Positions 1 through 64,000 of a stretch of DNA of 64,000 nt are shown here, one piece after another. Position 1 is the first letter of the stretch; every line of letters begins with the position of its first letter. Source of the stretch: Dimorphilus gyrociliatus (lineage: Eukaryota > Animalia > Annelida); the NCBI GenBank assembly GCA_904063045.1, contig CAJFCJ010000008.1:682001-746000 (forward strand), in the 5' to 3' direction. The position numbers and the translations under genes were made by a program. The notes beneath the pieces are model-generated. The model was not told the DNA's origin and made no database searches. It was given only the letters and a program-made list of their open reading frames with translations.

Positions 1-220
1 GAAAATCTCTTCTGTTTCGTCTATAGGCTGAGAAGGAAATGTTTTTTTATCATTTGGAAAAATTTTCTTTACTATTTTCTTTGAAATGATTAATACTTAC
101 GCCAAAACTGGCCAGACTTTCTTCAAGATGAGTTTCTGAAGCCACACTGTTTTCATCAAAGGTATCAAGAATTTTTTTTACTGAAGCGATTAAATCTTTA
201 TACGCCTGAGCCATGATCAT
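1..220 (-). CDS. CFAP99: 5' end of a CFAP99-like ciliary protein (exons 220/214-101 and 27-<1; gene continues off the left edge)
   Basis: Spliced translation M(IM)AQAYKDLIASVKKILDTFDENSVASETHLEESLASFG|PIDETEEIF resembles my recollection of the CFAP99 N-terminus (MAYYGKCIETVIEQLDKF...). GTAAGT donor at 100, CAG acceptor at 28-30, and an X-box upstream. Confidence 0.6.
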
Positions 221-357
221 TAATTTTCTTTATAAAAAACTTAAAATTTCTTTTCTAGACAAACTCTTGGCGGCAAAAGAATTTACTTAATTGTTTATAT
301 ATATTAGTTACTGTTCTTATACAAGCAAAATATCCACCATTTTATATGTTATTGGAG

Positions 358-371
358 GTTGCTATGGTGAC
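358..371 (-). promoter_or_regulatory. RFX X-box (GTCACCATAGCAAC on - strand)
   Basis: Exact match to the GTHNYY-AT-RRNAAC X-box consensus, about 140 bp upstream of the CFAP99-like start. Confidence 0.7.
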
Positions 372-902
372 GTGAGAAGTTTTCGTAAATATATGACATA
401 GTTCGTAAATTCTAATAGAATAAAAATATAAAATAAATTCTTCAATATGGAAAGAAAAGAAAATATTTTTATATGTTTACGAACAAGCCGCCTTCCTAGA
501 AATGCTCGTTCGGACTTCTTCGGCAATCTTCGGGACGTCGTTCTAGGATTGGATGCTACTGTGAGTTTTTTTTGTCTTTTGGAGAAGCTATTAAGTGGAG
601 AGTTAAAAAGCATTAAAGAAGCATTGGAAATCGAAATTGAAGATATATTAATTTGCAAAGTTATATTTGGTAAGTAAAGTATATTAAGTTGAATCTTATT
701 TTGTTTGCAATTAGATTGCAAACAGCTAATGGGACTCGGTTTGTAGCGTTGCTCTTTTTTTCTAGTCGTATAGGACTATTCTTAAAATTTTACGATAATA
801 TTATGAGAAAGAAACATATTGTTGTCGAAGGTTAAAAAAATTGTAACATTAGACAAACAATATTTATTTTATTTATAAAAAGGAGAGTATGTTTTCTTCG
901 GA

Positions 903-912
903 CGCCATGTTG
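903..912 (+). promoter_or_regulatory. YY1-like motif (CGCCATGTTG) in the NDRG promoter/5' region
   Basis: Matches the CGCCATNTT consensus in a GC-richer patch about 120 bp before the NDRG ATG. Confidence 0.4.
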
Positions 913-1025
913 CGGCCCTTCCATTGTCAAGGTTACGACGCCCCTGAACGCTATTCGACTGTGTATTGTTTGTGCAGTTTGTCAATAAAGCTTTAAAAAA
1001 TTTCAGATTTTCTAAGGCCTACAAT

Positions 1026-3164
1026 ATGGAGCAGAAGACTATAAAGTGTGGTGATGTTGGTGAGATCAATGTTTACGTACAGGTATACTTTCTTTTATCA
1101 TGCTTATTATGACTTAAAAGGGAAAAGGGTGAAATAATTAGCAAATCATTCAAAACGTAATTTATCGATTTTTTTTTAAAGAAAAAATTATAAATAGGCG
1201 TACGAGTCCAATATTGAGTGCAAAATTCGATCTCTTCCTTGATTATAATATAAATGCTAATGACTTCTATTGAAAAAAGAGGGAAGTAGTTTATTTGTTA
1301 AATTATTCAGTGCGTATATATTACATAAAGAGAAAGAGAAAAAAAATGATTTATAGGGTTTGTAAACCTTCGATTTATTCGCTATGTCTCTTTACATATT
1401 GACAAAATAATAAGCTAACTTGGAAAGGTTGGTCTATTTATATTGAAACAAATACGAGCACGCTAACGATGAAAGGTCACGCAAACGCGCAAGATTAGTA
1501 GGGTCCTTAAATTTAATAAAGAGAAACATTATGAATAGTTTTATCATTCTCTTTTCTCTCTCTCTCTCTCTCTCTCTGTCTTTCCATACTTCAAAAAATC
1601 TGATAGATGAAACATATTCCCTCCTTGTTGTGGGAAGGTAAAGAAAGCCCTTTAAGATATATTTTATATTATTACTATAATCTTACAATCTATTGAATAA
1701 TAATTCTTACGACCTAATTACGTTTCTTTGACTAGTGTAACTACTTCTAAGTATTCCATAGGCCTAAATGGGAAAATAAAGAACACGGATATATTTCTAA
1801 TATATATTTTTTTATAAACGAATTCCTATTGAAAAATAACAGGGAAATAGGTCGAGCAATGAAAAGGTCATCTTTACCGTGCACGACCTTGGCTGCAATT
1901 ATTTACAATACGACGATTTTATCAATCATGAGAGAATGCAGCCGATCAGGGACAGAACTGTATGGGTTCATGTTGCTGTACCCGGACAGGAAACGGACGC
2001 GTCGGATTTACCATCGACGTAATAGAATCTAAAAATGGCTTTATTATTATTACTATTGTTATGACGCTTTAATGAATTTCTATATGACATACTTTTCCTT
2101 TTAGATATTCTTTCCCGACAATGCAAAAACTCGGAGAAAGTCTGATTCATATTCTTGATGAGTTAAAGTAAGCATAATCGTTTAATAGACGAAAAAAAAT
2201 GAAAATATATCGTTCCTATATAAATATAGAATTAAAGAAGTACTCTGCTTTGGTGAGGGAGCGGGAGCAAATATCCTTGCGAGATTTGCGGTAAATATAA
2301 AATATAATCTTGAGATAATGAAAAAATTCAATGGGACTATGACTAATGAATATTTTTATTAATCTATCAGTGTAAACATTCGGATAGAGTGATGGGAGTT
2401 GTACTGCTTCACTGTACAGGCACTACGGCAGGTTTAATGGAATCACTTAAAGATAAAGTTTGTTTTTCAAAGAATTAGTCGACATATCAACTTACAAGTA
2501 CTTGCTTATAGGTTATAAATTGGAAACTGGAACATATTGGAATGAATCCAACTGCTGAGCAATATTTGGTACTTCATCGTTTCGGTTCGGTAAGTCTAAT
2601 TATCACTCTTAAGCTCTCTTTCGCGAGTACAATTTACGCAACGACAGCATCTTTAAATTGCGTCTTTTTTTCTCTCCTTTTTTTCTTATTAGCAGAGCAG
2701 TTCAAAGGTAATTCAAGTGTAATTCCTAACTTGAGGAATTGACGAATCCCTGTCGTGCACATACTTCATTAGATTATATCGTATTTTTTTCAGAGTTTCG
2801 TAAAGTAATATTCTCCACTATATCAATATTACAGTTTATGTTATAAAATACTGTACATCTATATATCAGTATACTTAATAAGATATTTCTTGAATAATTT
2901 ATACAAAATATATATATATATATATAAATTATATGTATATATATAGATGTATTTCAATACAGGCCTAATTCATAGTTTAACTAAGCATCTTAGAATTATT
3001 TATTAATACATTGCTTCGTGTACGTATTGGAGTCGTCAGTTACGAGACATTAACAATTAAATTTGTTAAAATTAGAACTAACCTAATTATTGTTAGTTTT
3101 TTTTTGTTTCTTTTCACTCATCTAATAACAACGACACATTTGCACTATTATTATCCTTCTTTTT

Positions 3165-3203
<39 letters not shown>

Positions 3204-6200
3204 CTTTCGCGCCTTACCACTAGCTTTCTCTCTTTATCTCATTTACCCTTAATTCTGTCTATATTTTACTCTCTTATTATTTAGCTACAAACAAAATTAA
3301 CCTTTTTTTTTAATTACAATTAACGTAATTATAATTAGAATATTATATAGAGCACGAATCACTCGAACGTTATAATTGAGAAAGAACACCTTTGATTTAC
3401 TTCCTCAATGATTTTCTTTTAGTACTAATGATTGATGTGTAGAATTTAAGAAAAGTATTCACGCTCCCCCCCCCTTCTTTCCCTTCCCCTCCCCTCTCTC
3501 TCTCCCACGACGTATAAATTATATTATAACGTATATAAATGTATATAGTATTAAATATATAGAAGCACATTTACATATTACTACTTAATTCTTCATTCTT
3601 GCGCACCAAAAATATTAATGTAACTTTTTTTTTGTTTTTTTAAAAAAAAAAAAACAATAAACAAACCCTTGACAAACTCCAATATTTGATTTATTTTTCC
3701 TCTTATCAATTCCTATCAATCCTACCAAAAAAAAACACAAACTTTTTTTTTTTTTTACTTGTAGTTGATATAGAAAATATTATTCTTATTATCGCGTTTT
3801 CATGTTTTCTTTTGTCCTTTTTTTCTGTATAGTTTAACACAGCGGAAAATGCGGAGCAATTGAAACAAGTTATTGCTAACTTTCAAGAAGAACTTCGGCA
3901 ACACGTAAATCCGAAGAATTTGAAGAAATTTGTTGAAGCTTTTCTAAAGTAGGAATTTTTGTTATTCTAATTAAAATTCTCATTAGATAGTTGACGTACA
4001 AATACATTAAAAAATATTCTAAAAATAACCTATAATTAATAGGAGAACAAGTATCGCCGACAAAATCACTCATTTAAAGTAAGCTTCTTTATCTATTTTC
4101 GTATATAAATTATCTTATGAACTTTTTAAACTATGATTTATATTTTACAGATGCCCTATGCTGTTGGTAACCGGCCAAAAATCCGTGTTTAGCGGAACGA
4201 CAAACTCTCTTGCCCAAACCGTTTCTAGACACGCTTCAGTAAAGGACCTGGTGAATTTTATCGAGGTTAAGAGGGTTGCCAACGTTTTGGAAGAAGCGCC
4301 AGAAAAGATGGCTGAGAGCTTTCAGTATTTCATCCAAGGTTTGGGGTGGGGTGAGTATTTTTTATTTATTAACTTATCAGCAAAACGTTCCTTACATAAA
4401 AAAAAAAAAAAAAAACGAAGATTTTTTCCTTCCTCTTTTTTTTTATATTTATTTTTAAGTAATCAACCGCAAAATAGCAAATAGGCTTATAGTTCTCTTT
4501 TTTTTCTTTTAAAAAAATAATATATATATATATACTGTATATATATATATATATATATATATAAATTTATAGAGCGCCGTTTACTGTTTGTAGATATCTA
4601 TCCATTTAAATAGGATATTTTTTTATAATTCCATTCGTTTTTTTCATACTTGTTGAGTACTATGCTAATATTTCTGTAGACCAATTAATTTGTCTGTAGG
4701 CAGACACAATAAATTGTGTTTGCAATGCTTCTCTTCACGTTGCCGCATGTTTACTGTATTTGTTATATATTGTGAACGATTTTTCTTACATTTTTTGCAT
4801 GTTGAAACAACAATCTGATCTATTTCGTTTCTTTTTGTTTAACGTCGATTGTTCCTGGCTTTTTCGAAATTTTTTTCTTTCTGTTGCATCCGCTACGTAT
4901 ACGCCACCTAGAGGATGTTGTATTTAAATTTTTTTGTCCTTTTTTTCTTCCTTTTTTTATATTTATAGAATATCTTTGATGGAGAGATAGACTGATAAAT
5001 AGATAGATGGATAGATTGATAGACGTAGTCAGAAAAAAGAAGAATGATAAAGTGAATTAGGGAAGGGTAAAAGAGATATAGAAAAGGGCGAGTGTGGGAA
5101 AGGGAAACTAAAAAACTAGATGGGTCGACATATCTATAGATAGATAAATAGATAGATGAATAGATATATTGAAAGAGCATAGAGAGGAGGAGGAGAAGAA
5201 GAAGGAGAGAGAGAAGGTGAGATAAGATACAAAATTACTAATTAGTAAAGAAAAAAACAAATATTTTGACAAAATTATAGATTTTTTTTTAAAAAAAAAA
5301 AAGAAGAAAAAATTTGATGTAGCTTGTTAGTTTTTTCTTACGTTTTCTGCCAACCTGAATATTATTAATTAGCTATTTTTATATATATTTATATTTATCT
5401 ATATATATATAAAAAATAGATGAAAAAAAAAACAAAGCAAAAAAAAAAAAATGCCTGATATACAGCTTCAGGAATACCGATGGTTCATGTGGAACGACCA
5501 CCAAAGAGCAGACTACGATCAATGTCAATGGAAGTCTACGATCAGCCGAAACTGAGATTGCGCTCGATGTCAGGAGGGGAGAACGATATTAGTCAAATGT
5601 AAAATTTCATTACGCCGTCAACAAGCGTTTGTTCGTTTTCGTTCTTTTCTCTTTTTCTGTACAAAAAAAAAAGGAAAAAAAAAAAAAAGAAAAAAAAAAA
5701 TAGGTCGTTCTACCTGTTTATAACACGCTTATATATATTTTTATATGTAAAACTACAAGTTTAGTTTTATTACTTGTAATGTTAGTATATATGTATATAT
5801 TATATAAATTATGATATTACTAAGATGATACATTAAATAATTTATACTGTATATACATACATATATACATATTTATATTTATAAACAAATTATTTACAGT
5901 ACAACAATTAGTGTACGTAGTAGTGTACAAACGCTATTGTATTCGTTAAACAGAAAAGTTTTTATTGACTTTAAAAAAAAAACCTAACCTCGTAAAGGAA
6001 AAAAAAAAGAAACATTGCATTTTTTTTTTTTTTAAAAAAAAAGGAGTGGGGGGAGTGACAGAGAGAGGGAGAGGGATAGTGGGAAAGAGAGATTTTTCAT
6101 ACGTTACGAATGCATAAAAAAACAGCTTCTGGCGTTCCAATGCCGTCAAATCCACCGATAACTAGAAATCGTTCGATGAGCATGGAGGAATATGATCTAC

Positions 6201-6262
6201 CGTTGCGCATGCGTTCTACTTCTGGAGGAGGATCTTCATGCGGATCACCAACTTGCGTTTAA
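1026..6262 (+). CDS. NDRG: NDRG family protein (alpha/beta-hydrolase fold, non-catalytic). Exons 1026-1082, 1843-2018, 2105-2167, 2230-2290, 2371-2457, 2512-2589, 3833-3948, 4043-4078, 4151-4350, then last exon 5466-5602 or 6126-6262
   Basis: Phase-consistent splicing gives IFTVHDLGCN, VHVAVPGQE, FPTMQKLGE, FGEGAGANILARFA, LKCPMLLVTG, PEKMAESFQYFIQGLG and an RxRSxS phospho-tail, all hallmark NDRG motifs. Confidence 0.92.
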
Positions 6263-6520
6263 TCTGTCTATCGATATCAGTTTTGTTTGTTTGTTTGTTT
6301 TTTTGTATTTTAGTTAAATTTTTTTTATAGAAACTCTGATGAATTCTTTAAAAAAGTCTTTTGTTTTTTCTTTCTTTATTTCTTACTACGTTTGTTTAAA
6401 ATTATTGTTAGATGTTGTGTTTATTAAAGTTTAGACACAAAATAGTTTATAGTAGTGCAAAAAACAGGTTGTGGTGTGTAAAAAAAAGAAAGAAAATCTC
6501 AAATATTTTCTTTTAAATAC

Positions 6521-6580
<60 letters not shown>

Positions 6581-6604
6581 TAATATATGTATTAGTATAT
6601 ATAT
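6521..6604. repeat. (AT)n microsatellite ending in a 15-bp-arm inverted repeat
   Basis: About 58 bp of near-pure AT, then ATATATATACTAATA-tatg-TATTAGTATATATAT (6571-6604). Confidence 0.9.
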
Positions 6605-6891
6605 TTATATAGTTTTAATTCGCATTTGGTACTTTTAACGTAGGTGAAACATGCATAAACGTGATGAATATTAACAGTATATTATTCTATGCGTTTTTTC
6701 TTGCTTTTCTCTAAATACAACATAACATAGATAAATAGACAAGTAACCCCATCTGAGTAGGCCAACAACATATGCTAATGGTTTTACATGTTTGTAGCAG
6801 AATTTAATTTATGACATGGCCAATCAGATGATGATGATGCAAAGTTGAAAATTAAACTGATGTTTTAGGCTTTAGATAGTGATTTCTGTTT

Positions 6892-9729
6892 TCATTTTTT
6901 TCTTATGCATTGAATGATTTCTTCTGTTAAAGGCTTCATTCCTGGTGTATCGATAGCGCTGCACACGTGAAATTTAACCTTTTTCTCACTTGTGATACGT
7001 TTTTCGAACTCCTTCTTTATGTATTCAATTACGTCGGCTTCTTCATTCCTACCTATTTTGATGGAGTAGAAAGGCTATCGTCATTTAATACGCTAACGAA
7101 TTAATGCTAATACGTGAATGGCATCGGTAAATTTAGTAAATGTTGGTTAGCATATACGTCCAAAAGAGGCTACTCTTTGGTTTCATGCATATTTTCTTAC
7201 TCGCCTACCTTTGTAATTCTCAATTATTGATGAAAATGGAACATCTGCTAGACGTTTTCCTAGTAGATCCTTCTTATTGAGTAGAAGAATGAAATTGGTA
7301 TTCTTTAGGAATTGATTTGTTATTACAGAGCCAAAAGCCGAAAGGGAATCGTGAAGGGAATTTAACGAACTATCTTCATAGGTTCCTTCGCTGTATGACG
7401 TCAATGAAGTTATAAAAACGATTGCGGTGACGCCTTCAAACAGGCTGATCCATTTATGACGTTGCGACCTCTGACCTGGGTAATTTATTAGTCAATTAAT
7501 TCGTTCTCCAGTAAATTCTTTTACATTAACACTTACCAGCAACGTCGATTACTTTGTAAACATTTCCTTCTGATGTGAACATGTGCTCCTGAACGCTTGC
7601 CGTAGGTTTCCGTATAAATAGTATGTCCTCAATATCCGGAATGTAATTGGTCGATAATATTCTTTCCAGTTTGGATAAGAAACTGCAAAATTTTTCTCAA
7701 GGTTACAATTTTTAATACATACGCATCTTATTAACTACTCAATCCTACGCTAATTCGAAACAGAAAGTACACGCTATTTAAGGTCTCAAGTCTATTTTAG
7801 TACTCAAACATCTACACTTTCTGTGTGCAGTAGACGTCTTAAAAATAGAAAAAGATAATGTGAAGGAAAAGGAGTATGAAAATCAGACCTATATTATTAT
7901 TATGCTTTCCTATCACGTGATTTATCTTCTTAGGATGATTGCTGGGCATGACATGATACGTACCTGCCAGTAACGTCAGTCACGAAATTTAACTTAATGT
8001 GCCTGCGGCGTTTATTTATTTTCAGCCGTCTTCTTATAAAAATAATTCAAAGAGAAAGTTGACCGCCAAGCTAACTGCACTTTGAATATTTTACTCTGAT
8101 CTTTATTAGGCCTTTCTCTCGCTCTCTCTCGCTCTCTCTCTCTTTCTCATTTACTCAGTCATTCGTACATATGCACACATATACACAGACACAGACACAG
8201 ACACACACACACACACACACTCTGTCTGCTCTCTCTCTCTTTCTTCTCTCTTTCTCTCTCTCTCTCTCTCACCTTTACACTTTTCCCACCTCTCTTTTTC
8301 TCACTTACTCTTTTGGCTCCCTGACTCTTTCCCTTTCATTCTCCCTCTTTCGCTCTTTTTTAATTTACTCACTGATCCGCGAAAGTTTTTCGTAGACCAA
8401 ACTTTTTTATATTCTCTTGCCAGATGGTTTGAACGCTCTTATCCCGCCACATGCTTAAAACATCTGCAGCTAAAGATGAAAGTTTCGAATAGTTGACATT
8501 TTTTTTTGAGTGATCTTCTTCTTGACTAGAAGAGCCCTTCCGTCCGATGTTGGATCGGGGAAATTTCTCAACGAATAGGCTGTACGTTTTCTGCTCGTTA
8601 AAAACAGTGTTAGACGTTCCCAGCGGGGCACTAATATAAGTATTCGTACAGCGTTACTTCCGTCCTCCCATTCAGTTACCTGCTCCAGTATAGGGTAGAG
8701 AGCTTCAACCAGGTTCTCATAAACGTAAATAGTCCACGTTTTTCTTTCAGATTCAGGGAATTTATCCCCATGCCGTAATCGTAATTGTTTAATAAAGGTG
8801 CTTTTGCCACTTCCAGCGCCACCTAAGTGGAATAAGAAATAGTTAATGGGAGTATTTATCGAATAGCCAAATCCCTCATCTATGGTCAAAGTCCTGTTTT
8901 ATCAATGAGTCAGATGGAAGGGATGGAATATACGTCATTGCTAGGATATTTGATCCAACTATTATTAAGGTTTCCAAAGAGTCCAAGGTATGTAAGATGA
9001 TTATTCAGAATAAGAAAAAGAGTTTTTATTAGTTTTATATATAGCCAAATAAAAGCTTATCTAATTACGTCCGCCATGACCCTGATATATATACATATTG
9101 TGCTTTTCATTGTAGTATAAATTATAACGTTTTCTTGTTTTCCTTTTTACAGGAAAAGAGTAAACAAACCTTTTTACAAAAGGGAAAAGAATAAAAAAAA
9201 AACAGGGGAAAAAATGACTTAGAACCCGTTTTCTAAATCAAAGTATGCAATTTTGACATTTACTAGGCAAATCACTTGACCAAAGAGTTTCTCTTTTTCT
9301 CCACGTTTCAACTTTCCACCCCTTTTTGCAGAATATTTCTCAACGAAAGCGGAGAGAAAAAAAGAACAATAAATGTTTTGTAAGTTTTGACTGTTTCCTT
9401 TGAGAAAAAATTGTAGGTGGGCGGGCAAGTGAGAGGTTGAGGAGAGGAGGGGGCAGGGGGGATAGAGGGGGAGAGGGCGATGTGAAACTAAGGGGGAGAA
9501 AAGTTACTTTCATAATAAATTTACAACAATAAATTACTGACCATTTATATTAAAAAGATATTGACTCTTTAAGGAAACCTTTTAAAAGTTGAAGCGTTAG
9601 ACAGCCGTCAAAAATAAATAAGTTATAGTGGAAATATGTGCTCAATATATAAATATAAATATGTAAATAATCCACTCTAAACTGCAATACTGCAATATTT
9701 ATAAAAATATTTTTAGGTCTAGTATAAAT

Positions 9730-9776
<47 letters not shown>

Positions 9777-9989
9777 TATAATTTATATTTATATTTATAT
9801 ATGCACCTTGACTCCTAGGCAAGCTTTGCGCCCTATATATTTTCTATTTACTCTCTACCGTATATACTATTAACCTAAAATTAGAAGTTGCAAATCATCG
9901 TGCTGTTTTTCTCTTCCTTCTTCCAATTGTTGATCAATACTTCTGCTTTTAGTCTGAGCCGATTTGTTTAGTTTCGGTCCACCCGGCAT
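6892..9989 (-). CDS. Divergent heterotrimeric G-protein alpha subunit, about 359 aa. Exons 9989-9875, 8822-8650, 8590-8373, 7682-7537, 7475-7209, 7052-6892
   Basis: KSRSIDQQLEE...LQLLILG|GAGSGKSTFIKQ, NYIPDIEDILFIRKPT, DVAG|QRSQRHKW, LLNKKDL, HVCSAIDT. Phases are all consistent (1080 nt) and several introns sit at typical G-alpha positions. Confidence 0.9.
8101..8360. repeat. Compound (CT)n/(CAGA)n/(CA)n microsatellite block in a G-alpha intron
   Basis: Direct reading of the sequence. Confidence 0.85.
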
Positions 9990-11320
9990 TTTCTTTTTTC
10001 GGCGTTCTTCTTCTATTAAATTGAAAAAAGGGATTATGTATAATTAGGATGACAGAAGCTGAAAATTATTCAGTATGCATGAGAGGGAATTAAGTTGCTC
10101 TACTGGTTATTTAATCGAACAATCGAAGCGTTTCTTGTTTGTCAAGAAGCGTAACATGTCTGAATATTTAGAATTAATAATAAGCTGCTTCTCTTTCCTT
10201 AACTCTTTTCCTTTCTTGCTTTTCCTCTCCTCTCCACAGAGCAATAGTACTTGGACTGAAAAGTTTCTTAATGATACGTTTTTTTTCTCTTTCGAAATTG
10301 TATAAACTTCTATAGGCCTTTTGCATAAAATACAAAAAATATTCGTAGGCCTATATCTTTAATCAACCGACGTTGACGGAAAAATATAATTTCTTACGCG
10401 GGAAAAGGTCATTATATACAGAGACGATAGATATACCCCACAGGCCTACTTGTTAATAGCTTCGTTTTTTTACGTAACCGTTTTGAGTTACTAATATTTC
10501 TCAAAGAGAAAAATGGGTATTTAGAACCAAGATATTATTAATTTATTGGTTCAAGCGTAAAATTACGGCTATAGGCTTATAAACAAGAAACAAAGATCTC
10601 TAGTCAATTGCCCTTGCATAAGTCAATAACTATTATGAAATATATTGATAGCATAAAGTGGCTTACCTGGCAGAAAATATAATAAATAAAACAGAAAATC
10701 AAAAAGAGGGAGAAGACACAGAGATGGGAGGGGGGAGAATTTCTTGACCTTTCAGACTGATAACCTGGAATAAGCTCGTTACCAGAGGATGACGGGTTTT
10801 TAACTGCAAAAACTCCCTACTGCTTAATAGGCCTACTAGACGCCTATGTAAAAACATAATCAAGTGATTTTTTTCAATCTTCCCACGCAAACCATATGTT
10901 CTTTACACGTAAGATACAGATTTTTTTTTACCCTGAGTACTAACATTCTATAAGGAAACCTTATGCAAATAAGGAAACGTATATCTAATTGCAAGAAAAA
11001 AACGGAAAGAAAATACTTTATATTTATTTAAAAACCAATAATATTCAAGTTCAAGGCGAGAAGGGAAAGGAGAATAAAAAAGGGAAAAGGGGAATAAAAA
11101 AAAGGCTAAATAAGACGGCTGATGAAAGGAAACAATCTTCGATTAATATTCTTTCCGTTTTTTGTCAGTATAATCCAAATCTGAAGGGCTTAGATTTAAC
11201 CGATGGATTGTTCCAGTCCATTGCGAAAGAATATCATAACGCCTTAGTTACTATTATTACAAAATTTTTTATTAAAAGCCAAAAAAAAAAACAAAAACAT
11301 AAAAACAAAACAAAAATGAC

Positions 11321-11359
11321 TGAATGAATGAATGAATGAATGAATGAATGAATGAATGA
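11321..11359. repeat. (TGAA)n tetranucleotide microsatellite, about 10 copies
   Basis: Direct reading of the sequence. Confidence 0.9.
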
Positions 11360-11440
11360 GTGGTTTATATAAACAAAAGAGTATAAAATAAATAGTTATA
11401 TTTATTAAAAAATATTCTCGAAGTTAACCCTTTTTCTCAC

Positions 11441-11479
<39 letters not shown>

Positions 11480-11540
11480 CTCATTCATAGTTTCATTTAG
11501 AAGAGTAATAATACTAAAGAAATCATTGATTTCTTACATA

Positions 11541-11572
<32 letters not shown>

Positions 11573-11839
11573 TAAACTGTATATATGCACATACATACGT
11601 TTTACTAATGTAAAATAATAATAATAATAATAATAGTAATAGTAATAACACTAGCAAAGACAACCTTCTATTCTTACCAATGTAAAACTCTCTCTATAAG
11701 CGATATATGAATAATAATAATAATCAAACTTTGAATTTTTGGACGCTTACAACGATCCTATTCAATTAACCGACGACAAGGACGTTTCGGTTTTGACAAT
11801 GAGTGGTCGCGTCCTTTTTCTATATGGTTTACGTAGGGT

Positions 11840-12070
11840 GTCACGTGACGCTGTTGGCCTTGTTCGCTAATTAAAAGAGATGAACGCTTCGTTGGACGAA
11901 AAAAAGCTTACTATGGCGCCGTTTACCTATTAGCATAGTAAAAGGAAGCATTTGCAAATCTTACCTTAAGCCAATCCAACTTCTTTCTTTAACGCCGCTC
12001 TCGTTGAAATGTGCGTTGTTCTGTTGAAAAAAAAACCACAAATACGTCACGTGATCAACTCGTCCAATCA
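11840..12070 (-). promoter_or_regulatory. Probable promoter and non-coding first exon (donor after 11965) of the G-alpha gene, with E-boxes and a CCAAT box
   Basis: AAG|GTAAGA donor at 11965/11964 on the - strand, GTCACGTGAC at 11840-11849, GTCACGTGAT at 12046-12055 and CCAAT near 12064 in a GC-richer island. Confidence 0.45.
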
Positions 12071-12413
12071 GCACGAAAATCGAGTCAAGATGCTGGCGTG
12101 TAAACTGACAAACTGACGGGTGAAAATAGTTAAATTAACTGGTATATTGCAAAGAAACGGATAAAATTGCTCAAGTTCTTTTAATGCCCAAGCTATAGGC
12201 CTAGTCACTTTATTGTCTCATTCTTTTAACTTAATAAAGGTTGTATAAAATTATGATCATTACGAAATTGCAGTACAAAAAAGCTGGAAAGGGATAAAAG
12301 GGAAAAGAGGGAAATATTCGGACCGTAAATAAAAATCAATATGCTTTAGTTGAGGCTTTCCGAAAGTCCCAATAAATGATGGCTATCAGGTGGCGCTTCC
12401 GATACACCTAATA

Positions 12414-12617
12414 TTATTTATGGTAGATGGAGCTGTTGACTATGGGATAACGACAAAAACACTTATGGAAATTCGATGAATTTTCACTAGCAATTGCTAT
12501 TGTATAACCTTTTCGAAGGGATAACAACATCGTCTGTAATTCTTCGTAGTCTATTTGCAATCTACTGCAAATAGACTTTATAGACGAATGGAGCGTTGTG
12601 TTGGATATATAGTCCAT
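12414..12617 (-). CDS. Possible orphan small ORF (67 aa)
   Basis: True ATG start and coding-like composition in otherwise low-complexity DNA; no recognisable homology. Confidence 0.2.
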   Translation of the reverse strand: MDYISNTTLHSSIKSICSRLQIDYEELQTMLLSLRKGYTIAIASENSSNFHKCFCRYPIVNSSIYHK

Positions 12618-14051
12618 TATTGATTATCTTCCTTTCTTCAACTACAGCATGTATCTATTAAGATTTCTTGGAACGTTAATAATATTTCAATGTTAATTAT
12701 TAATAAAAACAATCTCTGTATAGCTCGCTTTTTTTTAAATGTTTAGCCATCCAATTACAAACTTGATGTTTTACCGCTCTTTAAACATCTATTGCTGATT
12801 GGTTGATGTTTATGAATTATTAATGAGACATCAGGCGACACTGGGTAAAAACTCGCGCTTTACAGTTATCCGTCATTTTTACGACTTTAACAATCGTTTC
12901 AACTGAAATTTGAAAAAAAAGAGGTAAATATTTTCAAAACTGATTAAATAGTATGAATAATCAGTTTTTTCCCTTGTTTTTTTTCGTCTTTATTTTGTTT
13001 TAAAATTAAAAAAAACTTTAATATTTTTTTTTTAAAAAAAAAATATTAAAGAAAAGACAAGCAGCAAAAGAAAAAAATATTATTTCTATAAATTTTCATA
13101 AATAGAATAATTTATAAAATAAGGAATGACGCAAAATATTCGAATATATTATCGACTTATATTCATTTTCTATTCGATAAGAAAAACAAAAAAAACAAAC
13201 TGCAAAAGACTGTACAAACTTTGGTAAAAATAGAAAATTATAAGTAAATGATAAAAGACAAGATTTTTTTGTATTCAATTACTTTTGTTCAATTCCTATT
13301 TGAATGGGGTTAGGAAGAACGGTAGATAGATAGATTGATAGAAAAAAACGAAAAAAAGGACTCCCTTAGAACATTTATTTTATGATATTTTTTCCCCTAT
13401 GATAAAGATAATTTTTAATCAAAAATTTTTCCTTCTAATCATATAGGCCAATCAAAACTATACGCATAAAAAATTAGTTATTGCAACGTATTAGAAAACC
13501 TTAAAAACCTTATTCTCCCCTTTAATAAAAGGTCTTTTTAGTCGTTTTATCTTTTTTCACCCCTTTCCCAATTATTGTTTGATCCGAGAGTTATAAAACG
13601 AAATAAATAGAGATAAAATAGGAAGAACGAGAGTCAGAGAGACTTTGGTTGTTTATAATTTATTAAATACCGGATATTCTAAAAGTAAGAAGCTTATTCG
13701 TTCAATTATTTTTTACTAGAGTCGCAAAAAAAGAAAAAAGAATCTCAAAAAGATTTAAGAGAGAGTTTTCACTGTTAAACATACAGAATATGAATAAATA
13801 TATATATGTATATATATCTCTACTGCGATAATTCAAATCTCTGGAGTATAAATTAAACACTATAGAATAAGTATATTGATATTTCATCTTATATTTACTC
13901 TTAAATAACAGGAAATTTGTACTGTTTTGTTTCTATGTTTTTTAACTTTATTTCTATTTGTAAAAAGAAAAAGAAAAACAAATAAAAAAACATTTTCCAA
14001 TTTGTTTTAATATTATTATCATCCTTTTCATTCTACTTTAAGGTCTTAAAC

Positions 14052-14226
14052 ATGCCAACCTCTTCGCAGCGTACTCTTCTCCTTATGGTTTTAGTATCCT
14101 TATCACTTTGTCTGCTTGTTAATTGTGCACCAAAAGTACAATTGGATTATCAGGTATAAATCTTTACTTTCTCTCTCCCACTTTCCTTTTTTTAATAAAC
14201 GTTTTATCGAGGAAATAAATGAAAGA

Positions 14227-14269
<43 letters not shown>

Positions 14270-14519
14270 AAAAGAGGAGATGAAAAGTTTCCTTTACTAA
14301 GAAACTAAACTAAATATCATCTTATTTGTTCTTCTTATATTATTTAAGTTATTTAAGTTATTAAGCAAATAATTACGAAATGAATACAAACAGACGGCCA
14401 AGAGAATATTCTGTGATTGGGAAGGTTGCGGAGGAGGAGTGTTAAAGAGAGCAAGAAATTCCGAATCAATTATAGAAGCTTTGAGGCGTTTACTTAAATA
14501 TCAGACTAACAATAATTAA
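14052..14519 (+). CDS. Neuropeptide precursor (75 aa), CCAP/conoCAP-like. Exons 14052-14153 and 14394-14519
   Basis: MPTSSQRTLLLMVLVSLSLCLLVNCAPKVQLDYQ|TAKR-IFCDWEGCGGGVL-KR-ARNSESIIEAL-RR-LLKYQTNNN*. Signal peptide, phase-0 GT-AG intron, and dibasic sites flanking a two-Cys peptide. Confidence 0.78.
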
Positions 14520-15369
14520 TTCATATAGCATATTCGTTTTGTGGGAGTATATCTATAAAGTATTTTCTGCTGAATTAAAATAAATGTTGTCCGACAAGAG
14601 CATTTTATTCGTCTTTATCACAGTAAATTATCTTTTGAATTGACTTTCTTTTCTTTTTTTTTCGTGGAATGATTACAAGTTTTAAGCCAAGCAAAATTAC
14701 CTAAAACAACAAGGCAAAAAAAAATAGACAACACGTTTTCATGAAAAAAAAAAGAGCCAAAAGAAATAAACATTTAACACGTTAAGATTTCATTTCTATG
14801 AGATAAAGAGAGAAAAGTGCATATTTCGATATAATTGAGAGAAGAAGAAGAGAGAGAGAGAGAGAGAGAGTGAGGCAGACAGACAAATCGAACCTTACCA
14901 TCTATTGCCCTTTTCCCCTTTTCAATAATCTCCCGCTTCAATTCTCTTTTTTTAAATTCTTCTTAATGCTCTTCAAACTATCAATTTGAATATCAGTCAT
15001 TTAAAAAAAAAACACTTACACAACATATTTAATGTCGTATAGGTAACCGGAAGAAAAGTAGGAGAGAAGGAGAAGCTATTAAATATAAAAACAAAAAAAA
15101 AAGAGAAAGAGAGAGAAAATAAAACAAAAACACATGCGTAATGACAATATTGAAAACATAGAATAAAACTAAACATATCTATTTATCTATAAGCCCAGTG
15201 AATTTTCCTCTTTTTTTATGTTTTTCTTTAAAAAAATTTTGTTATAAATTTCTCTTTAAAAAATAAAATTTAAAAAAAAAAAAGAAGGAAAAAGTAACTA
15301 AAAGAGAATAGGAAGAAAGGCTTAGATAAAAACAAAAGAGCAAGAAAATTAAATAATAAGAAAATCTTC

Positions 15370-16468
15370 CTATTTCACATTACGATTATCATCGAGTTCA
15401 TCGGAGAGGAATGGATTTTTTGTTCGATCGTAATCATCCAACTCACAATACTCGTGATTATCTCCATTCCTTACTTGTTGCGTTAACAACGGCTTATCAA
15501 CTTCCTCATTAGCATTTGTTTTGAATGTAGTTAATTCTGTTTCTGGTTCGTTCGACGACTAAAAATTAAAATAAAGAGAAAAAGTTAAAGAAAACTAAAA
15601 AATAAAACGAAAAAACATATTAAAGTGCCGATGAAAATGATAATAAATAAATAATAAACGATAAATAGGTCATAAAACTAGTATGGTACGTAAAAAAATT
15701 ATTCTGTTATAAAGCCAAGTGATAAAACAACTCAATATAACTCAATAGTTTGTAAATTGAATAAAAGTGTTAGCTTGCAGAGGCCGAGTGGGCATTGGAT
15801 CAAACAGTTTAAGGAAGCCGTGCAAAATTTGTAAACCAATAGTTTGATTGTAACATATTTGGCCTCTGCATTCGTAGGAAGTCAACAAAGATGGAAAATA
15901 ACATGATCACTTAGAGAGAAATAAATGGTTTGCTGGGAATTTTTAATTAAAACTTTCCTAACTAAATCCTTAATAGTTAAATTGCATGAAAGAAAACCAT
16001 AAATTAATATCAAATAAGAAAAAATGCTCAAGTTATATAGGTCATTGGCGTTTAATAAGAATAAAAAACTATCTTCTTGCATACTTTTAGTTTAGACTAA
16101 CAATAAGATAAATACATTTTTCTGTCTAGTCAGACTTATACCTGTGTAAACTTCAGCAAAAAAAAGAAAATTAATCATTAGATTTCAGTTTCCTCTCTTC
16201 CTTTCTCCTTCGTTTCGCGTCACCGTTTCGTATCTTTCTTGACCATATTGTTTAGATACACCTAATCCAATTAACCAAAAGACATCAATCCATAAATACA
16301 TTCCTACGTATTATTCATACATAGAAACAAATTAAATAAAGTCTTTTCGGTTAATTGAAATAGATAAATTGATCTTTTAATAACGATTTTTTTTTTTAAT
16401 TTCAAAGGAAATTATTAAGAAACACTATTTTTGCCCTAGAAAAGGCTAAACTTTGAGCGGCAAGGGAG

Positions 16469-16513
<45 letters not shown>

Positions 16514-18064
16514 ATCTAGTTATGGCATAAATACTTAATATAGTTAGTTTTTTTTGTCTATCAAACAAATAAATAATCTTAAATTTAAAAAATCCATACT
16601 AACAACAGAAGCTAATGTACTTCTTACAGACTTTCTCGAGTTATATGGAAGAGGGCCAGGTGGAGCAGGAGCACGTTTTTTCTTCCGATAAATATTATCT
16701 GACCTAGTTGTTTCCGATCTCCGAACACCTACAGGATCCATTTTTGAGGTTTCCAAAATTTCCACCTCCCCTTTTTTCGCTCTATAACTTCGTCTATCAT
16801 CCGAATTTCTATATATTGAATCTTCCTTATCTCTCATAAAATAATGTAGTTTATCATCTTTCATAAACAAACTTGATCCAGAAGATTTCCTTTGAGAAAA
16901 TATAAAATTAACTTACTCTTTTGCCATCTAGTGGTCGAATTAAAAAAACTATTACCTCTTCTTATAGCGTGCATAACAAACTATTATGACAATTATTATG
17001 ATTAAGAAAATAATTCCACAAATACAGCCTATAATAATTCCAAGAGATGAACCCTCTTGTTTCTCTGTTTTGAAAAGCACATATGTTTATCATATTGTGA
17101 AAATAGGAGAAGCGGAATACATCTTGATACGGTGTTCTAAATGCTTTTTAACAATAGAACGTAAGAATGTAGCATTATTCTTTATTTCTTATGTTATATT
17201 TTATCGATTGGAACATAAAACTTTATTTCTATTGTTTAGATCAAACAATAATTATTAATTGTTTTTAACATCTTTCCAGTAGAAAATGTGTACCTTGAAA
17301 TTACATCATTTGAATAATGCTTATCGTATTTTTACTATCTCCTCAAGAATCCATTGAGAGGAGAGAATAAACTATAGACAATAGAATAAATTTGTCCTAT
17401 AATTTTTTTATAGCTTACCAGGTTTAGGCTCAAGTGTTTGCACTATATAAGGTGGATCTGTTTTAACTACTCTTTCAGTTGTTATTTCGGGATTTGTAGT
17501 TGTCTCTATTAATTTTCTGGTTGACTGTTGCTTAATTACTGTGGTTTTTTTGGATGTTTTAGGATCTGCTGTTGATAATTGAACTGTAGAACTAATCTTT
17601 ACGCCTTGTGTCGTCACATCATCAACAACAGTAGACTTATCAGCTGTAACGATTTTAGCATTTAGCTCTCCTAAAGGTTCTTCTACAAAGCTTTGTTTCG
17701 TAGTATTCGGTTGAATAGTTTCATATCTCAATGTAGAATTATCAGCATTATATGTAGTATTAGAATCTTAAGAGGAAAAACATAAAAGATAGAATTATAA
17801 TAATTTCATAACTTATACGCTCTATGATATTACTAATTCACACATGCCATGTTTAATTAATATAGACACTTACTCATAATTGGGATAATTGTCTTAGCAC
17901 TATAATGTGCTAATATTTAGCACAAAATGACAACATTTTGTGGGCAACAACAATGTCAACGATATATAATCCCAAAGTAGACATTTAAACTACACACCTG
18001 ATAATGAACAAACAGTTGGAAGAAGGAGAATTAAAGTTACAAAAACAGTTTTAGAAGTGGCCAT
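15370..18064 (-). CDS. Type I membrane protein with a mucin-like S/T-rich ectodomain, about 324 aa. Exons 18064-17998, 17766-17419, 17064-16956, 16889-16628, 15558-15370
   Basis: Signal peptide MATSKTVFVTLILLLPTVCSLS, a Thr-rich stalk, TM LGIIIGCICGIIFLIIIIVIIVCY followed by RYKKR, and a cytoplasmic tail. Phases are consistent (975 nt). Confidence 0.75.
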
Positions 18065-18960
18065 TTTGCTTTGTATCTGTTCTCCGAATTGAATAGAGTC
18101 TTGTTTGATAAAATCACAAAAGATATTCTTCTTCAGGAAAAGTAAACTTCGCTGAAAATAGAGTCGATTCACATTTCACTTTTTCGGGTATCCCTTTATC
18201 GCTCAAACAGACGTCAGGACTTTTCAATAAAGCAACTGTGAGTATCAGTCGATCAATACTTCAGATAAGATAATGACTTTTCGATTATTCAAAGCCCTAT
18301 CATTGCCGATTTAGATTAATTTTGATACCAAAAAAATTTTAACTTCCAGAGAAAAAACTAGTAGAACTTGTTTTTCAGGAGACTAAAATGTCGGCGTTAG
18401 CTTACAGCTTATGAATACATTTCACTAATTTTCACCTAGTATATATCTTATTTTACAATATTATGAGGATCAACTTCTAGCCACATAATTAAAATGGCCT
18501 TCCTGTTTGCTATCAATGACGACATTTTGAATATTTTAAAAAAGTTCTTTTAAACGTACACCAAAAGAAATTAAAAACATTTAAGATCGCGCGCAATTTA
18601 TTTTATATTTAAAACTATATAATTAAGATAATTTTTTGATAAAACATTTACAATTGCTTTGCTTGTAAAAAACTATATTGGAAATGAGCAATACATTAAG
18701 TGATTGTGTTCTAGATCACGGTACAGTTACTCAATAACAATTTGCTTGCAGCGACATCTAACAGAAATTTTTTTCCGAATCGAAAAATAGTTCCCGACCG
18801 GATATGACATAAATGTTGTTGTTTGTTACGTGAATCTCATCATTTGAGTGTTGAGATAACTTACTTTACCGTTACCCCAAAGAGCTGGCGTAAACAATTC
18901 AAATTCGACGAAAAAGCTCTAACAGCCTTCTTCCTTTTTTAACAACTGCAGATCAATAGA

Positions 18961-21148
18961 ATGTCATTGAAGAAACTTATATATGCTCCAAAAGTACGTA
19001 TACTACATTTTCGATTTTAATAGTGCGTGATTAAAATTCAAGATTTCTCAGATTTGATCACGACATTTTCTTTTAATAAATTTGCTAAACCGATTTGTCT
19101 AAAACTGATCTATTGTTAAGCCATTTAAAAAATTAAGACAACAATGTCTCTCTATTAAATTTATTATTCATCACAATAATAAGGTTAACCCAAATTTAGT
19201 AAGAATTTTCAATTAACAGTACTTTGATCTTTTTTGTAAAGTTTTCTTTAGATATTTAAAGTTATAAACTAATTAAGTCATTGCAACAAGTAAATGAAGA
19301 GAATATGTTTATTCGCTAAAAAAGTAGCTTGTTAGAAGGCTATTATATGTCAATTTAGCCTATGAAGGGACCGTGAAAGATTGTATTCAAATAACTTTTG
19401 AAGGAATTGAAACTCTTAGAAATAGCCGCTTAGGTGTGTCTACTTTCTTGAATAATGGGTGGAGCTAACCTTCTATACAAACTTCGTAAAAGTGAAACTA
19501 AATAGCATGTGACTATGTATTGTCGCCCATTTTATATATATATATATTTAACAACCCCTCCTTAAGACTATTTTAATAAATATACTAATAATAAAGAAAA
19601 TAATGTTTTTTCTATTATTTTTGTAGCGTAGCGACACTTCCTTATTAGCCCGATTTTATTTTGCCGACGAGGATTTGCACAAAGTAGCGTCTGAATTGGA
19701 CTCTTTTGATGGAAAAAAAGACCCTGAGCGATGTAATCAACTAATACACAAATTACGACGATGTCAAGATAAGGTAATAAATTATTCATTTCGCTTAATT
19801 ACCATCTTTATTAAATTAACGAAGTGTGTTTTTTTCTTTTCCAATCACTATTTAGGTTATTGTGATTATTCAAAATTTAATAGAAGAAGTTGTTGAAAAT
19901 CCTGTAAATAGAGATTATCGTAGGAAATTTCCAGAGGATATCATTCATGAAGGTTTAGCTGGTCAATTATGGTTCGGGGCCGAATGTTTATCTGCAGGGA
20001 GTTGTATTATGAATAAAGAAGTTGAATCTGCTACTATGAGACCCTTGGCCAGAGCCCTAACGAAACATTTAGACGCTGTCCGAGCACTTTTGAGACAGCA
20101 GGCTCTGAAAGCAAATGTAATATCAAAGAGTGTAAGGGATGCTTTAGCCCTTTTTGATAGACTATTTGCTGAATTTGAATTATCATACGTCAGCGCCATG
20201 GTGGCTGTTAAGACCGTTTCAGAATATGATTCGCTTTTAGACGTAGCTGTTTTAATGAGTGAAAGTACCCAGAGAGCCATCAAAATAGGCTTGCTTAGTC
20301 AAGAAATGCTGGACGACTATGAACCTCGAATAATGTTCGCCATCCCAAGACTGGCGATTATTGGAGGTTTATTGCATTATCCGAAAGGCCCTTTGAACCC
20401 TGAAGAACCAGCTCAAATGATTTCTATGTTCAAGCCTTATGTGCCTTTACTGTGTAAACTAAAGAAATTACTGAAGAACTTGACAGACAAGGACTTGTGG
20501 CTGCTGGAAGAGACATTATGCGATACCAATCCTAGTCACAAAATTGAAGAGACATTTTGTACTAGTGAGAAAGGCGATTGTAAAACACTTTTAACTAATT
20601 CTTTAACAAGTTGTATGGATGTTAAGGCAGTCGAAAATGAGAATAATACTATTTGTGAAAAACAGAAAGCAAAGGATCAGAAATCTGATAGAAGTGATTT
20701 ACACAAAATTTTTGTTTACGTTTCAGGAATAGCAGATCAGTTACAAAGTAATCACGCAACGGATATGCGATTTGTCTTACAATCTGTATTCAAAATACAC
20801 TCGGATAACAATGAGGAAGATGATCCTTTCTTGTCAGACGAAGAAGAAATACCTATAGGTAATAATGTCAGGGAGGCTCCTCGATGGGTACCTGATGACC
20901 AAGTTCAAGAATGCACTTCTTGTAAATCCGAATTTACTTTTTTCAAGAGACGGCATCATTGCCGAAATTGTGGTCACATTTTTTGTTCTGCTTGCTCTTC
21001 ACACTCAATACCCCTGCATCATTATGGCTTCAATAAACCCGTACGGGTTTGCAATTACTGCTTTAGTTTCCAACTCATGCAGAACAGACCTAGGCTAAAT
21101 GACAGTTTAAACAGAACAAGCGTTGGATCTTCAACTACTTTCGATTAG
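18961..21148 (+). CDS. ZFYVE28: Lateral signaling target 2 homolog (FYVE-domain protein). Exons 18961-18993, 19627-19773, 19856-21148
   Basis: [11 protein letters not shown]|[48 protein letters not shown], and a C-terminal FYVE domain (WVPD...RRHHCRNCG...VRVC). Confidence 0.93.
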
Positions 21149-21335
21149 CTGCAGAGGACCATAGACGAGGATAATTGATGTGATAAATCTGGTTTTGTCT
21201 TTTTTTTAAAAAAACTGTTTTTATGACCTTTTGCGATTGAAAATCAAATACAATATAACTATTTGATACCTTATCATCTTACTATTTTAGCTCTGTTATA
21301 TCAAAAAAATACATATATATACTGTATATATATAC

Positions 21336-21367
<32 letters not shown>

Positions 21368-21669
21368 GATACAGTATAAGTCAGTCAGTCGTTGTTTTCT
21401 TTTGATTTTCAAATTAATTAAATTAACAATTAATCAAAGTATTTGCATATATTTTATAGCTGACGCAAAAAAATTCGCTAATCAAGCAGCATGAATGTAA
21501 TAAAAACAAACACATACGATATTCACACTTTCAAATGACTAAACGTTTTTGCGTAAACGTTGAGATTTAAAGGAAAAGATAATAGCCAGAATAAAAATTA
21601 TAATAAAGAACAGTTGCTTTTTTTTAGTAGAATGGCACCTAGATGACCAGACCTTTTTCTCGTGAACTT

Positions 21670-23068
21670 CTAAAATTCGGGGTGACAAAATGGCCTACCT
21701 AAATGTAATGTTAGGTTATCATTTCTGAAAATAGGATGTCTTTTGTAATGCGACACAAGCTCATCCATACTTTCATAAGTCATTTCACCGATTTTAACGC
21801 TATCGTTTTCAAATCTCTTGATTAAGAAATGTTTCGTTTTCACCGGTGCTCGTAGTGTTAATGTATATTCTCCAGGCTGAAAAGAAAATATCACATTAGT
21901 AATATATTTTTAAATATTTTTTTTTGTTATTTGATAGTTCAGTAGGGCAATTAAGCTTTGGCTCAACATTTAATATCGAGCGTTTCTTTTACTGACAATC
22001 TATTCAAGAAACATTACACCTGTAGGGATCGTTTGCACTTAGGGAATAAATGATTGTACATTATCAATACAAATGCTATAAAATACCAACGTGATTTTCA
22101 GATTCCCTAACTATAAATTCTCCTTCGCTACCGTATTTTTCTAGCATTTGATCGCATTGACTTCTAGCGACTTTTCCATAATACCATTCTTTCCCGGCGT
22201 ATAATCCAGAAGCTTGTGCGCGAATGCCCCCAAACGATTGATTTAGAGTCGTATTATGAGTACTACTTGATGGTGTCCTTTCAATGCCACTATCTCCACT
22301 CGTTGCATTAGAAACGGATAAACACTGGACATAATTCTTTGGTATAAGTCCAACCTGGCCACGATTATTTCTGGCTTTCCACCAGTCCGGGTCTTTCTCT
22401 GGTTTATTTAATATATCTAACATTTCATCTTTATCAAAAGATAACTCTTCGCTTGATTGAGCTGAATAAGCATATAGAGTGAGAACCCGTTCAACGCAGC
22501 TGTCATCGTAAGAATTATCGGGCTCATCATCGGCAGTGTTGTAGCTGTCATCATCATATAAATAGTTAGATGGGAACCAGCCTAAGTGATTTGAACCGTC
22601 TCTTCTTCCCTTCCACCATCCATCTGAAGACTTATCAACAATCCATACTTTTTCACCTTTTTCAATTGCAAGTTCGTCCTCGTTCTTCGGTTCATAAGTA
22701 TATTTTACAATACGAAATTCAGTTGAATTTCGTGTTTCAGTCGTCGTATTGGAGGAATGTTGAGAAGCATCGCCGCGAGGAAGCGGTGGAACTTTTTCTT
22801 TCTTTTTCTGTCTTCTAAGACTTCCTTTCAATGTATCGAAGAGAGACGGTTTAACAACTTTTACATAATTCGACGGCACGTATCCCTCATCTCCATGTAA
22901 ATTTCTGACTCTCCACCAAGACTTTGAATTGTCCAAAAGGCACAATCTTTCTTTTTTGTTTAATGACAATTCCTTTGTTTCTTGAGCGACGTAGTCGTAC
23001 TTTGCCTCCACATACTGTTCTTTATCAGGGTTAGAATTGGGCGTATTTTCACATCGCATCATATGCAT
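21670..23068 (-). CDS. NCK: Nck/Dock adaptor (SH3-SH3-SH3-SH2). Exons ~23068-22091 and 21876-21670
   Basis: Three SH3 domains ([12 protein letters not shown]; WWKG; [14 protein letters not shown]) and an SH2 domain ([10 protein letters not shown]...FIVRESE|PGEYTLTL). Confidence 0.95.
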
Positions 23069-24230
23069 TCGTCTTTTCTGCAATAAATGAAAGCATTAAT
23101 CATAATTCTTCTTTCTTCATAAGCATTAATGAGTCAAAAATTTGTTAGCGTGGGTAGATGTTAGTTCTTTAACCATTTTCTCACCTGTCCATTAGACACC
23201 AAAATTTTACATTGATTTGACCATTTCCTGTCCTTTAAAAAATAAAATACTATTTCATTGCATCGTTAAATATCTTTTTATTTGAGATTTCTCTGACCGG
23301 ATAGCACTCAATATTTGTATTCTTACGCGGGAAAACAAAGAATACGCGAAATAGTTCGGACGGTTCTTTATAATTATCATTTTACATTTGACAAATTTAT
23401 TACTTTTAATGGCCTTACTATTTAATTCAGATTATTTTATACATAAATAATTGTGCATGCTTAAAGTATTCAAATTGTAATGTTTTATCTATGCTACATG
23501 CTGGTTTGCTGCACCGCTAAATCCTTTATTTCCGTTTCCTTAACTGCCAACTAAAAAAGTTGAACAGTCCACAAAACTATCTCTTCCTTTTTATATCAGT
23601 GTAAAGAAAATATATTTTAGTATTTTACATACTCTATCATTTCATGAATCCTTGTTAAATAAATGCAAACGGGTATAAAATTTCGAGGTATATTAATAAA
23701 TAACATTAACAAGTGAATCTTTTCTGTAATATCAAACTTCTAGACACATATTACTTCTTTACCTTGAAATTGAGAATATAAATAGGGATAACATTTATTA
23801 AAGAGTCATAAATTTGATTCCTAAGTAATAGTTAAAGTAACAGCTGTTTGAAAAATTAGTCTGATCCCACGCAAAAATATAATTCTTTTTTTGTCATTTT
23901 TTATTTTTCCATCGGCTTTTATTTTTTATCATTTCAAACCTATGATAATATGAAGAGGCTTTTTTCGTTCATTTTTAAAAAAATGCGTGACTGTCGTAAA
24001 AAAAAAGAGAACCATTTTCCTGTATCCCGACTGTGACGTCATTTCCCTTGTTCGCACTCTTCAAATGTGATTCTCGGCTCTATCTCACACCGAAAAACCC
24101 TTTTATAATAGAAATTTACGAGTTATTTAGTAACTGATATAATCTACAACTGTTACTTATTCACAGTAAGTTAATATAATCTAACGAAATGATCTTATTT
24201 TAATTATAAAATTACGCCTTAGAGCGCAAA

Positions 24231-24590
<360 letters not shown>

Positions 24591-25210
24591 AATACAAACT
24601 TGAGCTGGTTTTATTTAACGTGACCACGTTCGTGCTGACACATTCTAACTTCAACTATTGTCAATTTAGTTTTCACCAAACATCTTAGAAAACATACGAG
24701 GAGTACTCCAGAGTATACGTTTAATACACATTTTAATACTATAAATTCTAACTCATTGAAAAAAATCAAGTTTTTAAAAAATGTATATAAATAGGTGTAG
24801 CGGTCGCTGGATATGATATGCCGCAGTATAAGCACACATTTATATAATAAATGCAATATCTTAGATCATGCAGAATGCTTTACCGAGAGAAGGGATGAAC
24901 GTCGAAGTCGTGTTCAAAACAATCAATAAAAATGAAACATAACACCGAGAGAATACGTCATTTGGGCCGGTGCAAGGCATCAATGATGAAATAAGTTATT
25001 TAGCACCATTATTCAACACCGACATTATTTTGGTGTGTTGAGGAATGTTTTTTAAACAACGACAACAGTAAACTGCAGTTACGTAACAAAAAACAACAAA
25101 CTTTTCATCAATCAGACAACAAGTTACATAACTTCTTTTTAAATAAAGAGATTAATATAAATGTAATATGTATATTACACCATTTTCCTACAGGAGGCGT
25201 ATTTAATCGA

Positions 25211-27277
25211 CTAGTCTTTACTCTGAAAGAGATACAAATTGTTCGTCGCTGCTACAGCTATGATATTATCTTCTGGGTGCCATGCAGTATGCAAAATTTT
25301 CTTACTAAAGTCTAACGATTCCACATTTATTTCATCCTTTTTTCGTTTGTTTCCTGAAGCAACTTTTTTCGGTTTGAGAATACATCGGGCTTTCATATTG
25401 TCGCGAGATGCTTCGAGTGTCACATCCCGACGAGTTTCTCGATCAAACATTCGAAAGAAATTGTTGTACGAACCCGTCATAATATACCTATTGTAATTCC
25501 ATTGTAAATCATTTAAATTAAGTTGATCATTTTACTAACCTATCTTTTCCGCTCCATGCACATTCGAATTTATCGAAAATGCAGTCATTTTCGTACAGAG
25601 CACATAATTTTGTCCTGAGATACTCGTGGACTGAATAGGTTTCAACTGGTCGGGTGTCCATATTCAAATCCCAAACTTTTACAGAGAGATAATCTCGCGT
25701 CATCAGATAACGGCCATTATGAGAAAATTTTACATCAGATATTGAAGAAATGATTTCGCTAAAGAAGTTTCTGTTTGTAGGATCTTCAGGTTCTTCAAGA
25801 ACTGTGCCATGAATTGATCAGTAAATCTGTATGGAAGTTAATTTAAGCTTACGTTTTGCGTGTTGATCGCATAACGCTTGGGCCCTCATGTCGCATAATC
25901 GAATTGTTCCCTTACTGCTACTGTAAACAAATGTATGACAATGATTGGGGTGGAACTCGGCAGCTGTAATGACTTCGGTTAGTTCTTCCATATTGGCAGG
26001 TTTAATATCAACAATATCTGCAAAAGAATTATGTTATCATACATAGGTAACCCCTGTGATAAGAAAACCTACTAAAGCTCTGATCGGTAATCTCTAAATT
26101 CCACAAATTTATTCGCAAATCGTCAGCCGACATATATGTTTCTTGGTCACTATTAACTGAAATGGAATTTATATGGTACGTATGAGCGTTGGCGAAGATT
26201 CTTCTTGGTGACGCTTCGACATATAGTTCTTTTGGTCGTAGTTTTGGCACACTTAAACCACTTATACATGAAGGCTCCAATTCGCAGCCTTGTTCATCTT
26301 TTAAGTTAAATCCATGGTATTCCTTATCCTTTTCTCGGATTTTCCATAACTTTATGGTTTTGTCTGGGGAGAGAAATTTACGTTAGACTTAGGGACGTGA
26401 TTTCCTAAAGGTACCACATGCGGGGCCTAACATTAATTTTCCTGCTATCGTAAGTCGTACTTGCAAAATGAGCGAGGACGACTGTGTGTGCACAGGATTA
26501 GGTTTTCAAATTGAAAATTGGTATATTTGAACAGATACCGCTTCTCAATATTCACATTGTGCCAGTCTACTAGATACGATATATGAAAGTGCCTCCAATT
26601 AATTAAATAAGTATTTAGCGACTGTTTACTGGTTCAATTTTCTAACTTGTTTACACATTCGTATTGATCATGGCTAAGTAACATTCATGAAAGTACTCAA
26701 AAACTAGACATAGGCATGTTATTTATAGGAGTCTGGTAAGTCTGGCAGCGTCTAATTTAGTCAATAAAATTCTAAAAAAAACTTACCGTTTGTAGAGAGA
26801 AGAAAATGTGCAGGATTCGAACGATGTAACCATCGTATTTTATTTATTTTTTCCTCGATTTCTAAGCTCTTTAAGTAGTCGAATTCGGGTTCGTGACTTT
26901 GGAATGTACTATAGACGTTATACTCTCCGCGTCTCTGTCCACCTGGGGCAGAAATTTGGTCTCTTCGAAATATTACTACTCGTCCTCCCTTATCACCCGT
27001 TGCTAAGAGTTCACCGTCGTGGTTGAATTCAACGCAAGATATGATATCAGCTATATAAAAAAATGAGATGTCATTACCGGATATAGTTAAATGCATAAAA
27101 TTTTTCTTTCTTACCGTCGGTGACCTCTTCCTCGATTGTGCCTTTTACTTGTGAGAAGCACCACTGTAATTCTCCGTCACAACCTTTAAAAAAATGCAAT
27201 TATGTATTTTTTATTCAAAAACTTCGACCGGCAAACACCAACGAAAGTATCGAAGACGTGAAATACTTACTAGCCAT
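25211..27277 (-). CDS. PPP2R2A: PP2A regulatory subunit B55 (twins), WD40 protein, about 7 exons; the first coding exon is only 7 nt (27277-27271)
   Basis: [79 protein letters not shown]. Confidence 0.97.
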
Positions 27278-27413
27278 AATTTATACGTTATACAAGTGAT
27301 TTGAGTCAATAATAGAACTGATTTTATTTTGCGCACAAGAAATATGTCTTAATCCTGGCTAACGGCAGAGATAGATCGCGATTTTCCTATCGCTTCCTTC
27401 ACAGCCGAAATTC

Positions 27414-27478
27414 CAAGATGGCGAATGAAGGAAGACCTTGTATTAAATGACCGGTTTTATACCGGTTTAGACCGGTTT
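27414..27478. promoter_or_regulatory. B55 promoter: YY1 motif plus three tandem ACCGGTTT elements
   Basis: CAAGATGGCG at 27414-27423; ACCGGTTT at 27450, 27461 and 27471. Confidence 0.5.
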
Positions 27479-27865
27479 ATAGAAGGCGCCTCTTTTGTAA
27501 CGTTGCTCATCATTCGATAGCTTTTTTCGAAAGTAAGTTAAAAAAGCTATATAATTTTATCATTTTACCAATTTTTAAGAAAATTTGTTTTTTATCAATT
27601 AATATATTCTTTTTACTCACTTTTTACGTAATTTCCTAATTTTTTTCCAAAGCCACTTTTTACGATTTTCATGAAAAATCGTAATTTTAATGGAGTTAAA
27701 TAAATTTACAGCGTTTTAACAACAATTGAGCGAAAAAGGGCGCGCAAGCACAAACATTTAAGAAAATACGTAAATATATATATATATATATATATATATT
27801 GCTGAATCACAAATTAACTTATGTCCATGAATAATACAAAGCAATAATAAACACTATTATCTTCT

Positions 27866-30800
27866 CTATTGTGAAGAAACCGAAGCCAAAGCCTCCAAAA
27901 GTGCGGTTTTGTGAGCTACTTCAACCCGTTCCATACAGCTATTAAAGATATCTGTATTATTTGACTGCAGAAAATGAACGAGTTGTAAAAGCTTCTTCCG
28001 TGTCCCTTCTGATTCTTCACTACTCAGTAGTTTAACATAGAAAGAGTGGCCTATTGCTGATAAACAATGTGCCATTGCTTCAGGTGAAGTGAAAATTTTT
28101 GAATGTGCTTCACAAAGATATTCATAAATATGAACAGCTTCTTCTTCATCTTCCTGAACAGGTAGTCCTTGTAACCAGACAGGTAAAAATTGATCAATTT
28201 GTATCTGTTCTCCAAATGTTTTCATTATTTTCGTCAAGGCAGAAAGAATGTTATCTGTTGCAAGGTTATTTTCAACATCTCTTGCTTTCGGAGCCTGTAT
28301 CAAACCGGCAAGAGTAGGAAGAACTTGAATACAAACATCTTGGTAATGCAGGGCAGCACTTGAAGCCATTATTCCAACACCATAAGCAGCAGCTTGTCGA
28401 ATCTCTGGTCTCTCATCTCCTAAACCGTTCAATAATCTTTCCAAAAACATACTTCTGTAGCGAAGGGAGAGCTCTCCACTGTGTTCTATAATATCATCAA
28501 CCATACAAATACCCCATTGTCTATCAGTCCAGGATTTACCAGTGCTACCACCATTCAAAAGTCGATCGATCCTGGGTACGACTTGTTCAATGAAAGCAAG
28601 AGAATCTTCCCTTTGAGTTCCGACGTAAGAGTGGAATATATTACTTAGCTGTTCAAGCATGTGAATTCCCTCTTCTGCCTCTCTAAGTAAATCTTCTTCT
28701 ACCTCTGGATCATAGTCCTCAGTTTTTGACGCTCGTTTTGCTTCTATTTCCAAAGCATTTTTCATGTGGTTGTCTAATTCACTACATAGTATAGTACAAA
28801 GAGATTCTGTCTGTTCTTGATTAAGGCAGTTTTTGCCACATTTTTCAATACACTGAGCAAGAGAATGAAAAAACTCGCATTTTACATCTGTCTCTGGTTC
28901 TGATTCAACAGTTTTAAGAATCTCTGGGCACAGATATCTCCACATTTCCATCATAGCTTCCTCTCCTTTGACGTCTTTAGCACAATCTAATAATAGTGGC
29001 AGCGCTTCAGCAGCGTACATTCGAACTACTTCATGAAAGTAAAATCTAAGATGGCCAACTATTAATTTTACAATTTCTTCAAGGTAAGTTCCTAATTGAC
29101 CACCCAATTCTTTCAAGTATGAAACCAACATTTGGAAGGCATTAGCCTTGTCCTCCATTCCTGCAGTTTTTATTGCCAACTTCTGTTGTTCTCCCATGTT
29201 GACAACTTGCCAATCCTCTTGTGTCTCATATTGATCCAATTCATCTTGGTCAAGCAGAGCTACTTCAGGTTTGAGAGCAGCTGTCTTCAAGACTGGTGGC
29301 ATAACTAAAGGAAGGTACTTCGCGAAAGCATGACCCCCTATAATTTTAGCCATTCTTGCCCATGCTCCGATCAAATAAGGGAGCTGAGGATCATCATCTT
29401 CTAGAATCTGAGTTTGATTGGAAATTAATAGTAATTGCATAACTGTCTCAGCATCAGCCTGAAATTTTTCCCTCCCTACTGCTAATCCTGTGATCAAAAA
29501 GATATCTGCGTGTATTAGTGCAAGAAAATACAACATTGACCTACCTATGTAAGAAACGCATTCAATAGTTTTCCCTCTTAACAATCGAAAATCAGCCTCG
29601 GACGTATTTTCCTTTTTACCTCCTGTCTGTTCAATGATTTGGAGCAAACCAGGAACGAATCTGTTAAATGAAAAAGTTGAAAAAAAGTAATTTAATTTAT
29701 TTTAATAATACAAACTGGTCATAGTAAGGTATAAACTTTTCCTCTGCGCTTTCTGCTGCGCTGGCCAATGTCATAACGATTTGTTCTAAGACCATCTTAG
29801 AACCTGGAGCATAAACGTTTTGGGAGCAGTTAACGAGAATGCTATTCAAAGTCTGAAGGATAGGTTCTAAATATGGAACAACAGTTATCCTAGGTGCATC
29901 GTCGCAATAATTTATAAGAGCCGCTGCAGCATGACTCTGAACTTTGGGTATACTTTCTTGGGACAGTAGATTGAGTAAGGCTGGCATAATGATCTAAAGT
30001 TCATTATAAGATTAATTACTATAAATGCAAATAGCTGATTAAAATAACTCACTTGATGACAGGATTTTTGCAAAGTGGGACCAAAATCGGAGCACATTTG
30101 CCCAACAGCATTGCAAGCGGCATATCTAAAACCAAAAATGCTTGAAGAATATTAAAAAAAAAAACAAATTTATAATACCTGACTCTTGGGTGATTATCGT
30201 GTAAGAAGGGTAAGACAGCCGAAATTAAATCTGTTAAGCCGGACTCGAAATATGCCTTACATCCTTCGCCACAGGCTGAAAGAGCCATTAAACCAGCGTG
30301 TCTTGCCTGCCAGGAGTCTTCCTTACTCAGGAGTTCTTTAATTCCCGCCATAACAGTTGGAGCCATTGTTCGGGCCCCTAAAGCGACACAAAGTCTATCT
30401 AGAGAAGTTTCCGCAACGGTAGCATCGCTCTCTTCATCTTCGACTTCATCGGCAACATTCCATTCTTCGTCTTCATGTTCAATTTCAGTCATTTCAGAAA
30501 GTAATCTAATTTGAAATTGTGTTATTTGAAATTATTTAAAAAAAATTATTTACTTTTGAACAAGAGGTGGAATACTATCACCGCACAGCTTTCTCATGGA
30601 TGCAGCAGCAGATTCTGACATAGTAACAATCAATTCTAAAGCCAAGTGTTTGACAGTCGAAGTTTTATCGTTATCAGAAAGAAGATTAATACTAGCTCCA
30701 ATAAGTTGCTGAAAGCGAGGTCTAAAATACTTAGGACAAGCATCAGCTACTTCAACAACACTTTTCAGAATATTCAAGTCTTCATCTTTGGCAATATTTT

Positions 30801-31631
30801 CACTCAAAACATTTAATAGGGGGTCTAGGGTAAGGTTTCTCCAGGAATTAATGATGTTTTCATCGTCATCATTCGCAATCAAAAATTGACAAAGTGCTTT
30901 CGCAGCTGAAACTTTTACTGCATAATTATCCACAACCAAAGACTGCATAATCATTCTCTTAATCATATCAACATTTTCGTGTTGCAAAACACCAAATATT
31001 GATGGAACGTAGGATAAAATTATCATAGCCATTTCTTTTAAATTGCTATTTTCTGCATTACTACAATTAATTATAAATTGCAATACGTCGGGCCAGCCAT
31101 GTTTGTCATTATCCTCTTCCACTTCAACGGTGTTTCTAGCCACTTCTGCAATAAGGTCACATAATTTTTTTCTCACTAAATCATCTGCTACATTTAGGGA
31201 TGATTCCAAAATCTTGCTTCGAACGTTTTCAAGCAGTTCTGGGTTCAATTTCGAAATTTCTTCCCATTCTGATGCATAAATTCTGCGCATTAATACGGCT
31301 GCAAGACATCTTATGTCTATAGTACAGTTTTCGTCGGAGATTATTTGAAGAAGAAGTGTTAATCGTGTACCGACTTCTGTTTTTTCATATACTTCCTGAA
31401 AAAAGTTTGTAAATCTTAAAAATCATCCCTCGTGATGTGTCATTCGCCATGCGGTTTCAGGCGTGCAAGGCGAATCGTTTGGAAAATTGCCGATTGAAGA
31501 AATTTACCCAAGAAAAACTCTATTTAACTGAATGTATTAATTATTCTTACCTCAGCTTTTGTGCGATAGTCGTTGTCTGTGCTTAAAAGACTCGCTAAAA
31601 CTTCAAGAAACTGGTTTTGCATGTCCGCCAT
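27866..31631 (-). CDS. IPO5: Importin-5 / karyopherin beta-3 (HEAT repeats), about 6 exons
   Basis: MADMQNQFLEVLASLLSTDNDYRTKAE, RKKLCDLIAEVAR, AETSLDRLCVALG, HPRVRY, KTIECVSYIG, FYFHEVVR, ATDNILSALTKI. Confidence 0.95.
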
Positions 31632-32003
31632 TTTCAAAAAAAGGAAAATGCCGCAATTATGAAAAAAATTGTACAAAATTTAAATAGATAGTTTAAAATT
31701 TTTTTCTCTATATCTAACTTAAATAAATCAACAATATATTTTTTTGTACGAAACTCACTAACCGGAAGTGCATGTTTTTACGGAAGTTTGGTAAAATTTT
31801 GTAGAGCAGAAAAAATTGTTTGAAAACAATTGAAAGGTGATCATATTCTAAATTACTTCTCATATTTCTTAATTCACTCAGGTAAAATAGCTCTCTAATG
31901 GAAAAATTTCCATCACTTTAGTGTTTAATTTATATTTCTCATTATTGAAATGGAGTTTGATGTAGAATGAAGACCATTGATTTATCATATGTGCTACTTA
32001 GTT

Positions 32004-33026
32004 ATGTTCAAAAGAACAGTTTTTGGTCTTAAAAGGAAAATAATGCGTTTCATAATTTATCCTAGGATAGTTGATTTACGTCGTTTTTTTTTTTTTATGC
32101 TTTCAATCTGCATCGCAATTACATTGTTAATTCTTCTTATGGAAGATACTTTAAAGTCATTTTTTCGTATGGAATTACCTAATCCAGTTGAGTCAAATGG
32201 ATGCATGACAGCAATATATCCAAGTGACTCCCGCTTAGGCAATCTTATGTTTATCTATGCAACATTATTGGGAGTGGCTGAAAAACTAAATAAAACCCCT
32301 GTATTTGCTGAGGGGATGTTGTCGAACACTTTTAGTCTTACTGCTCCCCTGGGATATATTGATATTCGCTTGGGATCATCAGCGGAAGATTATACTGAGT
32401 TTGGAAGGAGGGCATGCGCGTATGATAGAGATGTTTTAAAGATCCAAGGAAGAAATATTAAACTGCACGGATATTGGCAGTCGTGGAAATACTTTAGTCA
32501 TATTGACCACAAGATCAGAAAAGAATATGTATTTAAAGAAGTGGTTACAAGTCTTGTTGACAAAACTATCAAAGATATTAAATCTTTGAATCCGAAGAAG
32601 CTTCTTATAGGAATTCATGTTCGACGAGCTGATATGATGCGAAAAGACAAATCTTCTTACGGGTATACTACTGCGCCAGCCTCTTACATAACAAAAGCAA
32701 TGGACTATATGGAGAGCAAGCATTCTAAAAATGTAATTTATATTATTGCTAGTGATGACTTACGATGGTGTCGAAGAAATATCGTTAAAAAATCCAAGAG
32801 GACTATAATTCTAACTCCATTCCGAAAGGTGGATTTAGACTTAGCAATTATATCAAAATGTGATCATGTCATCCTGACAGTGGGTTCTTATGGATGGTGG
32901 GCTGCATGGTTAGCGAACGGTACTACAATTTATTATTCTAAATGGCCTCGACCAAATAGTCAATTAGAATATCATGTTAATAAAGCAGACTATTTCCCAC
33001 CACATTGGGTTCCCATAGGAAATTAA
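32004..33026 (+). CDS. Alpha-1,2-fucosyltransferase (GT11, FUT1/FUT2-like), intronless type II membrane protein; exact start uncertain (31989/32004/32043)
   Basis: N-terminal TM segment, RLGNLMF, GYWQSWKYF, GIHVRRAD, SDDLRWC, GSYGWWAAWL. Confidence 0.9.
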   Translation: MFKRTVFGLKRKIMRFIIYPRIVDLRRFFFFMLSICIAITLLILLMEDTLKSFFRMELPNPVESNGCMTAIYPSDSRLGNLMFIYATLLGVAEKLNKTPVFAEGMLSNTFSLTAPLGYIDIRLGSSAEDYTEFGRRACAYDRDVLKIQGRNIKLHGYWQSWKYFSHIDHKIRKEYVFKEVVTSLVDKTIKDIKSLNPKKLLIGIHVRRADMMRKDKSSYGYTTAPASYITKAMDYMESKHSKNVIYIIASDDLRWCRRNIVKKSKRTIILTPFRKVDLDLAIISKCDHVILTVGSYGWWAAWLANGTTIYYSKWPRPNSQLEYHVNKADYFPPHWVPIGN

Positions 33027-33303
33027 AAAAACAAAAAACCTGATTGATTTCTGATCTTAATGCTCATTTGGTTAAAAATTGTTTTATATTAAAATTTATA
33101 CAATTATGTTTTTAAATGATTGATATATCGATCGCTTTATGTTTATATATTGAAATAAATAAAAGACAGAAAAAACGTGTCAATATATCCCCTAGAATTT
33201 TGAGTTTGTCAATAACATAACAGAAGCTGATGTTAATAATTTCGTCATATTATTTACAAAATATAGCTATTTATTTTAGTAAATATACATTTTTCATTTT
33301 AGA

Positions 33304-35121
33304 ATGCCAAAGAGAAAGCTAGATGAATCTAAAATATCTCCTCACATGACTTCTTTCGCTAAGTTTTCAACAGCCATTGAAAGAACAAGATTTACTGTTG
33401 CTAAAAGTATTTTAGACTTCAAATTTAACAAAGCACGAGTAAAAGTCGTCTCAAAAAGTCAAGATGTAAAAATTGGCGGTAACGATATTGTCTACTGGAT
33501 GTTTCGTGATCAAAGAATTCAAGGTATCATCTTGGGAATATTCGTTATAGATAATATTCTCTATAAATATATACTGTTATAATTTCAGATAATTGGGGGC
33601 TTTTGTATTCTCAGAGGTTAGCTTTAAAAGCCGAAAAGCCATTATCTATCTGCTTTTCATTAAATCCGACTTGCAAAGATGCCACTCTACGATCCTATAA
33701 TTTTATTTTGGATGGTCTTAAACAAATTGAAGCGGTAAGAACTTTGATAAATTATTGAATAATAGGAGTAAGATTGTGAAAATCCTGAATAGGAAGCTCA
33801 CGCCTTAAACATAAATTTTCACTTATTTCTTGGTGAACCGAAAAACACTCTACCAGAGTTTGTTAGAAAGAATAATGTATCGGCTATAGTTTGTGATTTT
33901 ATGCCACTTCGAAAATCACTTAAAAACGTTGACGAAGTGAGAAAAAACATACCAGATGATGTTCCGATATGCCAGATTGACAGTCATAATATTGTACCGA
34001 TTTGGACTACTTCTGATAAGCAAGAATATGCCGCTAGGACAATTAGACCAAAAATATGGCAGCATGTAATTAATTTTAAATATTTAAACTACTATATTCT
34101 TGTTTGATTTCGTTTATTTTAATTTTGTCTTAAAGATGGGGGAATTTTTTACGGAATTTCCACCAGTGATAGAGCATCCTTATGTTTGCGATAAAGAATT
34201 CAAAAATACCAATTGGAGTCAAATATATTCTAAAATAGATGTTGATGAGAATGTTAAACAAGTTGAATGGGCTAGGCCAGGAACAGAAAATGGTTTAAAC
34301 ATGCTCTATACATTCATTAGAGACAGACTCGAAAATTACTCCAATCTTAGGAATAATCCTAATGAATCTGTTCAAAGTAATCTAAGTCCTTGGTTCCATT
34401 TCGGGCAGATATCGGTTCAAAGAGCCATGCTTGAAGTCAATAAATACAAGTCAAATTATAAAGAATCTGTTGATGCTTTTTTAGAAGAAGGCATTGTTAG
34501 AAGAGAGTTGAGTGATAACTTTTGCTACTATCAGAAAAATTACGATAATATAGAAGGTTAAATTATAATATTTCATCTGGCATCTATAGATTTAATAGAT
34601 CATTAAACGAACAAAGGTGCAAGCGATTGGGCAAAAACAACCCTTCGAAAGCATGAAAAAGATGAGCGGAGTTATGTTTACTCTCTTAAGAAATTTGAAA
34701 GTGCTGAAACTCATGAAGATCTTTGGAATGCCGCTCAGGTATATCAAATATATTTCATTTAAACTTGCTTAAAAGAATAAATTGAAAACAGAAACAACTT
34801 GTATTAGAAGGCAAGCTGCATGGTTTCTTAAGAATGTATTGGGCTAAAAAAATTCTAGAATGGTCAGAAGATCCTTCGACAGCTTTAAGAATTGCTTTAT
34901 ATTTAAATGATAAGTACTCACTAGATGGTTTTGATCCCAATGGTTATACGGGTTGTATGTGGTCAATTTGTGGAATACATGATCAGGGATGGAAAGAGAG
35001 AGAAATTTTCGGAAAAATTCGATACATGAACTACGCTGGATGTAAAAGAAAGTTTGACGTACAAAGTTTTGTCGCTAAATATTATCCCAGTCAAGGTACA
35101 AAAATTGCAAAAAAAAAGTAA
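33304..35121 (+). CDS. phr: Class II CPD photolyase, multi-exon
   Basis: [11 protein letters not shown]|[71 protein letters not shown]; N-terminal PKRK NLS-like motif. Confidence 0.96.
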
Positions 35122-35339
35122 AATAAAACAGAAACGATATTGTAAAAACTCTATTGATTAGAAAATTTTGCATTATTCATTCAACTTTGTTTTAATAATA
35201 AAGCTGAAAAGGAATATGTTGAATTTGTCTAGTTTGAAATACAATTATAGTATAATATTCATTCAAATCACGCCATACTACTCCTCGCATCACATGACAG
35301 TCATATGATATTTTAACTCCCATTTCATTTGAAAATATC

Positions 35340-37764
35340 ATGAAAATGTGGACTCTTCTAGCAGTGTTTCTATCCTTCCAAGTCATATCATGTTCATTTT
35401 ATCCATTTATGAATACTTCTCTTTCATTTGATGATAGGGTAAATGATCTTGTTCAAAGACTGACTCTGGATGAGCTAACTGAACAAATGGCTAGAGGGGG
35501 CAGGACAACATATGCTCCTCCTATTACTAGACTAAATATTAAACCATACTCTTGGGGTACAGAATGTCTGAGGGGGGATGTTACTGCTGGGCCTGCAACC
35601 AGCTTCCCTCAAGCACTGGGTCTTGCAGCTTCATTCAGTAGAAATGTTTTATGGGAAGTGTCAAGAGCAACAGGATTGGAAGTAAGAGCAAAGTTTAATA
35701 ATTACACAGCTGCTGGACAGTATGGTCAACACAAAGGTGCATCCTGCTGGAGTCCAGTTATTAATATTTTAAGAGATCCTAGATGGGGAAGAAATCAAGT
35801 AAGTTATTGAGATAGCTAAGTAGAAAAATGTAAGGGTCAAGTATTTAAAATAGGAAACATACGGAGAAGATCCCTGGATGAGCGGGGAATTAGCTAGAGC
35901 ATTTGTCAACGGTTTACAAGGAGATCATCCTAAGTATATTATGGCGAATGCAGGTTGTAAACATTTTGACGTTTATGCTGGACCAGAAAACATTCCTGAA
36001 AGTCGTCATCAATTTAATGCAAAAGTTTCTGTTCAAGACTGGCGTCAAACATTCTTGCCTCAGTTTAAAGCCTGCGTAGAGGCCGGAAGTTTGAGTTTGA
36101 TGTGCAGTTATAATAGGTTTGTGTGATACAGTTTGCTACAATGAGCTTGTTCATTGCACTCTCTATTTCGTTGTAGGATTAATGGAATACCTGCTTGCGC
36201 CAATAAATTCCTGTTAACTGACGTTCTGAGGGGTGAATGGGGATTTAGAGGATACGTTATTAGTGATGAAGGTGCAATCGAAGATATTAAAGATAATCAT
36301 CACTATACGAATACTATACCTGAAACTGCTGCTGTAGCAGTTAAGGCTGGATGCAACTTGGAGGATGGACCAGGAATAAAACCATATTTTTATGGAATTA
36401 GTGATGCTGTAAGACAAGGTTTACTATCTCAGGACAAAGTTCGAGAAGCCGCTAAGCCTTTATTTTACACAAGAATGAGATTAGGACTCTTTGATCCACC
36501 CAAAAATAATCCGTACTCAAAATTAAAACCTGAAGAGTTTGTACAAAGTAAAAAACATCGCTATTTATCTCTGATAACTGCTATGAAAACCTTTGTTCTT
36601 TTGAAAAACAATGGAGCCTTACCGCTAAGAGTAATATATAGATCTAGTTTGCTATATTAGTAATTGAATATTATGATATTTTGCAGCGGAAGTTTAATAC
36701 TGCAGCTATTGTTGGTCCATTTGCTGATAATTTGAATATTTTATACGGTGAGTATAGCGCCGACGTTGATCCCAAATATGGAAAAACTCCGAGACAAGGC
36801 TTGCAGGATATGGCTAATAACCTTAAATACGGAGCTGGATGTTTGCAATCTTCTTGCAATGACTACAATAGTCAAACCGTGAAAGACGCTGCAAAAGATG
36901 CTGAAGTAACTGTTGTCTGCCTTGGCCTCGGTGCTGACTTAGAAGGAGAGTCGAATGACAGAAGTAATATTGATCTTCCTGGAAAGCAACTTCAACTGTT
37001 AAAGGATGCGTCTAGGTTTTCTCCAAGTAAGCTGTTTATATGATTTCTAAGTGTAAATTTAAACGGCTTGTTAAATCATTATAGGCAATTCGAAGGTCAT
37101 AGTTATTCTCTTCAATGCTGGCGCATTAGATGTTTCATGGGCTCAAGAGTCGTCTTCCGTATCTGCTATTATAGCAGCGTGGTATCCCGCTCAAGCAACC
37201 GGTGATGCTCTATTCAATGTTTTGTATAATAGAGGAGAAGCATCCAACCCTGCTGGACGTTTGCCGGCCACTTGGCCAAAATCACTGTCTCATTATCCAA
37301 ATATGACCGATTATAGAATGAATGGAAGAACATATAGATACCCGTCAAAGTATGATAATTTATATCCATTCGGTTTTGGACTTTCATATACAAGATTCCA
37401 CTATTCTTCATTCACGGTTACTCCTACCTTATCCAAATTCCCAAATCCATTCCGTGTTAGAGTATTTGTCGCAAATATTGGTTCTGTAGATGGAGAGGAA
37501 GTGGTTCAAATTTACAGTCAACAAGCAAATGTAACGAAGGGTGCTCCAAAAATTCAATTGGTTGGTTTCGAAAGGGTTTTTATTCGAAAGGGCCAAATTG
37601 AAATGGTAACATTTCAAATACAACGGGAACAATTTACGGTTTGGCAAAACGATCGCTTTATTGTTCCAAAAGGAACGTATACTTTTTATGTTGGTGGTCA
37701 ACAACCTATGCAAAACGTGAGAGTACCATCTAATGTATTGATGCAAAAAGTTATGATCAATTAA
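35340..37764 (+). CDS. Secreted GH3 beta-xylosidase/beta-glucosidase-like enzyme (BXL-like), 5 exons
   Basis: Signal peptide, WSPVINILRDPRWGRNQ|ETYGEDP, CKHF, MCSYN, GYVISDEGA (nucleophile Asp), EGESNDR, LYPFGFGLSYT, and an Fn3-like C-terminus. Confidence 0.93.
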
Positions 37765-38326
37765 ATATTCTTTTCAATGGAAACAATCAAAAATATTTAT
37801 AGCAGAAATGTGATAATACCAACATCCTATTTTATCAATAGTGTTAGTATGTGAATATCTATGATTTACTTGGTGTTTACTTAATTTAAAACAGATGCTA
37901 TGTTATTTACCTTTAAAAAATAAACTCTTATGTCTGTATTAGTTTATTATCATATAAGAACAAGATAGTAAATTACCATTAACTTCTTGTTTTAGGCACC
38001 TTTCCTTGATAAAAATCTAAAAAAATATATAAAATGAAAACACCAAAAAGGAATATATTAATAGACTTGAAAATGTTTATTTTCTTCTTCTTGGGTAGAG
38101 TAATATTTGTTTGTAGATCTATGATTATTCATTGATAATAGAAGAGGCAAAAAAGAGTAGCTTATCCTAATTCAGAGATAGGAAAGTAGAATTGCTTTAA
38201 CTAATTAATATGTTTAGTATGTTTTTTCCTTTTTAGGTAGATTTTAATCAACAGAAAAAAAATGTAACAGATAACCAAAAACACAAATTGCAGAGTTTTA
38301 AAATGGCACCTCTTTAAACTTTACCA

Positions 38327-40854
38327 TTACGATTCCAATTTTTCACCATTAGTTGATTGAAAGAATTCGCTTGTTTCGTTTTCGCTAACTGGCAACTTCT
38401 TGTGCGTAAATACTTTTGAACCATTTTCTCCGTATTCGGCAACGATATCACCTTGGGATTTTAGCAACCATTTCGTTGTCAAAAGACCTTCAACACCAAC
38501 TGGTCCTCTTGCGTGGATTCTCGACGTGCTAATACCAACTTCTGCTCCTAATCCGAAACGATAGCCGTCAGAGAATCTAGTACTGGCGTTATGGAAAACG
38601 CATGCAGAATCTAAGCTCTTCAGGAAATGACCAGCTACTTCGTTGTCTTCTGTGATAATGGTATCAGTGTGTGATGAACCGTGTTTATGAATATGCGCTA
38701 TGGCATCGTCAACATCTTCTACAACTTCTATAGTGCATTCAAGGCAGCCATATTCTATGCTCATGGATTTAGCTGGCGGTGGTCCAAATTTCATTTTGCT
38801 TAAAAGTCTGGGTCCAGCGTGAATTCTGACATTGGCACTCTTAAGAGTGTCCAACATTTCATCGAAAAACGGTGTGCCCAATAAAGATTTATGCAACAAA
38901 ACTGTTTCCAAAGCATTGCATGCAGCTGGGTAGTCAATTTTGGAATCTTTTACAATTGCCAAAGCTTTTTCAAAATCAGCAGTTTTGTCTACGTACGCAT
39001 GGCAAATACCTTCGGAATGTCCCAAAACAGGAATAGATAAACTTTGCTCCTCTATAGTGCGAACTAAACTAGAGGATCCTCTTGGGATAACAAGATCAAT
39101 ATAATTATTTAATTGTAGTAAATCAGCAATATCTTCTCTTCTCGATATCAAAGCAACAGAATCTTTGGAAGCATGCAGACCAATAGCATCTTGAACGAGG
39201 GAATGAAGTATCTGATTGCTATGATAAGCTTCCTTGCCACCCTTCAGGAGTAAACCGTTACCAGATGCAATAGAGAGAGCCGCAATCTGAGGGAGGCAAT
39301 CTGGTCGTGACTCGTAAATAATCAACAATACACCAATGGGAACGGAAACTTGTTCAAGGGTCATTCCTTGTGAGAGCTCAGTTCTCTTTAATACTCTTCC
39401 AACTATATTATTAGAAGTGGCAGCAATTTGTCGAAGACCTAGTTAAGAAAGATATATATATATAGTCTATTGTGTTTAGCTTACGTTGGAGGACAACTGG
39501 TAATAGGCTAGAATATTTACCTCCTGATAGATTAGCAAGTTTATTTGGACTTAAGACCAATCTTGAGATAAGCGGTCCAGACAGTCCAATTCTTCTAGCT
39601 TCCTCTAAGTCATGTTTATTGGCGACAAGAATTTCATTCTGGTTGTCCAATAGTGAATTAGCTAAGTGATTAATGATCTCTGAACGCTGTGTAGGTGAAA
39701 GCTGCTGGAGTTCTCTTCCTCCGTCCCTTGCTTTAGCAGCTTGAATTTCGATAGGTGTTGTGGTTTGCTGGAGAGGCGTGAAAAATGTTCCAATCTTTTT
39801 TCCTTCAACAACATTGGTAATAGCATCGCTCTGAAAGCCATTAGCGATGACAACATTTGTTCCGTGCTGTAAAGCCCATGAAGCTGATGATACTTTACTT
39901 TCCATACCTCCTAGTCCAACTCTACTCTTTCCTCCGTAGACAACATTTGCAAGATCAGAACTTGGATTGTACGTCGATAACAATCTAGAGCCATCGGTTC
40001 CAGGTGGAGAGCTATATAAGCCATTGACATCAGACAACAAGATTAGAAGCTCTGCTGATAGTTCTACTGCAAGACGAGCGGAAAGTGAATCGTTATCTTT
40101 AACTGATATGATGCCTTGAAGATCCATATCAGCTTCAGCGGGCGATGCCACAGCATCATTAGCATTAATTATTGGTACTATATTCAAACGTAACAACTCA
40201 TTAATAGTCGATCTTAAATGTTGCCTACTAGAATCATTATAGATATCTGGTTTTGTGACTAAAATTTGTGCTGTTCGAAGACCATATTGCGAGAACATAG
40301 CCTCGTATAAGGACATCAAACCACTTTGACCTGCTGCCGCACAAGCTCTTGGTTCTAGGCCCTTGGAAAAAAGAAGATATTGATAGATTATATCAATCAT
40401 TTAATACTTGTTATTAAAAGGAAAAGGGATAATTCTGGCAATTGTACCTGATTCGTATCAATCGTAGCAATAGTTTGCCTCATTGTCATGCTCATAGCAA
40501 TTTCTTTTCTTAATTTTTGTTTACCAAATGCAACAGCACCACTCGTTACAATCATCATTTGATGGCCTTTATGTTGTAATTGAGCTACCTATGAAAAAGA
40601 ATAGGGTATTGTTTTTTATGGAAATTTAGGTCAGTTCGTTTAATTAATTTATTAAAATACTTTACCTGTTCAACAATTGACCCTAGTCTACCCAGAGCAA
40701 GACCACATTCATCCTCCCTAGTTATAACTGCCGAACCAAGTTTTACTACAATCTTCCTAAGGTCGCTTAATTCATGCCTATATTGGGCAGTTTTCAAGCA
40801 GGTAGAAGTTGTATGAAGGTACCGGGTACCAGTATTTTTAAGCAGTCTCCACAT
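38327..40854 (-). CDS. ALDH18A1: Delta-1-pyrroline-5-carboxylate synthase (glutamate kinase + GSA dehydrogenase), about 4 exons
   Basis: Mitochondrial presequence, [70 protein letters not shown]. Confidence 0.97.
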
Positions 40855-41267
40855 CGTGTTTCTTCAATCTGTATCAGTAGAGAAATGAAAAGAGTCGCAT
40901 TGAAAGTCAAGCCGGTTAGGAAAAGTGGACCATGTGCTTATTCTCATAACCGAAATGATAAAGGAAAGACGAGGCATGCATAGATTGAGCTTTTATATAG
41001 TAAAAAGGTTAATAGGCTAAAAATGGTCAAGCAAAGTACACGTTTTATCAAGCCAAAATTCCAAAGTAGCTTGTCAAATGTCGATAATATAAGATTTCAT
41101 ATGCAGTAATATCAACAATTGAAAAAAAAAATAAATAAAAAAAAAATAATTTACATCTCCTTTCGCGATATAAATACTACTGATAAGGATTTAATCGTAA
41201 AAGTTATATAAGAAAACTCACAATACAAAGTTATACGTAAACATGAACAAAACTGGTAATTGTTTAA

Positions 41268-42714
<1,447 letters not shown>

Positions 42715-43441
42715 ATAATATGAAAATTCATTAAAATGAATTTCAATCAAAACAGAGAAAATCAAGTATAATTTTTTTTAAAGGAAAAACACAAAGAAAA
42801 ACTGAAAAAAGTAGGTTAAGCTTCTTATCTGTTTTTTTTACATTTTCTTTTAATCTTTCTAGTCGAAAATGTGTAATTTTTGTTGGAAAGTATGTACTAA
42901 CTGTGGCAGTACATGAATCTATATGTTTTCTTTAAAAAATATCTTATTTAATGTGGGTCGGAGGATGGTTATTTTATATATCTTTGGAATCTAGTTTCAG
43001 ACTTTCTAGTGGTTTTTAAACATTTTAAAAGTAATAAGAAAAAGAGAGAATAAGGGGGAAGACTTTGATTATATTCTTTCATTTATTCTCTCTTTTTCCT
43101 GGTGCGTCTTCTATCTATCTATCTATCTTCTAGCATACCTGCAATTTCTATAACTTGGATAAACTATACTATCATCTTTTTGCTCCTAAAAATTTTGTGG
43201 GATTATTGTTAGATAATTGGTTGTTTTGTTATTTATATATTGATGAAAGTGTTATTATCTTCAAAGTATTAAATACGAAACAACATTATGGGAAAGAAAA
43301 AAAATGTTGAATAAATAGTTAATAGGTTCAAGAAAACACAATGGTTTAAAGCACCAAAAGAAAAGATAAATTATGGGTGTTTTTTATACTTTTGCATATA
43401 CTGGAACACACTTAAGTACACTTTAAGGTCATTATTTTCGA

Positions 43442-44096
43442 TTAACTAGTTGTGCTTGTAACAGAATTGTTACTTAAAGTTAGACCGTCTACTTCTTCTT
43501 CGCAAAAAGATCCACATATTTCGTTGAGTTGCTCGTCTATTCTTCTATGAAGCATTTCATTATCTTCGACAACGTCCTAAGTAAAAGAAAAAAAGAACAA
43601 ATTTATTTGTGAAATTCTATATCAACAACGCTTACAGCCATTTCTAGTTCTAATTCGTGTTGTATATTCCTATCAAACTTTTCCTTGTATTCTCTTAGAG
43701 CTCTGCGTTTTCTCTCGGCATAAGATGTAGGTGGATCTTTAATTTGCTTTTCAATTTTTTCTTTCAACGCCGCAACCTTAATTAAATAAGAATTCCTTTT
43801 ATTGTTATTAGCAATATATTTACTATGAAAAAAATCATTGTAGAAAATACAACTTCCTCTCTTAGGCAGGATATCTCATTATCCTTGCTTTCGATCAATG
43901 CTTCGGCACTTTCTTTTAACGCTCTTTCATCCTTTAACTTGTTCTGGAACAAGTTATTCTCTAATTTTAGCGTTTCGTTCGCTTCCTCTGCTTCTGATAG
44001 TTTAACTATTAGCTTATTTAGTTCTTCTCCAGCGTACAAGTCTGTGTTTCTATTAATTCGGTCATTTAATCTTTGCATAGCACTAACACTATCCAT
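43442..44096 (-). CDS. Orphan coiled-coil protein (about 170 aa, 3 exons; upstream exons possible)
   Basis: Phase-0 spliced E/K/L-rich heptad sequence MDSVSAMQRL...CLREE|VAALKEK...ELEMA|DVVEDN...TSTTS*. Confidence 0.65.
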
Positions 44097-45207
44097 TGTA
44101 TTATATCGAATTTTCCATCAAATGTATTTATTTAGCCAAAGATAAATTTACAAGAGTAAAAGTTGATGATCGTCGAGAGGAAACCGGGAGATACCCAATG
44201 ATTCATCACACTAATATGGCTCCTACTCTACTGCATTTTCAATACTATCTCTTCCCAAACCTGGTTCACATACGAGTGCCCTTTTTTTGCCATTATTATT
44301 ATTGTGAACAAAAAGAGGTACACACTACAACTTGTTAGTTGAGTATCTGTCAAATTTTTTTTCTGAATATTTCGCGTTCTAAAAAGAACAAAATAAGTAT
44401 AAAAAAAAACTACTAAAAACTTTATTCATTAACCGTAAAAAAAACGAATTATTAGTATATTAACTAATTTTATTAAGATTATTACTTTTAACAAAAATTT
44501 AATTAAATATCATTAAATTATGAACAAAAAAAAGAGAGATACGAAATTAAAAAACCTACTTAATTATATTTTTGATGCAATGTTTTTAATAGAATAGAGT
44601 TAACAGTAATTTTTTTAAACCATTGTTCATAAATCTATAAAGAAAATATATGAAAATATTTATTTTTCTTTATTTCTCTTTCCATTATTATTGAACCTGT
44701 TGAAAAAAGAAAAGGAATAAAATATATTGCATTTAACTAAATTATTAATGTCTGTTTATGAGTAATTGGTAATGGCTTTTATTAACTTGATTTCTACTAA
44801 AAGCATTTTAAAGCTACTCTCCTTAGATAGTGAAATAGGAGAGATAGATATTATGACAAATATAAAATACAGAGGGCACTAGCCTTCAAAACCATCACAA
44901 ATTTTTGTATTAAGATTTAAGGTCGCGATTGAGATACGTAAGAATACTTGAGATTACGTACGAAGGACGCCAAGTTAGAGTACCTTGAACCTTGAAATGT
45001 TAATTTTTTTTAACTATAAATATGTCCTGAAAAAATGCTACTATGGTATTTTTCCGAGAACGTTAGCCACTTTATCCTAAAAACAATGCTTTAAAAGAAG
45101 TTCTTATTGTTTATCAAAGAGAATAGTTTACTTCTGAATCTAAATATATGATAATTTACTAGGTCAAATACATGTAGAATTATCTTTTACCGGTTCATAT
45201 AGTATAC

Positions 45208-45252
<45 letters not shown>

Positions 45253-47182
45253 TGTATATATATAGATTAATCTTATAAGCGTAACATGCTGCTTATGCAC
45301 GCTGTAATTTTAAAGGTAATAAAGTATTTGTACTTGAAGAATACCTATTATTAGAGTATGATTTGTTAAGAAATTAAACTGTATATACTGCTTATACCAT
45401 TTACTAAGATTTTTTACGAATGAGAACTTTCGAAAATGCTTCCAAAAATAGATACAGTACATATTTTTTCACTTATTCATAATATATAAGTTTATATAAA
45501 ATATAAATAGAATTGAAAATTAAAAATAGTAAACTTTGACCTTCTTATTGTTCTTCTTGTAGTTAATTTCATCGTCAGTTATATACTATATATATAAATG
45601 TATATATATGTATGTTAGTGTTTCCTTACTTTTCAATCGGTTGTTGACTATAATTAATAACTAGTTTAAAATAACTAGACATTATCAAAATAATTTCTTT
45701 TTAATTAGAAAATTAACAGGCCTATTTGAAATATGAGGCTGTCTTTGTAGTATATATATATACTGAATGAGAGAGCGAGTGAAAGAGAGAGAGAGAGAGA
45801 GAGATACTTTTTTTGTGAAAAATGATACCTTAAACTATAAAAATAATAGATTGAAATTCATTACTTTTTTTTATTTCCTTTATTAACAATTAATATTTAC
45901 TTAATTATTAATATTGTATCTTAGATTTAGCCTATAGTATGCATTTATATATATATATATACATTTTTCACTATTAATTCTTTATCCTACAACATGTGCT
46001 TATAATTTACGGCTATCTATTCTCAGTTTTTGTTCTAGAGTTTGAAAAATGAAGGGGGAAAAGTACACTAGTAGAAATTCTCGTCGCATTGTCAGGCTTA
46101 TGTATTGAGGGGAAAAAGTGAACTTGAGAAAGAAAACTGTTACTTTATAATATAAAGAGATAGAAGATACTAAGAATGTGCAAAAATGATAAGCGTTAAT
46201 CATTAACTTTAAAGTATTAGATAGTAAGCGTTATCTATTATAACCTTAAATAATACTAGAAAACAAGAGGATACAAATTGTTTAATTTGCAAAAAAAAAT
46301 TTGTAGCATTATACAACATTGCGATAATTGTTATTGGCGAGAGAGAGAGAGAGAGAGAAAGAGAGAAATCTTTAACCGACTTGTATTTTAATTTGAATAA
46401 ATTCTTACTAAAACAGGACACATGAGTAAAGAAAGTTCTTTAAAAAAATATCTTTTGTTCCTTAGGCGAGAAATTTACCCTTTTAGTATTTCCTTTCCTT
46501 TTTTATTACAAGTTATTCATATCTCTATTAATTCCACTTTATAGGGGAAATTAAAATACTTTAAAAAGGCCATAATTCTTCTCGAGTCTTCTGTCATTCA
46601 ATTTGATCAGATAAACATTGAAATTGGAGTACTTTAAAAAGCATTTCGACCCTCATACAACAATAAAAAAGTCCAATTTGGCAATTGTGATTTAAAATTT
46701 CGCGCCAAATCTTAAGAAGAGTATGAGAGGACGAGAGAGCAGATATAAAGTTCTTATTCTAAAACCAGTTATATAGTACTATTCAAACGGTGCATTGTCA
46801 AATTCTTAAATGCATATAGTTATAAAAAATTATTTTAATTGTTAGGCCTACTCTGTAAAATAAATTCTTTTTATTATCAATGGAAGAACTATTTCAAAAA
46901 ACAGCGACATCTAGAAATGGTTGGAGAAAAAAAAACACGGAACGGAACCGGAAGTTTCGTTGCCTATCAAGATCCTTTTGGGGAGAGAAGATATTGATGG
47001 AAGCTATTTTTAAATTGAGTATTCATCGAATGATCTTTTAGGGGATAAGATATCAATAAACCGTTGTGAATGGATTTATCACCAACCGTCTATTATTTCA
47101 ATTAATTTGTCCAGGGAGGGGGTAATTATACAAACAGGTTTTGCTGAAATAAGTTTAATATTTGCCTTTTGCTAGAGGAATA

Positions 47183-48693
47183 ATGAGTAAAAAGGATCTT
47201 TATAAAGTATTAGATGTAGCCAAAAATGCCTCGCAGGATGATATCAAAAAACAATATAGAAAATTAGCCAAGAAATATCACCCAGATAAGAATAAGGAGG
47301 AAGGCGCTGAAGAGAAATTTAAAGGTTTAATATATGAATAGAAAACGTTATATATCCCTCTTAAATTTACAATTCAAATATAGAACTCTCGGCTGCGTAT
47401 GAAGTTATTGGTGACGAAGATAAGAGAAAGGATTATGATGTAGACATAAGAATCCAAGAGTATGATAAGAGAAAAGCGCAAGAACGAAGATCTGCAGGAC
47501 ATAAAGAAGGCAAATTTGGAAATAGTGGATTTGGGTCAGAATTCAACTTTCGCTATACGTCTGACTGGAAATCTGACCCTTTTAAAAATAGCAATAATAA
47601 ACAATCGGGTTCAAAATTTAAAAGTCAGTTAAATGAGATTTTAAACGGAAACACGTCAGTGAAATTGTAACTGATATATATCTTATACAGATTCGTCTAG
47701 AAGAAAGCACAGGGGTGGCCCAACGAATTCTGAAAGACCTGAATGGAATAACAATTGGGGCGACACTGGCTTTGATGATGATGAATTCGTTTTTAAAGAT
47801 ACGTTCGACTCTTTCAGATTTCCCAAATTTCCTTTTTCGTCTCCTTTCGATGATGTGTTTGACTCTTTTTTCGGAACGTCTGCTAAAAACTCGCCTAGAG
47901 GTCATAATCCCTTCGAGTTTGTTTTTAATCTCAAATCAGGGTTTGGAGATCCGTTCGAAGAACGTTTCCTAAACGATTTTACAAATAAAAATCGACGAAA
48001 TCCTCGTCAAATGTCTGACGAGGAAGTTAGTGGTGTAAGTATTTTAGTTTAAAGCACAATTTTGCGATAAGATTTGATAATTTTTATCTAGATGTATGAT
48101 TGGAGTGTTCCACTGTGGAGAAGGAGGAGAAAATCTTCATTCGAAGGTTTATATTTCTTTTTCTACTGTATCACCAAATTATTAAATTTAATTTATTCAG
48201 ATGATGAAGAGGGTAATACATCTAGATTCCCTTGTGTATATTGTGGAAGTATGTTCCCTCCTCAAGGCCTGGTAATATTGTGAGAGATATCAATTTCATT
48301 TTTTTGATTATCTATTTTCCTTTAATAGGCAAGACACCAAAGTGTATGTAAAAGATGGCAAAAGGAAAATGCAAGAACGCCTAGCTACGGAACAACAGAG
48401 TTTCCAAATAATCAAAATTCGAGAAGGTAGAAAATTCATTTGGCTGAAATTGAATATCATTTCCGTTGATTATTTGTTTTTTTTTGTAATCTTACAGTAG
48501 TCAAAGAAGAAAAGAACCCAAGACTGAAGATGAACTTATAAGTTGCTCATACTGTGGATTGAGATTGAGTGCCAATTTAGCTAAAACTCACATACCTCTT
48601 TGCAAAGCTACAAAGTCTCATACTCGACCGTCCAGCGGAAAAAATGCTTACTCTTCGGGTCATTTTTTCAGACCTCAGTCTAGGAAATTTTAG
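47183..48693 (+). CDS. J-domain (DnaJ/Hsp40) protein with a G/F-rich linker and two C-terminal C2HC zinc fingers, 7 exons; mostly missed by the ORF track
   Basis: DLYKVLDV...[13 protein letters not shown]...[15 protein letters not shown]; F/D/G-rich middle; CVYC-x11-H-x3-C and CSYC-x11-H-x3-C; exon phases are consistent. Confidence 0.85.
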
Positions 48694-49111
48694 CGCTTCC
48701 TCTCTATATATGATTTGCTTATTGCTCCGTCTCCTCATAAAGATCTTATTGTATGTGCATGGCTTCTTTTTTGTGGGTAATTTTAACTGAAATTTATAAA
48801 AATTTCAAATTTTCGAATACAATATTTTATAATAAAAAAAAATCGTTTGATAAACTATCTCCTCCTAAATCGTAAACAAGAAAATAAAGATGCTAATCAA
48901 TCGATTGAATAACCACAAAATTGTCAAGATCCGCTTTGCTGCACCACAACTATTTAAGCGAGTGTCATATTTACAAATCCTTAAGAATGCCAATTATTTT
49001 AATATATTGGCTTAAGTGAGGGTAAACGTATAAATTGAATTGGTTTTATTTATTTTTTTTCTTTTAAATAAAATTGACCTCTGGTCTTTTTTTTCCAACT
49101 GGTGTCTTTAA

Positions 49112-50869
49112 TTAATTGCGCGATATTGCGCATCTAGCTAAGCGTTCATCGTTTGTATTAAAGGCCAAGCAAGTTGCCAAAGCATTCGATAGATTAAAGC
49201 TTCTTGGCACAGCAGTCTTTCTTTTCCAAACATCTTCATCCTCGTCATATCGCCAAATCTCACTTTCAGTTGCTTGAGGATGTTCTCGTCCAATCGATAA
49301 AAATTCACCATTAACAGATACAAAGTGGCCAACGCTTCTGCCACTCATAGTTTGCGTAAGAACTGTCCATTGATTTTTATTGCTGTCGTAACATTCTAAA
49401 TGAATGTTAGACAGGTGACTCTGACTATGAGTCCCTCCAGCCACAAAAATTTGGTCTTTATGAACTAACATCTGATGTAGTCGTCTGGAAAATTTCATTG
49501 GTTCCCTATATATCCAGCTCCCATTGTCGAATTCTAACAATTGATTGGACGGCTCTCTATTAACAACCCCACCGCTAATAAATATCCTATCTCCTAGAGA
49601 TACTCCGGAATGGGAGTGAGTAGGTAATGGTAAATTTGTACCGGTTAACCACGTATTTCTAGCTGAATTATAAACTTCAATCGAGTCTAAAGGTTGAAGC
49701 AGATCGTCCATACCGCCAGAAATCAATAGCATACTCTTGGATAGGGCGAAGAAAGCGGCGTCTATCCTTACAGTCTGGTTAGTAGTCAATTGAACAACAC
49801 TTAAGTGCCGTGGATCGAATCGCAAAAGTTGAGCCAGGGACGTACCGCCGCCGGCATCCAAAATTCTATAGATGAATAAAAAATTATCCAAAGAAGTGGT
49901 TCTCGAGTCTTTGGCACCATTCACGTCTCCTGAAAGCCTGTATAATCTATCGTTATCAACATTTAAAGTAAAAATATCTAATGGTTGATAAACCGATCCA
50001 TGTTGTGTGCATACGAGCATTTCTGTCGGCGTTCTTAATCTAGTTCGACTATTTAACAATGGGTGTTTAACTAATGAGTCGTCATGATAAGCCCTACCCT
50101 CGTTAACTATGTTGATAGTTTGTCCTTTGCACAGACTATGTGTGGATAGTTCAACCAAAACGCTATCTGGTAATAGAGAGAATCTTACATTCTCCATTAG
50201 CCTAACAGAGTCTTGTAACCTTGTTGATTTTCCATAACTAACCCACTTCATAACATGATCAAATAAATGACGTTCATTGGAGACAATCAAGTCGTCACTC
50301 GCTAATATTTGGCACAATTCATTAGCTGAAGTCCTCTTGAATCGTTCGGATTTGGAAAACTCTTCGAAATTTCTTAGACTCATCTGTCTATAATAATCTT
50401 GAACTTTCTTTAAGGCATATCTGTCGGCTACAGCAAGAATTTCATCAGCACTTTCAAAGGTTAGTTTATGTATTAAATAATTTGAACAGGCTTCAAGGGC
50501 TGTAGCGATTTGTAGATGAGATGAAGCGTCTAATATGGCTGTAATGTTGTTTGTATCTAACGTTAGACGTCCACTGTACATAAATTCTATAATTGATGTT
50601 AGGGTCGTTCCTGGAATTCCTTTCAAATCGACAGAACGTTCACGGCTTTCCTTCATCGGCCCAAGAAGCATTGCCCTAAAATAATCGGAAGTGGCTACAA
50701 GAACGAGGGCATGAACCCTGACTGAGACTCTTTCAGCAGTAACTGTGAAATCACACAGTGAATCTTCTGCTCGAAGTTCGCGTAATTTATCAACTAAATT
50801 TTCGCCGTAAGAATCGGCGGTCACGTCAACCCTGTGCGTAGGAGACGTTTTCCTCGAAATTAAAGCCAT
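49112..50869 (-). CDS. Kelch-like protein (BTB-BACK-Kelch), intronless CDS, divergent
   Basis: LCDFTV...VHALVLVATSDYFRAML...MKES, a BACK helix region, and Kelch repeats with GG/YD/W signatures (ISGG, VAGG, ECYDSNKNQW). Confidence 0.9.
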   Translation of the reverse strand: MALISRKTSPTHRVDVTADSYGENLVDKLRELRAEDSLCDFTVTAERVSVRVHALVLVATSDYFRAMLLGPMKESRERSVDLKGIPGTTLTSIIEFMYSGRLTLDTNNITAILDASSHLQIATALEACSNYLIHKLTFESADEILAVADRYALKKVQDYYRQMSLRNFEEFSKSERFKRTSANELCQILASDDLIVSNERHLFDHVMKWVSYGKSTRLQDSVRLMENVRFSLLPDSVLVELSTHSLCKGQTINIVNEGRAYHDDSLVKHPLLNSRTRLRTPTEMLVCTQHGSVYQPLDIFTLNVDNDRLYRLSGDVNGAKDSRTTSLDNFLFIYRILDAGGGTSLAQLLRFDPRHLSVVQLTTNQTVRIDAAFFALSKSMLLISGGMDDLLQPLDSIEVYNSARNTWLTGTNLPLPTHSHSGVSLGDRIFISGGVVNREPSNQLLEFDNGSWIYREPMKFSRRLHQMLVHKDQIFVAGGTHSQSHLSNIHLECYDSNKNQWTVLTQTMSGRSVGHFVSVNGEFLSIGREHPQATESEIWRYDEDEDVWKRKTAVPRSFNLSNALATCLAFNTNDERLARCAISRN

Positions 50870-51983
50870 TGTCTATTCTCGTTTTCACTTAAATCATGCA
50901 AATATATGAAGATGGTTTAGAACCAAAGCGTTCTAGAAGCTGTCCCTGAATTTTATTTGAGGTAGAATACCGACTTGCTCCATTTATCATCACCACTCGG
51001 TAAGGAATATTTCACCTACTTAATACGGTAAGGCCATCTATATTCCCAATGAAAGCGACACCTATTGATTCTTTTTTCTCGAGCGTTTTGATTCGTTGAA
51101 TATTTATGACCGTTGAAAGGTTCAAAGCTGATTGGCTGATTCTATAAGAGGGCAGAGAATAAAGGGAATAGATCAATCGTACTACTTTTAGGGGATTTAA
51201 TTGATGAATGTAAATTAGAATTTTATGAAGTTTAAATAATATCCTGTAAGTTATTCAATGAAACATATCACTCTGTATTTTTGAGTATACAAAGCGAGGT
51301 CTCATTCCAAACAAAAAGAAGGACATATCGATTAAGATAACTAAATATTTACATCTTTTAAATACTTGCTTTATAATTTATAAAATCATACTTGAAGAAT
51401 GATCATTTAATCATAAAGCTCCTATTATTATTGTATTAATTATCTCACTAGTACTTTATTGATCCCTTGTTTACTTTTAAAAAAAGACAACCGAGTATAA
51501 GAGAGTAGGAGAGAGAGAGAGAGAGAGAAACGAGAAGAAAATCAATCAATGAAAGTAAATATTGAGTTTTATATGATAATACAAAATTATTGATTAGATT
51601 ACGTTCTTTTTTTTATCATTTTCAAAAAAGAAATATTGATTGAAAATATGTGAAATTATTTATTTTATTTCATTGTTGAAAGGTTTTTGAATAAAAAATC
51701 ATTATTTATTCCAAAATCTGAATATCATCGGGAAAGTAAAAGAAGAGGAAATTATTATCTTCCCTTCCGTTTCATTTAGAAAATGTATTTTTTGGGAAGA
51801 TGCCTTTTGTTGAGGATGAAAGTGAGGTTTTAGTTAAGAGATTAGAAAGTTTATAGGTGTGGACTAGAGCCATAAACTTCCATTTCAATTATTTGACGAA
51901 TTGTACTAAAAATATAAAATGCCAAAAAGGTCGTAAAGTTTAGGATAATCAGAGAGATACTATCAGTTTTCAAGTTGAACAGT

Positions 51984-53177
51984 TTATGTACCAGTAGAAT
52001 GTCTTTCAGATTTGGTTTTGTCATCAACGTTTGATTCGATGTCAGTTTCCTCTTCTACAAAGTCCGCTCTATTTGAATAGGCCCAAGATTGAGCCTGTCT
52101 TCCACGATTCTTTCTTTGCTCTAGAGCTTGAGCTCCGTCTGATAAATTTCTTCTAAGAATACGATGAGTAGAAATAATGGATTGTCCTAACTCAGAAAAT
52201 GTTCTCGATTGCCTCTTTTGCGAAATTCTTTTGCAATTTCCATCAACACTTTGCGTTTGTTTATAGTTTATGTAAATTATATAAAGTTGAACGGAACCAA
52301 ATAGGATAAGGGCAACGTTCTTTAGTGGATGAATGATTAAAGCAACAGTAAAAAATCCAAATTTTACCATCGTTATTACACGTATGACGACGAATGGAAC
52401 ATCGCAGCAGAATATTCCAACTAGTATATAAATGACTAGACCTCTTGGACTCTCTGCCTGTTCACAGGGTTGCATTGGTATATATTTAATCATTGCGACG
52501 AAGGCGAAAAAGAATGTTATGTAAATCCAATTCGATTTATATATATCAGTTTCAGTTGACATCATCAAAATTTCAATAACATCATAGGCAAAAAAAAAAT
52601 CGACAGACATATTCGTAATCAAGTCAAAAGATAGAACTTCTTCTCTAAACTTTGCCATCCATTCGGTAACTGTTAAACCCATTACCATTGCTTGAAGAGC
52701 AACAGCAGTATTCTTATCCATTTTCAGTACCTAATGATGAATGTCAGTAATAATGTATCTCTAGAGAGATAAAGTATATACCTCTTGTCTGCGAAACCCT
52801 ACAATAATAATAATTAGACATGGTGCCGCACAACAAATCATATATATGACAATAGATGGCCTCCATCCATGAGTCTGCCGCGTTTTCAACCAATACTTTA
52901 CATAAATAAATTTAATTGGTAGATAAATCAGAGCCGAAGCGCTAAAGAATATCGCAAATACTATTCCAAAATACTGAGCTTTCACTTTACTATCATCAAC
53001 ATCGATGAATTTTGTATATTTATACATTTCAGCATAGCGCCAGGCACTAAGCATAATTGGTATAGCGATTGTTATCCATCGTATTAACTCTGTAAAAATT
53101 ATTGTACACGTCTCTCTTGCTGTTTGTGAAGGTAGACATTTTCTAATAGCTGACATACAAGGTAAAAAACAACACAT
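51984..53177 (-). CDS. TMEM236: TMEM236-like multipass membrane protein. Exons 53177-52782 and 52730-51984
   Basis: ELIRWITIAIP, LIYLPIKFI...HGWRPSIV...AAPCL and DVPFVVIR...LKN match my recollection of TMEM236/TMEM26-family motifs. The ORF-track start (53201) is GTG; the first ATG is at 53177. Confidence 0.7.
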
Positions 53178-53957
53178 TTCCCTAGAATTCAGCACCTTCA
53201 CTAAATCAAATAACTAATACAATCCGCTGATAAAACATTTTAAGATAAGATATAAATAAAATCGAGATATACAAGTGAATACTGCGTCAACTTTTAAGGA
53301 TGTCTATTCTAAATAAATACAAAAGAAACTAATTAGTAAATAATAATAGTAATGATATATATTATAATGGATGAACTTTTATCTAATATGTAAAAAGTAT
53401 ATAACTTGCTGAAAAACATGTTGCCTATAATACTAAGTATCAAAAACTAGTTCTCTTCCTCTCCCACACATCCCTCCTTTCTTTACTATCTTTATTTTCC
53501 TCTAATCGTTGTTATCTAATAATCCTTGATTTTAATTAATTTTTCAAAATCAATCGTTTCAATATTATGTAGTGACAGTGTCTGATACTCAATAATGTAT
53601 TTATTTGTGTCGGGCACACTCCTTGAAAATATAGGCCTTTAGTGCTATTCATAATTATTCTCAAGAACATAAGAGTACGAATTTTTATTTTTTTTATATA
53701 TTCTTTAGAAAATATTGCATTATTAATTAATTATAAATTCATTATTACAGAAACTGTAATTATGTAATAATTGTAATCTTAAGATATGGCAAGATAATAT
53801 TCCGTCTCGTCTTGGTCACGTGGCCAGCGTTTCTGAAGGGAATCGGGGAATCGATAAAGTTTTTTTTATTGAAGTAAGCCTGATTCGCCTTGTCGCGTAA
53901 AATCGCGCCATAACCAGAACCAGTCTTCGATCAGGCCATAAACTAGAGACAATCTCA

Positions 53958-55190
53958 ATGGCAGGATTAGCCGAAAAGAAAATTATTTATAATTCTATGT
54001 CAGAAGACGATCCTAATGGAAATAATAGCGGAGAGACAATAGAAGAGGTGAACACACCAAGATGGGGGCCAAATCATGCAGGGGCAAAGGAATTAGCGGC
54101 TGGTTACTCTACAGGTAATGTAATTGTTAGGCCTAAATAGAATTTCGAATTTTTGCTAATATCAACACTTTTAGGAAAGCGTATCCAAGAAATTATGTGT
54201 GTTGCCATAAGCATACCCTTAATGCTTGTGAACATTTACTTTCTATTTGTGAATTTCTCGTTTAATAGATGGTATATCATATTAATAAGTGGAGGTTTGT
54301 AATAATTTATCTAACATAATTATTATGTAACTTGAATTTTGATCTTTTAGTTCTAGGTATCCTGATGGCAGATTTTTTTAGTGGGTTAGTCCACTGGGGA
54401 GCAGATACGTGGGGCAGTGTAGATCTCTTTCTTTTAGGAAAAGTAAGTATATATTTCACTAGGCCTATACAATTGAGATAAACAATTTAGTTTACTAGTA
54501 GGAAGTATTGACAAACGTCGAATGATTTATGTAAAAGTACATATTCAATTAAATTTATCTTTATATTGTCAGAATTAAGCGTAATGTGGCTTATCTCGTC
54601 AATTATCGAACTATATCGTGACATTGCTGTGACTTGCAGCGTTATACATTACATGTTTTTTAACACGTATTTCAATAAACTATCATTGATTGTTTCTTTC
54701 AACTTTTCAGACATTTATTAGACCTTTCCGAGAACATCATATTGATCCTACTGCAATAACAAGACATGATTTTATCGAAGCAAATGGCGATAATTTCGCT
54801 GTCTGTATACCTGCTTTAGTCTATATGGCCTATCAATTTTGTTCTTATGAACAGAAAGATATTGATTTAGTTTACAATAGGAATACTTTTATAATATTTC
54901 TAAGCATTTTTGTCTCAATGACGAATCAAATTCATAAATGGTCACATACATATTTTGGTTTGCCAAATTATATAGTCTGGCTTCAAAATTGCCATATAAT
55001 CCTACCGAGAAAACATCATCGAATTCATCATGTTGCTCCTCATGAAACATACTTTTGTATCACGACTGGTTGGTTAAATTATCCTTTTGAGTATATCGGC
55101 TTTTGGACATTTTTAGAAAATCAGATTGAGAAATTTACAGGTGCCAAACCCAGGTCCGATGATTTGGCATGGGCAAAGAAAACTGATTAG
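53958..55190 (+). CDS. PEDS1: Plasmanylethanolamine desaturase (TMEM189/Kua), 4 exons
   Basis: [70 protein letters not shown]. Confidence 0.96.
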
Positions 55191-55734
55191 ACTATGCTGA
55201 CATGATTTACTTTCTGCTGCTCTGATATCATATTTAATTCTTCTGAAGAAACTTTATCAAAATTCGTTATGTATACCTTTATGTTATATATATAGTATGA
55301 GGCTGGTTTATTGGTAAGCAAATTCTGAACCTTGCATATAAAAGACATTTAATTGTTGTCAAGAAATGTTCAATAGTAGGCAATGAAATATTAGGTTCGA
55401 CTATAGTCTCATTTGATATTGTCCATCAATTTTTAATTATAAATATACCTTTTACTCAATGTTCAAAGGTCCCATGAAAAGATCAGAAAATCTATTTTAT
55501 CACGATTTTCCCACATATATTTACTCTGAAATGTATATAACGTTAAACAAGTATTACGATAGGCTATATCGACATTTTGTACCACATTTTAATGATAAAA
55601 AGAGTTCTCACAGTGTAATGTGCACTTGTTTCATTGAAAAGGAAAGTATATATATTTAATACATGCAGTTATGTTTCTATCAGTGTGCTATTGAATCAAT
55701 ATAGTTTATACACATACGAATTTTGCAATTCTGT

Positions 55735-58649
55735 CTATTTGAATTTGAAATTTGTTCGTATCAGATATTTCATTCTTATTTGTTGAACATCGTATACAAT
55801 ATACTCGTTGTACATTAGAGATGTTTTAGTTGATCCAATTAGCGGATTATCAACACCTTTACCGCAAGGTACAATGACGTCATTTCTGAAATAAAAATAT
55901 ATAGTATATAATTCTTTTTATGTTATCTACTATTCGCTCTTACAGTTTTTTAACAACTTTCGGATCTGGAGCTGTTCTACCAACTCCATGAGTGCTTGAC
56001 ATTCCTTTTGGTAAATTTGATGCATTATAATCGGCCGCGAATTTTTTGCAAGTTTCGCCCAGTGCTACTTCGCAAAGTAATAGTAGTCCTGTTGAATTTA
56101 CCTTATTTGCAAAGCAGTAGTTAGCACTCTTGCTAGACATGTCAGCAAAATAAACGCCTTTTCCGAACTTAAAAAAACAAAACAATTATTACATTTTACA
56201 CTTTTGTAGATGTACAGTATACCATATAGCCAGTAACAGGCGCTTCAGGTGGTGCTATTCGAAGTCCTTTGCTAAGAATTCCAACCCAGTTGGTTAGTCG
56301 AGATCCATGCCATAAAAGCATTCTAAAAGGAATAGTTAGTTTAAATATAAATTGTGTTCATTTAAAGGAATAATTTTAAGTTCATACTTGTTTCCAACAT
56401 CATTATATACTTTATCCTCTCCATCTCTTTCTACTTCGAAAATTTCTTTTATTTCCAAATCATATTGACGATGCGTCTTTGCGTGAGTATTTTGCATATA
56501 CTCATTGATAATCTAACATGGCAAAGGTACTTGTCAGTGAAAATACCTATTAATCTGAATGTTGAATTTACCTTGAACTCATTAGATTCTTGCTTTATTA
56601 GTTTAAGATCACATCGTAATGATTTATAGTGTGAATCGATCGGATTTTCACCTTCATCCACATTCTTTAGAACGTTCATAGCAATTTCAATATCACCTAG
56701 AGTCTTTTTAGGAAACGTTGGGTAATGAATTATCCATCTTCAAAGATTAAAGTAAAATGTATGTATAAATACCTCGAGCAACTGTAGTTTAGTTTTCACT
56801 TCTTGCATAGTACTTATTAGTGGAGGTCTCTTCATTCTACGTTGAAAACATTGTTAATTTTGAAGATGTTTTTCTTACAAAAATGGAATTCGTACCCGAA
56901 ATTATGTGGTATTTTAGTGTAAAAGTTACTACAAGCGTCAACCAGAGATGTTTTTGACTTTCCTTCAATGCACTCAACAACACTCTTTAAAGCAGCAAAA
57001 CCAGCCTTAATTTGATTAGGGGTGAGTTTACCCAATGGAGCTTTTTCAGCATCATATTTTAATTCAACAACAGCTGCTTCCATAGCTTTGACATCGCTAA
57101 TAAGCTTGATAAGGTCTTGTACTGGTTTATCTAGAGATGATTCTCGAATTTCTGTTTTTATTCCTGGTTTTGGATTTGCTACTTCTGGTTTAGCCGTATC
57201 CTGCGAATAATTAAAATATATAGATTATTTAGATTAAATGTTAGGGGAAAGGAATTTAGTGAAGTGTTTGAAAAATTATTTTTCAAAAAGTAATGTATAC
57301 TAACAGTACTGTAGTCTATATGAACAAGATCATATTTTCCTTGTATTTTGACAAATGACTTTCGACTCGACCATTGATTCCTTGTTTTATCATAAAACCT
57401 AAAGAGAATTGTGAAAGAGAAAAGAATATTTAAACATATTGGATAGTTACTTTTTTTCAAAAGTTTTTTTTGCGCCATCCAGGGAAGATCGTGCAAGATT
57501 GGTCTGTCCTTTGACTCCAACTCTTCCCCATCGTGTCCAAACACAATATGAGGAAGCAGATTTTTGTTTTAATAGTTGAATAATGTAAAATTTGTTATTG
57601 TTATGATTCACATTTGTCTGAAACAATAAAGAAGGAATTATATTTATTATATTCGATTTATGGTTAGTTGTGAATTGTCAATTTGAATACCTGGTTGAGC
57701 ATTGCGTCATAAATATCATCACCTTCAACATAGACCTCGTATATCTCAGGATTCGAAATTTCCGGGTCTACTGGTATTTTTCCAACTTCCATTCTATATG
57801 TTTTGGCTAAATTCGACGAAATTGCTATAGAAAATAATACTTATTTTGTTTTTGATTTTACTTGACTTAGTGATAGGTTTCTCATCTGTTTCCTTTGTTT
57901 CTGTTTTTACATCAAGACCATCTTCGTCGAAAGTTTTTGTTACTGTGACATCTGTTCGTCAGGCAGTTTTAAAGATATGACTTAATTTATTTGTTGAGCT
58001 TTATTACCTGACGTTATTTTTTTAAGTTTATCTTCTACAGATTCTCCAACGGCTGTCATACAATCGAAATCAACAGTTGCTAATTCTTCCAATTCACCGT
58101 TTTCAAGATGAAGATCTGTAATATCAACCGTGCTTTCCTTCGTTTTTAATGCTTCCGATATCCGAGTTACATTATATGCCGAGAGCGTCTTTACATTTTC
58201 TATTTGCCAAATTTCGTTATCTAAAGGGAATGATTTATTAGTGAATTTCATGGAGTTGTTTAAAATATCAATAGTCATACCAATAAGGTATCTTAACTGA
58301 ATTTCTTTGCGAGCTTTCTTTGCGATCATATTCTTAAAATTTATATTGAAGCCTGATACTTTCACCTAAAAATAAACCAATTCCTTGATTAATTAGCTAC
58401 AAGCTTGGGATGATTTTTTACAGTTTTTTTTCCATGTTCATAAGCTGCATTGATATCAGCATTTACTTCATCAGGTAACTTATTCCATTTATTATTTAAA
58501 TCAAGCCATTGCCAAGAACATTCTAGTTTTGGCTTTTTCGCTACATCAGCTGAATCGGGTGCAGATTCTAAACGAAGAATGCTATTTTAATTTAGAAATA
58601 TTTGTTAAAGAAATTTAATACTTGAGCTTCTTTTGCTTTTACGTGGCAT
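55735..58649 (-). CDS. PARP2: Full-length PARP2-like enzyme (copy B): WWE-WWE-WGR-regulatory-catalytic, about 12 exons
   Basis: SWQWLD..KW (WWE), YDAMLNQ|[21 protein letters not shown] (WGR), PLGKLT..QI, FYTKIPH, LLWHGSR, GVYFAD, YNEYIVY. The H-Y-E triad is intact. Confidence 0.92.
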
Positions 58650-59778
58650 ATCTATTTTCTTTATGCGTGTTTTGCCTAGGTATCTGTAAAACTGACAGGA
58701 AAATTTCCTTCAGTAAGATTTTATATACCAATCGATGACTAAACTTGGGCAGGTAATAACAAGACAAGGCATATATTGAACAAATATTGGCCGCTACGGA
58801 TATAGTATTACTAACTTCCGCGTGGAGTTGTTCTTATTAAAGAGATATTAAATGAAGAAATTTTTTGTTATAAAAATAACATTAAAATTTAAGAAAAAGC
58901 AAATAATCTAAAGTAAATTAATACTTTAAACGAGTTTTCATATATTAAAAATTTTTTGAGATATTAAAGAGCACTTTCAAGAAAGTTTATCATTTCAAAC
59001 GCTACGCGGTTAAATGTTCCATAAATCGAAGATAGTGATAAATAGGCAAATTACAAGTATTTTTGTACAATTAGAAATTAATACTGGCTTTAATTTTTGG
59101 TTTTATATGTGCTATTTAACTTTTAGTCAAAAAACTTCTGCTTAAAAATGCTCTTAAGAGTAAAGGAAGAGTCTATGGATAAATATCTATTTATTAAAAT
59201 TATTTGTACTCAGAGAATGCCATTTACATATAATGTTAAATGTTAAAGATTCCTTTGTTTTAATAATGAAAGAGAGAAAATAGTGTTTAAATGGACAAGA
59301 AGCTTTTTAGACAATAAGTTTATAAAAACTCAACTTTGTAACCTTATTACATTTAGGAATGATTTCTGCAAATTTATCAGTCATTTTGTGCCAACAGAAG
59401 CAAAACAAAATGATTATTTTGCTGTCATAAATGCATTTTCTCCATCAAATTCGTCTTTATAATATGATTCATTACTATAGTTTTAGTTATTTTTAACTTT
59501 CTAAAATATTCTTTAACCACGATTATTCTGAGTTTATATCTTAAATGTAAAATAATCATTCTCTTTTCAAAATGAAGGATGCTCAAAATTTATTTATATA
59601 GCGAAGTATCGCTCACTATTTTATTAGAAATTGAAGATATTGTCTGCAAGGGGAACAATGTCTGTTGATGAGTATATGAAATTGCAGTTTTTATTTTTAA
59701 TAATTTATCTACTTTTAATATTGAAATGATAGATTAAATACAGCTTGCACAAAAGGACAAAAGGTTATAGACAAAACA

Positions 59779-59990
59779 TCAAATGTCATAATTTGAACTA
59801 AAAGCCATTCGTATCAGATATTTCTTTTTGTTTGACATACATGTATATAATGTATTCAATGTACTTCTAAGATGCTATAGGCTTACCAATACCTTTTACC
59901 ACCAGGTACGACGATATCATTTCTGGAATAATAAAAAAATATACAGTTTAATAATTTTTTCAGATCTGGAACTATTCAACTAATTCCGTA
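59779..59990 (-). pseudogene. Decayed remnant of the last 1.2 catalytic-domain exons of PARP copy A
   Basis: Aligns by eye to copy B: GGAATTAGTTGAATAGTTCCAGATCTG vs GGAGTTGGTAGAACAGCTCCAGATCCG (AGA->TGA), NDIVVPGGK vs NDVIVPCGK followed by a +1 A frameshift, then KYIEYIIY...KYLIR vs MYNEYIVY...KYLIR. Confidence 0.85.
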
Positions 59991-60084
59991 AGTAGATGTC
60001 TCGTTTAGTAAATTTAGATTAAGGTGATAATGGAAAATAACTTTTTGTGAAATGATTAAAATGTTTAAAAGTTGTTGGCGATAT

Positions 60085-61546
60085 CTAAAAATATTTCAAA
60101 AAGTAATGTGTACGAACAGTACTGTAGTCTATATGAATAAGATCATATTTTCCTTTTACGCTTTCAAATGATTTTCGATCTGACCAATGATTCTTTGTTT
60201 TGTCATAAAACCTAAAGAAAACTGTAATATAGACAAGAATATTCAAATATATTAGATAGTTACTTTTTTTCAAAAGCTTTCTTTGCTTCGTCAGTGCTTT
60301 GATATGAAATCAAACTGCTCTGTCCTTTGACTCCAACTCTTCCCCATCGTGTCCAAAGGCAATATGAGGCGGCACTTTTTTGTATTAATAGTTGTATAAC
60401 GTAAAACTTGTTGTTGTTTTTACCAATATTGGTCTGACATAAGAAAGAAAGAATTATATTCACTTTATTACATTCGATTTATGGTTAGTTGTGAATTATC
60501 AATTTGAATACCTGGTTGAGCATTGCATCATAAATATCATCACCTTCAACATATACCTTGTATAATTCAGGACATGTAATATGTGAGTCTACCGGTATCT
60601 TGTCAGACTGATTGGGTACAGCTTTACCTTTAAAGATATTTTACGGGTAAACTTTGTGTGAATTAGGGTAAAACTCTATTTTTACTTGGTTTTGTTTTTA
60701 CAGTGTCTGCTTTGTCATTAAAATTTTTTGTTCTTGTCGAATCTGTGCTGAATATAATTTATTTCATTGAAAATTGGTCAGCGTATTATTAAATGACTAC
60801 CGGACTCGATTCTTTTAATATCATTGTCAATAATTCCGCCCATCGCATACATATCATCAAACGTTATCTCAACAAGGTCATCATCTTCGTCATTTTCAAC
60901 GTAGACACCTGTGAGTTGAATTGATGGTTGCTTGGCCTTGAACGCTGCTTCAATCAGTTCAACATTTTCTGCGTTCATTGGATGATGATTTTCAACTTTC
61001 CACGTTACATTGTCTAAGACCCGCAAGTTAAATTGAATTAAAAATTCTATGAAACTGATCAATTAAAATGAATTCCTTTTGAAAAAGTTGGAAAGAAAAA
61101 GCTTTTTCTTATAATTTCTTAGAAAATATATTAATATATATTCCATTTAAGATATATTTGCTTACTTAGAAAATACCGCAAATAATATTGTCTTTCTTCT
61201 TTTCTTGCAATCATATCTCTGAAGGTTATTATATATTCTTGTACAGTTGCCTGCAAAATGATAACGTCCTTATGCTCACAGAGAAAAAGAAATATTATGC
61301 AATATCTTACAGATGGACTACCAGCTCTAAAGGATTGATTTAATTGTTGATTAATATGGTCGGTAAATTTATACCAATTACCATCTTCATCTAACCACTC
61401 CCATGATGCATTGACCTTTTCTTTTTTAGCTGGTGTGCTTTTCCTTGAAGCTGTTATGTAATAAACGTGAAAGTACAATAAATTGAAAAAGTTGTTAAGT
61501 GCATAAGGAATTTACTGTTAGCTGCTCTTTTCCTTCCACCCGGCAT
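60085..61546 (-). CDS. Truncated PARP paralog (copy A): NLS-like start, WWE-WWE-WGR only, about 300 aa, 8 exons
   Basis: Exons 61546-61516, 61450-61311, 61250-61166, 61013-~60802, 60742-60686, ~60628-60512, ~60434-60263 and ~60211-60085 splice in frame at positions homologous to copy B. It ends after IDYST(VRTHYFLKYF*), and no regulatory-domain exons follow. Confidence 0.75.
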
Positions 61547-61809
61547 ACTTTCACTGATTTGACAGAAATGTAACAAGAAAGCAAATTGCTGTGTAAGAGA
61601 AAAAAATGCCGAGATCAGCCGACTTCTGAAACGTTAAACAGGCGCCATTCTTGTAGACTAGTTACGGGGTATTTCTATTATATGAACGGCGCGTGTACAT
61701 AAACAGACTACGATCACATCTTGATTTACTATATAGATTGGAATTTTTTTTACACAATTGTATTTTTTACATTGGACTTAAATACATTTATAAAACTTTA
61801 TAACAAAAA

Positions 61810-63277
61810 TTAGCTTAGAATCTCTTGAGCTTTATTGTGTACCAAACCCTCCATTGATGAGACTTGATCACACCATGAGTTTAATCGGTCAGCCATCGTT
61901 CTTATCTGATCTTTATCCAATACTCTAGGTTGAACCCAGCTCATATGAACTGTTTGATCGACTTGATCGATTGAGCCCTTGACAAGTTTCAATGATAAAG
62001 CCCTCATAACTAGGTGTTCTACTTCGCCTTTGTTAAGATCTGTTTCTTTGGCGATATCAGAAAAATTTAAAACTCTTTCTGTAGCTGGCCTTTTAAAAGT
62101 CATTTCCATCAGACAAAGCAAAGAGATTTTCTGTCTCATATATTTTTCATTTACGTTTAAGTCAGGCTGCTTACTCCAATGAACTTTTAGATCCTGATAT
62201 TGGCTTATATTGCCGCTATTAAAAGCAAACAGAAGTTGTACGAGCCAGGATTTATCAGATTTTCTTAAAGCTTCTAAGATGTCGTGTTGTAAAAGTTCAC
62301 CAAAATTATAAATGCCACTTCCCAAAATAGCTGCTAGTCCAATATTGAAAGCCCTTTCGATTTGATCTTGGTCTGTAATAATTTATACAAATAAATAAAT
62401 AAAGAGTAAATTGTGTGTAACAAAAAGCCTCACTGGATAAAGTTTTCACATCTATGCAACCGAGATATCTCAAAGCATCTCGATAGTAGTCAGCATGATT
62501 AGCTTGTCGTTTATGAAAATTACTACATAGCTCGTAGTAAGGTGCATGGACTGAGGTTACACCATCTAGCTCTTCAAGTAAGTTTCCAGCCTCGTCAATA
62601 ACATGCTAAAAAATAATTTGAAATAAGGTGAAAAAGAATTCAAATTCTCCTTTTATAAATACTTTAACTTTATCCGTATCATTCAATAAAATATAATAAT
62701 TTCCTTCAGTTATAAGACATAAAACAACTGCCTCGTTATCATTTTTTACTTTTTCCTTTCGAATCTTTTCAATAAATGCAAGAGCTTGTGTATTATCTGC
62801 AATTGATCAATTTATAATATAGACTATTAAATGTAAAAAAAAAACGTACCTTTCATTTGCCTTGCCACAGGGATGAGAATCTCTACCAAAGCAAGAGGAT
62901 TCATTCGGTGTTCAAAGTCTGATATGAAGTTTTGGTACAGCTAATGTTGATCAACAGGGTTATTAGAAAGAGTAATCAAAAATTTTCAAAGCGTAATACC
63001 TGCATTATTGCATCACCCTGCTGCAGTTGGGCGTTTTTAACAAATTTTTGTAGTCTTATTGTTAATTGATGCCATAATCTAAAGAGTGATAAAAGGAATG
63101 AAAAGCTGAGTCACAGCCGGCAAAACAATTTAGCCTAAAAATCTGCAATTATATTAAGTTATACTTAAAAACTTACTTCCTATTGTACAAATCCTCAAGG
63201 GCTGCCCATTCCTGGGATACTTCGCTAGAAGATTTCCTCTGTTGTTCGAAAAGATAAGCTGAAACGTCTCTCACCAT
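61810..63277 (-). CDS. PSMD13: 26S proteasome non-ATPase subunit 13 (Rpn9), 6 exons
   Basis: LEDLYNRK|[79 protein letters not shown]. Confidence 0.96.
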
Positions 63278-64000
63278 TTTTATTTAACGGAAGTGAATAT
63301 TTGGTAAAATATAAATTTTCTGTTAAAACAAACTGGTACTAATCCAGAGCCCTCTAGAGGTTCAATTAATATTTGAAGAAACTTTGTTGTAAATCCTTAA
63401 ATTTAATATAATTTTATTATTAATTAGAAAAGGTTAAAAGAAATAACCTTTTTCGGATTTAATGAGCGGAAAAATAATCCATATTCGACAGCTTCAACTG
63501 AATAAAAGAATAAAGTCTGACGAAATTGATATATATCAATATTTGCAAATTGGAATTAATAAAAGATTAGAAATGTAAAATAAGTTTTGATTAGTATTCT
63601 TGATAAACGAATTCTTGAATGTCAATTTAAGCAGAGGTTTCAATTAATTAAATCTTTGCTATTTCCCTTAGAAAATTGACGGTAGTTGAAAGGAAGTGGA
63701 ATATATTGAAACTTAAATATAGGAAATAAGCGAAAGAGTATGGATAACGAAACCGCAATAATACTGGATGAATAGATCTTGGTTTAAGAGCATACAATGT
63801 CTTTGTTCTTAATACCATACTTATCAGAGATTCTCTTTTTTCGCTGTTTCTTAGCGAACTTTACGACCTTGAAAAACAGTCTGTTTATTACACTGATAGA
63901 GGATAAAATCCGTAATAGAGCAAAATCGGATATTAGTAAATCGCCTGAAATACTTATGTCTTATATTTATAATAAATAAAATACTTATACTATATATGTG

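Follow-up and report, generated by a model that had tools for sequence, protein, structure and literature searches.

The G-alpha gene on the minus strand of the window (the whole stretch of Dimorphilus gyrociliatus DNA that was analysed, 64,000 nucleotides in length) is real, spliced, expressed and under strong purifying selection, and its product has serine where nearly all other members of its class have the switch I glycine that corresponds to Gly183 of Gi1. Taken as a whole, the observations are best explained, with somewhat better than even confidence, by a constrained subunit of the GalphaVI class that has lost both Gly183 and the preceding Thr182, and in which the docking of canonical RGS proteins would be blocked. 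Replacement of this glycine by serine is the standard laboratory means of making a G-alpha protein blind to RGS proteins. A natural and selectively maintained case in an animal therefore lets evolution show which function that glycine has. The effectors, GAPs and receptors of GalphaVI proteins are barely known, because the class is lacking in vertebrates, insects and nematodes. If the class or its worm member is RGS-independent, then the pattern of switch I uncoupling found in grasses would extend to animals. As the worm protein also has no lipid anchors and a short receptor-docking helix, its regulatory cycle would then be an unusual one.

Gene structure and the switch I residue

RNA contigs of four public runs (X13, X1, X3 and X5) were compared with positions 6800-10400 of the window. 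The X13 contigs are 100% identical to the window, while X1, X3 and X5 come from relatives: X1 is a marine metatranscriptome that is close to the window, and X3 and X5 are from two related organisms at a dS of 0.26 from it. The culture behind X13 may be the very one that gave the genome, in which case X13 offers no independent support for the serine. The spliced contigs of the four runs define five GT..AG introns (8823-9874, 8591-8649, 7683-8372, 7476-7536, and 7053-7208) and thus six exons on the minus strand, with an uninterrupted frame of 359 codons for a protein of 359 amino acids. Exon 4 is joined to its neighbours in X13 contigs (joints 7682|8373 and 7475|7537), and the borders that had been predicted for it from the sequence, 7682 and 7537, proved exact. 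Additionally, joints 8822|9875 and 8590|8650 are seen in X13, X3, and X5, and the joint to the last exon (7052|7209) is spliced in all four runs.

Exon 1 (9875..10012) comprises 23 nt of 5' UTR and the start of the coding sequence (ATG at 9989-9987, MPGGPKLNKSAQTKSRSIDQQLEEGREKQHDDLQLLIL). Exon 2 (8650..8822) encodes the P-loop GGAGSGKST and the beginning of the helical domain, the remainder of which is in exon 3 (8373..8590). Exon 4 (7537..7682) encodes switch I (DILFIRKPTASVQE) up to the DVA of DVAGQ, and exon 5 (7209..7475) encodes switch II (GQRSQRHKWISLF, with K209H and H213S relative to the class consensus), switch III, and NKKD. Exon 6 (6892..7052) encodes a G5 box that reads CSAID and an alpha5 helix that is cut short (...EEIIQCIRKK), and is coding to 6895, followed by a TGA stop at 6894-6892.

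At the 5' end, an X13 contig spans 9873-10013 and then has two different upstream continuations. As read from these loose contig ends, both have an in-frame stop ahead of the ATG, and therefore translation begins at MPGGPK; a longer N-terminus with a Met-Gly start is ruled out by the same stops. The N-terminus (MPGGPKLNK...) has no Gly2 and no cysteine within the first 40 residues, and thus has no site for N-myristoylation or palmitoylation. A public protein of this gene, P0200 (DgyrCDS6938 of Dimorphilus gyrociliatus, 314 aa), is identical in its residues 1-306 to the translation of exons 1-5. It then runs on into intron 5 (...ENYKGRRVRKYA, followed by a stop) and is without the last exon. 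The DgyrCDS6938 model is thus wrong at its 3' end, and the last exon should be added. In the comparisons with other G-alpha proteins, P0200 stands for exons 1-5 and exon 6 has a row of its own.

When the exons were scanned individually with hmmscan against the Pfam G-alpha family (PF00503), exon 5 passed by itself (E 5.6e-30, 105 bits, cut-off 48.8), and exons 2 and 4 gave E-values of 2.1e-9 and 5e-8, respectively. Exons 2, 4, and 6 match consecutive positions of the profile (30-69, 144-190, and 284-331), and P0200 has a precomputed PF00503 annotation. The nucleotide-binding and catalytic motifs are all present, namely GGAGSGKST (GK[ST]), the arginine and Mg-binding threonine of IRKPT, DVAGQ, and NKKD. 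The G5 box is CSAID in place of SCA/TCA, and the P-loop differs from that of Gi1 by alanine for G42 and glycine for E43.

Positions 7538-7681 of the minus strand translate to FLSKLERILSTNYIPDIEDILFIRKPTASVQEHMFTSEGNVYKVIDVA, and the exon 4 translation includes IPDIEDILFIRKPTASVQEHMFTSEGNVYKVIDVA. With HMMER, the alignment of exon 4 with chains of known structure (Gz, G12, G13, Gq and Gi) is free of gaps; for instance, 'edilfirkptasvqe' lies over 'edilrsrdmttgive' of Gz. In this register, which is the same in a 52-row family alignment, serine (AGC, 7597-7595 on the minus strand) is in the Gi1 G183 column and alanine (GCA, 7600-7598) is in the T182 column, with Arg178 and Thr181 retained. The original prediction had placed a serine at the invariant-glycine position and an alanine at the preceding threonine, and had the catalytic arginine and Mg-binding threonine kept; all of this is borne out by the sequence, its translation, and the two alignments.

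Membership in the GalphaVI class

In a tree that also included Gi, Go, Gq/11, partial G13, and protist rows, P0200 falls within a 40-row clade (SH-aLRT 100, stem 0.61-0.63), as found by a quick search and with P0200 on a long branch. Within this clade it joins those members that come from annelids, nemerteans, and brachiopods, with a support of 86-91. The relatives in the class include the brachiopods Terebratalia and Lingula, the nemertean Lineus, the annelids Owenia and Paralvinella, many molluscs (among them Lymnaea stagnalis, with its 'G protein alpha-a subunit', P0175), hemichordates, amphioxus, and anthozoans. GalphaVI has been described from Anthozoa, Spiralia, and Branchiostoma, and does not occur in ecdysozoans and vertebrates (McCulloch et al. 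2023 preprint, 10.1101/2023.09.14.557824). Similarly, Gc of the coral Acropora palmata is without N-terminal Gly/Cys and was activated by an opsin in vitro (Mason et al. 2012, PMC3515558). By taxon range and shared features, GalphaVI, Gc, and the Lymnaea G-alpha-a are one class, and by its place in the tree the worm gene is an ortholog within this sixth and little-studied class. When exon 5 was scanned against 1.84 billion cluster representatives, nothing closely related came up, and the best matches have the signature IRKPT.GVQEH...VIDVAGQ in common. A search of the protein collection with P0200 turned up no dinophilid ortholog, the nearest match being that of Owenia (43%).

Comparison with the class shows that several apparent oddities of the worm protein are normal for GalphaVI. 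Class members have no Met-Gly start and no lipidation sites at the N-terminus, and their P-loop is LGG[AGP][GS]SGK, with the usual Glu43 absent. In their switch I, Val179 is replaced by Lys, Arg, or Trp, K180 by Pro, and Thr182 by L, V, or I (Q in cnidarians), such that Thr is absent in nearly all members. Bilaterian members have DVAGQ, and the class has Gln for Glu207. The worm protein is like the rest of the class in its N-terminus without Gly2/Cys, its P-loop without Glu43, and its IRKPT, DVAGQ, and QRSQR motifs, whereas the residues in the Ser183 and Ala182 columns, K209H, H213S, and Y320K are found in the worm only. Its alpha5 tail is also about 9 residues shorter than that of other members, and its branch is the longest. 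The canonical switch I with which it had originally been compared (DVLRTRVKTTGIVE) is thus the wrong reference, as the gene is of the GalphaVI class by the above placement and the usual switch I of that class is IRKPT[LVI]GVQE. The worm protein does not match the class switch I pattern R-x-P-T-[LVITFMQ]-G-[VIM]-x-E, having A-S after IRKPT. Given the tree, this mismatch is a deviation within GalphaVI and no ground for exclusion from it.

Other placements were considered and rejected. The protein is not simply of Gi/o type with one odd residue: although the best solved-structure matches of exon 5 are Go, Gz, and Gi, this exon is only about 45-50% identical to these structures, and the tree leads to GalphaVI. 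The RKPT motif could point to G12/13, but the worm protein has Ala rather than Lys at the Thr182 position, is apart from the Paramuricea G13 row in the tree, and has Go, Gz, and Gi as its best structures. Gv, the fifth G-alpha class, was set apart by description, as the taxon range fits GalphaVI and the features fit Gc.

Regulation by RGS proteins and its alternatives

Gly-to-Ser mutants (G183S/G184S/G188S) of Gi1-3, Go, Gz, Gq, G11, G14, and G15 are slower to deactivate (Masuho 2020, PMC7572916). According to the same study, lysine at the Val179 and Thr182 positions makes G12 sterically incompatible with the RGS box, and Gs and G12/13 are regulated by no canonical RGS even though Gly183 is conserved in them (PMC7572916). 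Thr182 itself forms a hydrogen bond with Asn88 of RGS4 (PMC8252600). In grasses, a natural Thr-to-Asn change in switch I of G-alpha lowers RGS affinity 7-fold and reduces GAP action with intrinsic rates unchanged (Urano et al. 2012, PMC3386157), and it accompanies the disappearance of the 7TM-RGS gene (PMC3386157). Natural uncoupling of G-alpha from RGS proteins by switch I substitution is thus already published, with precedents in grasses and in G12/13, and the worm protein is not a new kind of system.

The worm protein nevertheless differs from each of these precedents. Relative to the engineered mutants (Gi1 G183S, Go/Gi2 G184S, Gq G188S, and Gpa1 G302S), it has the same serine in the same column and retains the arginine, the Mg-binding threonine, and the glutamine; however, its serine is natural, it is in another G-alpha class, Thr182 is also lost, and its relatives have asparagine. 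Like the grass G-alpha (rice RGA1 Asn195), it has been altered naturally where switch I contacts RGS proteins, in a gene that is still functional. In grasses, however, it is the Thr182 equivalent that is changed and the glycine that is kept, and the uncoupling there was measured and the loss of RGS genes documented, whereas in the worm uncoupling is a prediction from the sequence. With G12/13 it has in common Lys at Val179, Pro at K180 (which is also present in G13), Gln at E207, and the lack of Thr at 182. In contrast to G12/13, it has Ala at 182 (L/V/I in the class) and not Lys, and it belongs to another family that is apart in the tree.

With Lys179, Ala182, and Ser or Asn at 183, a poor fit to a canonical RGS box, and with it escape from canonical RGS proteins, is plausible by analogy with the Gly-to-Ser mutants and the grass G-alpha. 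In the proposed explanation, the lack of Thr182 and the presence of a side chain where Gi1 has Gly183 would keep a canonical RGS box off switch I, GTP hydrolysis would be no faster than the protein's intrinsic rate, and switching off would proceed without RGS control. RGS independence is probably older than the loss of the glycine, because nearly the whole class is already without Thr182. It may be a property of the class as a whole and not of this codon, and there may be no RGS control for GalphaVI proteins to escape. RGS escape is thus plausible as a phenotype, and is weak as a claim that the serine codon is its cause. Loss of the glycine would then be better seen as a change that came afterwards, in which the partner surface of switch I/II was relaxed or remodelled, than as the one step by which the protein escaped RGS control. 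Because Gs and G12/13 keep the glycine without being under RGS control, this residue also serves other partners. Its loss in the worm therefore need not concern RGS proteins at all, and could reflect a change in another partner, such as G-beta-gamma, an effector, or an RH-type GAP. Three of the deviations from conserved columns (G183S, K209H, and H213S) are on the switch I/II face, which is used by RGS boxes, G-beta-gamma, and effectors alike, and loss of the glycine may, like K209H and H213S, belong to a broader reshaping of the surface that meets these partners.

The alternative that survives best is that a GAP still switches the protein off, being either a co-evolved RGS protein that accepts Ser or Asn, or a GAP of a non-canonical kind, be it RhoGEF-like with an RH domain or an effector, that does not pack on Gly183. 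This is considered improbable. The effect of the Gly-to-Ser change is the same over many G-alpha/RGS pairs, which suggests that it is steric and hard to compensate, and no candidate GAP can be named. On the other hand, the switch I of the class resembles that of G12/13 (Lys at Val179, Pro at K180, and Gln at E207), which canonical RGS boxes do not serve, and the Gly183 site tolerates Ser, Asn, Ala, or Cys across members. Additionally, selection this strongly purifying implies that the signalling cycle works.

The constraint on the gene was estimated from tables of the differences in codons 195-359 (165 codons, at positions up to 7604), in which the window and X3 differ by 23 synonymous and 9 nonsynonymous changes, for a dN/dS of 0.09 at a dS of 0.26; 40 further differences are upstream and outside this scope. 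X3 and X5 retain the stop codon and all of the splice sites. A pseudogene is ruled out by the intact frame, the splicing, and this low dN/dS. The gene is at the same time a derived and fast-evolving, yet constrained, member of a known but poorly studied class. No other member of the clade has so long an end branch (1.3, compared to a median of 0.21; the branches of Owenia and Paralvinella measure 0.47 and 0.70, respectively), and 11 class columns that are at least 90% conserved are changed in the worm, including G183S, K209H, H213S, F224I, F267L, and Y320K. Both K209H and H213S are in switch II, at residues that are otherwise near-invariant. The alpha5 helix stops with ...EEIIQCIRKK and is thereby about 9 residues short of the end that is usual in the class (...IIVEINLRKxxxx), which is unique among 41 rows, and its receptor-docking tip is missing. 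Four of the nine nonsynonymous differences from X3 fall within the last 17 codons.

On another reading, the gene would be drifting towards loss of its classical function in a miniaturised genome, and the Gly loss, the switch II changes, and the short alpha5 would be signs of relaxed constraint on a subunit that has dropped out of the cycle of receptor, G-beta-gamma, and GAP and is kept for a residual role such as the binding of one partner. The long branch, the 11 altered columns, and the short tail with its cluster of nonsynonymous differences are consistent with such drift, but it is difficult to reconcile with the dN/dS over 165 codons, with a stop codon and splice sites that are all conserved in X3 and X5, with RNA contigs in four runs, and with intact nucleotide-binding and catalytic motifs. 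Drift is regarded as quite unlikely, and the constrained GalphaVI subunit with blocked RGS docking remains the preferred reading.

The missing alpha5 tip and the lack of lipid anchors suggest that receptor coupling has also been weakened in the worm lineage. A bolder extension of the preferred reading, put forward as a long shot, is that the dinophilid GalphaVI could be a self-timed switch that is neither activated by receptors nor inactivated by RGS proteins, and is under strong purifying selection. This extension draws on the absence of lipid anchors and of the alpha5 tip, on a switch I that would exclude RGS proteins, and on the remodelled switch II. If it is true, then the worm protein would be a natural animal G-alpha of heterotrimeric type that operates outside of the GPCR/RGS cycle.

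Serine, asparagine, and the rarity of either

At 7595-7597 the X13 RNA has no difference from the window, at a word depth of about 255, and therefore the serine codon is not an assembly error. In contrast, X1, X3, and X5 have T for C at 7596 (plus strand), which makes the codon AAC (Asn). The state common to all four sources is thus 'not Gly'. An alignment with orthologs from related species had been proposed as a check of the original prediction, and what it upholds in the close relatives X1, X3, and X5 is the loss of the glycine and not the serine itself. Similarly, the prediction was to fall if the codon were a sequencing error or a private allele; the former is contradicted by the X13 RNA, and the latter is half true, as the relatives have Asn. 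The weakest alternative, that the serine is an artefact in one of these two senses, has AAC rather than AGC in X1, X3, and X5 and the possible origin of X13 from the genome's own culture in its favour, but is very improbable, and as a sequencing error is largely refuted, given that the RNA contigs (word depth about 255) and the public protein agree on Ser, that the alternative allele is Asn and not Gly, and that Gly is absent from all four sources.

Ser may be specific to the strain or private to the lineage. With X1 apparently nearer to the window than are X3 and X5, parsimony would favour Asn as the ancestral residue and make Ser a recent change in the lineage that was sequenced, in a reconstruction that has no outgroup within Dinophilidae. 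The toggling between Ser and Asn among close relatives looks like weak constraint on the site, and not like selection for one residue. A literature search for the effect of Asn at the Gly183 position found no study of it.

Among 39 other GalphaVI members, Gly is present in 36, with Ala in amphioxus and Cys in a paralog of Babylonia (whelk) and in one other relative. Dimorphilus (the window, X13, and P0200) has the only Ser of the class in the Gly183 column and the only Ala in the Thr182 column. No papers that discuss natural non-Gly residues in the Gly183 column were found in the literature. Judging from the sequences compared, such residues appear to be uncommon but not unique: in 85 switch I segments, taken from diverse cluster representatives at 50% identity, Gly is absent in 8 (with A, S, T, K, or N in the column), some of which are from chytrid fungi and an amoebozoan. 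The switch I of a Dysnectes G-alpha is TTSIVE.

The switch I Gly183 column and the P-loop

The Gly that is replaced by Ser in switch I of the worm GalphaVI-class protein (Gi1 Gly183 column) has been replaced independently in other members of the class. The proteins concerned are P0166/P0167, P0180 and P0181: Branchiostoma floridae (amphioxus) P0166/P0167 have Ala in its place, and a caenogastropod paralog has Cys (Babylonia areolata P0180), while its sister copy retains Gly. Additionally, natural Ser, Ala, Thr, Lys or Asn at this column was found in protist and chytrid G-alpha proteins, examples being P0005, P0012 (chytrid fungi), P0028 (Nolandella), P0084, P0129 and P0204 (Dysnectes). Among 85 switch I segments from diverse cluster representatives, eight have a residue other than Gly.

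The P-loop, GGAGSGKST, is encoded in exon 2 (window 8650-8822, with the P-loop at ~8800-8822). The position of Gi1 Gly42, equivalent to Ras Gly12, is Ala, and Glu43 is absent. The same pattern holds class-wide in spiralian GalphaVI proteins, where position 42 is A, G or P and position 43 is G, S, C, Y or N. By analogy with Gz and G42V mutants, a P-loop with Ala42 and no Glu43 may confer slow intrinsic GTP hydrolysis.

The public gene model and helix alpha5

The public protein DgyrCDS6938 (P0200, 314 aa) passes the exon 5 donor and continues into translated intron sequence (window 7183-7209, minus strand), ending ...ENYKGRRVRKYA and a stop. It leaves out the last coding exon (window 6892-7052, minus strand), which is spliced in by RNA contigs from four runs. 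The true gene product is 359 aa, in contrast to the 314 aa of DgyrCDS6938, and a sequence exactly matching P0200 is recorded from a single contig.

Helix alpha5 (window 6895-6945, minus strand) is shortened: it stops approximately nine residues before the end found in all 40 of the other aligned GalphaVI proteins, and its receptor-engaging tip is therefore missing. The last 17 codons hold four of the nine nonsynonymous differences between the window and X3, an RNA run from a relative.

The 5′ end, transcripts and microsatellites

Contigs of X13, the RNA run identical to the window, run out of the window near the acceptor at ~10013 (exit point 10012-10014) into two differing upstream sequences, both of which have in-frame stops ahead of the ATG. 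These split continuations suggest that the gene has a pair of alternative 5′ UTR exons, or that some other joining event occurs at the 5′ end. A further X13 contig (window 8797-9363), with a word depth of ~18 compared to ~250 over the exons, crosses from exon 2 into intron 1 with no splice and probably represents precursor RNA.

The introns and 3′ flank of the gene contain long microsatellites of the (GA)n, (GT)n and (AT)n types (window 8120-8290, 9740-9800 and 6540-6620). Several unrelated runs gave small word shares in the run search, probably on account of these repeats.

Follow-up and report, generated by a model that had tools for sequence, protein, structure and literature searches.

A transcribed PARP2-type paralog that has lost its catalytic half in Dimorphilus gyrociliatus is predicted to encode a binding-only WWE/WGR protein

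Can a PARP2-type gene live on after the loss of its regulatory and catalytic parts, or is it then only a pseudogene whose open half has not yet decayed? The question is raised by a tandem pair of PARP2-type genes, copy A and copy B, in a 64-kb stretch of Dimorphilus gyrociliatus DNA (the window, to which all coordinates refer). Exon models of both genes were assembled with the help of three-frame translations and splice signals. They lie on the minus strand, in the order PSMD13/Rpn9 gene (about 63290-61810), copy A, copy B. An earlier note on this DNA had described two tandem PARP2-like copies, and with the reconstruction of both genes this description holds. The window is AT-rich (about 32% G+C), and its introns of about 55-75 bases fit the median intron of 66 bp reported for this genome (PMC7854359). 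RNA evidence came from the contigs of one public run (X1, 2017), which contained 52% of the words sampled from the A locus; these contigs were compared with 55720-61700. Domain searches and folding were run on single exons.

Copy B was found to be a full-length gene:

55735-58649, minus strand: copy B, 15 exons and 679 aa, with WWE, WWE-like, WGR, regulatory and catalytic domains and an H-Y-E triad

The WWE domain in exon 2 of copy B scored 18.7 bits in Pfam (E 0.0024), which is under the 21.1-bit cut-off. The WGR domain in exon 7 was matched at E 1.9e-16, and PARP_reg at E 2.9e-26 in exon 9, from where it extends into exon 11. Exons 12-15 covered positions 7-198 of the 199-position Pfam PARP profile, the triad motifs WHGS, GVYFAD and YNEY were present in the translation, and the catalytic domain is predicted from the sequence to be complete. 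Against PDB, the catalytic exon matched PARP2 best (E 1.2e-20; PARP1, E 1.7e-17), so that the label PARP2-like given in the earlier note can be kept. The two marks of a clade 1 PARP2-type gene, a regulatory-helical domain after the WGR domain and a complete catalytic domain, are both found in copy B. N-terminal WWE domain(s) have been reported in PARP2 homologues of many non-mammalian animals (Perina et al., PMC4245714). Apart from the sub-threshold score of its WWE domain, copy B has the WWE-WGR-regulatory-catalytic architecture of these metazoan proteins, and can therefore be regarded as an ordinary PARP2-type gene. An alternative acceptor for exon 6 of copy B at 57824, which would leave a 37-base intron, was ruled out because the length of the RNA contig, 856, fits only a start at 57806. 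With this start the intron has 55 bases and the exon 116 bases, matching copy A.

Some minor observations were made around copy B. A PEDS1/TMEM189-like desaturase gene on the plus strand converges on it (54000-55190 and 55400-55735), and a 3146-base RNA contig extends about 1850 bases beyond the 3' end of copy B. The 3' ends of the two genes probably overlap or abut. Two other RNA contigs depart from copy B at 58206 (exon 4) and 58388 (intron 2) into 235-255 bases of unrelated sequence, and these may be alternative starts or chimeric contigs.

The structure of copy A was reconstructed as follows:

59589-61546, minus strand: copy A transcription unit, from the ATG to the last RNA-covered base, 9 exons, predicted WWE/WWE-like/WGR protein of 303 aa
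61546-61516, 61450-61311, 61250-61166, 61013-60801, 60742-60686, 60627-60512, 60433-60264 and 60211-60118, minus strand: copy A exons 1-8, in frame, all GT..AG
61311-61450, minus strand: copy A exon 2, basic N-terminal tail and first half of WWE domain 1 (second half in exon 3, 61250-61166)
60801-61013, minus strand: copy A exon 4, second, divergent WWE-like domain
60118-60627, minus strand: copy A exons 6-8 with introns 6-7, linker and WGR domain

The eight in-frame exons with valid splice sites that had been proposed for copy A were thus all recovered. Their phases are those of copy B, and their sizes are equal to those of copy B in exons 3, 4, 6 and 8. It had also been claimed that these exons encode two WWE domains and a WGR domain, and this stands for the first WWE and for the WGR. 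The exon 2 WWE (PF02825) scored 24.5 bits (E 3.7e-5), over the 21.1 cut-off though it is half a domain, and its best match in PDB, a weak one, was the WWE domain of DTX1. The WGR domain was strongly matched in Pfam (E 3.4e-18), and its best PDB matches were the WGR domains of PARP3 and PARP2. The second WWE was weak. Exon 4 of copy A remained below the Pfam WWE threshold (12.4 bits, E 0.21), and a Pfam WWE match was not found for exon 4 of copy B. When a profile of three exon 4 sequences was compared with PDB, the WWE domain of PARP14 ranked first, again weakly (E 0.5). The AlphaFold model of copy A exon 4, made from a 3-sequence alignment, was of low confidence (pLDDT 58). Foldseek with this low-confidence model gave WWE domains as top matches. 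By VIA-align, the same model (pLDDT 58) was matched to 12 WWE entries (HUWE1, TRIP12, RNF146, DTX1) at Z 4.9-6.1, with an rmsd of 2.4-3.0 over 55-56 of 70 residues, and the next unrelated entry had Z 3.2. With moderate confidence, exon 4 can be described as a divergent WWE-like domain.

By Pfam, PARP_reg and PARP catalytic domains were absent in copy A and found only in copy B, in agreement with the earlier claim that copy A is missing its regulatory and most of its catalytic domain. The loss was mapped to a deletion of roughly 1.2 kb, which took exons 9-13 and most of exon 14. The alignment of copy A to copy B extends past exon 8 to near the end of old intron 8, and then jumps at about 60012/60011 into exon 14. 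The corresponding breakpoints in copy B are at about 57226 (last bases of intron 8) and about 56012 (exon 14), and a TC(T/A)AAAT microhomology is present at both. This took out the regulatory domain entirely, together with about two thirds of the catalytic profile. Downstream of the junction, two remnants are left:

60011-59945, minus strand: exon 14 remnant, about the last 67 bases of the exon, with one stop (AGA to TGA) and one frameshift
59779-59922, minus strand: exon 15 remnant, 72% identical to copy B exon 15, with 2-3 frameshifts and a TAG stop in the homologous frame

The exon 15 remnant tracks copy B only across three reading frames. Together the remnants carry at least 2 stops in the homologous frame and 3-4 frameshifts, that is, at least 5 disruptions. 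The 3' piece is decayed, as had been reported, but the earlier count of one stop and one frameshift was too low. The remnant is about 70% identical to copy B (28-31% divergence) and keeps the Glu codon of the triad. In copy A, only the exon 14/15 remnant has the character of a pseudogene. Copy A is thus PARP2-derived and is not a PARP enzyme, its regulatory and catalytic parts being deleted or broken by stops and frameshifts. Compared with PARP2 of non-mammalian metazoans, it is the same gene type by origin, with matching exon phases, but differs in being without the regulatory and transferase domains and in having a second WWE-like domain under the Pfam threshold.

Among the joints listed, the contigs of run X1 skip exactly introns 1-6 of copy A and introns 6-14 of copy B, the skipped segments being bounded by CT..AC; there are eight further joints. 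These skips at predicted introns indicate that run X1 consists of transcript data. The splice junctions expected for copy A were in this way matched exactly at introns 1-6 by spliced contigs of one run, and the coordinates of one contig (record 4) match exons 1-4 to the base. The A and B contigs each end 30 bases into a 39-base run common to both genes, which is expected for a 31-mer graph.

Downstream of exon 8 the contig depth changed sharply, from 216.8 in the bin 60120-60319 to 7.24 in the bin 59920-60119, and a 328-base contig (record 3) covers 59589-59916. Under a splice joining 60118 to 59922 (60118|59922), 5 transcript bases correspond to a depth of 289.6 and 148 transcript bases to a depth of 293.0, and the two values agree. 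From this depth, it is likely that exon 8 splices directly to the acceptor of the old last exon, across the following intron:

59923-60117, minus strand: new last intron of copy A, 195 bases, consisting of old intron 8, the junction, the exon 14 remnant and shortened intron 14

The signals of this intron are ACT|GTTCGT at the donor and TTCCAG|AAATGA at the acceptor. The splice shifts the frame, so that the predicted protein ends in ...DYST-K-stop after 303 aa. Its last two codons, AAA TGA, occupy 59922-59917, after which the 3' UTR begins, and AATAAA signals are found on the minus strand at 59625 and 59594. With its stop placed in the last exon, the copy A mRNA should not be a target of nonsense-mediated decay. 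The contig depth of copy A was about 290, against 293.9 for the 5' contig of copy B, which is a crude measure suited to rough comparison only. The remnant at 59779-59922, described in the earlier note as part of a decayed 3' half, is not dead DNA; with an RNA contig covering 59589-59916, it is very probably the terminal exon and 3' UTR of copy A. A read-through model of 312 aa, in which exon 8 would continue to a stop at 60085, was ruled out, as the RNA contigs leave 59926-60117 almost uncovered.

It was considered whether the truncation might be an assembly collapse, or a deletion allele of one haplotype with a full-length copy A also present. Tandem paralogs with common 31-mers are prone to mis-assembly, and the data comprise one assembly and one RNA contig set, in which contigs drop rare variants. 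However, the junction lies in unique sequence with microhomology, and the flanking remnant is decayed, which is not a product of collapse. Moreover, no loose contig end at 60118 was reported among the run X1 contigs, the depth agrees across the new intron, and no further PARP pieces, including a second set of exons 9-14, were found elsewhere in the 64-kb window. We consider this explanation highly improbable.

Two minor observations concern the upstream part of copy A. Intron 3 (61014-61165) has 152 bases, compared with 60 in copy B and 115 in a relative described below. One RNA contig fits this intron up to 61100 and then continues into 255 bases of other sequence, with about 26 extra depth units there, and could represent a minor alternative 5' exon, a repeat or a chimera. 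The distance from the PSMD13 stop to the ATG of copy A is only about 266 bases (61547-61812), and one 2746-base RNA contig spans both genes, which could be due to overlapping UTRs or read-through.

In the earlier note, copy B was taken to be the full-length parent of its twin, copy A. The comparison of the two genes does not agree with this. In exons 1-5, outside the block described next, the copies show 49-64% nucleotide and 35% amino-acid identity, and dS is at least 1.95 and saturated. Introns 1-5 are 45-67% identical, which is the level of alignment noise. Judged by this saturated divergence of their 5' halves, copies A and B are old paralogs, and their similarity is limited to one block around the WGR domain:

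60090-60598, minus strand: homogenised block (copy B 57777 to about 57278), from mid exon 6 to the start of old intron 8

Within the block, identity is 77-85% in the exons, 92% in intron 6 and 83% in intron 7, and dS is 0.40; a 39-base run at 60357-60319 is identical in both copies. Since the introns are similar, which protein constraint cannot explain, the block was assigned to non-allelic gene conversion, probably in short tracts. Alike introns within the tract and saturated divergence outside it are what this process leaves. As in other cases of non-allelic conversion between tandem paralogs, the copies are alike in a sharp block that includes introns, with flanks without detectable nucleotide similarity; the difference is that here one partner has lost half its gene. 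Set against the decay of the remnant (about 28-31% divergence), the tract is the more recent, and conversion therefore went on after the truncation.

The recurrent conversion tracts might also mean that copy A matters mainly as DNA or RNA. It would then be a conversion partner that buffers the WGR exons of copy B or, with its transcript end about 870-900 bases upstream of the copy B start, a unit that insulates or tunes the copy B promoter. This explanation leaves the open unconverted WWE exons, the whole-codon indels and an omega well below 1 (see below) unexplained, and we regard it as improbable.

The age of the duplication was judged from a relative. When copy A exon 4 was searched against 1.8 billion representative proteins, one true relative was obtained, an ORF of 65 aa (P0001); a second match was discarded as a spurious bacterial repeat protein. 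The 65 aa ORF sits on contigs from four public samples, on which a PSMD13 gene is followed by an A-type gene (A') that is intact across exons 1-5 and into exon 6. The first WWE domain of A' scored 21.2 bits in Pfam. There were 46 residues common to A and A' but not B, while the other two pairings gave 25 and 16. Copy A and A' are thus orthologs, which indicates that the duplication is older than the split from the relative and that copy B is not the recent parent of copy A. All four sample contigs end at one and the same position, 24 bases inside A' exon 6 (4246-4269 of contig L001; also L002 and L003). This contig end falls just ahead of the segment shared by A and B, and hints at a duplicated and homogenised WGR block in the relative as well. 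In word-index protein searches, the WGR exon retrieved only SAP-WGR PARP2s of other organisms, and copy B exons 3-4 and copy A exon 4 gave no matches. No relatives were found in a metagenome scan, and the copy A exon 4 ORF was not on record in an exact look-up.

The comparison of copy A with A' gave a dN of 0.40 with saturated pS, and an omega of 0.09-0.34 by bootstrap. For the time after the deletion, the remnant was used as a neutral yardstick. No disruptive change was present in 555 unconverted coding bases of copy A, against at least 5 in 211 remnant bases, so that the contrast in stops and frameshifts between 5' exons and remnant drawn in the earlier note is confirmed. The probability that all five disruptions fall in the remnant is 0.0016, a value from a post hoc test with few events at a locus chosen for its asymmetry. 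In the A/B protein alignment every gap is a whole number of codons, and all seven old introns of copy A keep their GT..AG signals. A relative-rate test of the N-terminal half counted 25 A-specific changes and 16 for A' (P 0.21), showing no acceleration. In the WGR block, 8 A-derived and 11 B-derived changes were counted, and copy A was not faster.

These results support the proposal that the 5' half of copy A is under selection, in that omega is about 0.1-0.3 and the disruptions are 0/555 against at least 5/211, but much of the conservation predates the truncation. Catalysis seems to have been lost late in the life of the gene, and much of the A/A' conservation would therefore date from the full-length past of copy A. 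The intactness of the WGR block may owe something to conversion from copy B, and transcription from an intact promoter is not proof of function. From the statistics above, we infer that purifying selection on copy A continued after the catalytic loss.

The main competing explanation is that copy A is a young, still-transcribed pseudogene of a once full-length paralog, whose open 5' half has not yet decayed. The remnant, about 70% identical to copy B and with the triad Glu codon, points to a loss that is recent against the saturated A/A' and A/B divergence. Cross-species constraint can stem from the full-length era, the WGR block can be repaired by conversion from copy B, and with the stop in the last exon no decay pathway clears the mRNA. 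Nevertheless, the 555 unconverted bases gained no disruption while 211 remnant bases gained at least 5 (P 0.0016), 7 of 7 introns keep GT..AG, A-specific changes are not in excess, and the contig depth of copy A equals that of copy B. A young pseudogene is a serious candidate, though on this evidence a rather unlikely one. Exons 1-8 show none of the marks of a pseudogene: the frame is open, the introns are GT..AG, spliced contigs exist and omega is low. On balance, we favour the explanation that copy A derives from a PARP2-type gene and lives on in a non-catalytic form, with a protein that is predicted only to bind, and we consider it fairly probable.

As a live gene, copy A could have arisen in the following way. 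An old tandem duplication would have produced copies A and B before the split from the relative that bears A'. Much later, a microhomology-mediated deletion of roughly 1.2 kb would have removed the regulatory and most of the ADP-ribosyl-transferase domain from copy A. The exon 8 donor would then have used the surviving acceptor of the old last exon, with a change of frame and a stop after one codon. The product would be a stable mRNA, its 3' UTR supplied by the old last exon, that encodes 303 aa with a basic, NLS-like tail, WWE, WWE-like and WGR domains, and short conversion tracts would hold the WGR segments of A and B alike.

PARP2 senses 5'-phosphorylated breaks through its WGR domain and is recruited to PAR by its N-terminal region, which binds this polymer (PMC6089979). 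By these roles, the predicted copy A protein would sit at DNA breaks or on PAR, where it could neither synthesise PAR nor detach through automodification. It might compete with copy B and other PARPs, cap breaks for them or scaffold them. Some WWE domains, that of PARP14 among them, do not bind PAR (PMC10450202). The role of copy A as a decoy, competitor or scaffold for copy B is purely conjectural. A more specific version, in which copy A is a nuclear, reader-only partner of PARP2 (WWE-WWE-WGR) that would home to PAR and 5'-phosphorylated breaks, be incapable of automodification and act in trans as a brake, break cap or scaffold while conversion keeps the WGR domains matched, is put forward tentatively and is itself doubtful.

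Several known systems resemble this arrangement in part. The short isoform of ZAP (PARP13) is a non-catalytic product of the PARP family, and caspase cleavage leaves a DNA-binding fragment of PARP1. Non-catalytic PARP relatives are known, but to our knowledge none of them is a WGR-bearing sensor of DNA breaks. The plant protein RCD1 is a PARP-family member without ADP-ribosyl-transferase activity (PMC2964712). Short ZAP and RCD1/SRO are thus, like the predicted copy A protein, PARP-family binders without transferase activity, and ZAP and RCD1 have WWE domains. They differ from copy A in belonging to clades 3 and 2 and in having no WGR domain. Furthermore, short ZAP arises by alternative processing of one gene, whereas copy A is a separate truncated paralog, and RCD1 retains a degenerate PARP fold, whereas copy A is without a transferase domain.

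The over-expressed WWE domain of RNF146 is an experimental PAR-reader module (PMC10793466). Both this domain and the caspase fragment of PARP1 are non-catalytic modules that occupy a ligand and alter PAR signalling in trans, and by analogy they could serve as a working model for copy A. They are artificial or proteolytic, whereas copy A would be a genome-encoded and constitutively expressed predicted binder. If the reader-only reading is true, copy A would be the first known case of a clade 1 PARP that became a stand-alone sensor through loss of its catalytic half. Copies A and B would then be a ready-made pair of binder and enzyme for asking what WGR/WWE binding does without PAR synthesis, a use comparable to studies of PARP trapping or of dominant-negative fragments. 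The locus also shows how, through a deletion, a last exon that was once coding can come to serve as 3' UTR, so that mRNA decay is avoided, and how gene conversion can be restricted to one domain of a paralog pair. Up to now the truncated copy A is known from a single small invertebrate genome, which limits the reach of the case.

Finally, the PSMD13 gene that precedes the A-type gene in both animals was compared. At the boundary of PSMD13 intron 1 and exon 2 (63061-63120, minus strand), the last 41 intron bases and the first 18 exon bases are identical to contig L001, and the other PSMD13 introns fail to align between the window and L001. Rfam gave no match in 55000-64000, nor for the conserved PSMD13 block. 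The conserved block contains TGACTCAGC at 63113-63105, the core of an ARE/MARE-type bZIP site, a type known for driving proteasome genes.
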